Below are positions 1-64,000 of a stretch of DNA of 64,000 nucleotides, piece after piece. Below the pieces are notes generated by a model. It was not told the DNA's origin and searched no databases. It was given only the letters and a program-made list of their open reading frames with translations. The position numbers and the translations under genes are program-made. The DNA is from Eledone cirrhosa (taxonomy: Eukaryota), in the NCBI GenBank assembly GCA_964016885.1, contig OZ024744.1, positions 116,250,001-116,314,000 on the forward strand, in the 5' to 3' direction. How positions within the stretch are numbered: position 1 is the stretch's first letter; each line of letters starts with the position of its first letter.

Positions 1-12
1 CTGCGTGTTCGT

Positions 13-30
13 ATCACGTTAAGGTTACCA
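13..30 (-). promoter_or_regulatory. Degenerate primer-binding site (tRNA-Trp type) of a minus-strand LTR element
   Basis: Minus strand reads TGGTAACCTTAACGTGAT, 14/18 identical to the complement of the tRNA-Trp 3' end (TGGTGACCCCGACGTGAT), with all mismatches transitions; it lies 1 nt after the LTR end. Confidence 0.7.
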
Positions 31-31
31 A

Positions 32-397
32 TATAGCGAGGATACTGGATTGTATGGATGTAACAAAACGAGACATGGTTTGTATGTATAATATTTAATT
101 AACGGTAGATAGTATACTTGACATGTCAAAGATAGATGTTAGAATGAAACAAAGTTAGTAGTTACCGTTTTGATTGCCAGGCAAACGCGGCTGGCAGAGG
201 ACGCCTGGCTAAGGCCAGGCGCCTGTTGGCCAAATTAATGGCAGAGCCAAATGTGAGGCTCTTGACCAGGTGCCGAAAAGGCAATGAGAGAAAGGAAGCT
301 TAAAGTTGTTAGTTTTATAGGGCTCTGACCGGAAGTCGCAGAAAGGGTTCCACCTCCCGTCTAGATCCCAATCAAAACAAGGGAGACAACCGCTACA
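32..397 (-). mobile_element. 5' LTR (about 366 bp) of a CsRn1-like Gypsy element whose body continues left of the window
   Basis: Minus strand starts TGTAGCG and ends CGCTATA (decayed CGCTACA inverted terminus); internal CTATAAAA box and ATTAAA signal; followed by the Trp-type PBS. Confidence 0.65.
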
Positions 398-1236
398 TAA
401 CCTCCCGCCAGAATTTTAGTGTATAAAAATCGAAATGAAAATATGTAGCAAGTTGGCGAGAATGTTGTAACAGGCATGAAAATTACGACAAAAGAATGTT
501 CGGAAAAATCAATGATAGATATCAAGGTAGCCAACCGCTCTTGGCCAGCAACAGCAATACAGCAGCAGCAGCAACAGCAACAGCAATACAGCAACTCAGC
601 TTCACCAACAACCAAAGCCAGAGAATTAATTTTTGCAGCACTCTTCCTGTGAGAAAATCCATTTGGATGTTGGAAATTTCACGATATACCACATAACAGA
701 AACCACCTGCATTCATTCTCTGGAACACACTTTCTTTCCTGCTGTCATGTGATTGCACACCTGTGAACTATATTTTGTACATTTGAACTTTTGACTTTTC
801 TTACTTCCATTACTCTGTACCATATTTTTCATGCCTCTTACATGCTCGCCATCTTACTCCATGCATGCTTCTTTCGATTTTTTATGTTTTAAAAATCTGG
901 CGGGGGATACTGTAGTAAGAGTTGCCTCCCCTGCCACGACAATCGAATCGCTGTTCTCTAGACAGGAAGTAGGTGGAGTTGCTTCCCTTTGGGATTGACC
1001 AAACTCCCTAGTGGTCACTTCCGGTCAACAGAGATAAAAGGAGCGATTAACCGCGAAATCTCTCTCTCGCCTCCTGATTCCTGAAGTGGTAACATCTTCG
1101 ACCATAGCTGGTGATTCTTTCTGGACGATCCTTTCGTTACCAGCACAATGCAGCTCACCAGCCTGAGATGAGAGCGCCAAGATATTTCTACCAACTTCAC
1201 AATGGTATTATTGCCATCGGGTAACAACCCTTTACA
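398..1236 (+). mobile_element. Non-coding (TRIM-like or internally deleted) LTR element remnant: leader-like sequence, 3' UTR, PPT and 3' LTR (911-1236)
   Basis: 845-920 (TCGCCATCTTACTCCA...TCGATTTT...AAAATCTGGC...TACTGTAGTAAGA) is homologous to 8265-8344 of the full Gypsy; PPT CTGGCGGGGGATAC at 897-910; LTR runs TGTAGT...TTTACA; the CAG/CAA-rich 470-630 resembles the Gypsy leader at 3375-3515. Confidence 0.6.
546..594. repeat. Imperfect CAG/CAA trinucleotide microsatellite
   Basis: cagcaacagcaatacagcagcagcagcaacagcaacagcaatacagcaac. Confidence 0.85.
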
Positions 1237-1436
1237 TTATACACCTTTGACTTCTATGAAGTAAAACTTTATCACACACACCAGTACTCTTTGTCTTTTA
1301 TATTATGTTGCATGTGCACCGATATCTATTTCCTAAATGTCTGTCTACTAACCTTGTAATTATAAGTATTTATATATTTTATAATATATTATATTATATT
1401 ATATGTATTATTGATCCTTATTACTTACTGTTCATT

Positions 1437-1552
1437 ATATGTAACATTATGATATTTAAACTTTATATATCATGTAAGATGTCTGGATTTTTGTAATATT
1501 GTAATATGTAACATTATGATATTTAGACTTTACATATCATGTTAGATGTCTG
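1437..1552. repeat. Short AT-rich tandem duplication (period about 66 bp)
   Basis: atatgtaacattatgatattta..ctttaYatatcatgt.agatgtctg occurs twice. Confidence 0.75.
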
Positions 1553-1946
1553 TATATATATGTCAGCAACGTATACCTTCCTGCCAGATTGTTGATCGTA
1601 TATACTTACCTTATGCATATTAACGGGTGAGTAGCCCAATTTGCATAGCGAGTGTGTTAATCGGTCGGGTGCACCGTAAAAGATAAACGGAAAAAAAGGA
1701 AACAAAATTTCATTTCCCACTCTTAGTAAGGCTGTTACTTAAATATAAGTATGTACACGTACATACACATATGTATACAGACGTACGGTTGTATGTATAT
1801 ATATATACATACATGCACACATATATACATGTACGTATGGATTCACCGAACATTTATTATAATACTCGGTGTGTTTGTAAACACACATCCCGTATTAAGC
1901 CGTAGTGTCTAGCAATCATCGTTGCTGGTTTGTTCAACACTGACAA

Positions 1947-1999
1947 AGGAACGCTGTACTAGTTTCAAGCTTATTAGCTATCTTCAGCAACGTATACCT
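1947..1999 (-). ncRNA. Minimal type I hammerhead ribozyme, copy 1
   Basis: Minus strand AGGUAU-ACGUUG-CUGAAGA-UAGCUAAUAAGCUU-GAAA-CUAG-UA/CAGCGU-UCCU: conserved core, stem I ACGUUG:CAGCGU, stem II AGC:GCU, palindromic stem III CUAG, GUA cleavage triplet (cut between 1957 and 1956). Confidence 0.85.
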
Positions 2000-2367
2000 T
2001 CCTGCCAGATTGTTGAACGTATATACTTACCTTATGCATAATAACGGGTGAGTAGCCCAATTTGCATATCAAGTGGGTTAATCGGCCGGGTGCACCTAAA
2101 ACGATAAACGGAAAAAAATTAAACGAAATTTCATTTCCCACTCTTAGTACGGCTGTTACTTAAATATAAGTATGTACACGCACATACACATATGTATACA
2201 TACGTACAATAGTATGTATATATATATACATACATGCACACATATATACATGTACGTATGGATTCACCGAACATTTATTATAATGCTCGGTGTGTTTGTA
2301 AACACACATCCCGTATTAAGCCGTAGTATCTAGCAACCATCGTTGCTCGTTTGTTCAACACTGACAA

Positions 2368-2420
2368 AGGAACGCTGTACTAGTTTCAAGCTTATTAGCT
2401 ATCATCAGCAACGTATACCT
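2368..2420 (-). ncRNA. Minimal type I hammerhead ribozyme, copy 2
   Basis: Same motif as copy 1 with core CUGAUGA. Confidence 0.85.
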
Positions 2421-2787
2421 TCCTTCCAAATTGTTGAACGTATATACTTACCTTATGCATATTAACGGCGGAGTAGCCCAATTTGCATATCGAGTGGGTT
2501 AATCGGCCGGGTGCACCGAAAACGATAAACGGAAAAAATGAAACGGAATTTCATTCCCCACTCTTAGTACGGCTGTTACTTAAATATAAGTATGTACACG
2601 TACATACACATATGTATACAGAAGTACAGTATTATGTATATATATATACATACATGCACACATATATACATGTACGTATGGTTTCACCGAACATTTATTA
2701 TAATGCTCGGTGTGTTTTTAAACAAACATCCCGTATTAAGCCGTAGTGTCTAGCAACCATCGTTGCTCGTTTGTTCAACACTGACAA

Positions 2788-2840
2788 AGGAACGCTGTAC
2801 TAGTTTCAAACTTATTAGCTATCGTCAGCAACGTATACCT
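2788..2840 (-). ncRNA. Minimal type I hammerhead ribozyme, copy 3
   Basis: Same motif with core CUGACGA; stem II AGC:GUU replaces a G-C pair with a G-U wobble. Confidence 0.82.
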
Positions 2841-3073
2841 TCCTGCCAGATTGTGGAACGTAATTAATTACCTTATGCATATTAACGGCTGAGTAGCCCA
2901 ATTTGGATATCGAGTGGATTAATCGGCCGGATGCACCTAAAGCGATAAACGGGAAAAAATGAAACGAAATTTCATTCCCCACTCTTAGTACGGCTGTTAC
3001 TTAAATATAAGTAAGTACACGTACATACACATATGTATACAGACGTACAGTAGTGTGTATATATATATACATA

Positions 3074-3308
3074 TGTAGTAAGACGCCTCACGCTCCTTGA
3101 TAGAACAACGCCGGTTGAGAACGCCAGAAAGAAAAGACAGACAGCCACTGGAAAGCCGACGGATCACACGCCAGAAACCAGCCTCTGTAGAACACCATTG
3201 TTTGTGCTACATCAAAAAATAAATGTATATTTCATCTCTAATTTCTGCTGTTGAAATAATTATTATGTCACTCGTATCTCGATAACATCTATAACTAATA
3301 CTGCTAAA
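3074..3308 (+). repeat. 5' LTR of Gypsy copy 1 (235 bp)
   Basis: TGTAGTAAGACG...TACTGCTAAA with AATAAA; directly repeated at 8335 and 10656. Confidence 0.95.
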
Positions 3309-3309
3309 G

Positions 3310-3322
3310 TGGTGACCGACGT
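3310..3322 (+). promoter_or_regulatory. Primer-binding site, tRNA-Trp type with a 2-nt deletion
   Basis: TGGTGACCGACGT versus the expected TGGTGACCCCGACGT, 1 nt after the LTR; identical in copy 2 (10892-10904). Confidence 0.75.
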
Positions 3323-4173
3323 AAGAATTTAACGCAGCCCTTCTTTTTCACGTTGCCGGCCTTTTTTTCGCAACTTGTGAAAATAAAAAATATTCCTTTT
3401 AAAATTATCGAAAAATTAGTAGTATTTCAAAAAACCTTTTGCTACACTCGACAACAACAACGACAGCAGCATCAGCGACAACATTGTTTAACCACTGACC
3501 AAAACAGGGAATAGTGAGTGGCAGCTTCATAGCCTTACCGACGCAAACCACCACACATCGGAAATATCAAAACGATTCATTCGTGTCGATAATTGAGAGC
3601 AACTTTTTTTTATTCACTTGAATATTTCATTTCCGTTGCCAACTTTTTCGCAACTTACAGAAGAAAAAAGAAAAAAGTGTATTTTTCCAAGGTGGCGTTG
3701 CGTTCCTTCCCCGTTTTGTAACGGACACATTTTTTGAATTGCGTATGTCTTCCATGACTGATCAAGAGAGAAGAGACTAAACTTTTTTTTGTGAACATAA
3801 CTGCCCCGCATGTGGATATACATGCCTTACCTTTTTCTAAGGGATTTTTAGCCACTGGCTACCTTTGTTGATATCCAACGCGGATATATTTAAAAAACAA
3901 CAACATTTTTTTCCTCCTCTTTTTTACCTTATTTGATTTGGCTGGTTCGTTGAAGCAACGCGAGGGGACAGACGTTGAAGGAAAATTTTATTTTAAAAGA
4001 TATATATCTGTATCTTATGTATTTTTCATATTTCCTTATGTTTTGAATGTCTGTTTCTTTTTGCCCTTTAACTTTTTCTCAATATTGGCTGTTCTCTTTT
4101 TACTGTACAAGGGTACATTAATTGCTCTTTAGATATATATGTATATATATTTGTTTTAATTTTAAAAGTTGAC

Positions 4174-4956
4174 ATGAATGTACCACATTTGCCCGCCTTT
4201 ACTGGAAAACCTAAGATGTGGTTTGCCCAGTTACAGGCGTATTTTACGGTCTGTAAGACCGAATCTGACCAGCACCTCGCTGTACTGATTAGCGGCCTCC
4301 CCCCCCCCCCTAATCTAGCAGATTCGGTCCAAGACCTAATTACATACCCCCCCTCTGACTTGACGTATGAGTTTTTGAAGGGCGAGATTTTGAGGAGGAA
4401 TTGTAAGTCGGTAGAGAGTCGTTTTCGGTCACTGATCGAGGACGAACGATTAGGTGACAGGACCCCTACCGCTTTTCTCCGGCATTTGCGGGATTTGAGC
4501 GATTCCCAAGATCAGGATAGCCCTTTCCTGAAGCAATTGTTCTTCTCTCGCCTACCTCAAGAGGTACAGGCGATCCTAGCCCATATGCTAGAGGTGAATA
4601 CCCTGGATCACATTGCTGTCTCTGCTGACAAAATTGTAGAGGTGACGAAGAGAGACACTTCGAAGCCAAAGTACGTTGCTTCCTCTTCTCTTCCTCAATC
4701 ACGCTCATCAGCGTCTGATGGCAATTTAATCACCACAATGGAAGCCATGACTCGTCAAATGGCGGAGTTGTGCAAGGAATTCAGGTCCTTTGGACGGCAG
4801 AGGAGCCGCTCACGACGTTATTCAACTTCTCGCCACCGTAGCCCTTCCAACACACCAGGAACAACATATTGTTATTACCATGAAAGATATGGTAAAAAAG
4901 CCGCCCGTTGTAGGCCTTCTTGTGCTTACGAGGGAAAAGACGACCAGAGTCACTAA
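4174..4956 (+). CDS. gag: Gag protein (260 aa) with CHCC zinc motif
   Basis: Intact ORF; N-terminal LPAFTGKPKMWFAQL, LGDRTPT, RS-rich tract, and CYYHERYGKKAARCRPSC (C-X2-H-X9-C-X3-C) typical of the CsRn1 clade. Confidence 0.9.
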   Translation: MNVPHLPAFTGKPKMWFAQLQAYFTVCKTESDQHLAVLISGLPPPPNLADSVQDLITYPPSDLTYEFLKGEILRRNCKSVESRFRSLIEDERLGDRTPTAFLRHLRDLSDSQDQDSPFLKQLFFSRLPQEVQAILAHMLEVNTLDHIAVSADKIVEVTKRDTSKPKYVASSSLPQSRSSASDGNLITTMEAMTRQMAELCKEFRSFGRQRSRSRRYSTSRHRSPSNTPGTTYCYYHERYGKKAARCRPSCAYEGKDDQSH

Positions 4957-7900
4957 CGGCGGATAGTGCGCTCTGCGAAACATCTAACCGCCACTTTTTC
5001 ATTGAGGACCTGCTGTCAGGTAGAGCTTTTCTGGTTGACACAGGTGCAGCTTGTTCCGTATGGCCTGTATGTTGTATGAAGGAGACTTTCCTGAGACGCC
5101 TATTGAGTTGCAGGCAGTAAATTGTTCGCCGATTCGAACTTTAGGACAAATCTCGTTACCTTTGCAGTTTCGTAATCTGCGGCGCGAATTTAAATGGATA
5201 TTTACTGTCGCTGCCTTGCCGTATCCGATTCTAGGCGCGGATTTTCTCTACCATTTTTCATTGACGGTGGACCTTCGTGGTAAACGCCTAATTGATGGCA
5301 TCACGGGATTAACTGTTGTTGGCAAGGCAGCAGGAGTTCCAACGGTTAGCCCGACATTTTTTCTTGCTAACACCGGTGATCCTTTCCCTGCGTTGTTGAA
5401 CTCGTTCCCGCAACTGACTCGGGGAAATTTTCGATTTGATGAACCAACTCATACCACGGAGCACTTCATATCTACAACTGGGGCTCCCGTTTTCTCTCGC
5501 CCTCGTCGCTTGCCTCCGGACAAACTCAAAGCAGCACGATCAGAGTTTGATCATATGCTGCAAATGGGGATTATTCGTCCGTCCACGAGCCCGTGGGCGT
5601 CCCCATTACACATGGTACCGAAAGCGAATGGCGATTGGAGACCTACTGGAGATTATCGACGCCTGAATCCGATAACGGTACCGGACCGTTATCCTATCCC
5701 TCATCTGCAAGACTTTGCGTCTTCGTTGCAGGGATGCAAGATATTCTCCAAACTGGATTTAATTGGTGCGTACCATCAAATTCCTGTCCATAAAAATGAC
5801 ATTCCAAAAACGGCTATAGTTACGCCATTTGGGTCTTTCGAGTTTTTGACTATGCCGTTCGGATTAAGGAATGCCGCTAGTACTTTTCAGCGGTTTATGG
5901 ATGAGGTTACTCGCGGCCTCGATTTCGTCTATACCTATATTGACGATCTGCTCATTGCTAGTTCTTCTCCAGAGCAGCATACGTACCATTTGAATCTTCT
6001 TTTCCGCCGATTGAAGGCGTATAACGTGCAGCTTAATGCACCCAAATGTGTATTTGGTGCTGAGTCGCTGACTTTCTTGGGTCACGTCATCGATGCTGAC
6101 GGTATTCGACCCCGGCCTGAGCGAGTTAAGGTCATAGAGGATTTGCCTCCACCGACCTCACTACGTCAGTTACGCCAGTTCTTAGGTCTGGTTAACTTTT
6201 ATAGGCGTTTCGTGCCAAATTGTGCAAAATTGCTTTCTCCCTGACAGAAATTTTGAAAAATTGTCGGAGGAAGAACAAAGATATTTATTTGATAGATACT
6301 CAACTTGCTGATTTTCAGCACGCCCAAACTGTTTTGGCTAATGCTTCGTTACTGACTCACCCGGTACCCGGTGCAAAGCTAACGCTTTGTGTTGATGCAT
6401 CGGATATCACTGTGGGCGCAGTACTACAGCAAAACATCAATGGTTACCAGCAACCGCTGGAGTTTTTTTCCAAAAAGCTAAATCCTGCTGAGACGCGCTA
6501 CAGCACCTTTGGAAGAGAGCTTTTAGCCATCTATTTGGTCGTGAAACATTTTTCACATGTGCTAGAGGGTAGACAATTTACTATCCTCACTGACCATAAA
6601 CCATTGACTTTTGCTTTGAGAGCGAAGGCTGATAAATACTCGCCCAGAGAGACGAGACACCTTGATTTCATCTCGCAATATACGAGTGATATCCAGCATA
6701 TTCCGGGTTCACTAAATACAGCGGCCGACGCTTTGTCCCGCTTACCCGTGACAGCGATCTCGTCATCCTCTGACATAGATCTGACTCGTTTGGCTGCGGA
6801 TCAGCCTCCCCTTGAGTCGTTGGATGTCACATCGCCCGAGTTTGCGAATTGCGAGATGAAATACTTGCCTCTGTCGACTGCAGTTGGCCAAATTCTCTGC
6901 GACGTCTCTTTGGACGTGCCTAGGCCCTTCGTTCCAGAGAATCATCGTCGGACCGTGTTTCTGGGATTACATTGTATCTCGCATCCAGGATCTTCTGCCA
7001 CAGCAAAGCTCATATCAGCTAGATTTTTCTGGCCAAATATGAGGCGTGAAATTGCTGCTTGGTGCCGTTCCTACGTCGCTTGCCAGAGATCAAAGGTCCA
7101 TCGACACGTCAAGGCTCCCCTGGGTACCTTTGCTAACGCAGATGCGCGTTTTTCGCATATTCATATTGACATAGTGGGACCTTGGCCTGTCAGCGATGGT
7201 TTTTCTTATCTACTTACCGTCATTGACCGTTTTTCGAGATGGCCTGAGGCCATCCCTTTGAAAAACATCACCGCGGAGACAACAGCACGTGCTCTTGTGT
7301 CTGGATGGATCTCTCGTTATGGAGTTCCATCCACAATAACTACCGACCGTGGACGACAGTTCGAGTCGAGCCTTTTCCTCGAGCTGTCAAAATTAATTGG
7401 TGCTAAACGCATTAGAACTACGGCATACCATCCCGCTTCGAATGGTATGGTGGAGCGTTTTCACCGCCAACTGAAGGCCTCCTTAATGGCCTCAATGGAC
7501 TCGGCGCATTGGAGCGAGTACCTCCCTATTGTGCTACTAGGGATTCGGTCAACGGTGAAGGTCGACTTTGGATTTTCACCGGCCGAAGTACTGTACGGTG
7601 CCCCTCTGACGTTGCCCGGGCAAATGCTTGCCTCTATCGATCTTGATGCCCAAGATCACGCTTCCTACGTGTCCCGTTTGCGCTCCTATTTCCAGGATTT
7701 GCCGCCAATGGACACTAGGAAACAAACTGTCAAGACTGCTGTCCCGACGGATATTGCCTCGTGGACGCATGTCTTTGTAAGGAATGATACGGTGAAGCCC
7801 CCGCTCACACAGCCTTACACTGGACCTTACCGTGTCTTAGCGCGCTTGGCTAAGCATTTCACGTTAGATATTAAAGGGTCCAGGGAGACAGTTACAATAG

Positions 7901-8109
7901 ACAAGCTTAAGCAGGCTCACTTTGACACGGACGCTGTGGTTCCTGATCCACGAACCCCTTCGTATTTGCCTGTTGAGCGAACGCCTGTTCCTGAACCACC
8001 ATCATCGCCTGTCCCTACACCACCACCATCGCCACGTTACAAGACCACGACCCTTTCAGGTTGTAGGGTCCACTGGCCCAAAAAATTTTGCAGCACCGTC
8101 TATATTTAG
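4932..8109 (+). pseudogene. pol: Pol polyprotein (protease, RT, RNase H, integrase) split by two frameshifts
   Basis: Protease FLVDTGA (ORF 4920-5120); [30 protein letters not shown] (ORF 5051-6244); RNase H DAS, RELLAI, TDHKPL, ADALSR and integrase HIDIVGP, TDRGRQF, VERFHR, GPY (ORF 6220-8109). Frameshifts near 5070 and 6238. Confidence 0.93.
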
Positions 8110-8334
8110 ACTATGTTAGCTGCACCTTTTTTTTGCCTCTGTGTTTCTGCTTTTTCTTTGCCTTGTTTTTTTATGCATGCATGTCGTTTTTTTTTTAACA
8201 TTTTTCAAATCCTTATTCTGGATTCAATTTTTGCTAGAGCGGATAGCTCCCCCTTGTTGCATTGTTCGCCATCTTACTCCACATGTAAGTAATGACATCG
8301 ATTTTCGATAATTTGAAAATCTGGCTCGAGGTAC

Positions 8335-8569
8335 TGTAGTAAGACGCCTCACGCTCCTTGATAGAACAACGCCGGTTGAGAACGCCAGAAAGAAAAGACA
8401 GACAGCCACTGGAAAGCCGACGGATGACACGCCAGAAACCAGCCTCTGTACAACACCAATGTTTGTGCTACATCAAAAAATAAACGTATATTTCATCTCT
8501 AATTTCTGCTGTTGAAATAATTATTATGTCACTCGTATCTCGATAATATCTATAACTAATACTGCTAAA
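8335..8569 (+). repeat. 3' LTR of Gypsy copy 1
   Basis: Matches 3074-3308 with 5 substitutions by my count; preceded by a degenerate PPT, CTGGCTCGAGGTAC. Confidence 0.95.
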
Positions 8570-10655
8570 TAGTGTTTTGTTCAAGAACACAACACACAAC
8601 CCAGTCTAGCACCCCTACCACTAGGCCACCACACACCTCCACTGTAGTATACTAGAGTAATGTGAAATGAAGTGTTTTGTTCAAGAACACAACACGCAAC
8701 CCACTAACACCCTTACCACTAGGCCACCACATACCTCCACTGTAGTATACTGGTGTTATGTAAAATGAAGTGTTTTGTTCAAGAACACAACATACAACCC
8801 AGTCTAACACCTTTACCACTAGGCCACCCCATACCTCCACTGTAGTATACTGGAGTAATGTGAAATGAAGTGTTTTGTTCAAGAACACAACACACAACCC
8901 AATCTAACACCCTTTCCACTAGGCCACCACACACCTCGACTGTAGTATACTGGAGTAATGTGAAATGAAGTGTTTTGTTCAAGAACACATCACACAACCC
9001 AGTCTAACACCCTTACCACTAGGCCACCACATACCTCCACTGTAGTATACTGGAGTGATGTGCAATGTAGTGTTTTGTTCAAGAACACAACATACAACCC
9101 AGTCTAACACCGTTATCACTAGGCCACCACATACCCCCACTGTAGTATACTGGGGTAATTTGAAATGTAGTGTTTTGTTCAAGAACACACACACAACCCA
9201 ATTTAACACCCTTACCACTAGGCCACCACATACCTCCACTGTAGTATACTGGAGTAATGTGAAATGTATTTTTTTTTTCAAGAACACAACACACAACCCA
9301 GTCTAACACCCTTACCACTCGGTCACCACATACCCCCCCCCCCCTGTAGTATACTGGAGTGATGTGAAATGTAGTGTTTTGTTCAAGAACACAACACACA
9401 ACCCAGTCTAACACCCTTACCACGCAGCCACCACATACCTCCACTGTAGTATACTGGGGTAATGTGAAATGTACTGTTTTTTTCAAGAACACAACACACA
9501 ACCCAGTCTAACACCCTTACCAATGGGCAACCACATACCTCCACTGTAGTATACTGTAGTAATATGAAATGAAATGTTTTGTTCAAGAACACAACACACA
9601 AGCCAGTCTAACACCCTTACCACTAGGCCACCACATACCTCCACGGTAGTATAATGGAGTAATGTGAAATGTAGTGTTTTGTTCAAGAACACAACACACA
9701 ACCCAGTCTAACACCCTTACCACTATGCCACCACATACCTCCACTGTAGTATACTGGAGCTATGTGAAATGTAGTGTTTTGTTCAAGAACACAACACACA
9801 ACCCAGTCTAACACCCCTACCACTAGGCCACCACATACCTCCACTGTAGTATACTGGAGCAATGTGAAATGTTTTGTTCAAAAACACAACACAGAACCCA
9901 GTCTAACACCCTTACCACTAGGCCACCACATACCTCTACTGTAGTATACTGGTGTAATATGAAATTAAGTGTTTTTTTCAAGTACACAACACACAACCCG
10001 GTCTGACACCCTTACCAATAGGCCACCACATACCTCCACTGTAGTAATGTGAAATGTTGTGTTTTTTTCAAGAACACAACACACAATCCAGTATAACACC
10101 CTTACCACTAGGCCACCACATACCTCCACTGTAGGATACTGGAGCAATGTAAAATGTTTTGTTCAAGAACACAACATACAAGCCAGTCTAACACCCTTAC
10201 CAATAGGCCACCACATACCTCCACTGTAGTATACTGGTGTAATATGAAATGAAGTGTTTTTTTCAAGAACACAACACACAACCCAGTCTAACACCCTTAC
10301 CACTAGGCCACTACATACCTCCACTGTAGTATACTGGAGTAATGTGAAATGAAGTGTCTTGTTCAAGAACACAACACACAACCTAGTCTAACACCCTTAC
10401 CACTAGGCCACCACATACCTACACTGTAGTATACTGGAGTAATGTGAAATGAAGTGTCTTGTTCAAGAACACAACACACAACCTAGTCTAACACCCTTAC
10501 CACTAGGCCACCACATACCTCCACTGTAGTATACTGGAGTAAAGTGAAATGAAGTGTCTTGTTCAAGAACACAACACACAACCTAGTCTAACACCCTTAC
10601 CACTAGGCCACCACATACCTCCACTGTAGTATACTGGAGTAATGTGAAATGTAGT
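8570..10655. repeat. 100-bp satellite, block 1 (about 21 monomers)
   Basis: Tandem GTTCAAGAACACAACACACAACCCAGTCTAACACCCTTACCACTAGGCCACCACATACCTCCACTGTAGTATACTGGAGTAATGTGAAATGWAGTGTTTT. Confidence 0.98.
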
Positions 10656-11754
10656 TGTAGTAAGACGCCTCACGCTCCTTGATAGAACAACGCCGGTTGA
10701 GAACGCCAGAAAGAAAAGACAGACAGCCACTGGAAAGCCGACGGATCACACGCCAGAAACCAGCCTCTGTAGAACACCATTGTTTGTGCTACATCAAAAA
10801 ATAAATGTATATTTCATCTCTAATTTCTGCTGTTGAAATAATTATTATGTCACTCGTATCTCGATAACATCTATAACTAATACTGCTAAAGTGGTGACCG
10901 ACGTAAGAATTTAACGCAGCCCTTCTTTTTCACGTTGCCGGCCTTTTTTCGCAACTTGTGAAAATAAAAAATATTCCTTTTAAAATTATCGAAAAATTAG
11001 TAGTATTTCAAAAAACTTTTTGCTACACTCGACAACAACAACGACAGCAGCATCAGCGACAACATTGTTTAACCACTGACCAAAACAGGGAATAGTGAGT
11101 GGCAGCTTCATAGCCTTACCGACGCAAACCACCACACATCGGAAATATCAAAACGATTCATTCGTGTCGATAATTTAGAGCAACTTTTTTTTATTCACTT
11201 GAATATTTCATTTCCGTTGCCAACTTTTTCGCAACTTACAGAAGAAAAAAGAAAAAAGTGTATTTTTCCAAGGTGGCGTTGCGTTCCTTCCCCGTTTTGT
11301 AACGGACACATTTTTTGAATTGCGTATGTCTTCCATGACTGATCAAGAGAGAAGAGACTAAACTTTTTTTTGTGAACATAACTGCCCCGCATGTGGATAT
11401 ACATGCCTTACCTTTTTCTAAGGGATTTTTAGCCACTGGCTACCTTTGTTGATATCCAACGCGGATATATTTAAAAAACAACAACATTTTTTTCCTCCTC
11501 TTTTTTACCTTATTTGATTTGGCTGGTTCGTTGAGGCAACGCGAGGGGACAGACGTTGAAGGAAAATTTTATTTTAAAAGATATATATCTGTATCTTATG
11601 TATTTTTCATATTTCCTTATGTTTTGAATGTCTGTTTCTTTTTGCCCTTTAACTTTTTCTCAATATTGGCTGTTCTCTTTTTACTGTACAAGGGTACATT
11701 AATTGCTCTTTAGATATATAGGTATATATATTTGTTTTAATTTTAAAAGTTGAC

Positions 11755-12533
11755 ATGAATGTACCACATTTGCCCGCCTTTACTGGAAAACCTAAGATGT
11801 GGTTTGCCCAGTTACAGGCGTATTTTACGGTCTGTAAGACCGAATCTGACCAGCACCTCGCTGTACTGATTAGCGGCCTTCCCCCTAATCTAGCAGATTC
11901 GGTCCAAGACCTAATTACAGACCCTCCCCTCTCTGACTTGACGTATGAGTTTTTGAAGGGCGAGATTTTGAGGAGGAATTGTAAGTCGGTAGAGAGCGTT
12001 TTCGGTCACTGATCGAGGACGAACGATTAGGTGACAGGACCCCTACCGCTTTTCTCCGGCATTTGCGGGATTTGAGCGATTCCCAAGATCAGGATAGCCC
12101 TTTCCTGAAGCAATTGTTCTTCTCTCGCCTACCTCAAGAGGTACAGGCGATCCTAGCCCATATGCTAGAGGTGAATACCCTGGATCACATTGCTGTCTCT
12201 GCTGACAAAATTGTAGAGGTGACGAAGAGAGACACTTCGAAGCCAAAGTACGTTGCTTCCTCTTCTCTTCCTCAATCACGCTCATCAGCGTCTGATGGCA
12301 ATTTAATCACCACAATGGAAGCCATGACTCGTCAAATGGCGGAGTTGTGCAAGGAATTCAGGTCCTTTGGACGGCAGAGGAGCCGCTCACGACGTTATTC
12401 AACTTCTCGCCACCGTAGCCCTTCCAACACACCAGGAACACCATATTGTTATTACCACGAAAAATATGGTAAAAAAGCCGCCCGTTGTAGGCCTTCTTGT
12501 GCTTACGAGGGAAAAGACGACCAGAGTCACTAA
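11755..12533 (+). pseudogene. gag: Frameshifted gag, copy 2
   Basis: Split into ORFs 11755-12012 and 12063-12533 by a 1-nt loss (GAGAGCGTTTT versus GAGAGTCGTTTT in copy 1). Confidence 0.9.
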
Positions 12534-14218
12534 CGGCGGATAGTGCGCTCTGCGAAACATCTAACCGCCACTTTTTCATTGAGGACCTGCTGTCAGGTAG
12601 AGCTTTTCTGGTTGACACAGGTGCAGCTTGTTCCGTATGGCCTGTATGTTGTATGAAGGAGACTCCCCTGAGACGCCTATTGAGTTGCAGGCAGTAAATT
12701 GTTCGCCGATTCGAACTTTCGGACAAATCTCGTTACCTTTGCAGTTTCGTAATCTGCGGCGCGAGTTTAAATGGATATTTACTGTCGCTGCCTTGCCGTA
12801 TCCGATTCTAGGCGCGGATTTTCTCTACCATTTTTCATTGACGGTGGACCTTCGTGGTAAACGCCTAATTGATGGCATCACGGGATTAACTGTTGTTGGC
12901 AAGGCAGCAGGAGTTCCAACGGTTAGCCCGACATCTTTTCTTGCTAACACCGGTGATCCTTTCCCTGCGTTGTTGAACTCGTTCCCGCAACTGACTCGGG
13001 GAAATTTTCGATTTGATGAACCAACTCATACCACGGAGCACTTCATATCTATAACTGGTGCTCCCGCTTTTTCTCGTCCTCGTCGCTTGCCTCCGGACAA
13101 ACTCAAAGCAGCACGATCAGAGTTTGATCATATGCTGCAAATGGGGATTATTCGTCCGTCCACGAGCCCGTGGGCGTCCCCATTACACATGGTACCGAAA
13201 GCGAATGGCGATTGGAGACCTACTGGAGATTATCGACGCCTGAATCCGATAACGGTACCGGACCGTTATCCTATCCCTCATCTGCAAGACTTTGCGTCTT
13301 CGTTGCAGGGATGCAAGATATTCTCCAAACTGGATTTAATTGGTGCGTACCATCAAATTCCTGTCCATAAAAATGACATTCCAAAAACGGCTATAGTTAC
13401 GCCATTTGGGTCTTTCGAGTTTTTGACTATGCCGTTCGGATTAAGGAATGCCGCTAGTACTTTTCAGCGGTTTATGGATGAGGTTACTCGCGGCCTCGAT
13501 TTCGTCTATACCTATATTGACGATCTGCTCATTGCTAGTTCTTCTCCAGAGCAGCATACGCACCATTTGAATCTTCTTTTCCGCCGATTGAAGGCGTATA
13601 ACGTGCAGCTTAATGCACCCAAATGTGTTTTTGGTGCTGAGTCACTGACTTTCTTGGGTCACGTCATCGATGCTGACGGTATTCGACCCCAGCCTGAGCG
13701 AGTTAAGGTCATAGAGGATTTGCCTCCACCGACCTCACTACGTCAGTTACGCCAGTTCTTAGGTCTGGTTAACTTTTATAGGCGTTTCGTGCCAAATTGT
13801 GCAAAATTGCTTTTCTCCCTGACAGAAATTTTGAAAAATTGTCGGAGGAAGAACAAAGATATTTCTTTGACAGACACTCAACTTGCTGATTTTCAGCACG
13901 CCAAAACTGTTTTGGCTAATGCTTCGTTACTGACTCACCCGGTACCCGGTGCAAAGCTAATGCTTTGTGTTGATGCATCGGATATCGCTGTGGGCGCAGT
14001 ACTACAGCAAAACATCAATGGTTACCAGCAACCGCTGGAGTTTTTTTCCAAAAAGCTAAATCCTGCTGAGACGCGCTACAGCACCTTTGGAAGAGAGCTT
14101 TTAGCCATCTATTTGGCCGTGAAACATTTTTCACATGTGCTAGAGGGTAGACAATTTACTATCCTCACTGACCATAAACCATTGACTTTTGCTTTGAGAC
14201 GAGACACCTTGATTTCAT
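12509..14218 (+). pseudogene. pol: Truncated pol (PR, RT, partial RNase H), copy 2
   Basis: DTGA and YIDD motifs present; same protease frameshift as copy 1; a 31-bp deletion after [11 protein letters not shown], then truncation. Confidence 0.92.
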
Positions 14219-17200
14219 ATCAGCTAGTATACTGGAGTAATGTGAAATGAAGTGTCTTGTTTTCAAGAACACAACACACAACCCAGTCTAACACCCTTAC
14301 CACTAGGCCACCACATACCTCCACTGTAGTATACTGTAGTAATGTGAAATGAAGTGTTTTGTTCAAGAACACAACACACACCCCAGCCTAACACCCTTAC
14401 CACGAGGCCATCACATGCCTCCACTGTAGTATACTGGAGTAATGTGAGATGATGTGTCTTGTTCAAGAACACAATACACAACCCAGTCTAACACCCTACC
14501 ACTAGGCCACTCCATACCTCCACTGCAATATACTGGAGTAATGTGATATGAAGTGTTTTGTTCAAGAACACAACACACAACCCAGTCTAACACCCTTACC
14601 ACTAGGTCACATACCTCCACTGTAGTATACTGTAGTAATGTGAAATGAAGTGTCTTGCTCAAGAACACAACACACAACCCAGTCTAACACCCTTACCACT
14701 AGGTCACCACATACCTCCACTGTAGTATACTGGAGCAATGTGAAATGTTTTGTTCAAGTACACAACACACAACCCAGTCTAATAACCTTACCACTAGGCC
14801 ACCACATACCTCCACTGTAGTATACTGGAGTAATGTGAAATGTAGTGTTTTGTTCAAGAACACAACACACAACACAGTCTAACACCCTTACCACTAGGCC
14901 ACCACATACCTCCACTGTAGTATAATGTTATGTGAAATGAAGTGTCTTGTTCAAGAACACAACACACAACCCATCCTAATACCCTTACCACTAGGCCATC
15001 ACATACATCCACTGTAGTATACTGGAGTAATGTGAAATGAAGTGTTTTGTTCAAGAACACAACACACAACCCAGTCTAACTCCCTTACCACTAGGCCACA
15101 ACATACCTCCACTGTAGTATACTGGAGTAATGTGAAATGAAGTGTTTTGTTCAAGAACACAACACACAACCCAGTCTAAAACCCTTACCATTAGGCCACC
15201 CCATACCTCCACTATAGTATACTGGAGTAATGTAAATGAAGTGTCTTGTTCAAGAACACAACACACAACCCAGTCTAACTCCCTTACCACTAGGCCACCA
15301 CATACCGCCACTGTAGTATACTGGAGTAATGTGAAATGAAGTGTTTTGTTCAAGAACATAACACACAACCCAGTCTAACAACCTTACCACTAGGTCACAT
15401 ACCTCCACTGTAGTATACTGGAGTAATGTGAAATGAAGTGTCTTGTTCAAGAATACAACACACAACCCAGTCTAATAACCTTAGCACTAGGTCACCACTT
15501 ACCTCCCCTGTAGTATACTGGGGTAATGTGAAATGTAGTGTTTTGTTCAAGAACACAACACACAACCCAGTCTAACACCCTTACCACTAGGCCACCATAT
15601 ACCTCCACTGTAGTATACTGGAGCAATGTGAAATGAAGTGCCTTGTTCAAGAACACAACACACAACCCAGTCTAACACCCTTACCACTAGGCCACCACAT
15701 ACCTCCACGGTAGTATAATGGAGTAATGTGAAATGTTGTGTTTTGTTCAAGAACACAACACACAACCCAGTCTAACACCCTTACCACTAGGCCACCACAT
15801 ACCTCCACGGTAGTATAATGGAGTAATGTGAAATGTTGTGTTTTGTTCAAGAACACAACACACAACCCAGTCTAACACCCTTACCACTAGGCCACCACAT
15901 ACCTCCACTGTAGTATACTGGAGTAATGTGAAATGAAGTGTTTTGTTCAAGAACACAACACACAACCCAGTCTAGGCCACCACATACCTCCACTGTAGTA
16001 TACTGGTGTAATATGAAATGAAGTGTTTTTTTCAAGAACACAAAACAGAACCCAGTCTAACAACCTTACAAATAGGCCACCACATACCTCCACTGTAGTA
16101 TACTGGAGTAATGTGAAATGAAGTGTCTTGTTCAAGAACACAACACACTATACAGTCTAACACCCTTACCACTAGGCCACCACATACCCCGACTAGTATA
16201 CTGGAGTAATGTGAAATGTGGTGTTTTGTTCAAGAACACAACACACAACCCAGTCTAACACCCTTACCACTAGGCCACCACATACCTCCACTGTAGTATA
16301 CGGGAGTAATGAGAAATGAAGTGTTCAAGAACACAACACAGAGCTCAGTCTAACAACCTTACCACTAGGCCACCACATACCTCCACGGTAGTATAATGGA
16401 GTAATGTGAAATGTAGTGTTTTGTTCAAGAACACAACACACAACCCAGTCTAACACCCTTACCACTAGGCCACGACATACCTCCACTGTAGTATACTGGA
16501 GTAATGTGAAATGTAGTGTTTTGATCAAGAACACAACACACAACCCAGTCTAATACCTTACCACTAGGCCACCACATACCTCCACGGTAGTATACTGGAG
16601 TAATGTGAAATGAAGTGTTTTGTTCAAGAACACAATACACAACCCAGTCTAACACCCTTACCACTAGGCCACCACATACCACCACTGTAGTATACTGGAG
16701 TAATGTGAAATGTAGTGTTTTTTTCAAGAACACAACACACAATCCAGTATAACACCCTTACCAATAGGCCACCACAGACCTCCACTGTAGTATACTGGTG
16801 TAATATGAAATGAAGTGTTTAGTTCAAGAACACAACACACAAACCAGTCTAACACCCTTACTACTAGGCCACCACATAACTCCACTGTAGGATACTGGAG
16901 TAATGTGAAATGTAGTGTTTTGTTCAAGAACACAACACACAACCCAGTCTAACACCCTTACCACTATGCCACCACATACCTCCACTGTAGTATACTGGAG
17001 CTATGTAAAATGTTTTGTTCAAGAACACAACACAGAAGCCAGTCTAACACCCTTGCCAATAGGCCACCACAGACCTCCACTGTAGTATACTGGTGTAATA
17101 TGAAATGAAGTGTTTTGTTCAAGAACACAACACACAACCCAGTCTAACACCCTTACCATTAGGCCACCCCATACCTCCACTATAGTATACTGGAGTAATG

Positions 17201-17299
17201 TAAATGAAGTGTCTTGTTCAAGAACACAACACACAACCCAGTCTAACTCCCTTACCACTAGGCCACCACATACCTCCACTGTAGTATACTGGAGTAATG

Positions 17300-20200
17300 T
17301 GAAATGTAGTGTTTTGTTCAAGAACACAACACACAACCCAGTCTAACAGCCTTACTACTAGGCCACCACATACCTCCACTGTAGTATACTGGAGTAATGT
17401 GAAATGTAGTGTTTTTTTCAAGAACACAACACACAATCCAGTATAACACCCTCACCACTATGCCTTCACATACCTCCACCGTAGGATACTGGAGCAATGT
17501 AAAATGTTTTGTTCAAGAACACAACACACAAGCCAGTCTAACACCCTTACCAACAGGCCACCACAGACCTCCACTGTAGTATACTGGTGTAATATGAAAT
17601 GAAGTGTTTAGTTCAAGAACACAACACACAAACCAGTGTAACACCCTTACCACTAGGCCACCACATACCTCCACGGTAGTATAATGGAGTAATGTGAAAT
17701 GTAGTGTTTTGTTCAAGAACATAACACATAACCCAGTCTAACACCTTTACCACTAGGCCACCACATACCTCCACTGTAGTATACTGGAGTAATGTGAAAT
17801 GTAGTGTTTTGTTCAAGAACACAACACACAACCCAGTCTAACACCCTTACCACTATGCCACCACATACCTCCACTAGTATACTGGAGCTATGTGAAATGT
17901 TTTGTTCAAGAACACAACACACAAGCCAGTCTAACACCCTTACCAATAGGCCACCACAGACCTCCACTGTAGTATACTGGTGTAATATGAAATGAAGTGT
18001 TTAGTTCAAGAACACAACACACAAACCAGTCTAACACCCTTACCAATAGGCCACCACAGACCTATACTGTAGTAATGTGAAATGAAGTGTCTTGTTCAAG
18101 AATACAACACTACCCAATCTAACACCCTTACCACTAGGCCACCACATACCTCCACTGTAGTATACTGGAGTAATGTGAAATGAAGTGTTTTGTTCAAGAA
18201 CACAACACACAACCCAGTCTAACACCCTTACCATTAGGCCACCCCATACCTCCACTATAGTATACTGGAGTAATGTAAATGAAGTGTCTTGTTCAAGAAC
18301 ACAACACACAACCCAGTCTAACTCCCTTACCACTAGGCCACCACATACCGCCACTGTAGTATACTGGAGTAATGTGAAATTAAGTGTCTTGTTCAAGGAC
18401 ACAACACACAACCCAGTCTAACACCCTTACCACTAGGCCACCACATACCTCCACGGTAGTATAATGGAGTAATGTGAAATGTTGTGTTTTGTTCAAGAAC
18501 ACAACACACAACCCAGTCTAACACCCTTACCACTAGGCCACCACATACCTCCACTGTAGTATACTGGAGTAATGTGAAATGAAGTGTTTTTTTCAAGAAC
18601 ACAAAACAGAACCCAGTCTAACAACCTTACAAATAGGCCACCACATACCTCCACTGTAGTATACTGGAGTAATGTGAAATGAAGTGTCTTGTTCAAGAAC
18701 ACAACACACAACCCAGTCTAACACCCTTACCACTAGGCCACCACATACCTCCACTGTAGTATACAGTTGTAATGTGAAATGTAGTGTTTTGATCAAGAAC
18801 ACATCACACAACCCAGTCTAATACCTTACCACTAGGCCACCACATACCTCCACGGTAGTATACTGGAGTAATGTGAAATGCAGTGTTTTGTTCAAGAACA
18901 CAACACACAACCCAGTCTAACACCCTTACCACTAGGCCACCACATACCTCCACTTTAGTATACTGGAGTAATGTGAAATGAAGTGTTTTGTTCAAGAACA
19001 CAATACACAACCCAGTCTAACACCCTTACCACTAGGCCACCACATACCCCCACTGTAGTATACTGGTGTAATTTGAAATGTAGTGTTTTGTTCAAGAACA
19101 CAACACACAACCCAGTCTAACAGCCTTACTACTAGGCCACCACATACCTCCACTGTAGTATACTGGAGTAATGTGAAATGTAGTGTTTTTTTCAAGAACA
19201 CAACACACAATCCAGTATAACACCCTTACCACTATGCCTTCACATACCTCCACCGTAGGATACTGGAGCAATGTAAAATGTTTTGTTCAAGAACACAACA
19301 CACAAGCCAGTCTAACACTCTTACCAATAGGCCACCACAGACCTCCACTGTAGTATACTGGTGTAATATGAAATGAAGTGTTTAGTTCAAGAACACAACA
19401 CACAAACCAGTCTAACACCCTTACTACTAGGCCACCACATACCTCTACTGTAGGATACTGGAGTAATGTGAAATGTAGTGTTTTGTTCAAGAACACAACA
19501 CACAACCCAGTCTAACACCCTTACCACTATGCCACCACATACCTCCACTTTAGTATACTGGAGCTATGTAAAATGTTTTGTTCAAGAACACAACACAGAA
19601 GCCAGTCTAACACCCTTGCCAATAGGCCACCACAGACCTCCACTGTAGTATGCTGGTGTAATATGAAATGAAGTGTTTAGTTCAAGAACACAACACACAA
19701 ACCAGTCTAACACCCTTACCAATAGGCCACCACAGACCTCCACTGTAGTATACTGGTGTAATGTGAAATGAAGTGTTTTGTTCAAGAACACAACACACAA
19801 CCCAGTCTAACACCCTTACCATTAGGCCACCCCATACCTCCACTATAGTATACTGGAGTAATGTAAATGAAGTGTCTTGTTCAAGAACACAACACACAAC
19901 CCAGTCTAACTCCCTTACCACTAGGCCACCACATACCTCCACTGTAGTATACTGGAGTAATGTGAAATGTAGTGTTTTGTTCAAGAACACAACACACAAC
20001 CCAGTCTAACAGCCTTACTACTAGGCCACCACATACCTCCACTGTAGTATACTGGAGTAATGTGAAATGTAGTGTTTTTTTCAAGAACACAACACAATCC
20101 AATCTAACACCATTACCACTAGGCCACTACATACCTCCACTGTAGTATACTGGAGTAATATGAAATGAAGTGTTTAGTTCAAGAACACAACACACAAACC

Positions 20201-23200
20201 AGTCTAACACTCTTACCAATAGGCCACCACAGACCTATACTGTAGTAATGTGAAATGAAGTGTCTTGTTCAAGAATACAACACTACCCAATCTAACACCC
20301 TTACCACTAGGCCACCACATACCTCCACTGTAGTATACTGGAGTAATGTGAAATGAAGTGTTTTGTTCAAGAACACAACACACAACCCAGTCTAACACCC
20401 TTACCATTAGGCCACCCCATACCTCCACTATAGTATACTGGAGTAATGTAAATGAAGTGTCTTGTTCAAGAACACAACACACAACCCAGTCTAACTCCCT
20501 TACCACTAGGCCACCACATACCGCCACTGTAGTATACTGGAGTAATGTGAAATTAAGTGTCTTGTTCAAGGACTCAACACACAGCCCAGTCTAACACCCT
20601 TACCACTAGGCCACCACATACCTCCACTGTAGTATACTGGAGCAATGTGAAATGAAGTGTTTTGTTCAAGAACACAACACAATCCAATCTAACACCATTA
20701 CCACTAGGCCACTACATACCTCCACAGACCTATACTGTAGTAATGTGAAATGAAGTGTCTTGTTCAAGAATACAACACTACCCAATCTAACACCATTACC
20801 ACTAGGCCACTACATACCTCCACTGTAGTATACTGGAGTAATGTGAAATGTAGTGTTTTGTTCAAGAACACAACACACTATACAATCTAACACCCTTACC
20901 ACTAGGCCACTACATACCTCCACTGTAGTATACTGGAGTAATGTGAAATGTAGTGTTTTGTTCAAGAACACAACACACAACCCAATCTAACACCCTTACC
21001 ACTAGGCCACCACATACCTCCACTGTAGTATACTGGTGTAATATGAAATGAAGTGTTTTGTTCAAGAACACAAAACACAAGCCAGTCTAGCACCCTTACC
21101 ACTAGGCCACGACATACCTCCACTGTAGTATTCTGGAGTAATGTGAAATGTAGTGTTTTGATCAAGAACACAACACACAACCCACTCTAGCACCCTTACC
21201 ACTAGGCCACCACATACCTCCACGGTAGTATAATGGTGTAATATGAAATGAAGTGTTTAGTTCAAGAACACAACACACAATCCAGTGTAACACCCTTACC
21301 ACTATGCCACCACATACCCCCACTGTAGTTTACTGGAGCAATGTGAAATGTAGTGTTTTGTTCAAGAACACAACACACAACCCAGTCTAATACCTTACCA
21401 CTAGGCCACCACATACCTCCACGGTAGTATACTGGAGTAATGTGAAATGCAGTGTTTTGTTCAAGAACACAACACACAACCCAATCTAACACCCTTACCA
21501 CTAGGCCACCACATACCTCCACTTTAGTATACTGGAGTAATGTGAAATGAAGTGTTTTGTTCAAGAACACAATACACAACCCAGTCTAACACCCTTACCA
21601 CTAGGCCACCACATACCCCCACTGTAGTATACTGGATTAATGTGAAATGTAGTGTTTTTTTCAAGAACACAACACACAATCCAGTATAACACCCTTACCA
21701 CTATGCCTTCACATACCTCCACCGTAGGATACTGGAGCAATGTAAAATGTTTTGTTCAAGAACACAACACACAAGCCAGTCTAACACTCTTACCAATAGG
21801 CCACCACAGACCTCCACTGTAGTATACTGGTGTAATATGAAATGAAGTGTTTAGTTCAAGAACACAACACACAAACCAGTCTAACACCCTTACTACTAGG
21901 CCACCACATACCTCCACTGTAGTATACTGGAGTAATGTGAAATATAGTGTTTTGTTCAAGAACACAACACACAACCCAGTCTAACACCCTTACCACTATG
22001 CCACCACATACCTCCACTGTAGTATACTGGAGCTATGTGAAATGTTTTGTTCAAGAACACAACACACAAGCCAGTCTAACACCCTTACCAATAGGCCACC
22101 ACAGACCTCCACTGTAGTATACTGGTGTAATATGAAATGAAGTGTTTAGTTCAAGAACACAACACACAAACCAGTCTAACACCCTTACCAATAGGCCACC
22201 ACAGACCTCCACTGTAGTATACTGGTGTAATATGAAATGAAGTGTTTAGTTCAAGAACACAACACACAACTCAGTCTAACACCCTTACCACTAGGTCACA
22301 TACCTCATCTGTAGTATACTGTAGTAATGTGAAATGAAGTGTCTTGTTCAAGAATACAACACAACCCAATCTAACACCCTTACCACTAGGCCACCACATA
22401 CCTCCACTGTAGTATACTGGAGTAATGTGAAATGAAGTGTTTTGTTCAAGAACACAACACACAACCCAGTCTAACAGCCTTACTACTAGGCCACCACATA
22501 CCTCCACTGTAGTATACTGGAGTAATGTGAAATGTAGTGTTTTTTTCAAGAACACAACACACAATCCAGTATAACACCCTTACCACTATGCCTTCACATA
22601 CCTCCACCGTAGGATACTGGAGCAATGTAAAATGTTTTGTTCAAGAACACAACACACAAGCCAGTCTAACACCCTTACCAACAGGCCACCACAGACCTCC
22701 ACTGTAGTATACTGGTGTAATATGAAATGAAGTGTTTAGTTCAAGAACACAACACACAAACCAGTGTAACACCCTTACCACTAGGCCACCACATACCTCC
22801 ACGGTAGTATAATGGAGTAATGTGAAATGTAGTGATTTGTTCAAGAACATAACACATAACCCAGTCTAACACCTTTACCACTATGCCACCACATACCTCC
22901 ACTAGTATACTGGAGCTATGTGAAATGTTTTGTTCAAGAACACAATACACAAGCCAGTCTAACACCCTTACCAATAGGCCACCACAGACCTCCACTGTAG
23001 TAATGTGAAATGAAGTGTCTTGTTCAAGAATACAACACTACCCAATCTAACACCCTTACCACTAGGCCACCACATACCTCCACTGTAGTATACTGGAGTA
23101 ATGTGAAATGAAGTGTTTTGTTCAAGAACACAACACACAAACCAGTCTAACACCCTTACCAATAGGCCACCACAGACCTATACTGTAGTAATGTGAAATG

Positions 23201-26200
23201 AAGTGTCTTGTTCAAGAATACAACACTACCCAATCTAACACCCTTACCACTAGGCCACCACATACCTCCACTGTAGTATACTGGAGTAATGTGAAATGAA
23301 GTGTTTTGTTCAAGAACACAACACACAACCCAGTCTAACACCCTTACCATTAGGCCACCCCATACCTCCACTATAGTATACTGGAGTAATGTAAATGAAG
23401 TGTCTTGTTCAAGAACACAACACACAACCCAGTCTAACTCCCTTACCACTAGGCCACCACATACCGCCACTGTAGTATACTGGAGTAATGTGAAATTAAG
23501 TGTCTTGTTCAAGGACACAACACACAACCCAGTCTAACACCCTTACCACTAGGCCACCACATACCTCCACGGTAGTATAATGGAGTAATGTGAAATGTTG
23601 TGTTTTGTTCAAGAACACAACACACAACCCAGTCTAACACCTTTACCACTAGGCCACCACATACCTCCACGGTAGTATAATGGAGTAATGTGAAATGTTG
23701 TGTTTTGTTCAAGAACACAACACACAACCCAGTCTAACACCCTTACCACTAGGCCACCACATACCTCCACTGTAGTATACTGGAGTAATGTGAAATGAAG
23801 TGTTTTTTTCAAGAACACAAAACAGAACCCAGTCTAACAACCTTACAAATAGGCCACCACATACCTCCACTGTAGTATACTGGAGTAATGTGAAATGAAG
23901 TGTCTTGTTCAAGAACACAACACACAACCCAGTCTAACACCCTTACCACTAGGCCACCACATACCTCCACTGTAGTATACAGTTGTAATGTGAAATGTAG
24001 TGTTTTGATCAAGAACACATCACACAACCCAGTCTAATACCTTACCACTAGGCCACCACATACCTCCACGGTAGTATACTGGAGTAATGTGAAATGCAGT
24101 GTTTTGTTCAAGAACACAACACACAACCCAGTCTAACACCCTTACCACTAGGCCACCACATACCTCCACTTTAGTATACTGGAGTAATGTGAAATGAAGT
24201 GTTTTGTTCAAGAACACAATACACAACCCAGTCTAACACCCTTACCACTAGGCCACCACATACCCCCACTGTAGTATACTGGTGTAATTTGAAATGTAGT
24301 GTTTTGTTCAAGAACACAACACACAACCCAGTCTAACAGCCTTACTACTAGGCCACCACATACCTCCACTGTAGTATACTGGAGTAATGTGAAATGTAGT
24401 GTTTTTTTCAAGAACACAACACACAATCCAGTATAACACCCTTACCACTATGCCTTCACATACCTCCACCGTAGGATACTGGAGCAATGTAAAATGTTTT
24501 GTTCAAGAACACAACACACAAGCCAGTCTAACACTCTTACCAATAGGCCACCACAGACCTCCACTGTAGTATACTGGTGTAATATGAAATGAAGTGTTTA
24601 GTTCAAGAACACAACACACAAACCAGTCTAACACCCTTACTACTAGGCCACCACATACCTCTACTGTAGGATACTGGAGTAATGTGAAATGTAGTGTTTT
24701 GTTCAAGAACACAACACACAACCCAGTCTAACACCCTTACCACTATGCCACCACATACCTCCACTTTAGTATACTGGAGCTATGTAAAATGTTTTGTTCA
24801 AGAACACAACACAGAAGCCAGTCTAACACCCTTGCCAATAGGCCACCACAGACCTCCACTGTAGTATGCTGGTGTAATATGAAATGAAGTGTTTAGTTCA
24901 AGAACACAACACACAAACCAGTCTAACACCCTTACCAATAGGCCACCACAGACCTCCACTGTAGTATACTGGTGTAATGTGAAATGAAGTGTTTTGTTCA
25001 AGAACACAACACACAACCCAGTCTAACACCCTTACCATTAGGCCACCCCATACCTCCACTATAGTATACTGGAGTAATGTAAATGAAGTGTCTTGTTCAA
25101 GAACACAACACACAACCCAGTCTAACTCCCTTACCACTAGGCCACCACATACCTCCACTGTAGTATACTGGAGTAATGTGAAATGTAGTGTTTTGTTCAA
25201 GAACACAACACACAACCCAGTCTAACAGCCTTACTACTAGGCCACCACATACCTCCACTGTAGTATACTGGAGTAATGTGAAATGTAGTGTTTTTTTCAA
25301 GAACACAACACAATCCAATCTAACACCATTACCACTAGGCCACTACATACCTCCACTGTAGTATACTGGAGTAATATGAAATGAAGTGTTTAGTTCAAGA
25401 ACACAACACACAAACCAGTCTAACACTCTTACCAATAGGCCACCACAGACCTATACTGTAGTAATGTGAAATGAAGTGTCTTGTTCAAGAATACAACACT
25501 ACCCAATCTAACACCCTTACCACTAGGCCACCACATACCTCCACTGTAGTATACTGGAGTAATGTGAAATGAAGTGTTTTGTTCAAGAACACAACACACA
25601 ACCCAGTCTAACACCCTTACCATTAGGCCACCCCATACCTCCACTATAGTATACTGGAGTAATGTAAATGAAGTGTCTTGTTCAAGAACACAACACACAA
25701 CCCAGTCTAACTCCCTTACCACTAGGCCACCACATACCGCCACTGTAGTATACTGGAGTAATGTGAAATTAAGTGTCTTGTTCAAGGACTCAACACACAG
25801 CCCAGTCTAACACCCTTACCACTAGGCCACCACATACCTCCACTGTAGTATACTGGAGCAATGTGAAATGAAGTGTTTTGTTCAAGAACACAACACAATC
25901 CAATCTAACACCATTACCACTAGGCCACTACATACCTCCACAGACCTATACTGTAGTAATGTGAAATGAAGTGTCTTGTTCAAGAATACAACACTACCCA
26001 ATCTAACACCATTACCACTAGGCCACTACATACCTCCACTGTAGTATACTGGAGTAATGTGAAATGTAGTGTTTTGTTCAAGAACACAACACACTATACA
26101 ATCTAACACCCTTACCACTAGGCCACTACATACCTCCACTGTAGTATACTGGAGTAATGTGAAATGTAGTGTTTTGTTCAAGAACACAACACACAACCCA

Positions 26201-28560
26201 ATCTAACACCCTTACCACTAGGCCACCACATACCTCCACTGTAGTATACTGGTGTAATATGAAATGAAGTGTTTTGTTCAAGAACACAAAACACAAGCCA
26301 GTCTAGCACCCTTACCACTAGGCCACGACATACCTCCACTGTAGTATTCTGGAGTAATGTGAAATGTAGTGTTTTGATCAAGAACACAACACACAACCCA
26401 CTCTAGCACCCTTACCACTAGGCCACCACATACCTCCACGGTAGTATAATGGTGTAATATGAAATGAAGTGTTTAGTTCAAGAACACAACACACAATCCA
26501 GTGTAACACCCTTACCACTATGCCACCACATACCCCCACTGTAGTTTACTGGAGCAATGTGAAATGTAGTGTTTTGTTCAAGAACACAACACACAACCCA
26601 GTCTAATACCTTACCACTAGGCCACCACATACCTCCACGGTAGTATACTGGAGTAATGTGAAATGCAGTGTTTTGTTCAAGAACACAACACACAACCCAA
26701 TCTAACACCCTTACCACTAGGCCACCACATACCTCCACTTTAGTATACTGGAGTAATGTGAAATGAAGTGTTTTGTTCAAGAACACAATACACAACCCAG
26801 TCTAACACCCTTACCACTAGGCCACCACATACCCCCACTGTAGTATACTGGATTAATGTGAAATGTAGTGTTTTTTTCAAGAACACAACACACAATCCAG
26901 TATAACACCCTTACCACTATGCCTTCACATACCTCCACCGTAGGATACTGGAGCAATGTAAAATGTTTTGTTCAAGAACACAACACACAAGCCAGTCTAA
27001 CACTCTTACCAATAGGCCACCACAGACCTCCACTGTAGTATACTGGTGTAATATGAAATGAAGTGTTTAGTTCAAGAACACAACACACAAACCAGTCTAA
27101 CACCCTTACTACTAGGCCACCACATACCTCCACTGTAGTATACTGGAGTAATGTGAAATATAGTGTTTTGTTCAAGAACACAACACACAACCCAGTCTAA
27201 CACCCTTACCACTATGCCACCACATACCTCCACTGTAGTATACTGGAGCTATGTGAAATGTTTTGTTCAAGAACACAACACACAAGCCAGTCTAACACCC
27301 TTACCAATAGGCCACCACAGACCTCCACTGTAGTATACTGGTGTAATATGAAATGAAGTGTTTAGTTCAAGAACACAACACACAACTCAGTCTAACACCC
27401 TTACCACTAGGTCACATACCTCATCTGTAGTATACTGTAGTAATGTGAAATGAAGTGTCTTGTTCAAGAATACAACACAACCCAATCTAACACCCTTACC
27501 ACTAGGCCACCACATACCTCCACTGTAGTATACTGGAGTAATGTGAAATGAAGTGTTTTGTTCAAGAACACAACACACAACCCAGTCTAACAGCCTTACT
27601 ACTAGGCCACCACATACCTCCACTGTAGTATACTGGAGTAATGTGAAATGTAGTGTTTTTTTCAAGAACACAACACACAATCCAGTATAACACCCTTACC
27701 ACTATGCCTTCACATACCTCCACCGTAGGATACTGGAGCAATGTAAAATGTTTTGTTCAAGAACACAACACACAAGCCAGTCTAACACCCTTACCAACAG
27801 GCCACCACAGACCTCCACTGTAGTATACTGGTGTAATATGAAATGAAGTGTTTAGTTCAAGAACACAACACACAAACCAGTGTAACACCCTTACCACTAG
27901 GCCACCACATACCTCCACGGTAGTATAATGGAGTAATGTGAAATGTAGTGATTTGTTCAAGAACATAACACATAACCCAGTCTAACACCTTTACCACTAT
28001 GCCACCACATACCTCCACTAGTATACTGGAGCTATGTGAAATGTTTTGTTCAAGAACACAATACACAAGCCAGTCTAACACCCTTACCAATAGGCCACCA
28101 CAGACCTCCACTGTAGTATACTGGTGTAATATGAAATGAAGTGTTTAGTTCAAGAACACAACACACAAACCAGTCTAACACCCTTACCAATAGGCCACCA
28201 CAGACCTATACTGTAGTAATGTGAAATGAGGTGTCTTGTTCAAGAATACAACACTACCCAATCTAACACCCTTACCAATAGGCCACCACATACCTCCACT
28301 GTAGTATACTGGAGTAATGTGAAATGAAGTGTTTTGTTCAAGAACACAACACACAACCCAGTCTAACACCCTTACCATTAGGCCACCCCATACCTCCACT
28401 ATAGTATACTGGAGTAATGTAAATGAAGTGTCTTGTTCAAGAACACAACACACAACCCAGTCTAACTCCCTTACCACTAGGCCACCACATACCGCCACTG
28501 TAGTATACTGGAGTAATGTGAAATTAAGTGTCTTGTTCAAGGACACAACACACAGCCCAG
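17300..28560. repeat. Tandem segmental duplication of about 5.1-5.2 kb within the satellite (boundaries approximate)
   Basis: Rare variant GACTCAACACACAGCCCAG at 20571 and 25787 (offset 5216); identical ORF-track translations at offsets 5116 and 5216. Confidence 0.9.
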
Positions 28561-31500
28561 TCTAACACCCTTACAACTAGGCCACCACATACCTCCACTG
28601 TAGTATACTGGAGTAATGTGAAATGAAGTGTTTTGTTCAAGAACACAACACACAACCCAATCTAACACCCTTACCACTAGGCCACTACATACCTCCATTG
28701 TAGTATACTGGAGTAATGTGAAATGTAGTGTTTTGTTTAAGAACACAACACACAACCCAGTCTAATAACCTTAGAACTAGGTCACCACTTACCTCCACTG
28801 TAGTATACTGGAGTAATGTGAAATGTAGTGTTTTTTTCAAAAACACAACACACAACCTAATCTAACACCCTTACCACTAGGCCACCACATACCTCCACTG
28901 TAGTATACTGGGGTAATGTGAAATGTAGTGTTTTTTTCAAGAACACAACACACAACCTAATCTAACACCCTTACCACTAGGCCACCACATACCTCCACTT
29001 TAGTATACTGGAGTAATGTGAAATGAAGTGTCTTGTTCAAGAACACAACACACAACCCAGTCTAACACCCTTATCACTAGGCCACCACATACCTCCACCG
29101 TAGTATATTGGAGTAATGTGAAATGTAGTGTTTTGTTCAAGAACACAACCCACAACCCAGTCTAACACCCTTACCACTAGGCCACCACATACCTCCACGG
29201 TAGTGTACTGGTGTGATGTGAAATGAAGTGTTTTGTTCAAGAACACAACACACAACCCAGTCTAACACCCTTACTACTAGGCCACCACAGACCTCCACTG
29301 TAGTATACTGGTGTAATATGAAATGGAGTGTTTAGTTCAAGAACACAACACACAAACCAGTCTAACACCCTTACCACTAGGCCATCACATACCTCCACTG
29401 TAGTATACTGGAGTAATGTGAAATGAAGTGTTTTGTTCAAGAACACAACACACAACCCAGTCTAACTCCCTTACCACTAGGCCACCACATACCTCCAATG
29501 TAGTATACTGGAGTAATGTGAAATGTAGTGTTTTGTTCAAGAACACAACACACAACCCAGTCTAACAGCCTTACTACTAGGCCACCACATACCTCCACTG
29601 TAGTATACTGGAGTAATGTGAAATGTAGTGTTTTTTTCAAGAACACAACACACAATCCAGTATAACACCCTTACCACTATGCCTTCACATACCTCCACCG
29701 TAGGATACTGGAGCAATGTAAAATGTTTTGTTCAAGAACACAACACACAAGCCAGTCTAACACCCTTACCAACAGGCCACCACAGACCTCCACTGTAGTA
29801 TACTGGTGTAATATGAAATGAAGTGTTTAGTTCAAGAACACAACACACAAACCAGTGTAACACCCTTACCACTAGGCCACCACATACCTCCACGGTAGTA
29901 TAATGGAGTAATGTGAAATGTAGTGTTTTCTTCAAGAACACAACACAGAACCCAGTCTAACACCTTTACCACTATGCCACCACATACCTCCACTGTAGTA
30001 TACTGGAGCTATGTGAAATGTTTTGTTCAAGAACACAACACACAAGCCAGTCTAACACCCTTACCAATAGGCCACCACAGACCTCCACTGTAGTATACTG
30101 GTGTAATATGAAATGAAGTGTTTAGTTCAAGAACACAACACACAAGCCAGTCTAACACCCTTACCAATAGGCCACCACAGACCTATACTGTAGTAATGTG
30201 AAATGAAGTGTCTTGTTCAAGAATACAACACTACCCAATCTAACACCCTTACCACTAGGCCACCACATACCTCCACTGTAGTATACTGGAGTAATGTGAA
30301 ATGAAGTGTTTTGTTCAAGAACACAATACACAACCCAGTCTAACACCCTTACCACTAGGCCACCACATACTCCCACTGTAGTATACTGGGGTAATTTGAA
30401 ATGTAGTGTTTTGTTCAAGAACACAACACACAACCCAGTCTAACAGCCTTACTACTAGGCCACCACATACCTCCACTGTAGTATACTGGAGTAATGTGAA
30501 ATGTAGTGTTTTTTTCAAGAACACAAAACAGAACCCTGTCTAACAACCTTACAAATAGGCCACCACATACCTCCACTGTAGTATACTGGAGTAATGTGAA
30601 ATGAAGTGTCTTGTTCAAGAACACAACACACTATACAATCTAACACCCTTACCACTAGGCCACCACATAACCCGACTGTAGTATACTGGAGTAATGTGAA
30701 ATGTATTTTGTTCAAGAACACAACACACAACCCAGTCTAACACCCTTACCACGCGGTCACCACTTACCTTCAATGTAGTATACTGGAGTAATGTGAAATG
30801 AAGTGTCTTGTTCAAGAACACAACACACAACCCAGTCTAACACCCTTACCATTAGGCCACCCCATACCTCCACTATAGTATACTGGAGTAATGTAAATGA
30901 AGTGTCTTGTTCAAGAACACAACACACAACCCAGTCTAACTCCCTTACCACTAGGCCACCACATACCGCCCCTGTAGTATACTGGAGTAATGTGAAATTA
31001 AGTGTCTTGTTCAAGGACACAACACACAGCCCAATCTAACACCCTTACCACTAGGCCACCACATACCTCCACTGTAGTATACTGGAGTAATGTGAAATGA
31101 AGTGTTTTGTTCAAGAACACAACACAATCCAATCTAAGACCATTACCACTAGGCCACTACATACCTCCACTGTAGTATACTGGAGTAATGTGAAATGTAG
31201 TGTTTTGTTTAAGAACACAACACACAACCCAGTCTAATAACCTTAGAACTAGGTCACCACTTACCTCCACTGTAGTATACTGGGGTAATGTGAAATGTAG
31301 TGTTTTGTTTAAGAACACAACACACAACCCAGTCTAATAACCTTAGAACTAGGTCACCACTTACCTCCACTGTAGTATACTGGGGTAATGTGAAATGTAG
31401 TGTTTTTTTCAAGAACACAACACACAACCCAATCTAACACCCTTACCACTAGGCCACCACATACCTCCACTTTAGTATACTGGAGTAATGTGAAATGAAG

Positions 31501-34500
31501 TGTCTTGTTCAAGAACACAACACACAACCCAGTCTAACACCCTTATCACTAGGCCACCACATACCTCCACCGTAGTATATTGGAGTAATGTGAAATGTAG
31601 TGTTTTGTTCAAGAACACAACCCACAACCCAGTCTAACACCCTTACCACTAGGCCACCACATACCTCCACAGTAGTGTACTGGAGTAATGTGAAATGTAG
31701 TGTTTTGTTCAAGAACACAACACACAACCCAGTCTAACAGCCTTACTACTAGGCCACCACATACCTCCACTGTAGTATACTGGAGTAATGTGAAATGTAG
31801 TGTTTTTTTCAAGAACACAACACACAATCCAGTATAACACCCTTACCACTATGCCTTCACATACCTCCACCGTAGGATACTGGAGCAATGTAAAATGTTT
31901 TGTTCAAGAACACAACACACAAGCCAGTCTAACACCCTTACCAACAGGCCACCACAGACCTCCACTGTAGTATACTGGTGTAATATGAAATGAAGTGTTT
32001 AGTTCAAGAACACAACACACAAACCAGTGTAACACCCTTACCACTAGGCCACCACATACCTCCACGGTAGAATAATGGAGTAATGTGAAATGTAGTGTTT
32101 TCTTCAAGAACACAACACAGAACCCAGTCTAACACCTTTACCACTATGCCACCACATACATCCACTGTAGTATACTGGAGCTATGTGAAATGTTTTGTTC
32201 AAGAACACAACACACAAGCCAGTCTAACACCCTTACCAATAGGCCACCACAGACCTCCACTGTAGTATACTGGTGTAATATGAAATGAAGTGTTTAGTTC
32301 AAGAACACAACACACAAGCCAGTCTAACACCCTTACCAATAGGCCACCACAGACCTATACTGTAGTAATGTGAAATGAAGTGTCTTGTTCAAGAATACAA
32401 CACTACCCAATCTAACACCCTTACCACTAGGCCACCACATACCTCCACTGTAGTATACTGGGGTAATGTGAAATGTAGTGTTTTTTTCAAGAACACAACA
32501 CACAACCCAATCTAACACCCTTACCACTAGGCCACCACATACCTCCACTTTAGTATACTGGAATAATGTGAAATGAAGTCTTTTGTTCAAGAACACAATA
32601 CACAACCCAGTCTAACACCCTTACCACTATGCCACCACATACCCCCACTGTAGTTTACTGGAGCAATGTGAAATGTAGTGTTTTGTTCAAGAACACAACA
32701 CACAACCCAGTCTAATACCTTACCACTAGGCCACCACATACCTCCACGGTGGTATACTGGAGTAATGTGAAATGCAGTGTTTTGTTCAACAACACAACAC
32801 ACAACCCAGTCTAACACCCTTACCACTAGGCCACCACATACCTCTCACTGTAGTATACTAGAGTAATGTGAAATGTATTTTGTTCAAGAACACAACACAC
32901 AACCCAGTCTAACACCCTTACCACGCGGTCACCACTTACCTTCAATGTAGTATACTGGAGTAATGTGAAATGAAGTGTCTTGTTCAAGAACACAACACAC
33001 AACCCAGTCTAACACCCTTACCACTAGGCCACCACATACCTCCACTGTAGTATACTGGAGTAATGTGAAATGAAGTGTCTTGTTCAAGAACACAACACAC
33101 TATACAGTCTAACACCCTTACCACTATGCCACCACATACCCCCACTGTAGTTTACTGGAGCAATGTGAAATGTAGTGTTTTGTTCAAGAACACAACACAC
33201 AACCCAGTCTAATACCTTACCACTAGGCCACCACATACCTCCACGGTAGTATACTGGAGTAATGTGAAATGCAGTGTTTTGTTCAACAACACAACACACA
33301 ACCCAGTCTAACACCCTTACCACTAGGCCACCACATACCTCTCACTGTAGTATACTGGAGTAATGTGAAATGTATTTTGTTCAAGAACACAACACACAAC
33401 CCACTCTAGCACCCTTACCACTAGGCAACCACATACCTCCACGGTAGTATAATGGTGTAATATGAAATGAAGTGTTTACTTCAAGAACACAACACACAAT
33501 CCAGTATAACACCCTTACCACTATGCCACCACATACCCCCACTGTAGTATACTGGAGTAATGTGAAATGAAGTGTTTTGTTCAAGAACACAACACACAAC
33601 CCAGTCTATTACCCTGACCACTAGGCCACCACATACCTCCACTGTAGTATACTGGAGTGATGTGAAATGTAGTGTTTAGTTCAAGAACACAACACACAAA
33701 CCAGTGTAACACCCTTACCACTAGGCCACCACATACCTCCACGGTAGTATAATGGAGTAATGTGAAATGTAGTGTTTTGTTCAAGAACACAACACACAAC
33801 CCAGTCTAACACCTTTACCACTATGCCACCACATACCTCCACTAGTATACTGGAGCTATGTGAAATGTTTTGTTCAAGAACACAACACACAAGCCAGTCT
33901 AACACCCTTACCACTATGCCACCACATACCTCCACTGTAGTATACTGGTGTAATGTGAAATGAAGTGCTTTGTTCAAGAACACAACACAATCCAATCTAA
34001 CACCATTACCACTAGGTCACCACTTACCTCCACTGTAGTATACTGGGGTAACGTGAAATGAAGTGTTTTGTTCAAGAACACAACACACAACCCAGTCTAA
34101 CACCCTTAACACTAGGCCACCCCATACCTCCGATGTAGTATACTGGTGTAATGTGAAATGTAGTGTTGTGTTCAAGAACACAACACATAACCCAGTCTAA
34201 CACCCTTACCACTAGGCCACCACATACCTCCACTTTAGTATACTGGAGTAATGTGAAATGTAGTGTTTTATTCAAGAACACAACACACAACCCAGTCTAA
34301 CACCCTTACCACTAGGCCACCCCATACCTCCGATGTAGTATACTGGAGTAATGTGAAATGTAGTGTTGTGTTCAAGAACACAACACATAACCCAGTCTAA
34401 CACCCTTACCACTAGGCCACCACATACCTCCACTGTAGTATACTGGAGTAATGTGAAATGTAGTGTTTTATTCAAGAACACAACACACAACCCAGTCTAA

Positions 34501-37500
34501 CACCCTTACCACTCGGCCACCACATACCTCCACCGTAGTATACTGTGGCAATGTGAAATGAAGTGTCTTGTTCAAGTACACAACCCACAACCCAGTCTAA
34601 CACCCTTACCAATAGGCCACCACATACCTCCACTGTAGTATACTGGTGTAATGTGAAATGAAGTGTCTTGTTCAAGAACACAACACACAACCCAGTCTAA
34701 CACCCTTACTACTAGGCCACCACAGAACTCTACTGTAGTATACTGGTGTAATATGAAATGGAGTGTTTAGTTCAAGAACACAATACACAATCCAGTATAA
34801 CACCCTTACCACTATGCCACCACATACCCCCACTGTAGTTTACTGGAGCAATGTGAAATGTAGTGTTTTGTTCAAGAACACAACACACAACCCAGTCTAA
34901 CAGCCTTACTACTAGGCCACCACATACCTCCACTGTAGTATACTGGAGTAATGTGAAATGAAGTGTCTTGTTCAAGAACACAACACACTATACAGTCTAA
35001 CACCCTTACCACTAGGCCACCACATAACCCGACTGTAGTATACTGGAGTAATGTGAAATGTGGTGTTTTGTTCAAGAACACAACACACAACCCAGTCTAA
35101 CACCCTTACCAATGGGCAACCACATACCTCCACTGTAGTATACTGGTGTAATATGAAATGAAGTGTTTTGTTCAAGAACACAAAACACAAGCCAGTCTAG
35201 CACCCTTACCACTAGGCCACGACATACCTCCACTGTAGTATACTGGAGTAATGTGAAATGTAGTGTTTTGATCAAGAACACAAAACACAAGCCAGTCTAG
35301 CACCCTTACCACTAGGCCACCACATACCTCCACTGTAGTATACAGGAGTAATGTGAAATGAAGTGTTTACTTCAAGAACACAACACACAATCCAGTATAA
35401 CACCCTTACCACTATGCCACCACATACCTCCACTGTAGTATACTGGAGCAATGTGAAATGTAGTGTTTTGTTCAAGAACACAACACACAACCCAGTCTAA
35501 TACCTTACCACTAGGCCACCACATACCTCCACTGTAGTATACTGGAGTAATGTGAAATGCAGTGTTTTGTTCAAGAACACAACACACAACCCAATCTAAC
35601 AGCCTTACCACTAGGCCACCACATACCTCCACTGTAGTATACTGGAGTAATGTGAAATGAAGTGTTTTGTTCAAGAACACAACACAATCCAATCTAACAC
35701 CATTACCACTAGGCCACTACATACCTCCACTGTAGTATACTGGAGTAATGTGAAATGTAGTGTTTTGTTTAAGAACACAACACACAGCCCAGTCTAATAA
35801 CCTTAGAACTAGGTCACCACTTACCTCCACTGTAGTATACTGGGGTAATGTGAAATGTAGTGTTTTTTTCAAGAACACAACACACAACCCAATCTAACAC
35901 CCTTACCACTAGGCCACCACATACCTCCACTTTAGTATACTGGAGTAATGTGAAATGAAGTCTTTTGTTCAAGAACACAATACACAACCCAGTCTAACAC
36001 CCTTACCACTATGCCACCACATACCCCCACTGTAGTTTACTGGAGCAATGTGAAATGTAGTGTTTTGTTCAAGAACACAACACACAACCCAGTCTAACAC
36101 CCTTACCACTAGGCCACCACATACCTCCACTAGTATACTGGAGCTATGTGAAATGTTTTGTTCAAGAACACAACACACAAACCAGTTTAACACCCTTACT
36201 AATAGGACACTACAGACCTATACTGTAGTAATGTGAAATGAAGTGTCTTGTTCAAGAATACAACACAACCCAATCTAACACCCTTACCACTAGGCCACCA
36301 CCTACCTCCACTGTAGTATACTGGAGTAATGTGAAATGAAGTGTTTTGTTCAAGAACACAACACACAACCCAGTCTAACACCCTTACCATTAGGCCACCC
36401 CATACCTCCACTATAGTATACTGGAGTAATGTAAATGAAGTGTCTTGTTCAAGAACACAACACACAACCCAGTCTAACTCCCTTACCACTAGGCCACCAC
36501 ATACCTCCACTGTAGTATACTGGAGTAATGTGAAATGAAGTGTCTTGTTCAAGAACACAACACACAACCCAGTCTAACACCCTGACCACTAGACCACCAC
36601 ATACCTCCACTGTAGTATACTGGAGTGATGTGAAATGTAGTGTTTAGTTCAAGAACACAACACACAAACCAGTGTAACACCCTTACCACTAGGCCACCAC
36701 ATACCTCCACGGTAGTATAATGGAGTAATGTGAAATGTAGTGTTTTGTTCAAGAACACAACACACAACCCAGTCTAACACCTTTACCACTATGCCACCAC
36801 ATACCTCCACTAGTATACTGGAGCTATGTGAAATGTTTTGTTCAAGAACACAACACACAAGCCAGTCTAACACCCTTACCACTATGCCACCACATACCTC
36901 CACTGTAGTATACTGGAGTAATGTGAAATGAAGTGCTTTGTTCAAGAACACAACACACAACCCAGTCTAACACCCTTACCACTAGGCCACCACTTACCTC
37001 CACTGTAGTATACTGGGGTAACGTGAAATGAAGTGTTTTGTTCAAGAACACAACACACAACCCAGTCTAACACCCTTAACACTAGGCCACCCCATACCTC
37101 CGATGTAGTATACTGGAGTAATGTGAAATGTAGTGTTGTGTTCAAGAACACAACACATAACCCAGTCTAACACCCTTACCACTAGGCCACCACATACCTC
37201 CACTTTAGTATACTGAAGTAATGTGAAATGTAGTGTTTTATTCAAGAACACAACACACAACCCAGTCTAACACCCTTACCACTCGGCCACCACATACCTC
37301 CACCGTAGTATACTGTGGCAATGTGAAATGAAGTGTCTTGTTCAAGTACACAACACACAACCCAGTCTAACTCCCTTACCACTAGGCCACCACATACCGC
37401 CACTGTAGTATACTGGAGTAATGTGAAATTAAGTGTCTTGTTCAAGGACACAACACACAGCCCAGCCTAAAACCCTTACCACTAGGCCAACACATACCTC

Positions 37501-39009
37501 CATGGTAGTGTACTGGTGTAATGTGAAATGAAGTGTTTTGTTCAAGAACACAACACACAACCCAGTCTAACACCCTTACTACTAGGCCACCACAGACCTC
37601 CACTGTAGTATACTGGTGTAATATGAAATGGAGTGTTTAGTTCAAGAACACAACACACAAACCAGTCTAACACCCTTACCACTAGGCCACCACATACCTC
37701 CACTGTAGTATACTGGAGTAATGTGAAATGTAGTGTTTTTTTTCAAGAACACAACACACAATCCAGTATAACACCCTTACCACTATGCCTTCACATACCT
37801 CCACCGTAGGATACTGGAGCAATGTAAAATGTTTTGTTCAAGAACACAACACACAAGCCAGTCTAACAATCTTACCAATAGGCCACCACAGACCTCCACT
37901 GTAGTATACTGGTGTAATATGAAATGAAGTGTTTAGTTCAAGAACACAACACACAACTCAGTCTAACACCCTTACCACTAGGTCACATACCTCCACTGTA
38001 GTATACTGGTGTAATATGAAATGAAGTGTTTTGTTCAAGAACACAAAACACAAGCCAGTCTAACACCTTTACCACTAGGCCACGACATACCTCCACTGTA
38101 GTATACTGGTGTAATGTAAAATGAAGTGTTTTGTTAAAGAACACAACACACAACCCAGTCTCACACCCTTACCACTAGGCCACCACATACCTCCACTGTA
38201 GTATACTGGAGTAATGTGAAATGTAGTGTTTTGTTCAAGAACACAACACACAACCCAGTCTAACACCCTTACCACTAGGTCACCACATACCTCTCACTGT
38301 AGTATACTGGAGTAATGTGAAATGAAGTGTTTTGTTCAAGAACACAACACACAACCCAGTCTAACACACTTACCACTAGGTCACCACATACCTCTCACTG
38401 TAGTATACTGGAGTAATGTGAAATATATTTTGTTCAAGAACACAACACACAACCCAGTCTAACACCCTTACCACGCGGTCACCACTTACCTTCAATGTAG
38501 TATACTGGCGTAATGTGAAATGAAGTGTCTTGTTCAAGAACACAACACACAACCCAGTCTAACACCCTTACCACTAGGCCACCACATACCTCCACTGTAG
38601 TATACTGGAGTAATGTGAAATGAAGTGTTTTGTTCAAGAACACAATACACAACCCAGTCTAACACCCTTACCACTAGGCCACCACATACCCCCACTGTAG
38701 TATACTGGGGTAATTTGAAATGTAGTGTTTTGTTCAAGAACACAACACACAACCCAGTCTAACAGCCTTACTACTAGGCCACCACATACCTCCACTGTAG
38801 TATACTGGAGTAATGTGAAATGTAGTGTTTTTTTCAAGAACACAACACACAATCCAGTATAACACCCTTACCAATAGGACACCACAGACCTCCACTGTAG
38901 TATACTGGTGTAATATGAAATGAAGTGTTTAGTTCAAGAACACAACACACAACCCAGTCTAACACCCTTACCACTAGGTCACATACCTCCACTGTAGTAT
39001 ACTGTAGTA

Positions 39010-42000
39010 ATGTGAAATGAAGTGTCTTGTTCAAGAATACAACACAACCCAATCTAACACCCTTACCACTAGGCCACCACATACCTCCACTGTAGTATAC
39101 TGGAGTAATGTGAAATGAAGTGTTTTGTTCAAGAACACAACACACAACCCAGTCTAACACCCTTACCACTAGGCCACCATATACCTCCACTGGAATATAC
39201 TGGTGTAATGCGAAATTAAGTGTCTTGTTCAAGGACACAACACACAGCCCAGTCTAACACCCTTACCACTAGGCCACGACATACCTCTACTGTAGTATAC
39301 TGGAGTAATGTGAAATGTAGTGTTTTGTTCAAGAACACAACACACAACCCAGTCTAATACCCTACCACTAGGCCACCACATACCTCCACTGTAGGATACT
39401 GGAGCAATGTAAAATGTTTTGTTCAAGAACACAACATACAAGCCAGTCTAACACCCTTGCCAATAGGCCACCATATACCTCCACTGGAATATACTGGTGT
39501 AATATGAAATGAAGTGTTTCGTTCAAGAACACAACACACAACCCAGTCTAACACCCTTACCACTATGCCACCACATACCTCCACTGTAGGATACTGGAGC
39601 AATGTAAAATGTTTTGTTCAAGAACACAACATACAAGCCAGTCTAACACCCTTACCACTAGGCCACCACATACCTCCAGTGTAGTATACTGGTGTAATAT
39701 GAAATGAAGTGTTTCGTTCAAGAACACAACACACAACCCAGTCTAACACCCTTACCACTCGGTCACCACTTACCTTCACTGTAGTATAGTGGGGTAATGT
39801 GAAATGTAGTGCTTTGTTCAAGAACACAACACGCAACCCATTCTAACACCCTACCACTAGGCCACTACATAGCTCCACTGTAGTATACTCTGAGCAATGT
39901 GAAATCTTTTGTCAAGAACACAACACACAACCCAGTCTAACACCCTTACCACTAGGCCACCACATACCTCCACTGTAATATACTGTAGTAATGTGAAATG
40001 AAGTGTCTTGTTCAAGAACACAACACACAACACAGTCTAACACCCTTACCAATACATACCCCCACTGTAGTATACTGGAGTAATGTGAAATGTAGTGTTT
40101 TGTTCAAGAACACAACGCACAACCCAGTCTAATACCCTACCACTAGGCCACCACATACCTCCACGGTAGTATACTGGAGTAATGTGAAATGAAGTATTTT
40201 GTTCAAGAACTCAACAAAACAACCCAGTCTAACACCCTTACCACGCGGTCACCACTTACCTTCACTGTAGTATACTGGAGTAATGTGAAATGAAGTGTCT
40301 TGTTCAAGAACACAACCCACAACCCACTCTAACACCCTTACCACTAGGCCACCACATACCTCCACTGTAGTATACTGGAGTAATGTGAAATGAAGTGTTT
40401 TGTTCAAGAACAATACACAACCCAGTCTAACACCCTTACCACTAGGCCACCACATACCCCCACTGTAGTATACTGGGGTAATTTGAAATGTAGTATTTTG
40501 TTCAAGAACACAACACACAACCCAGTCTAACACCCTTACCACTAGGCCACCACATACCTCCACTGTAGTATACTGGAGTAATGTGAAATGTAGTGTTTTT
40601 TTCAAGAACACAACACACAATCCAGTATAACACCCTTACCACTATGCCTTCACATACCTCCACTGTAGTATACTGGAGCAATGTAAAATGTTTTGTTCCA
40701 GAACACAACACACAACCCAATCTAAGACCCTTATCACTAGGCCACCACATACCTCCACTGTAGTATACTGGAGTAATGTGAAATGTAGTGTTTTTTTGAA
40801 GAACACAAAACACAACCCAGTCTAACACCCTTACCACTAGGCCACCACATACCTCCACTGTAGTATACTGGAGTAATGTGAAATGTTTTATTCACAAACA
40901 CAACACACACCCTGGTCTAACACCCTTACCACTAGGCCACCACAGACCTCCACTGTAGTATACTGGTGTAATATGAAATGGAGTGTTTAGTTCAAGAACA
41001 CAACACACAAACCAGTCTAACACCCTTACCACTAGGCCACCACATACCTCCACGGTAGTATAATGGAGTAATGTGAAATGTTGTGTTTTGTTCAAGAACA
41101 CAAAACACAACCCAGTCTAACACCCTTACCACTATGCCACCACATATCTCCACTGTAGTATACTGGAGCTATGTGAAATGTTTTGTTCAAGAACACAACA
41201 CAGAACCCAGTCTAACACCCTTACCACTAGGCCACCACATACTTCCACTGTAGTATACTGGTGTAGTATGAAATGAAGTGTTTTTTTCAAGAACACAACA
41301 CAGAACCCAGTCTAACAACCTTACCAATAGGCCACCACATACCTCCACTGTAATATACTGGAGTAATGTGAAATGAAGTGTCTTGTTCAAGAACACAACA
41401 CACAATACAGTCGAACACCCTTACCACTAGGCCACCACATACCCCCACTGTAGTATACTGGAGTAATGTGAAATGTGGTGTTTTGTTCAAGAACACAACA
41501 CACAACCCAGTTTAATACCCTACCACTAGGCCACCACATACCTCCACTGTAGTATACTGGAATAATGTGAAATGAAGTCTTATTTTCAAGAACACAACAC
41601 ACAACCCAGTCTAACACCCTTACCGCTAGGCCACCACAAACCTCTCATTGTAGTATACTGTAGTAATGTGAAATGTAGTATTTTGTTAAAGAACACAACA
41701 CACAACCCAGTCTAACACCCTTACCACGCGGTCACCACTTACCTTCAATGTAGTATACTGGAGTAATGTGAAATGAAGTGTCTTGTTCAAGAACACAACA
41801 CACAACCTAGTCTAACACCCATACCACTAGGCCACCCCACACCTCCACTGTAGTATACTGGTGTAATGTGAAATGAAGTGTCTTGTTCAAGAATACAACA
41901 CAACCCAATCTAACACCCTTACCACTAGGCCACCACATACCTCCACTGTAGTATACTGGAGTAATGTGAAATGAAGTGTTTTGTTCAAGAACACAACACA

Positions 42001-44720
42001 CAACCCAGTCTAACACCCTTACCACTAGGCCACCATATACCTCCACTGGAATATACTGGTGTAATGCGAAATTAAGTGTCTTGTTCAAGGACACAACACA
42101 CAGCCCAGTCTAACACCCTTACCACTAGGCCACGACATACCTCTACTGTAGTATACTGGAGTAATGTGAAATGTAGTGTTTTGTTCAAGAACACAACACA
42201 CAACCCAGTCTAATACCCTACCACTAGGCCACCACATACCTCCACTGTAGGATACTGGAGCAATGTAAAATGTTTTGTTCAAGAACACAACATACAAGCC
42301 AGTCTAACACCCTTGCCAATAGGCCACCATATACCTCCACTGGAATATACTGGTGTAATATGAAATGAAGTGTTTCGTTCAAGAACACAACACACAACCC
42401 AGTCTAACACCCTTACCACTATGCCACCACATACCTCCACTGTAGGATACTGGAGCAATGTAAAATGTTTTGTTCAAGAACACAACATACAAGCCAGTCT
42501 AACACCCTTACCACTAGGCCACCACATACCTCCAGTGTAGTATACTGGTGTAATATGAAATGAAGTGTTTCGTTCAAGAACACAACACACAACCCAGTCT
42601 AACACCCTTACCACTCGGTCACCACTTACCTTCACTGTAGTATAGTGGGGTAATGTGAAATGTAGTGCTTTGTTCAAGAACACAACACGCAACCCATTCT
42701 AACACCCTACCACTAGGCCACTACATAGCTCCACTGTAGTATACTCTGAGCAATGTGAAATCTTTTGTCAAGAACACAACACACAACCCAGTCTAACACC
42801 CTTACCACTAGGCCACCACATACCTCCACTGTAATATACTGTAGTAATGTGAAATGAAGTGTCTTGTTCAAGAACACAACACACAACACAGTCTAACACC
42901 CTTACCAATACATACCCCCACTGTAGTATACTGGAGTAATGTGAAATGTAGTGTTTTGTTCAAGAACACAACGCACAACCCAGTCTAATACCCTACCACT
43001 AGGCCACCACATACCTCCACGGTAGTATACTGGAGTAATGTGAAATGAAGTGTTTTGTTCAAGAACTCAACAAAACAACCCAGTCTAACACCCTTACCAC
43101 GCGGTCACCACTTACCTTCACTGTAGTATACTGGAGTAATGTGAAATGAAGTGTCTTGTTCAAGAACACAACCCACAACCCACTCTAACACCCTTACCAC
43201 TAGGCCACCACATACCTCCACTGTAGTATACTGGAGTAATGTGAAATGAAGTGTTTTGTTCAAGAACAATACACAACCCAGTCTAACACCCTTACCACTA
43301 GGCCACCACATACCCCCACTGTAGTATACTGGGGTAATTTGAAATGTAGTATTTTGTTCAAGAACACAACACACAACCCAGTCTAACACCCTTACCACTA
43401 GGCCACCACATACCTCCACTGTAGTATACTGGAGTAATGTGAAATGTAGTGTTTTTTTCAAGAACACAACACACAATCCAGTATAACACCCTTACCACTA
43501 TGCCTTCACATACCTCCACTGTAGTATACTGGAGCAATGTAAAATGTTTTGTTCCAGAACACAACACACAACCCAATCTAAGACCCTTATCACTAGGCCA
43601 CCACATACCTCCACTGTAGTATACTGGAGTAATGTGAAATGTAGTGTTTTTTTGAAGAACACAAAACACAACCCAGTCTAACACCCTTACCACTAGGCCA
43701 CCACATACCTCCACTGTAGTATACTGGAGTAATGTGAAATGTTTTATTCACAAACACAACACACACCCTGGTCTAACACCCTTACCACTAGGCCACCACA
43801 GACCTCCACTGTAGTATACTGGTGTAATATGAAATGGAGTGTTTAGTTCAAGAACACAACACACAAACCAGTCTAACACCCTTACCACTAGGCCACCACA
43901 TACCTCCACGGTAGTATAATGGAGTAATGTGAAATGTTGTGTTTTGTTCAAGAACACAAAACACAACCCAGTCTAACACCCTTACCACTATGCCACCACA
44001 TATCTCCACTGTAGTATACTGGAGCTATGTGAAATGTTTTGTTCAAGAACACAACACAGAACCCAGTCTAACACCCTTACCACTAGGCCACCACATACTT
44101 CCACTGTAGTATACTGGTGTAGTATGAAATGAAGTGTTTTTTTCAAGAACACAACACAGAACCCAGTCTAACAACCTTACCAATAGGCCACCACATACCT
44201 CCACTGTAATATACTGGAGTAATGTGAAATGAAGTGTCTTGTTCAAGAACACAACACACAATACAGTCGAACACCCTTACCACTAGGCCACCACATACCC
44301 CCACTGTAGTATACTGGAGTAATGTGAAATGTGGTGTTTTGTTCAAGAACACAACACACAACCCAGTTTAATACCCTACCACTAGGCCACCACATACCTC
44401 CACTGTAGTATACTGGAATAATGTGAAATGAAGTCTTATTTTCAAGAACACAACACACAACCCAGTCTAACACCCTTACCGCTAGGCCACCACAAACCTC
44501 TCATTGTAGTATACTGTAGTAATGTGAAATGTAGTATTTTGTTAAAGAACACAACACACAACCCAGTCTAACACCCTTACCACGCGGTCACCACTTACCT
44601 TCAATGTAGTATACTGGAGTAATGTGAAATGAAGTGTCTTGTTCAAGAACACAACACACAACCTAGTCTAACACCCATACCACTAGGCCACCCCACACCT
44701 CCACTGTAGTATACTGGTGT
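39010..44720. repeat. Tandem segmental duplication of 2856 bp within the satellite (boundaries approximate)
   Basis: Rare variant CTACATAGCTCCACTGTAGTATACTCTGAG at 39865 and 42721; ORFs 39229-41617 repeat at +2856. Confidence 0.92.
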
Positions 44721-47700
44721 AATGTGAAATGAAGTGTTTTGTTCAAGAACACAACACAGAACCCAGTCTAACACCCTTACCACTAGGCCACCACATACCT
44801 CCACTGTAGTATACTGGAGCAATGTGAAATGTTTTGTTCAAGAACACAACACACAACCCAGTCTAACACCCTTACCACTAGGCAACCACATACCTCCACT
44901 GTAGTATACTGGTGTAATATGAAATGAAGTGTTTTGTTCAAGAACACAAAACACAAGCCAGTCTAACACCCTTACCACTAGGCCACGACATACCTCCACT
45001 GTAGTATACTGGAGTAATGTGAAATGTAGTGTTTTGATCAAGAACACAACACACAACCCACTCTAGCACCCTTACGACTAGGCCACCACATACCTCCACG
45101 GTAGTATAAAGGTGTAATATGAAATGAAGTGTTTAGTTCAAGAACACAACACACAATCCAGTATAACACCCTTACCACTATGCCACCACATACCTCCACT
45201 GTAGGATACTGGAGCAATGTAAAATGTTTTGTTCAAGAACACAACATGCAAGCCAGTCTAACACCCTTACCAATAGGCCACCACATACCTCCAGTGTAGT
45301 TTACTGGTGTAATATGAAATGAAGTGGGGTAATGTGAAATGTAGTGCTTTGTTCAAGAACACAACACACAACCCATTCTAACACCCTACCACTAGGCCAC
45401 TACATAGCTCCACTGTAGTATACTCTGAGCAATGTGAAATCTTTTGTCAAGAACACAACACACAACCCAGTCTAACACCCTTACCACTAGGCGACCACAT
45501 ACCTCCACTGTAATATACTGTAGTAATGTGAAATGAAGTGTCTTGTTCAAGAACACAACACACAACACAGTCTAACACCCTTACCAACACATACCCCCAC
45601 TGTAGTATACTGGAGTAACGTGAAATGTAGTGTTTTGTTCAAGAACACAACACACAACCCAGTCTAACACCCTTACCAATAGGCCACCACATACCTACAC
45701 TGTAGTATACTGGTGTAATATGAAATGAAGTGTTTCGTTCAAGAACACAACACACAACCCAGTCTAACACCCTTACCAATGGGCAACCACATACCTCCAC
45801 TGTAGTATACTGGTGTAATATGAAATGAAGTGTTTTGTTCAAGAACACAACACACAACCCAGTCTAACACCCTTACCACTAGGCAACCACATACCTCCAC
45901 TGTAGTATACTGGAGTAATGTGAAATGTAGTGTTTTGATCAAGAACACAAAACACAACCCACTCTAGCACCCTTACGACTAGGCCACCACATACCTCCAC
46001 GGTAGTATAATGGTGTAATATGAAATGAAGTGTTTAGTTCAAGAACACAACACACAATCCAGTACAACACCCTTACCACTAGGCCACCACATACCTCCAC
46101 TGTAGGATACTGGAGCAATGTAAAATGTTTTGTTCAAGAACACAACATACAAGCCAGTCTAACACCCTTACCAATAGGGCACCACATACCTCCAGTGTAG
46201 TATACTGGTGTAATATGAAATGAAGTGTTTCGTTCAAGAACACAACACACAACCCAGTCTAACACCCTTACCACTTGGTCACCACTTACCTTCACTGTAG
46301 TAAACTGGAATAATGTGAAATGTAGTGCTTTGTTCAAGAACACAACACACAACCCATTCTAACACCCTACCACTAGGCCACCACATACCTCCACTGTAGT
46401 ATACTCTGAGCAATGTGAAATCTTTTGTCAAGAACACAACACACAACCCAGTCTAACACCCTTACCACTAGGCCACCACATACCTCCACGGTAGTATAAT
46501 GGAGTAATGTGAAATGAAGTGTCTTGTTCAAGAACACAACACGCAACACAGTCTAACACCCTTACCAACACATACCCCCACTGTAGTATACTGGAGTAAT
46601 GTGAAATGTAGTGTTTTGTTCAAGAACACAACACACAACCCAGTCTAACACCCTTACCACTAGGCCACCACATACCTCCACTGTAGTATACTGGAGTAAT
46701 GTGAAATGTAGTGTTTTTTTCAAGAACACAACACACAATCCAGTATAACACCCTTACCACTATGCCTTCACATACCTCCACTGTAGTATACTGGAGTAAT
46801 GTGAAATGTTTTGTTCAAGAACACAACACACAACCCAGTCTAAGACCCTTACCACTAGGCCACCACATACCTCCACTGTAGTATACTGGAGTAATGTGAA
46901 ATGTAGTGTTTTTTTCAAGAACACAAAACACAACCCAGTCTAACACCCTTGCCACTAGGCCACCACATACCTCCACTGTAGTATACTGGTGTAATGTGAA
47001 ATGTAGTGTTTTTTTCAAGAACACAACACACAATCCAGTATAACACCCTTACCACTAGGCCACCACAGACCTCCACTGTAGTATACTGGAGTAATGTGAA
47101 ATGTAGTGTTTTTTTCAAGAACACAAAACACAAGCCAGTCTAACACCCTTACCACTAGGCCACCACATACCTCCACGGTAGTATAATGGAGTAATGTGAA
47201 ATGTAGTGTTTTGTTCAAGAACGCAACCCACAACCCAGTCTAACACCCTTACCACTAGGCCACCTCATACCTCCACTGTAGTATACTGGAGTAATGTGTA
47301 ATGTAGTGTTTTGTTCAAGAACGCAACCCACAACCCAGTCTAACACCCTTACCACTAGGCCACCCCATACCACCACTGTAGTATACTGGAGTAATGTGAA
47401 ATATTTTATTCACGAACACAACACACACCCTGGTCTAACACTCTTACCACTAGGCCACCACAGACCTCCACTGTAGTATACTGGTGTAGTATGAAATGGA
47501 ATGTTTAGTTCAAGAACACAACACACAACCCAGTATAACACCCTTACCACTATGCCACCACATACCTCCACTGTAGGATACTGGAGCAATGTAAAATGTT
47601 TTGTTCAAGAACACAACATACAACCCAGTCTAACACCCTTACCAATAGGCCACCACATACCTCCAGTGTAGTATACTGGTGTAATATGAAATGAAGTGTT

Positions 47701-48849
47701 TCGTTCAAGAACACAACACTCAACCCAGTCTAATACCCTTACCACCAGGAGACCACATACCTCCACTGTAGTATACTGGAGTAATGTAAATGAAGTGTCT
47801 TGTTCAAGAACACAACACACAACCCAGTCTAACACCCTTACCACTAGGCCACCACATACCCCCACTGTAGTATAATGGAGTAATGTGAAACGTAGTGTTT
47901 TGATCAAGAACACAACACACAACGCAGTCTAACACCCTTACTACTATGTCACCACATACCTCCACTGTAGTATACTGTAGTAATGTGAAATGAAGTGTTT
48001 TGTTCAAGAACACAACACACAACCCAGTCTAACACCCTTACCATTAGGCCACCCCATACCTCCACTATAGTATACTGGAGTAATGTAAATGAAGTGTCTT
48101 CTTCAAGGACACAACACACAACCCAGTCTAACAACCTTACCACTAGGCCACCACATACCTCCACTGTAGTATACTGGAGCAATGTGAAATGTTTTGTTGA
48201 AGAACACAACACACAACCCAGTCTAACACCCTGCCTTTAGGCCACTCCATACCTCCACTGCAATATACTGGAGTAATGTGAAATGAAGGGTTTTGTTCAA
48301 GAACATAACACACAACCCAATCTAAAACCCTTACCACTAGGTCACATACCTCCACTATAGTATACTGTAGTAATGTAAATGAAGTGTCTTGTTCAAGAAC
48401 ACAAAACACAAGCCAGTCTAACACCCTGACCACTAGGCCACCACATACCCCCACTGTAGTATACTGGAGTAATGTGAAATGTAGTGTTTTGTTCAAGAAC
48501 GCAACCCACAACCCAGTCTAACACTCTTACCACTAGGCCACCACATACTCCCACTGTAGTATACTGGAGTAATGTGAAATGAAGTGTTTTGGTCAAGAAC
48601 ACAAAACACAACCCAGTCTAACACCCTTACCACTAGGCCACCCCATACCACCACTGTAGTATACTGGAGTAATGTGAAATATTTTATTCACGAACACAAC
48701 ACACACCCTGGTCTAACACTCTTACCACTAGGCCACCACAGACCTCCACTGTAGTATACTGGTGTAATATGAAATGGAGTGTTTAGTTCAAGAACACAAC
48801 ACACAACCCAGTCTAACACCCTTACCACTATGCCACCACATACCTCCAC

Positions 48850-51800
48850 TGTAGTATACTGGAGCAATGTGAAATGTTTTGTTCAAGAACACAACACACA
48901 ACCCAGTCTAACACCCTTACCAATGGGCAACCACATACCTCCACTGTAGTATACTGGTGTAATATGAAATGTAGTGTTTTGTTCAAGAACACAAAACACA
49001 AACCAGTCTAACACCCTTACCACTAGGCCACGACATACCTCCACTGTAGTATACTGGAGTAATGTGAAATGTAGTGTTTTGATCAAGAACACAACACACA
49101 ACCCACTCTAGCACCCTTACCACTAGGCCACCACATACCTCCACAGTAGTATAATGGTGTAATATGAAATGAAGTGTTTCGTTCAAGAACATAACACACA
49201 ATCCAGTCTAACACCCTTACCACTCAGCCACCACATACCTCCACTGTAGTATACTGGTGTAATATGAAATGAAGTATTTTGTTCAAGAACTCAATAAAAC
49301 AACCCAGTCTAACACCCTTACCACTAGGCCACCACATACCTCCACTGTAGTACACTGGAGTAATGTGAAATGAAGTGTTTTTTTCAAGAACACAACACAC
49401 AACCCAGTCTAACACCCTTACCACTATGCCACCACATACCTTCACTGTAGTATACTGGAGCAATGTAAAATGTTTTGTTCAAGAACACAACACACAACCC
49501 AGTCTAACACCCTTACCACTAGCCCACCACATACCTCCACTGTAGTATACTGGAGTAATGTGAAATGTAGTGTTTTGGTCAAGAACGCAACCCACAACCC
49601 AGTCTAACACCCTTACCACTAGGCCACCCCATACCACCACTGTAGTATACTGGAGTAATGTGAAATATTTTATTCACGAACACAACACACACCCTGGTCT
49701 AACACTCTTACCACTAGGCCACCACAGACCTCCACTGTAGTATACTGGTGTAATATGAAATGGAGTGTTTAGTTCAAGAACACAACACACAACCCAGTCT
49801 AACACCCTTACCACTATGCCACCACATACCTCCACTGTAGTATACTGGTGTAATGTGAAATGTTTTGTTCAAGAACACAACACACAACCCAGTCTAACAC
49901 CCTTACCACTAGGCCACCACATACCTCCACTGTAGGATACTGGAGCAATGTAAAATGTTTTGTTCAAGAACACAACATACAACCCAGTCTAACACCCTTA
50001 CCAATAGGCCACCACATACCTCCACTGTAGGATACTGGAGCAATGTAAAATGTTTTGTTCAAGAACACAACATACAACCCAGTCTAACACCCTTACCACT
50101 AGGCCACTACATACCTCCAGTGTAGTATACTGGTGTAATATGAAATGAAGTGTTTCGTTCAAGAACACAACACACAACCCAGTCTAACACCCTTACCACT
50201 CGGTCACCACATACCTCCACTGTAGTATAGTGGGGGTAATGTGAAATGTAGTGTTTCGTTCAAGAATACAACACACAACCCAGTCTAACACCCTTATCAC
50301 TAGGCCACCACATACCTCCACTGTAGTATAATGTAGTAACGTGAAATGAAGTGTCTTGTTCAAGAACACAACACACAACCCAGTCTAACACCCTTACCAC
50401 TAGGCCACCACATACCTCCACTGTAGTATACTGGAGTAATGTGAAATGAAGTGTCTTGTTCAAGAACACAACACACAACCCAGTCTAACACCCTTACCAC
50501 TAGGCCACCACATACCTCCACGGTAGTATACTGGAGTAATGTGAAATGAAGTGTTTTGTTCAAGAACACAACACACAACCCAGTCTAACACCCTTACCAC
50601 TAGGCCACCCCATACCTCCACTGTAGTATACTGGAGTAATGTGAAATGTAGTGTTTTTTCAAGAACACAACACACAACCCAGTCTAACACCCTTACCACC
50701 AGGAGACCACATACCTCCACTGTAGTATACTGGAGTAATGTGAAACGTAGTGTTTTGATCAAGAACACAACACACAACCCAGTCTAACACCCTTACCACT
50801 ATGCCACCACATACCTCCACTGTAGTATACTGGAGCTATGTGAAATGTTTTGTTCAAGAACACAACACACAACCCAGTCTAACACCCTTACCACTAGGCC
50901 ACCATATACCTCCACTGTAGTATACTGGAGTAATGTGAAATGTAGTGTTTTGTTCAAGAACACAACACACAACCCAGTCTAACACTCTTACCACTAGGCC
51001 ACCACATACCTCCACTGTAGTATACTGGAGCTATGTGAAATGTTTTGTTCAAGAATACAACACACAACCCAGTCTAACACCCTTACCACTAGACCACCAC
51101 ATTCCTCCACTGTAGTATACTGTAGTAATGTGAAATGTAGTGTTTTGTTCAAGAACACAACACACAACCCAGTCTAAAACCCTTACCATTAGGCCACCCC
51201 ATACCTCCACTATAGTATACTGGAGTAATGTAAATGAAGTGTCTTGTTCAAGAACACAACACACAACCCAGTCTAACACCCTTACCACTAGGCCACCACA
51301 TACCTCCACTGTAGTATACTGGAGTAATGTGAAATGTAGTGTTTTGTTCAAGAACACAACAAACAACCCAGTCTAACACCCTTACCACTAGGCCACCACA
51401 TACCTCCACTGTAGTATACTGGAGTAATGTGAAATGAAGTGTCTTGTTCAAGAACACAAGACACAACCCAGTCTAACACCCTTACCACTAGGCCACATAC
51501 CTCCACTGTAGTATACTGGAGTAATGTGAAATGAAGTGTCTTGTTCAAGAATACAACACAATCCAATCTAACACCCTTACCACTCGGTCACCACTTACCT
51601 TCACTGTAGTATAGTGGGGTAATGTGAAATGTAGTTCTTTGTTCAAGAACACAACACCCAACCCAGTCTAACACCCTCACCACTAGGTCACCACATACCT
51701 CCACTCTAGTATACTGTAGTAATGTGAAATGAAATGTCTTGTTGAAGAACACAACACACAACCCAGTCTAACAACCTTACCACTAGGCCACCCCATACCT

Positions 51801-54800
51801 CCACTGTAGTATACTGTAGTAATGTGAAATGTAGTGTTTTGTTGAAGAACACAACACACAACCCAGTCTAACAACCTTACCACTAGGCCACCACATACCT
51901 TCACTGTCGTATACTGGAGCAATGTGAAATGAAGTGTCTTGTTCAAGAACACAACACACAACCCAGTCTAACACCCTTACCACTAGGCCACCACATTCCT
52001 CCACTGTAGTATACTGGGGCAATGTGAACTGTAGTGTCTTGTTCAAGGACACAACACACAACCCAGTCTAACAACCTTACCACTAGGCCACCACATACCT
52101 CCACTGTAGTATACTGGAGCAATGTGAAATGAAGTGTCTTGTTCAAGAACACAACACACAACCCAGTCTAACACCCTTACCACTAGGCCACCCCATACCT
52201 CCACTGTAGTATACTGGAGTAATGTGAAATGTTTTCTTCAAGAACACAACACACAACCCAGTCTAACAGCCTTACCACTAGGCCACCACATACCTCCACT
52301 GTAGTATACTGTAGTAATGTGAAATGTAGTGTTTTGTTCAAGAACACAAGACACAACCCAGTCTAACACCCTTACCACTAGGCCACCACATACCTCCACT
52401 GTAGTATACTGGAGTAATGTGAAATGAAGTGTCTTGTTCAAGAACACAACACACAACCCAGTCTAACACCCTTACCACTAGGCCGCCACATACCTCCACT
52501 ATAGTATACTGGAGTAATGTGAAATGAAGTGTTTTGTTCAAGAAGACAACACCGAACCCAGTCTAACACCCTTACCACTAGGCCACCACATACCTACACT
52601 GTAGTATACTGGAGCAATGTGAAATGTTTTGTTCAAGAACACAACACACAACCCAGTCTAACACCCTTACCAATGGGCAACCACATACCTCCACTGTAGT
52701 ATACTGGTGTAATATGAAATGTAGTGTTTTGTTCAAGAACACAAAACACAAACCAGTCTAACACCCTTACCACTAGGCCACGACATACCTCCACTGTAGT
52801 ATACTGGAGTAATGTGAAATGTAGTGTTTTGATCAAGAACACAACACACAACCCACTCTAGCACCCTTACCACTAGGCCACCACATACCTCCACAGTAGT
52901 ATAATGGTGTAATATGAAATGAAGTGTTTCGTTCAAGAACATAACACACAATCCAGTCTAACACCCTTACCACTCAGCCACCACATACCTCCACTGTAGT
53001 ATACTGGTGTAATATGAAATGAAGTATTTTGTTCAAGAACTCAATAAAACAACCCAGTCTAACACCCTTACCACTAGGCCACCACATACCTCCACTGTAG
53101 TACACTGGAGTAATGTGAAATGAAGTGTTTTTTTCAAGAACACAACACACAACCCAGTCTAACACCCTTACCACTATGCCACCACATACCTTCACTGTAG
53201 TATACTGGAGCAATGTAAAATGTTTTATTCAAGAACACAACACACAACCCAGTCTAACACCCTTACCACTAGCCCACCACATACCTCCACTGTAGTATAC
53301 TGGAGTAATGTGAAATGTAGTGTTTTGGTCAAGAACGCAACCCACAACCCAGTCTAACACCCTTACCACTAGGCCACCCCATACCACCACTGTAGTATAC
53401 TGGAGTAATGTGAAATATTTTATTCACGAACACAACACACACCCTGGTCTAACACTCTTACCACTAGGCCACCACAGACCTCCACTGTAGTATACTGGTG
53501 TAATATGAAATGGAGTGTTTAGTTCAAGAACACAACACACAACCCAGTCTAACACCCTTACCACTATGCCACCACATACCTCCACTGTAGTATACTGGTG
53601 TAATGTGAAATGTTTTGTTCAAGAACACAACACACAACCCAGTCTAACACCCTTACCACTAGGCCACCACATACCTCCACTGTAGGATACTGGAGCAATG
53701 TAAAATGTTTTGTTCAAGAACACAACATACAACCCAGTCTAACACCCTTACCAATAGGCCACCACATACCTCCAGTGTAGTATACTGGTGTAATATGAAA
53801 TGAAGTGTTTCGTTCAAGAACACAACACACAACCCAGTCTAACACCCTTACCACTCGGTCACCACATACCTCCACTGTAGTATAGTGGGGGTAATGTGAA
53901 ATGTAGTGTTTCGTTCAAGAATACAACACACAACCCAGTCTAACACCCTTATCACTAGGCCACCACATACCTCCACTGTAGTATAATGTAGTAACGTGAA
54001 ATGAAGTGTCTTGTTCAAGAACACAACACACAACCCAGTCTAACACCCTTACCACTAGGCCACCACATACCTCCACTGTAGTATACTGGAGTAATGTGAA
54101 ATGAAGTGTCTTGTTCAAGAACACAACACACAACCCAGTCTAACACCCTTACCACTAGGCCACCACATACCTCCACGGTAGTATACTGGAGTAATGTGAA
54201 ATGAAGTGTTTTGTTCAAGAACACAACACACAACCCAGTCTAACACCCTTACCACTAGGCCACCCCATACCTCCACTGTAGTATACTGGAGTAATGTGAA
54301 ATGTAGTGTTTTTTCAAGAACACAACACACAACCCAGTCTAACACCCTTACCACCAGGAGACCACATACCTCCACTGTAGTATACTGGAGTAATGTGAAA
54401 CGTAGTGTTTTGATCAAGAACACAACACACAACCCAGTCTAACACCCTTACCACTATGCCACCACATACCTCCACTGTAGTATACTGGAGCTATGTGAAA
54501 TGTTTTGTTCAAGAACACAACACACAACCCAGTCTAACACCCTTACCACTAGGCCACCATATACCTCCACTGTAGTATACTGGAGTAATGTGAAATGTAG
54601 TGTTTTGTTCAAGAACACAACACACAACCCAGTCTAACACTCTTACCACTAGGCCACCACATACCTCCACTGTAGTATACTGGAGCTATGTGAAATGTTT
54701 TGTTCAAGAACACAACACACAACCCAGTCTAACACCCTTACCACTAGACCACCACATTCCTCCACTGTAGTATACTGTAGTAATGTGAAATGTAGTGTTT

Positions 54801-56150
54801 TGTTCAAGAACACAACACACAACCCAGTCTAAAACCCTTACCATTAGGCCACCCCATACCTCCACTATAGTATACTGGAGTAATGTAAATGAAGTGTCTT
54901 GTTCAAGAACACAACACACAACCCAGTCTAACACCCTTACCACTAGGCCACCACATACCTCCACTGTAGTATACTGGAGTAATGTGAAATGTAGTGTTTT
55001 GTTCAAGAACACAACAAACAACCCAGTCTAACACCCTTACCACTAGGCCACCACATACCTCCACTGTAGTATACTGGAGTAATGTGAAATGAAGTGTCTT
55101 GTTCAAGAACACAAGACACAACCCAGTCTAACACCCTTACCACTAGGCCACATACCTCCACTGTAGTATACTGGAGTAATGTGAAATGAAGTGTCTTGTT
55201 CAAGAATACAACACAATCCAATCTAACACCCTTACCACTCGGTCACCACTTACCTTCACTGTAGTATAGTGGGGTAATGTGAAATGTAGTTCTTTGTTCA
55301 AGAACACAACACCCAACCCAGTCTAACACCCTCACCACTAGGTCACCACATACCTCCACTCTAGTATACTGTAGTAATGTGAAATGAAGTGTCTTGTTGA
55401 AGAACACAACACACAACCCAGTCTAACAACCTTACCACTAGGCCACCCCATACCTCCACTGTAGTATACTGTAGTAATGTGAAATGTAGTGTTTTGTTGA
55501 AGAACACAACACACAACCCAGTCTAACAACCTTACCACTAGGCCACCACATACCTTCACTGTCGTATACTGGAGCAATGTGAAATGAAGTGTCTTGTTCA
55601 AGAACACAACACACAACCCAGTCTAACACCCTTACCACTAGGCCACCACATTCCTCCACTGTAGTATACTGGGGCAATGTGAACTGTAGTGTCTTGTTCA
55701 AGGACACAACACACAACCCAGTCTAACAACCTTACCACTAGGCCACCACATACCTCCACTGTAGTATACTGGAGCAATGTGAAATGAAGTGTCTTGTTCA
55801 AGAACACAACACACAACCCAGTCTAACACCCTTACCACTAGGCCACCCCATACCTCCACTGTAGTATACTGGAGTAATGTGAAATGTTTTCTTCAAGAAC
55901 ACAACACACAACCCAGTCTAACAGCCTTACCACTAGGCCACCACATACCTCCACTGTAGTATACTGTAGTAATGTGAAATGTAGTGTTTTGTTCAAGAAC
56001 ACAACACACAACCCAGTCTAACACCCTTACCACTAGGCCACCACATACCTCCACTGTAGTATACTGGAGTAATGTGAAATGAAGTGTCTTGTTCAAGAAC
56101 ACAACACACAACCCAGTCTAACACCCTTACCACTAGGCCGCCACATACCT
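48850..56150. repeat. Tandem segmental duplication of about 3.7 kb within the satellite (boundaries approximate)
   Basis: Rare variant TCAATAAAAC at 49291 and 53041 (offset 3750); later markers are offset 3655, a difference of one 95-bp monomer. Confidence 0.92.
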
Positions 56151-57779
56151 CCACTGTAGTATACTGGAGTAATGTGAAATGTAGTGTTTTGTTCAAGAAC
56201 ACAACACACAACTCAGTCTAACACCCTTACCACCAGGCCACCACATACCTCTACTGTAGTATACTGGTGTAATGTGAAATGAAGTGTCTTGTTCAAGAAC
56301 ACAACACACAACCCAGTCTAACCCCCTTACCACTAGGCCACCACATACCTCCACTTTAGTATACTGGTGTAATGTGAAATGTAGTGTTTTGTTCAAGAAC
56401 ACAACACACAACCCAGTCTAACACCCTTACCACTAGGCCACCACATACCTCCACTGTAGTATACTGGAGTAATGTGAAATGAAGTGTCTTGTTCAAGAAC
56501 ACAACACACAACCCAGTATAACACCCTTACCACTAGGCCGCCACATACCTCCACTGTAGTATACTGGAGTAATGTGAAATGTAGTGTTTTGTTCAAGAAC
56601 ACAACACACAACTCAGTCTAACACCCTTACCACCAGGCCACCACATACCTCTACTGTAGTATACTGGTGTAATGTGAAATGAAGTGTCTTGTTCAAGAAC
56701 ACAACACACAACCCAGTCTAACACCCTTACTACTAAGCCACCACATACCTCCACTTTAGTATACTGGTGTAATGTGAAATGTAGTGTTTTGTTCAAGAAC
56801 ACAACACACAACCCAGTCTAACACCCTTACCACTAGGCCACCACATACCTCCACTGTAGTATACTGGAGTAATGTGAAATGTAGTGTTTTGTTGAAGAAC
56901 ACAACACACAACCTAGTCTAACACCCTTACCACTAGGCCACCACATACCTCCACTGTAGTATACTGGAGTAATGTGAAATGTAGTGTTTTGTTCAAGAAC
57001 ACAACACACAACCCAGTATAACACCCTTACCACTGGGCCACCCTGTACCTCTAGTGTAGTATACTGGTGTACTATGAAATGAAGTGTGTTGTTCAAGAAC
57101 ACAACACACAACCCAGTCTAATACCCTTACCACTAGGCCACCACATACCTCCACTGTAGTATACTGGAGTAATGTGAAATGTAGTGTTTTGTTCAAGAAC
57201 ACAACACACAACCCAGTATAACACCCTTACCACTGGGCCACCCTGTACCTCTAGTGTAGTATACTGGTGTACTATGAAATGAAGTGTTTTGTTCAAGAAC
57301 ACAACACACAACCCAGTCTAATACCCTTACCACTAGGCCACCACATACCTCCACTGTAGTATACTGGTGTAATATGAAATGAAGTGTCTTGTTCAAGAAC
57401 ACAACACACAACCCAGTATAACACCCTTACCACTGGGCCACCCTGTACCTCTAGTGTAGTATACTGGTGTACTATGAAATGAAGTGTGTTGTTCAAGAAC
57501 ACAACACACAACCCAGTCTAACACCCTTACCACTAGGCCACAACATACCTACACTGTAGTATACTGGAGTAATGTGAAATGAAGTGTTTTGTTCAAGAAC
57601 ACAACACATAACCCAGGCCAGGAATCAAACACCCTTACCACAACACCACACACCTCTACCAATTTTTCAAGCCCTCTTTTATTTAATTTGTTGTTAAAAA
57701 ACATGTTTTATAAATTTGAGTATCTACTCAGTATCCAGGTGTGTAGAACTCACTCAAACGCTCTTTTGTCATCAATCCC

Positions 57780-57872
57780 GGCTGCATTTGTCCTGAATCT
57801 TTACATTCTCAAGTGTAATTCCTAGGACGGTCAACTTTGCCTTTTGTTATTCCAGGATTGATAAAATAAAGA
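57780..57872 (+). mobile_element. Degenerate SINE fragment (octopus-type, recognised from memory)
   Basis: TCTTTACATTCT...AATTCC...GGTCAACTTTGCCTTTT...GATAAAATAA resembles my recollection of the central part of an abundant octopus tRNA-SINE; not verified by search. Confidence 0.45.
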
Positions 57873-57876
57873 AATG

Positions 57877-57898
57877 GAGAGAGGTAGAGAGAGGTAGA

Positions 57899-57943
<45 letters not shown>

Positions 57944-57945
57944 TT

Positions 57946-57984
<39 letters not shown>

Positions 57985-58004
57985 GATAGATAGATAGATA
58001 GATA
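57877..58004. repeat. Compound (GA)n and (GATA)n microsatellite
   Basis: Directly visible. Confidence 0.97.
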
Positions 58005-58006
58005 TC

Positions 58007-58350
58007 TTTCTTTATTAGCCACAGGGGCACAAAAAAAAGGTGACAAATACAAAGGGGGAAGTTTACATACAATAAAAACGTGTAAAATGTTATCACAAAT
58101 GTAATTTAACAAGTTAGTCGATTTTCCCCAATAGGGGGAGACAGTTTATATGGGTAACGCATACCCCCGAAAAAAATGTGCAACCCTCATCTCCAAGAGT
58201 ACGAAGAGTTTGTACTCCTCTCCTCCTCCTTTTTCTCAACCTACAGGCTGATATAGAGAGAAGCCCATTCACTCGGGACATTCTCACCACTTTCACCCAC
58301 CTTTCATAAAACTTACTGGGGTACAGCACCTCTCTCTCCATCCTGATTTT
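58007..58350 (-). mobile_element. Tx1/L1-like LINE 3' fragment A (3' UTR and ORF2 C-terminus)
   Basis: Homologous to 59223-59570; ends GGCTAATAAAGAAA at (TATC)n; the 5' end abuts (AGAT)n. Confidence 0.88.
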
Positions 58351-58389
58351 AGATAGATAGATAGATAGATAGGTGATACATAAATATGA

Positions 58390-58494
58390 TTCTTTATTAG
58401 CCACAAGGGCACAAAAGAATACGATAAAAACGTGTAAAATACTATCACAAATGCAATTTTAAAAATTAATCGATTTTCCTCAATAGGGGAGACA
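58390..58494 (-). mobile_element. LINE 3' UTR fragment B
   Basis: Same 3' terminus with an internal deletion; truncated at GGGGAGACA. Confidence 0.8.
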
Positions 58495-58508
58495 CATAGA
58501 TAGATATG

Positions 58509-59034
58509 TTTCTTTATTAGCCACAGGGGCACAAAAGAAGGGGACAAATACAAAGGGGAAGTTTACATACAATAAAAACGTCTAAAATATTATCACAAAT
58601 GCAATTTAAAAAATTAGTCGATTTTCCCCAATAGGGGGAGACAGTTTATATGGGTAACACATACCCCCGAAAAAAATGTGCAACCCTCATCTCCAAGAGT
58701 ACGAAGAGTTTGTACTCCCTTCCTCTCCTCCTTTTCCTCAACCTGCAGGCTGATATAGAGAGAAGGCCCATTCACTCGGGCCATTCTCGCCACTTTCACC
58801 CACCTTTCATAAAACTTGCTGGGGTACAGCACCTCTCTCTCCATCCTGATTCTTCTTCCAAAATGGTATTTGAAAAAAAAGAATCAGTTGTTGGCCGGAG
58901 AGAAAGGTGTCTGACTTCAGCCCTTTCAACCTTGTCCACCATACAACCTCTTTCGCCATAGCTATCACACAAAGGAAAACCGCCTCTCCTTCGTTTTTGA
59001 AGGAGGGTGGCGGTTTGATCATGACAATGGACTC
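58509..59034 (-). mobile_element. LINE 3' fragment C
   Basis: Matches 59223-59752 and encodes ...IKPPPSFKNEGEAVFLC...; GATA units on both sides. Confidence 0.9.
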
Positions 59035-59051
59035 ATAGATAGATAGATATG

Positions 59052-59185
59052 TTTCTTTATTAGCCACAGAGGCACAAAGGAAGGGGACAAATACAAAGGG
59101 GGAAGTTTACATACAATAAAAACGTGTAAAATGTTATCACAAATGCAATTTAAAAATTAGTCGATTTTCCCCAATAGGGGGAGAC
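59052..59185 (-). mobile_element. LINE 3' UTR fragment D
   Basis: Same 3' terminus; truncated at the same GGGGAGACA point as fragment B. Confidence 0.85.
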
Positions 59186-59222
59186 ATTACATATGAGATA
59201 GATAGATAGATAGATAGATATA

Positions 59223-61219
59223 TTTCTTTATTAGCCACAGGGGCACAAAAGAAGGGGACAAATACAAAGGGGGAAGTTTACATACAATAAAAACGTGTAA
59301 AATGTTATCACAAATGGAATTTAAAAAGTTAGTCGATTTTCCCCAATAGAGGGAGACAGTTTATATGGGTAACACATACCCCCGAAAAAAAATGTGCAAC
59401 CCTCATCTCCAGGAGTACGAAGAGTTTGTATTCCCTTCCTCTCCTCCTCCTTTTCCTCAACCTACAGGCTGATATAGAGAGAAGGCCCATTCACTCGGGC
59501 CATTCTCGCCACTTTCACCCACCTTTCATAAAACTTGCTGGGGTACAGCACCTCTTTCTCCATCCTGATTCTTCTTCCAAAGTGGTATTTGAAAAAAAGA
59601 ATCAGTTGTTGGCCGGAGAGAAAGGTGTCTGACCTCAGCCCTTTCAACCTTGTCCACCATACAACCTCTTTCGCCATAGCTATCACACAAAGGAAAACCG
59701 CCTCTCCTTCGTTTTTGAAGGAGGGTGGCGGTTTGATCGTGACAATGGACTCGGTGGTCAACTGGACTGGTCCCACCCGCGACAATAGTCGTTCTACATA
59801 GCCCCACAGGTCAGTGACGCCCGGGCAGTGTATGAATGCGTACGCGACAGTTTCTTCGTCTTGCACGCACCTCGGACAGATCTTTTTTGCAGGGTCCCTG
59901 CCCGGGCGCCCATGTCTGTAGAGCTTGTCTCGAACTGGTAGAGCTCCTCGGTAGCACTGCCAGGCCAGGGACTTTTGGAAGTTGTCCATCGGTCCCGGGC
60001 GGAAGGTCCTACCGAACAGACTGGCCAGTTCATCTTCCTCTACGCCTAGAGTTTCACCGAGCGCGTCGTCGCACTTGCTGCGGACTAACCCTCTATAGAA
60101 TGACGAAGTGGAGTCTCCACTGATCGCCGGGTCCGCCTGCCAGAGGGCTGTGAGCGCCTGAGCACATTCGATGTGCCAGTCGCCCATTTTCCTCGGTCTT
60201 TGCTTGACCCAGGACTGCAGCTCGGTCAGCAAGACGAGTCGTGGGAAGGCTCGCCTCACGAACGGGGCCCACACCGGTTGTCCGGTGAGGAATACGTAGA
60301 GATGCCGCAGCCTGAGCGCGTGTTTGCGCATCGTCAACCACGGCATTCCCAGCCCTCCGTTAGAAGGGTGTTGGCAGCAGATGGATCTTCTCACCAAAGG
60401 AGCCCGCCTCTTCCAAAGGAATCGGAACAGCGCGCGCTCCATTTTGGCTGGACAAGGCACGACGGTCAAGCGGTAGTAGATGGCGGACGCTATAAAAGTG
60501 TTCGCCACCTCCGCTCGACCTTTCAAGGATAGTTTGCACTCGGCCCACTTCTGGGTGAGTGCAAAGACCTTGGCCGTCACTTCGTTCCAGTTCTTCTCCA
60601 CCTGGATGTCCGGACCAAACCAGACCCCGAGCAGCTTTACCGGTCCTTCCGTCCAGCGTCCGACGACGCCATCGGAAGGCATCGGTCTGCCTCTCCACGA
60701 TCCGAGTTGCAAACCGATGGACTTGTCCCGGTTCAGCTTCGCTCCTGTGAGACTTTCGTATTCCTTCAGTAAGGTGCCGACTTCCTCGATTTGCGAGGCG
60801 CTCGACACCATTACTGTCACGTCTTCGGCGTAGGCCGACGCCGCTTTCCGCAGTCCCAGTTCCAGAGGGATGCCCTGCAATAGCTCCAGCTTCCGCAGTA
60901 GTGGCTCGAGAGTCAGTACGTACAGAAGGGAGGAGAGAGGGCATCCCTGTCGAATGGATCGCGTAATATGGAACGGCTCCGAGAGGTAGCCGTTCACCTT
61001 GACCCTTGAGCAGATGTTGCTGTTGTGCATTGCAGCGATCCAGCCCCTGAACACGGGTCCGAAGCCTGCCGCCCCGAGCACCGCATCCAGGTAACGATGG
61101 TCAACCCTATCGAAAGCCTTAGACTGATCCAAGTTGATCAGGGCCCCACCGAAGCCGGGTCTACACCCTACCCTCTCTATGATGTATCGCATGAGGTGGG
61201 GGTTGTCGTGTATGGACCG
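59223..61219 (-). mobile_element. 5'-truncated Tx1/L1-clade non-LTR retrotransposon, copy E (about 2 kb)
   Basis: Contains an RT ORF and a 3' UTR with AATAAA adjoining (TATC)n. Confidence 0.92.
59462..61219 (-). pseudogene. LINE ORF2 remnant: reverse transcriptase and C-terminal cysteine-rich zinc-binding region
   Basis: RSIHDN, LDQSKAFDRVDH, IRQGCPLS, AYAEDVTV (YADD mutated to YAED), KLLGVWF, LSLKGRA, GGLGMP, CPRC...ET..YAFIHCP; the endonuclease domain is absent because of 5' truncation. Confidence 0.9.
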
Positions 61220-61391
61220 TGTATGTCGTAAATGGATATTCCGCCCCTGTAGGGGGCGAAAATGAGTTGACGCACCACCTGAAGGTCCAGACGGGTGGTC
61301 AAGTTACACAATGATATAAAATTTAACTAAAAACTCACGTTTTTTTCTTACATAAATTAACGGAAACTTCTCCGCGAAGTGACACGCGTCT

Positions 61392-61398
61392 GATAGAG

Positions 61399-61453
<55 letters not shown>
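61392..61453. repeat. (GATA)n microsatellite
   Basis: Directly visible. Confidence 0.97.
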
Positions 61454-61454
<1 letters not shown>

Positions 61455-62686
61455 TTCTTTATTAGCCACAAGGGCGCAACAAGAAAGGGGACAATACAAA
61501 GACATGCCGGGGATTTTACATACAGTCGTGTAAAAAATATAAAAACAAACAATTTCAACAATCGAAATCCCCAATAGGGGGGAGGCGCCACAAATGGGTT
61601 GTTTAATACCCCGTCGATAGAACAACCCTCAACTCAAGGAGCGTGTTGTGCAAGTGCTCCTTTCTTCCTTTTGCTCTCTTCCTCAACCTACAGGCTTATA
61701 AACAGAGAAGGCCCAATCACTCGGGCCATTTTCGCTTCATTCACCCACCTTTCAGTAAATTTACTGGGGTGCAGTGCCTCTCTCTCCACCCTGATTCTCC
61801 TTCTAAAGTGATACTTAAAGAATGGAATCAATTGTTGTCCGGAGAGAAAGGCATCTGTCCTCAGTCCTCTCAACCTCGTCCACCATATAACTTCTTTCAC
61901 CATAGCCACCGTACAGAGGAAAACCGCCTCTCTTTCGTTTTTGAAAGAGTCTGGCGGTTTGATCCTTACTATGGACTCGGCAGTCAACTGTATTTGTCCC
62001 ATACGCGACAGCAGTTGTTCTGCATAGTTCCACAGGTCGCTTACGCCCGGGCAGTGTACAATTGCGTGCAGAACTGTTTCAATGTCCTGCGCACATCTTG
62101 GACACGTCCTCTTGGAAGGATCCCTGCCAGGGCGTCCGTGCCTGTAGATCTTGTCACGAACCGGTAGAGCTCCTCGGTAGCACTGCCAGGCCAGGGACCT
62201 CTGGAAGTTGTCCATAGGTCCCGGGCGGAAAGTCCTACCAAACATACTGGTGAGCTCATCGTCTTCGACGCCCAGAGTCTCTCCGAGCACGTCGTCGCCC
62301 TTGTAACGTACAATCCCTCTATAGAATGTCGAAGTGGAGTCTCCACTGATTGCTGCGCCCGCTTGCCAGAGGACTGTGAGCGCCTGAGCGCATTCAATGT
62401 GCCAGGCTACCATCGTTTTCGGTCTTTTCTTCACCCAGGACTGCAGCTCCGTTAGCGAGACGAGCTGTGGGAAAGCCTGTCTTACAAACGGTGCCCACAC
62501 CGGTTTGGGGTCGGTGAGGAATACCTGGAGATGCCGCAGCCTCAGCGCATGTTTGCGCATCATCAGCCACGGCATTCCCAGCCCTCCGTTGGAAGGGTGC
62601 TGACAGCAGACGGATCTCCTCACCAGCGGAGCCTGCTTCTTCCACAGAAACTGGAAGAGCATGCGTTCCATCTTGGCGAGGTGTTC
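61454..62686 (-). mobile_element. 5'-truncated Tx1/L1-like LINE, diverged subfamily, copy F (ORF2 C-terminus 61688-62686)
   Basis: The 327-aa ORF is colinear with copy E (GGLGMPWL, CPRC...ETVLHAIVHCP) but clearly diverged; its 3' UTR differs but ends in the same GTGGCTAATAAAGAAA; (GATA)n on both flanks. Confidence 0.92.
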
Positions 62687-62708
62687 AGATAGATAGATAG
62701 ATAGATAG
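62687..62708. repeat. (GATA)n microsatellite
   Basis: Directly visible. Confidence 0.95.
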
Positions 62709-62717
62709 GGATATATA

Positions 62718-64000
62718 CAGGGTGCGGACGATATTTGTTCGCAAGATTACTGTCTAGGAAGAAGTTAACACAGTAGTTTTATTTTTTAAGATATATTTAT
62801 CAAACTTGCGTCAGTTTGTCTTCATGACTTGTTCTTTCGATCGCACTTGCTAAACCCGCCATTGGCTTTGATGAGGGTCTCAAGGCGGCCTCGGAACCGG
62901 CTACTGGCCTTCGTCACTGTCCCCCGACTTAGGCCCCTAAAGGCACTTGTGATCCTAGCCTTCAGATCGTCTTTCGTATTGCAGCTAGATCTGTTGGTGT
63001 CTCATTCCACTGCGCCCCACACAAAGAAGTCGAGGGGCTTGAAGTCAGGCGAGCTGGGAGGCCAGGTGTCAGGGGAAGTGTGGTCGACGAAGTTCTCTGA
63101 CAGCCAGGCTTGGGTCTTTCAGCTGGTATGGCAGGGCGCTGAGTCTTGCTGCCACACGTACAGCTTACCTGCAGCTACCTGGTCGATTCAGGGTTTTACT
63201 ACTTCGCCCAGAACGTGGATGTAGCCATCGGTGTTCAGCTTGAGGCCCTCAGGGAAGAAGTGAGGTGGCATGACGCTGGAAACTTTGTCTGCATGACTCT
63301 GGGCACGTCTTTGGATGAGACAGCAAGCCACCTGTTGTTCTGGGAGTTGATCTTCTGGTCTTGGCAGAAGTTTTTCTCATCGGAGAAAAACCGCAGCATC
63401 TCTGGCTCCAGTGGGTGTTTCAACTTGTTGATCATCTTCTTTGCAAGCTTCAGTCGCTTTTCTTTCATCACCTTTGACAGAAATTGTCCTTTCCTCATCT
63501 TGTAAGAAACGTAGCGAATGTCTTCATGTACTACCAGCCTAATGAGCTTTTCATCCATGCCTTTCTCCCTTGCAATGGCACGCATCGACTTGCTAGGTTC
63601 ATTGTTGATGATATCCTGAATTTCAGCGATGAACTCGGGCGTTCTGAAGCGTCAGATCGTCGATCATGTGTTTTCCTCTCTGATGTTGCTTCGTAGTCGA
63701 ATCCTGAATCTTCCAATTCCTTTCTGACCTTTTCCACCATTCTCCTGCTGACGCTGAGAAAGTCTGAAATTTCCTTATTTGTCCTCCCGGCACGGATTTC
63801 AAGAAGAACTCCGTGTCTCTTCCACAAATTTGGAGGTTTAAAATTATTCATAATCAATTATTCTGAAAATAAATAATGGAAATATAGTCACTTGGAAGCG
63901 GTTCTCAAGACGGCCAGTTCTATCGAAGCCGTTCGCAATCACGCGTTCCATCCGACAGAGATGCCTTCTCTCCTCCATTCTGTATGTACTGACTCTAGAG
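62718..64000 (-). mobile_element. Tc1/mariner DNA transposon, DD37D (maT) family; the second TIR is presumably beyond the window
   Basis: TA at 62716-62717 followed by the terminus CAGGGTGCGGACG; transposase remnant on the minus strand. Confidence 0.85.
62822..63851 (-). pseudogene. DD37D (maT) transposase pseudogene
   Basis: N-terminal HTH-like AGRTNKEISDFLSVSRRMV; FFSDEKNF; WQQDSAPCHTS*KTQAWL...WPPSSPDFKPLDFFVWG with 37 residues between the second and third Asp; in-frame TGA stops, frameshifts and a deletion after TKFPAS. Confidence 0.9.

What the first reader, a model, noticed from the sequence alone, without database searches (positions are those of the whole stretch)
1562..3073. Tandem 421-bp repeat encoding self-cleaving hammerhead ribozymes (candidate retrozyme or circRNA-producing array)
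Seen: each full unit has, on the minus strand, ACGUUG-CUGANGA-UAGCUAAUAAGCUU-GAAA-CUAG-UA/CAGCGU at 1947-1999, 2368-2420 and 2788-2840. A fourth motif is truncated at CUGAC, exactly at the array edge (1562). Within the motif the copies differ only at the free core position N7 (A, U, C) and by one G-C to G-U change in stem II, which looks like selection on structure. Known: minimal type I hammerheads with a palindromic stem III cleave as dimers and occur in Penelope-like element pLTRs, in metazoan non-LTR retrozymes, and in newt satellite 2 and Schistosoma Sm-alpha repeats. Inference: a multimeric transcript would be cut into about 421-nt monomers that could circularise and be retrotransposed in trans. 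Caveat: the first stem II pair is U-U rather than G-C, so activity may be low or dimer-dependent. The class is known; whether this family is described I cannot tell.
Basis: partly seen in the sequence, partly recalled or inferred. Interest (0 to 1): 0.9.

Follow-up and report, generated by a model that had tools for sequence, protein, structure and literature searches.

The report
Hammerhead retrozyme array, Penelope-type insertion
This is a damaged piece of an abundant non-coding repeat that carries a predicted self-cutting RNA motif in every unit; intact copies elsewhere in the genome sit in TA microsatellites as two back-to-back arms, one ending at each of two fixed points, which suggests that Penelope-type retrotransposon enzymes likely copy it from a small RNA circle.

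Summary
Confirmed: a 421-bp x3.6 array with three type I hammerheads on the minus strand. It belongs to a genome-wide family (3610 first-look candidates) with relatives at 77% and 61% identity that keep the core and show compensatory stem changes. Neither edge is an original end: a Gypsy LTR on the right, an inverted Penelope fragment on the left. Intact copies show a Penelope-type signature: variable 5' truncation, (TA)n flanks, two opposed arms, 3' ends at two fixed sites 217 and 274 nt past the cut. One arm ends at each site in 21 of 21 scorable insertions (relatives 18 of 19, 17 of 17). Units of one insertion often share a variant across both arms, as a circular monomer template predicts. 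An octamer-plus-TATA pair resembles this genome's U6/MRP promoters. Cleavage, expression, circles and the partner element are not shown. Verdict: new member of the known non-LTR retrozymes, with useful mechanistic evidence. The scan had already noted the two-arm pattern on other DNA.

The parts
1562..3073 (-). 3.6 units of a 421-bp non-coding hammerhead repeat (family A); both ends are later breakpoints
   Evidence: no ORF of 90 aa or more
1951..1993 (-). type I hammerhead motif, N7=A; predicted cut between 1957 and 1956
2372..2414 (-). type I hammerhead motif, N7=U; predicted cut between 2378 and 2377
2792..2834 (-). type I hammerhead motif, N7=C, one G-U in stem II; predicted cut between 2798 and 2797
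1562..1572 (-). 5' remnant of a fourth motif, cut off by the left junction
2104..2161 (-). 'tail' between the two family-wide 3' end sites (site 1 at about 2161, site 2 at about 2104; same in each unit: 1683/1740, 2525/2581, 2945/3002); inferred reverse-transcription start sites
2018..2067 (-). octamer (2060-2067; also 1639-1646, 2481-2488) and TATA-like box (2018-2025): predicted U6-like internal promoter
1337..1559 (+). left flank: inverted fragment of the terminal repeat of an unrelated Penelope-like element lying upstream of the window
3074..8569 (+). right flank: Gypsy-type LTR retrotransposon (LTRs 3074-3311 and 8335-8569) inserted in the unit's TA-rich tract

Best explanation
The array is a truncated piece of a non-coding, multi-copy hammerhead repeat (an animal non-LTR retrozyme) that is likely mobilised in trans by the RT/GIY-YIG protein of Penelope-like elements (PLEs). 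Shown: the motif, the family, the insertion anatomy. Inferred steps: (1) an internal octamer/TATA promoter would drive minus-strand RNA through the tandem; (2) adjacent hammerheads would pair through the palindromic stem III and cut, freeing a 421-nt monomer that would be ligated to a circle; (3) a PLE protein would cut both strands of a (TA)n target and prime the RNA at two sites 57 nt apart, one per strand; (4) each cDNA would run round the template for a variable length, giving two opposed, 5'-truncated, often multi-unit arms; (5) some insertions later grow by DNA-level duplication into long arrays and are broken up by other elements, as here.
For: Ends: 71 of 95 family-A arm ends fall at 212-217 or 273-275, mostly followed by (TA)n; 5' ends scatter. 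Of 32 two-armed A insertions, 21 have both ends at a site and all 21 have one of each (p=5e-7). Relatives: B 18 of 19 (counted by hand), C 17 of 17. This matches the PLE tandem/inverted structure with a tail at one end (PMC8557442) and the two RT start sites, two-strand cutting and AT-rich target of a PLE protein in vitro (PMC11167929). PLE-type GIY-YIG genes are abundant (10595 candidates, 150 scored), most of those inspected with a Neptune-type Cys linker. Template: a non-majority base is fixed in every covering unit in 25 of 40 A, 8 of 30 B and 14 of 40 C insertions, and across both arms in 13, 4 and 11; permutation means 6.6/2.3, 0.9/0.18, 0.35/0.11, never reached. One B insertion has 16 near-identical units over both arms. 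Ribozyme: 6 of 14 pairs change on both sides over 8 sequences, 0 of 500 shuffles reach the score; A vs C identity is 61%; common variants in DNA contigs hit N7, loop II, H17 and one co-varying stem I pair but no core base. Promoter: octamer at -76 to -78 and TATA at -30 in this genome's U6 and RNase MRP genes, no such octamer in two U2 genes; the repeat has the same pair.
Against: No cleavage, transcript or circle was observed. The 10.1-11.1 pair is U-U in families A and B, against the conserved G-C (PMC4209133). Only 1 of 9 Xenopus retrozyme dimers cleaved in vitro, and cleavage was not needed for PLE priming in vitro. No PLE with a homologous terminal repeat was found in 51 loci. Variants shared by some but not all units occur in 13 of 40 A and 8 of 40 C insertions, and many fixed A variants are lineage markers, so homogeneous multimeric RNA can explain part of the signal. 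The octamer-TATA spacing is 42-43 vs 46-48 nt, and T4-T8 runs on the RNA strand would stop Pol III before a full unit. Loci were the best-scoring 40 candidates per search; the C query ended at site 1. The covariation set is small and related.
Confidence: 0.75

Rival explanations
1. PLE-mobilised, but from uncut linear multimeric transcripts. The hammerhead is a weak or vestigial passenger, and homogeneity is inherited from uniform source arrays.
For: HHR mutants did not affect PLE priming in vitro; U-U at the base of stem II; partial variant sharing in 13 of 40 A and 8 of 40 C insertions; no insertion end maps to the cut site.
Against: Core and stems are kept over about 40% divergence in a non-coding unit. 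Variants private to one insertion are fixed in all its units and both arms (e.g. L132, L162, L165). Read by eye, none of the 8 partly shared C cases shows the same-position sharing between arms that a mixed linear template would give.
Confidence: 0.17
2. It is the orphan terminal repeat (pLTR) of an autonomous PLE family whose full-length copies were not sampled; the tandem units are repeated 5'-truncated insertions.
For: Same ends, tail and target as PLEs; Xenopus retrozymes resemble pLTRs. Only about 50 of 10595 GIY-YIG candidates were inspected.
Against: Units are joined seamlessly in constant phase for up to about 50 units, and no inspected copy of A, B or C runs into ORF sequence. PLE repeats seen here carry different hammerheads.
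Confidence: 0.05
3. Ordinary satellite DNA spread by DNA-level processes (unequal exchange, DNA circles, Helitron-type capture); the motif is incidental.
For: Long arrays exist: about 52 units 8 kb upstream, with a 5.2-kb block duplicated together with a 168-bp insert, so DNA-level growth does act.
Against: Does not explain two fixed 3' ends, the one-arm-per-site rule, (TA)n targeting or covariation.
Confidence: 0.03

Closest known systems
Metazoan non-LTR retrozymes (Cervera and de la Pena 2020, PMC7229834; Li, Clavereau and Pollet 2026, bioRxiv 10.64898/2026.07.22.740005); newt satellite 2 and axolotl repeats
   Same: Tandem low-GC unit of a few hundred bp, one type I hammerhead per unit, short palindromic helix III suited to dimer cleavage, no ORF, co-occurs with PLEs.
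   Different: U-U at 10.1-11.1; expression and circles not shown here. The parts I read argue PLE dependence from co-occurrence and pLTR homology, not from insertion ends, paired arms or within-insertion haplotypes.
Endonuclease-bearing Penelope-like elements, Neptune and Poseidon clades (PMC8557442, PMC11167929, PMC4209133)
   Same: 5' truncation, tandem plus inverted arms, tail at one end, (TA)n targets, hammerhead upstream of the two end sites.
   Different: No RT/GIY-YIG ORF; tail is 57-74 nt rather than 30-40; no homologous pLTR found in 51 loci.
U6-type (type 3) snRNA promoters of the same genome; newt satellite 2 snRNA-type promoter (seen only as a citation in PMC2220036)
   Same: Octamer followed by a TATA box, with the predicted start just before the ribozyme.
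   Different: Spacing 4-5 nt shorter, no significant PSE alignment, internal T-runs; polymerase unknown.

Membership tests
Non-LTR retrozyme | Type I hammerhead in each of at least two consecutive units | tested here: met
   3 consecutive full motifs; covariation; Rfam models did not score it
Non-LTR retrozyme | Tandem unit of about 150-450 bp, GC below 50% | tested here: met
   421 bp; about 38% GC in the 2-kb bins
Non-LTR retrozyme | Non-coding, no LTR structure | tested here: met
   no ORF of 90 aa or more; ends are tail sites, not LTRs
Non-LTR retrozyme | Dispersed multi-copy family | tested here: met
   3610 candidates, 40 scored, 197 matches; 168 full copies on 13 contigs
Non-LTR retrozyme | Conserved G10.1-C11.1 pair of the hammerhead | tested here: not met
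   U-U in A and B, G-C in C; U-U also occurs in PLE-linked hammerheads of this genome. A consensus feature of the ribozyme, not a defining one of the class
Non-LTR retrozyme | Self-cleavage of the RNA | not testable with these tools
   only folding energies
Non-LTR retrozyme | Expression as linear and circular RNA | not testable with these tools
   no RNA holder listed; indirect support from haplotypes
Non-LTR retrozyme | Target-site duplication longer than 4 bp when present | tested here: inconclusive
   (TA)n flanks hide any duplication
Autonomous Penelope-like element | RT plus GIY-YIG ORF between terminal repeats | tested here: not met
Autonomous Penelope-like element | Tandem/inverted insertion with tail and microsatellite target | tested here: met
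   (works like a PLE insertion)
Autonomous Penelope-like element | Unit homologous to the pLTR of a coding PLE | tested here: inconclusive
   none in 51 loci, a small sample of 10595 candidates

The most novel reading that the evidence does not exclude
The insertions record the whole retrozyme cycle: a U6-type internal promoter feeds dimer-cleaving hammerheads, and a dimeric Penelope RT primes one circular monomer at two fixed sites, one per cut target strand, and copies it by rolling circle. This would explain the Penelope one-sided tail and inverted arms, and give the hammerhead a required role.
Probability: 0.45. Interest if true: 0.7.

Novelty: new member of a known kind. Interest (0 to 1): 0.5.

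Why it matters
How animal retrozymes move is proposed but not shown; the 2026 preprint says it has limited evidence on their life cycle. What hammerheads do in Penelope-type elements is also open. Three related families of different age give a short non-coding RNA with two mapped start sites, a one-arm-per-site rule and a haplotype test for a circular template, all testable with the existing in vitro PLE assay. The array in the window itself is an ordinary, damaged copy.

Tried and rejected
Rfam scan: no hammerhead; the miRNA hits are the TA-rich tract. Expression: no RNA holder listed, no evidence either way. Runs X1-X3 are contigs of one sample and may be the assembly's source; X4 gave one low-depth contig like family B, which is no evidence. 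Reads were laid on only a 311-base part of the array. Partner search: BLAST and a three-family HMM over 51 PLE loci found only retrozyme copies and other hammerhead repeats. The PLE-like ORF next to the window has no Pfam hit and only a weak match to a Neptune-type ORF (E=0.004); it is called PLE-like from its motifs, direct repeats and own hammerhead and shares no sequence with the unit. The single motif does not fold better than shuffles (z about 0); the unit's z of -4.7 owes much to the TA-rich hairpin. The automated end-calling for family B was noisy, so one search was counted by hand. Local alignment to U6/U2 upstream DNA was mostly not significant (1 of 15 comparisons at 5/500 or better). 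The idea that array edges mark cut sites was rejected. Lunse et al. 2017 and Coats et al. 1994 are not held. A cephalopod host was a guess behind searches and was not tested.

Full report
OBSERVATION. The array is real: 1563-3073, period 421, 3.6 copies. Each full unit has a 43-nt type I hammerhead on the minus strand at 1951-1993, 2372-2414 and 2792-2834: stem I 6 bp, stem II 4 bp on a U-U pair, a six-base palindromic stem III, cut after GUA. Such a motif arose in 2 of 30000 shuffled units and nowhere else in the window. Rfam's models do not score it. The single active fold is poor (-1.3 kcal/mol against an MFE of -8.1). The double hammerhead is -19.4, within 1.3 of the co-fold minimum, and costs 5.5 kcal/mol in a two-unit RNA. 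These are predictions.

EDGES. The right edge is a Gypsy-type element whose LTR starts at 3074 in the unit's TA-rich tract. The left edge joins an inverted 223-bp piece of the terminal repeat of a Penelope-like element. That element (785-aa ORF, 1.2-kb direct repeats, its own different hammerhead) fills most of the 8 kb between this array and an array of about 52 units upstream. Window and upstream units share two variants that about a fifth of other copies carry, so the window array is probably a detached part of it (inference). Units differ by 5.7%: an old, broken copy.

FAMILY. The own genome (3.0 Gb) gave 3610 candidates, 40 scored. Two relatives turned up: B (477 nt, 758 candidates, 77% identical, copies 98-99% alike) and C (468 nt, 699 candidates, 61% identical, copies 99% alike). 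Within A the motif is barely more conserved than the rest (0.024 vs 0.033 in 168 copies), and 41 of about 52 upstream units keep the core pattern. Across families it is clearly kept: in 8 sequences 6 of 14 pairs change on both sides and 0 of 500 shuffles reach the covariation score, though the set is small and related. In DNA contigs the variants above 5% hit 3 of 8 free and 2 of 35 constrained motif positions, the two being partners of one pair (Fisher p=0.04).

INSERTION ANATOMY. In 53 family-A loci, 71 of 95 arm ends lie at 212-217 or 273-275 nt past the cut site, mostly running into (TA)n; 5' ends scatter; the three ends scored at the cut site are alignment breaks. Of 32 two-armed insertions (three duplicated pairs in L205 counted once), 11 have an end elsewhere and were not scored; the other 21 all have one arm at each site (p=5e-7). 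B has the homologous sites 262 and 321, with 18 of 19 one-each (by hand; 30 insertions seen). C has 230/235 and 302-304, with 41 of 41 ends at a site and 17 of 17 one-each (the query favoured site-1 arms, not their partners). This is the PLE pattern: partial tandems, an inverted 5'-truncated copy, a tail often at one end only, microsatellite bias (PMC8557442, passages). In vitro a PLE protein cuts and extends both strands at AT-rich DNA and starts at two internal sites that bound the tail (PMC11167929, main text). PLE endonuclease genes are abundant here, most of those inspected with a Neptune-type Cys linker (the clade name rests on the linker as described). The partner family was not found in 51 loci.

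TEMPLATE. If one RNA monomer is copied round and round, a variant should be fixed in all units of an insertion, both arms included. This holds in 25 of 40 A, 8 of 30 B and 14 of 40 C insertions, and across both arms in 13, 4 and 11. No permutation reached these counts (500, 2000 and 1000 runs). For B, one duplicate locus and five distant pieces were dropped first. Several variants are private to one insertion, and one B insertion has 16 units at 0.1% divergence over both arms. Against: many A variants are lineage markers; partial sharing occurs in 13 of 40 A and 8 of 40 C insertions; conversion or uniform source arrays could contribute. A circular monomer is the simplest reading (about 0.6), as proposed in PMC4209133 (parts 1-2) and PMC7229834 (passages).

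PROMOTER. A, B, C and a further hammerhead family keep an octamer 42-43 nt before a TATA-like box. Three U6 loci and RNase MRP of this genome have an octamer (one with a mismatch) at -76 to -78 and TATA at -30. The best U6atac hit has the TATA and, by eye, a one-mismatch octamer; two U2 loci lack it. Counting 30 nt from the TATA puts the start 2 nt before stem I in A. The spacing differs by 4-5 nt and T-runs lie within the unit, so the polymerase is open. A snRNA-type promoter is reported for newt satellite 2 (seen only as a citation in PMC2220036).

KNOWN AND NEW. It meets the testable features of animal non-LTR retrozymes; cleavage and circles are untestable here. Li et al. 2026 (parts 1-3 of 5; supplements not seen) link retrozymes to PLEs by co-occurrence and homology and found 1 of 9 dimers active. 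Seven searches listed no paper describing this family or the one-arm-per-site rule for retrozymes; subscription papers are not covered. PMC6765202 was seen as passages; Lunse 2017 is recalled only. Earlier scan notes report the same two-arm pattern in other families of this and other genomes. I had reached it before looking; they are not independent support. No look-alike of this unit was on file.

VERDICT. Observation confirmed; interpretation supported in outline. New member of a known kind, with genomic evidence on how the class moves. Interest 0.5.

Noticed in passing
window 3074-8569 and 10656-14225; L033, L035, L036: One Gypsy family (LTRs 98% identical) sits in the TA-rich tract of the hammerhead unit at three different positions (138, 146, 153) on this contig, and twice in or beside the 100-bp satellite; possible target preference. 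The window copies have interrupted reading frames.
   Followed up: partly
window 8571-10655 and 14225-57616: 100-bp satellite, 21 and 440 copies, about 88% matches; also present upstream in L034 and L209.
   Followed up: no
L031 (8 kb upstream of the window); L119: Penelope-like element of a clade distant from the Neptune types (785-aa ORF, no Pfam hit, 1.2-kb direct repeats, own hammerhead); found next to family A here and family B in L119.
   Followed up: partly
L076, L077, L084, L088, L093 3' regions: Neptune-type PLE repeats carry hammerheads with the U3-A8 core variant and a palindromic stem III; others have U-U at the base of stem II.
   Followed up: partly
L093:6780-7000, L084, L090: A further hammerhead repeat family with a different ribozyme shares the octamer/TATA segment with families A-C.
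   Followed up: partly
L032: A 5.2-kb block of the long array is duplicated together with a 168-bp insert, showing DNA-level growth of the array.
   Followed up: no
window 393-485 and 823-1337: Ends of two LTR elements facing each other; 910-1337 is one of a pair of 428-bp LTRs 99.8% identical.
   Followed up: no
G000:C19:31.78-31.84 Mb and C3:307.35-307.45 Mb: Tandem clusters of U6 (about 30) and U2 (about 40) genes.
   Followed up: no
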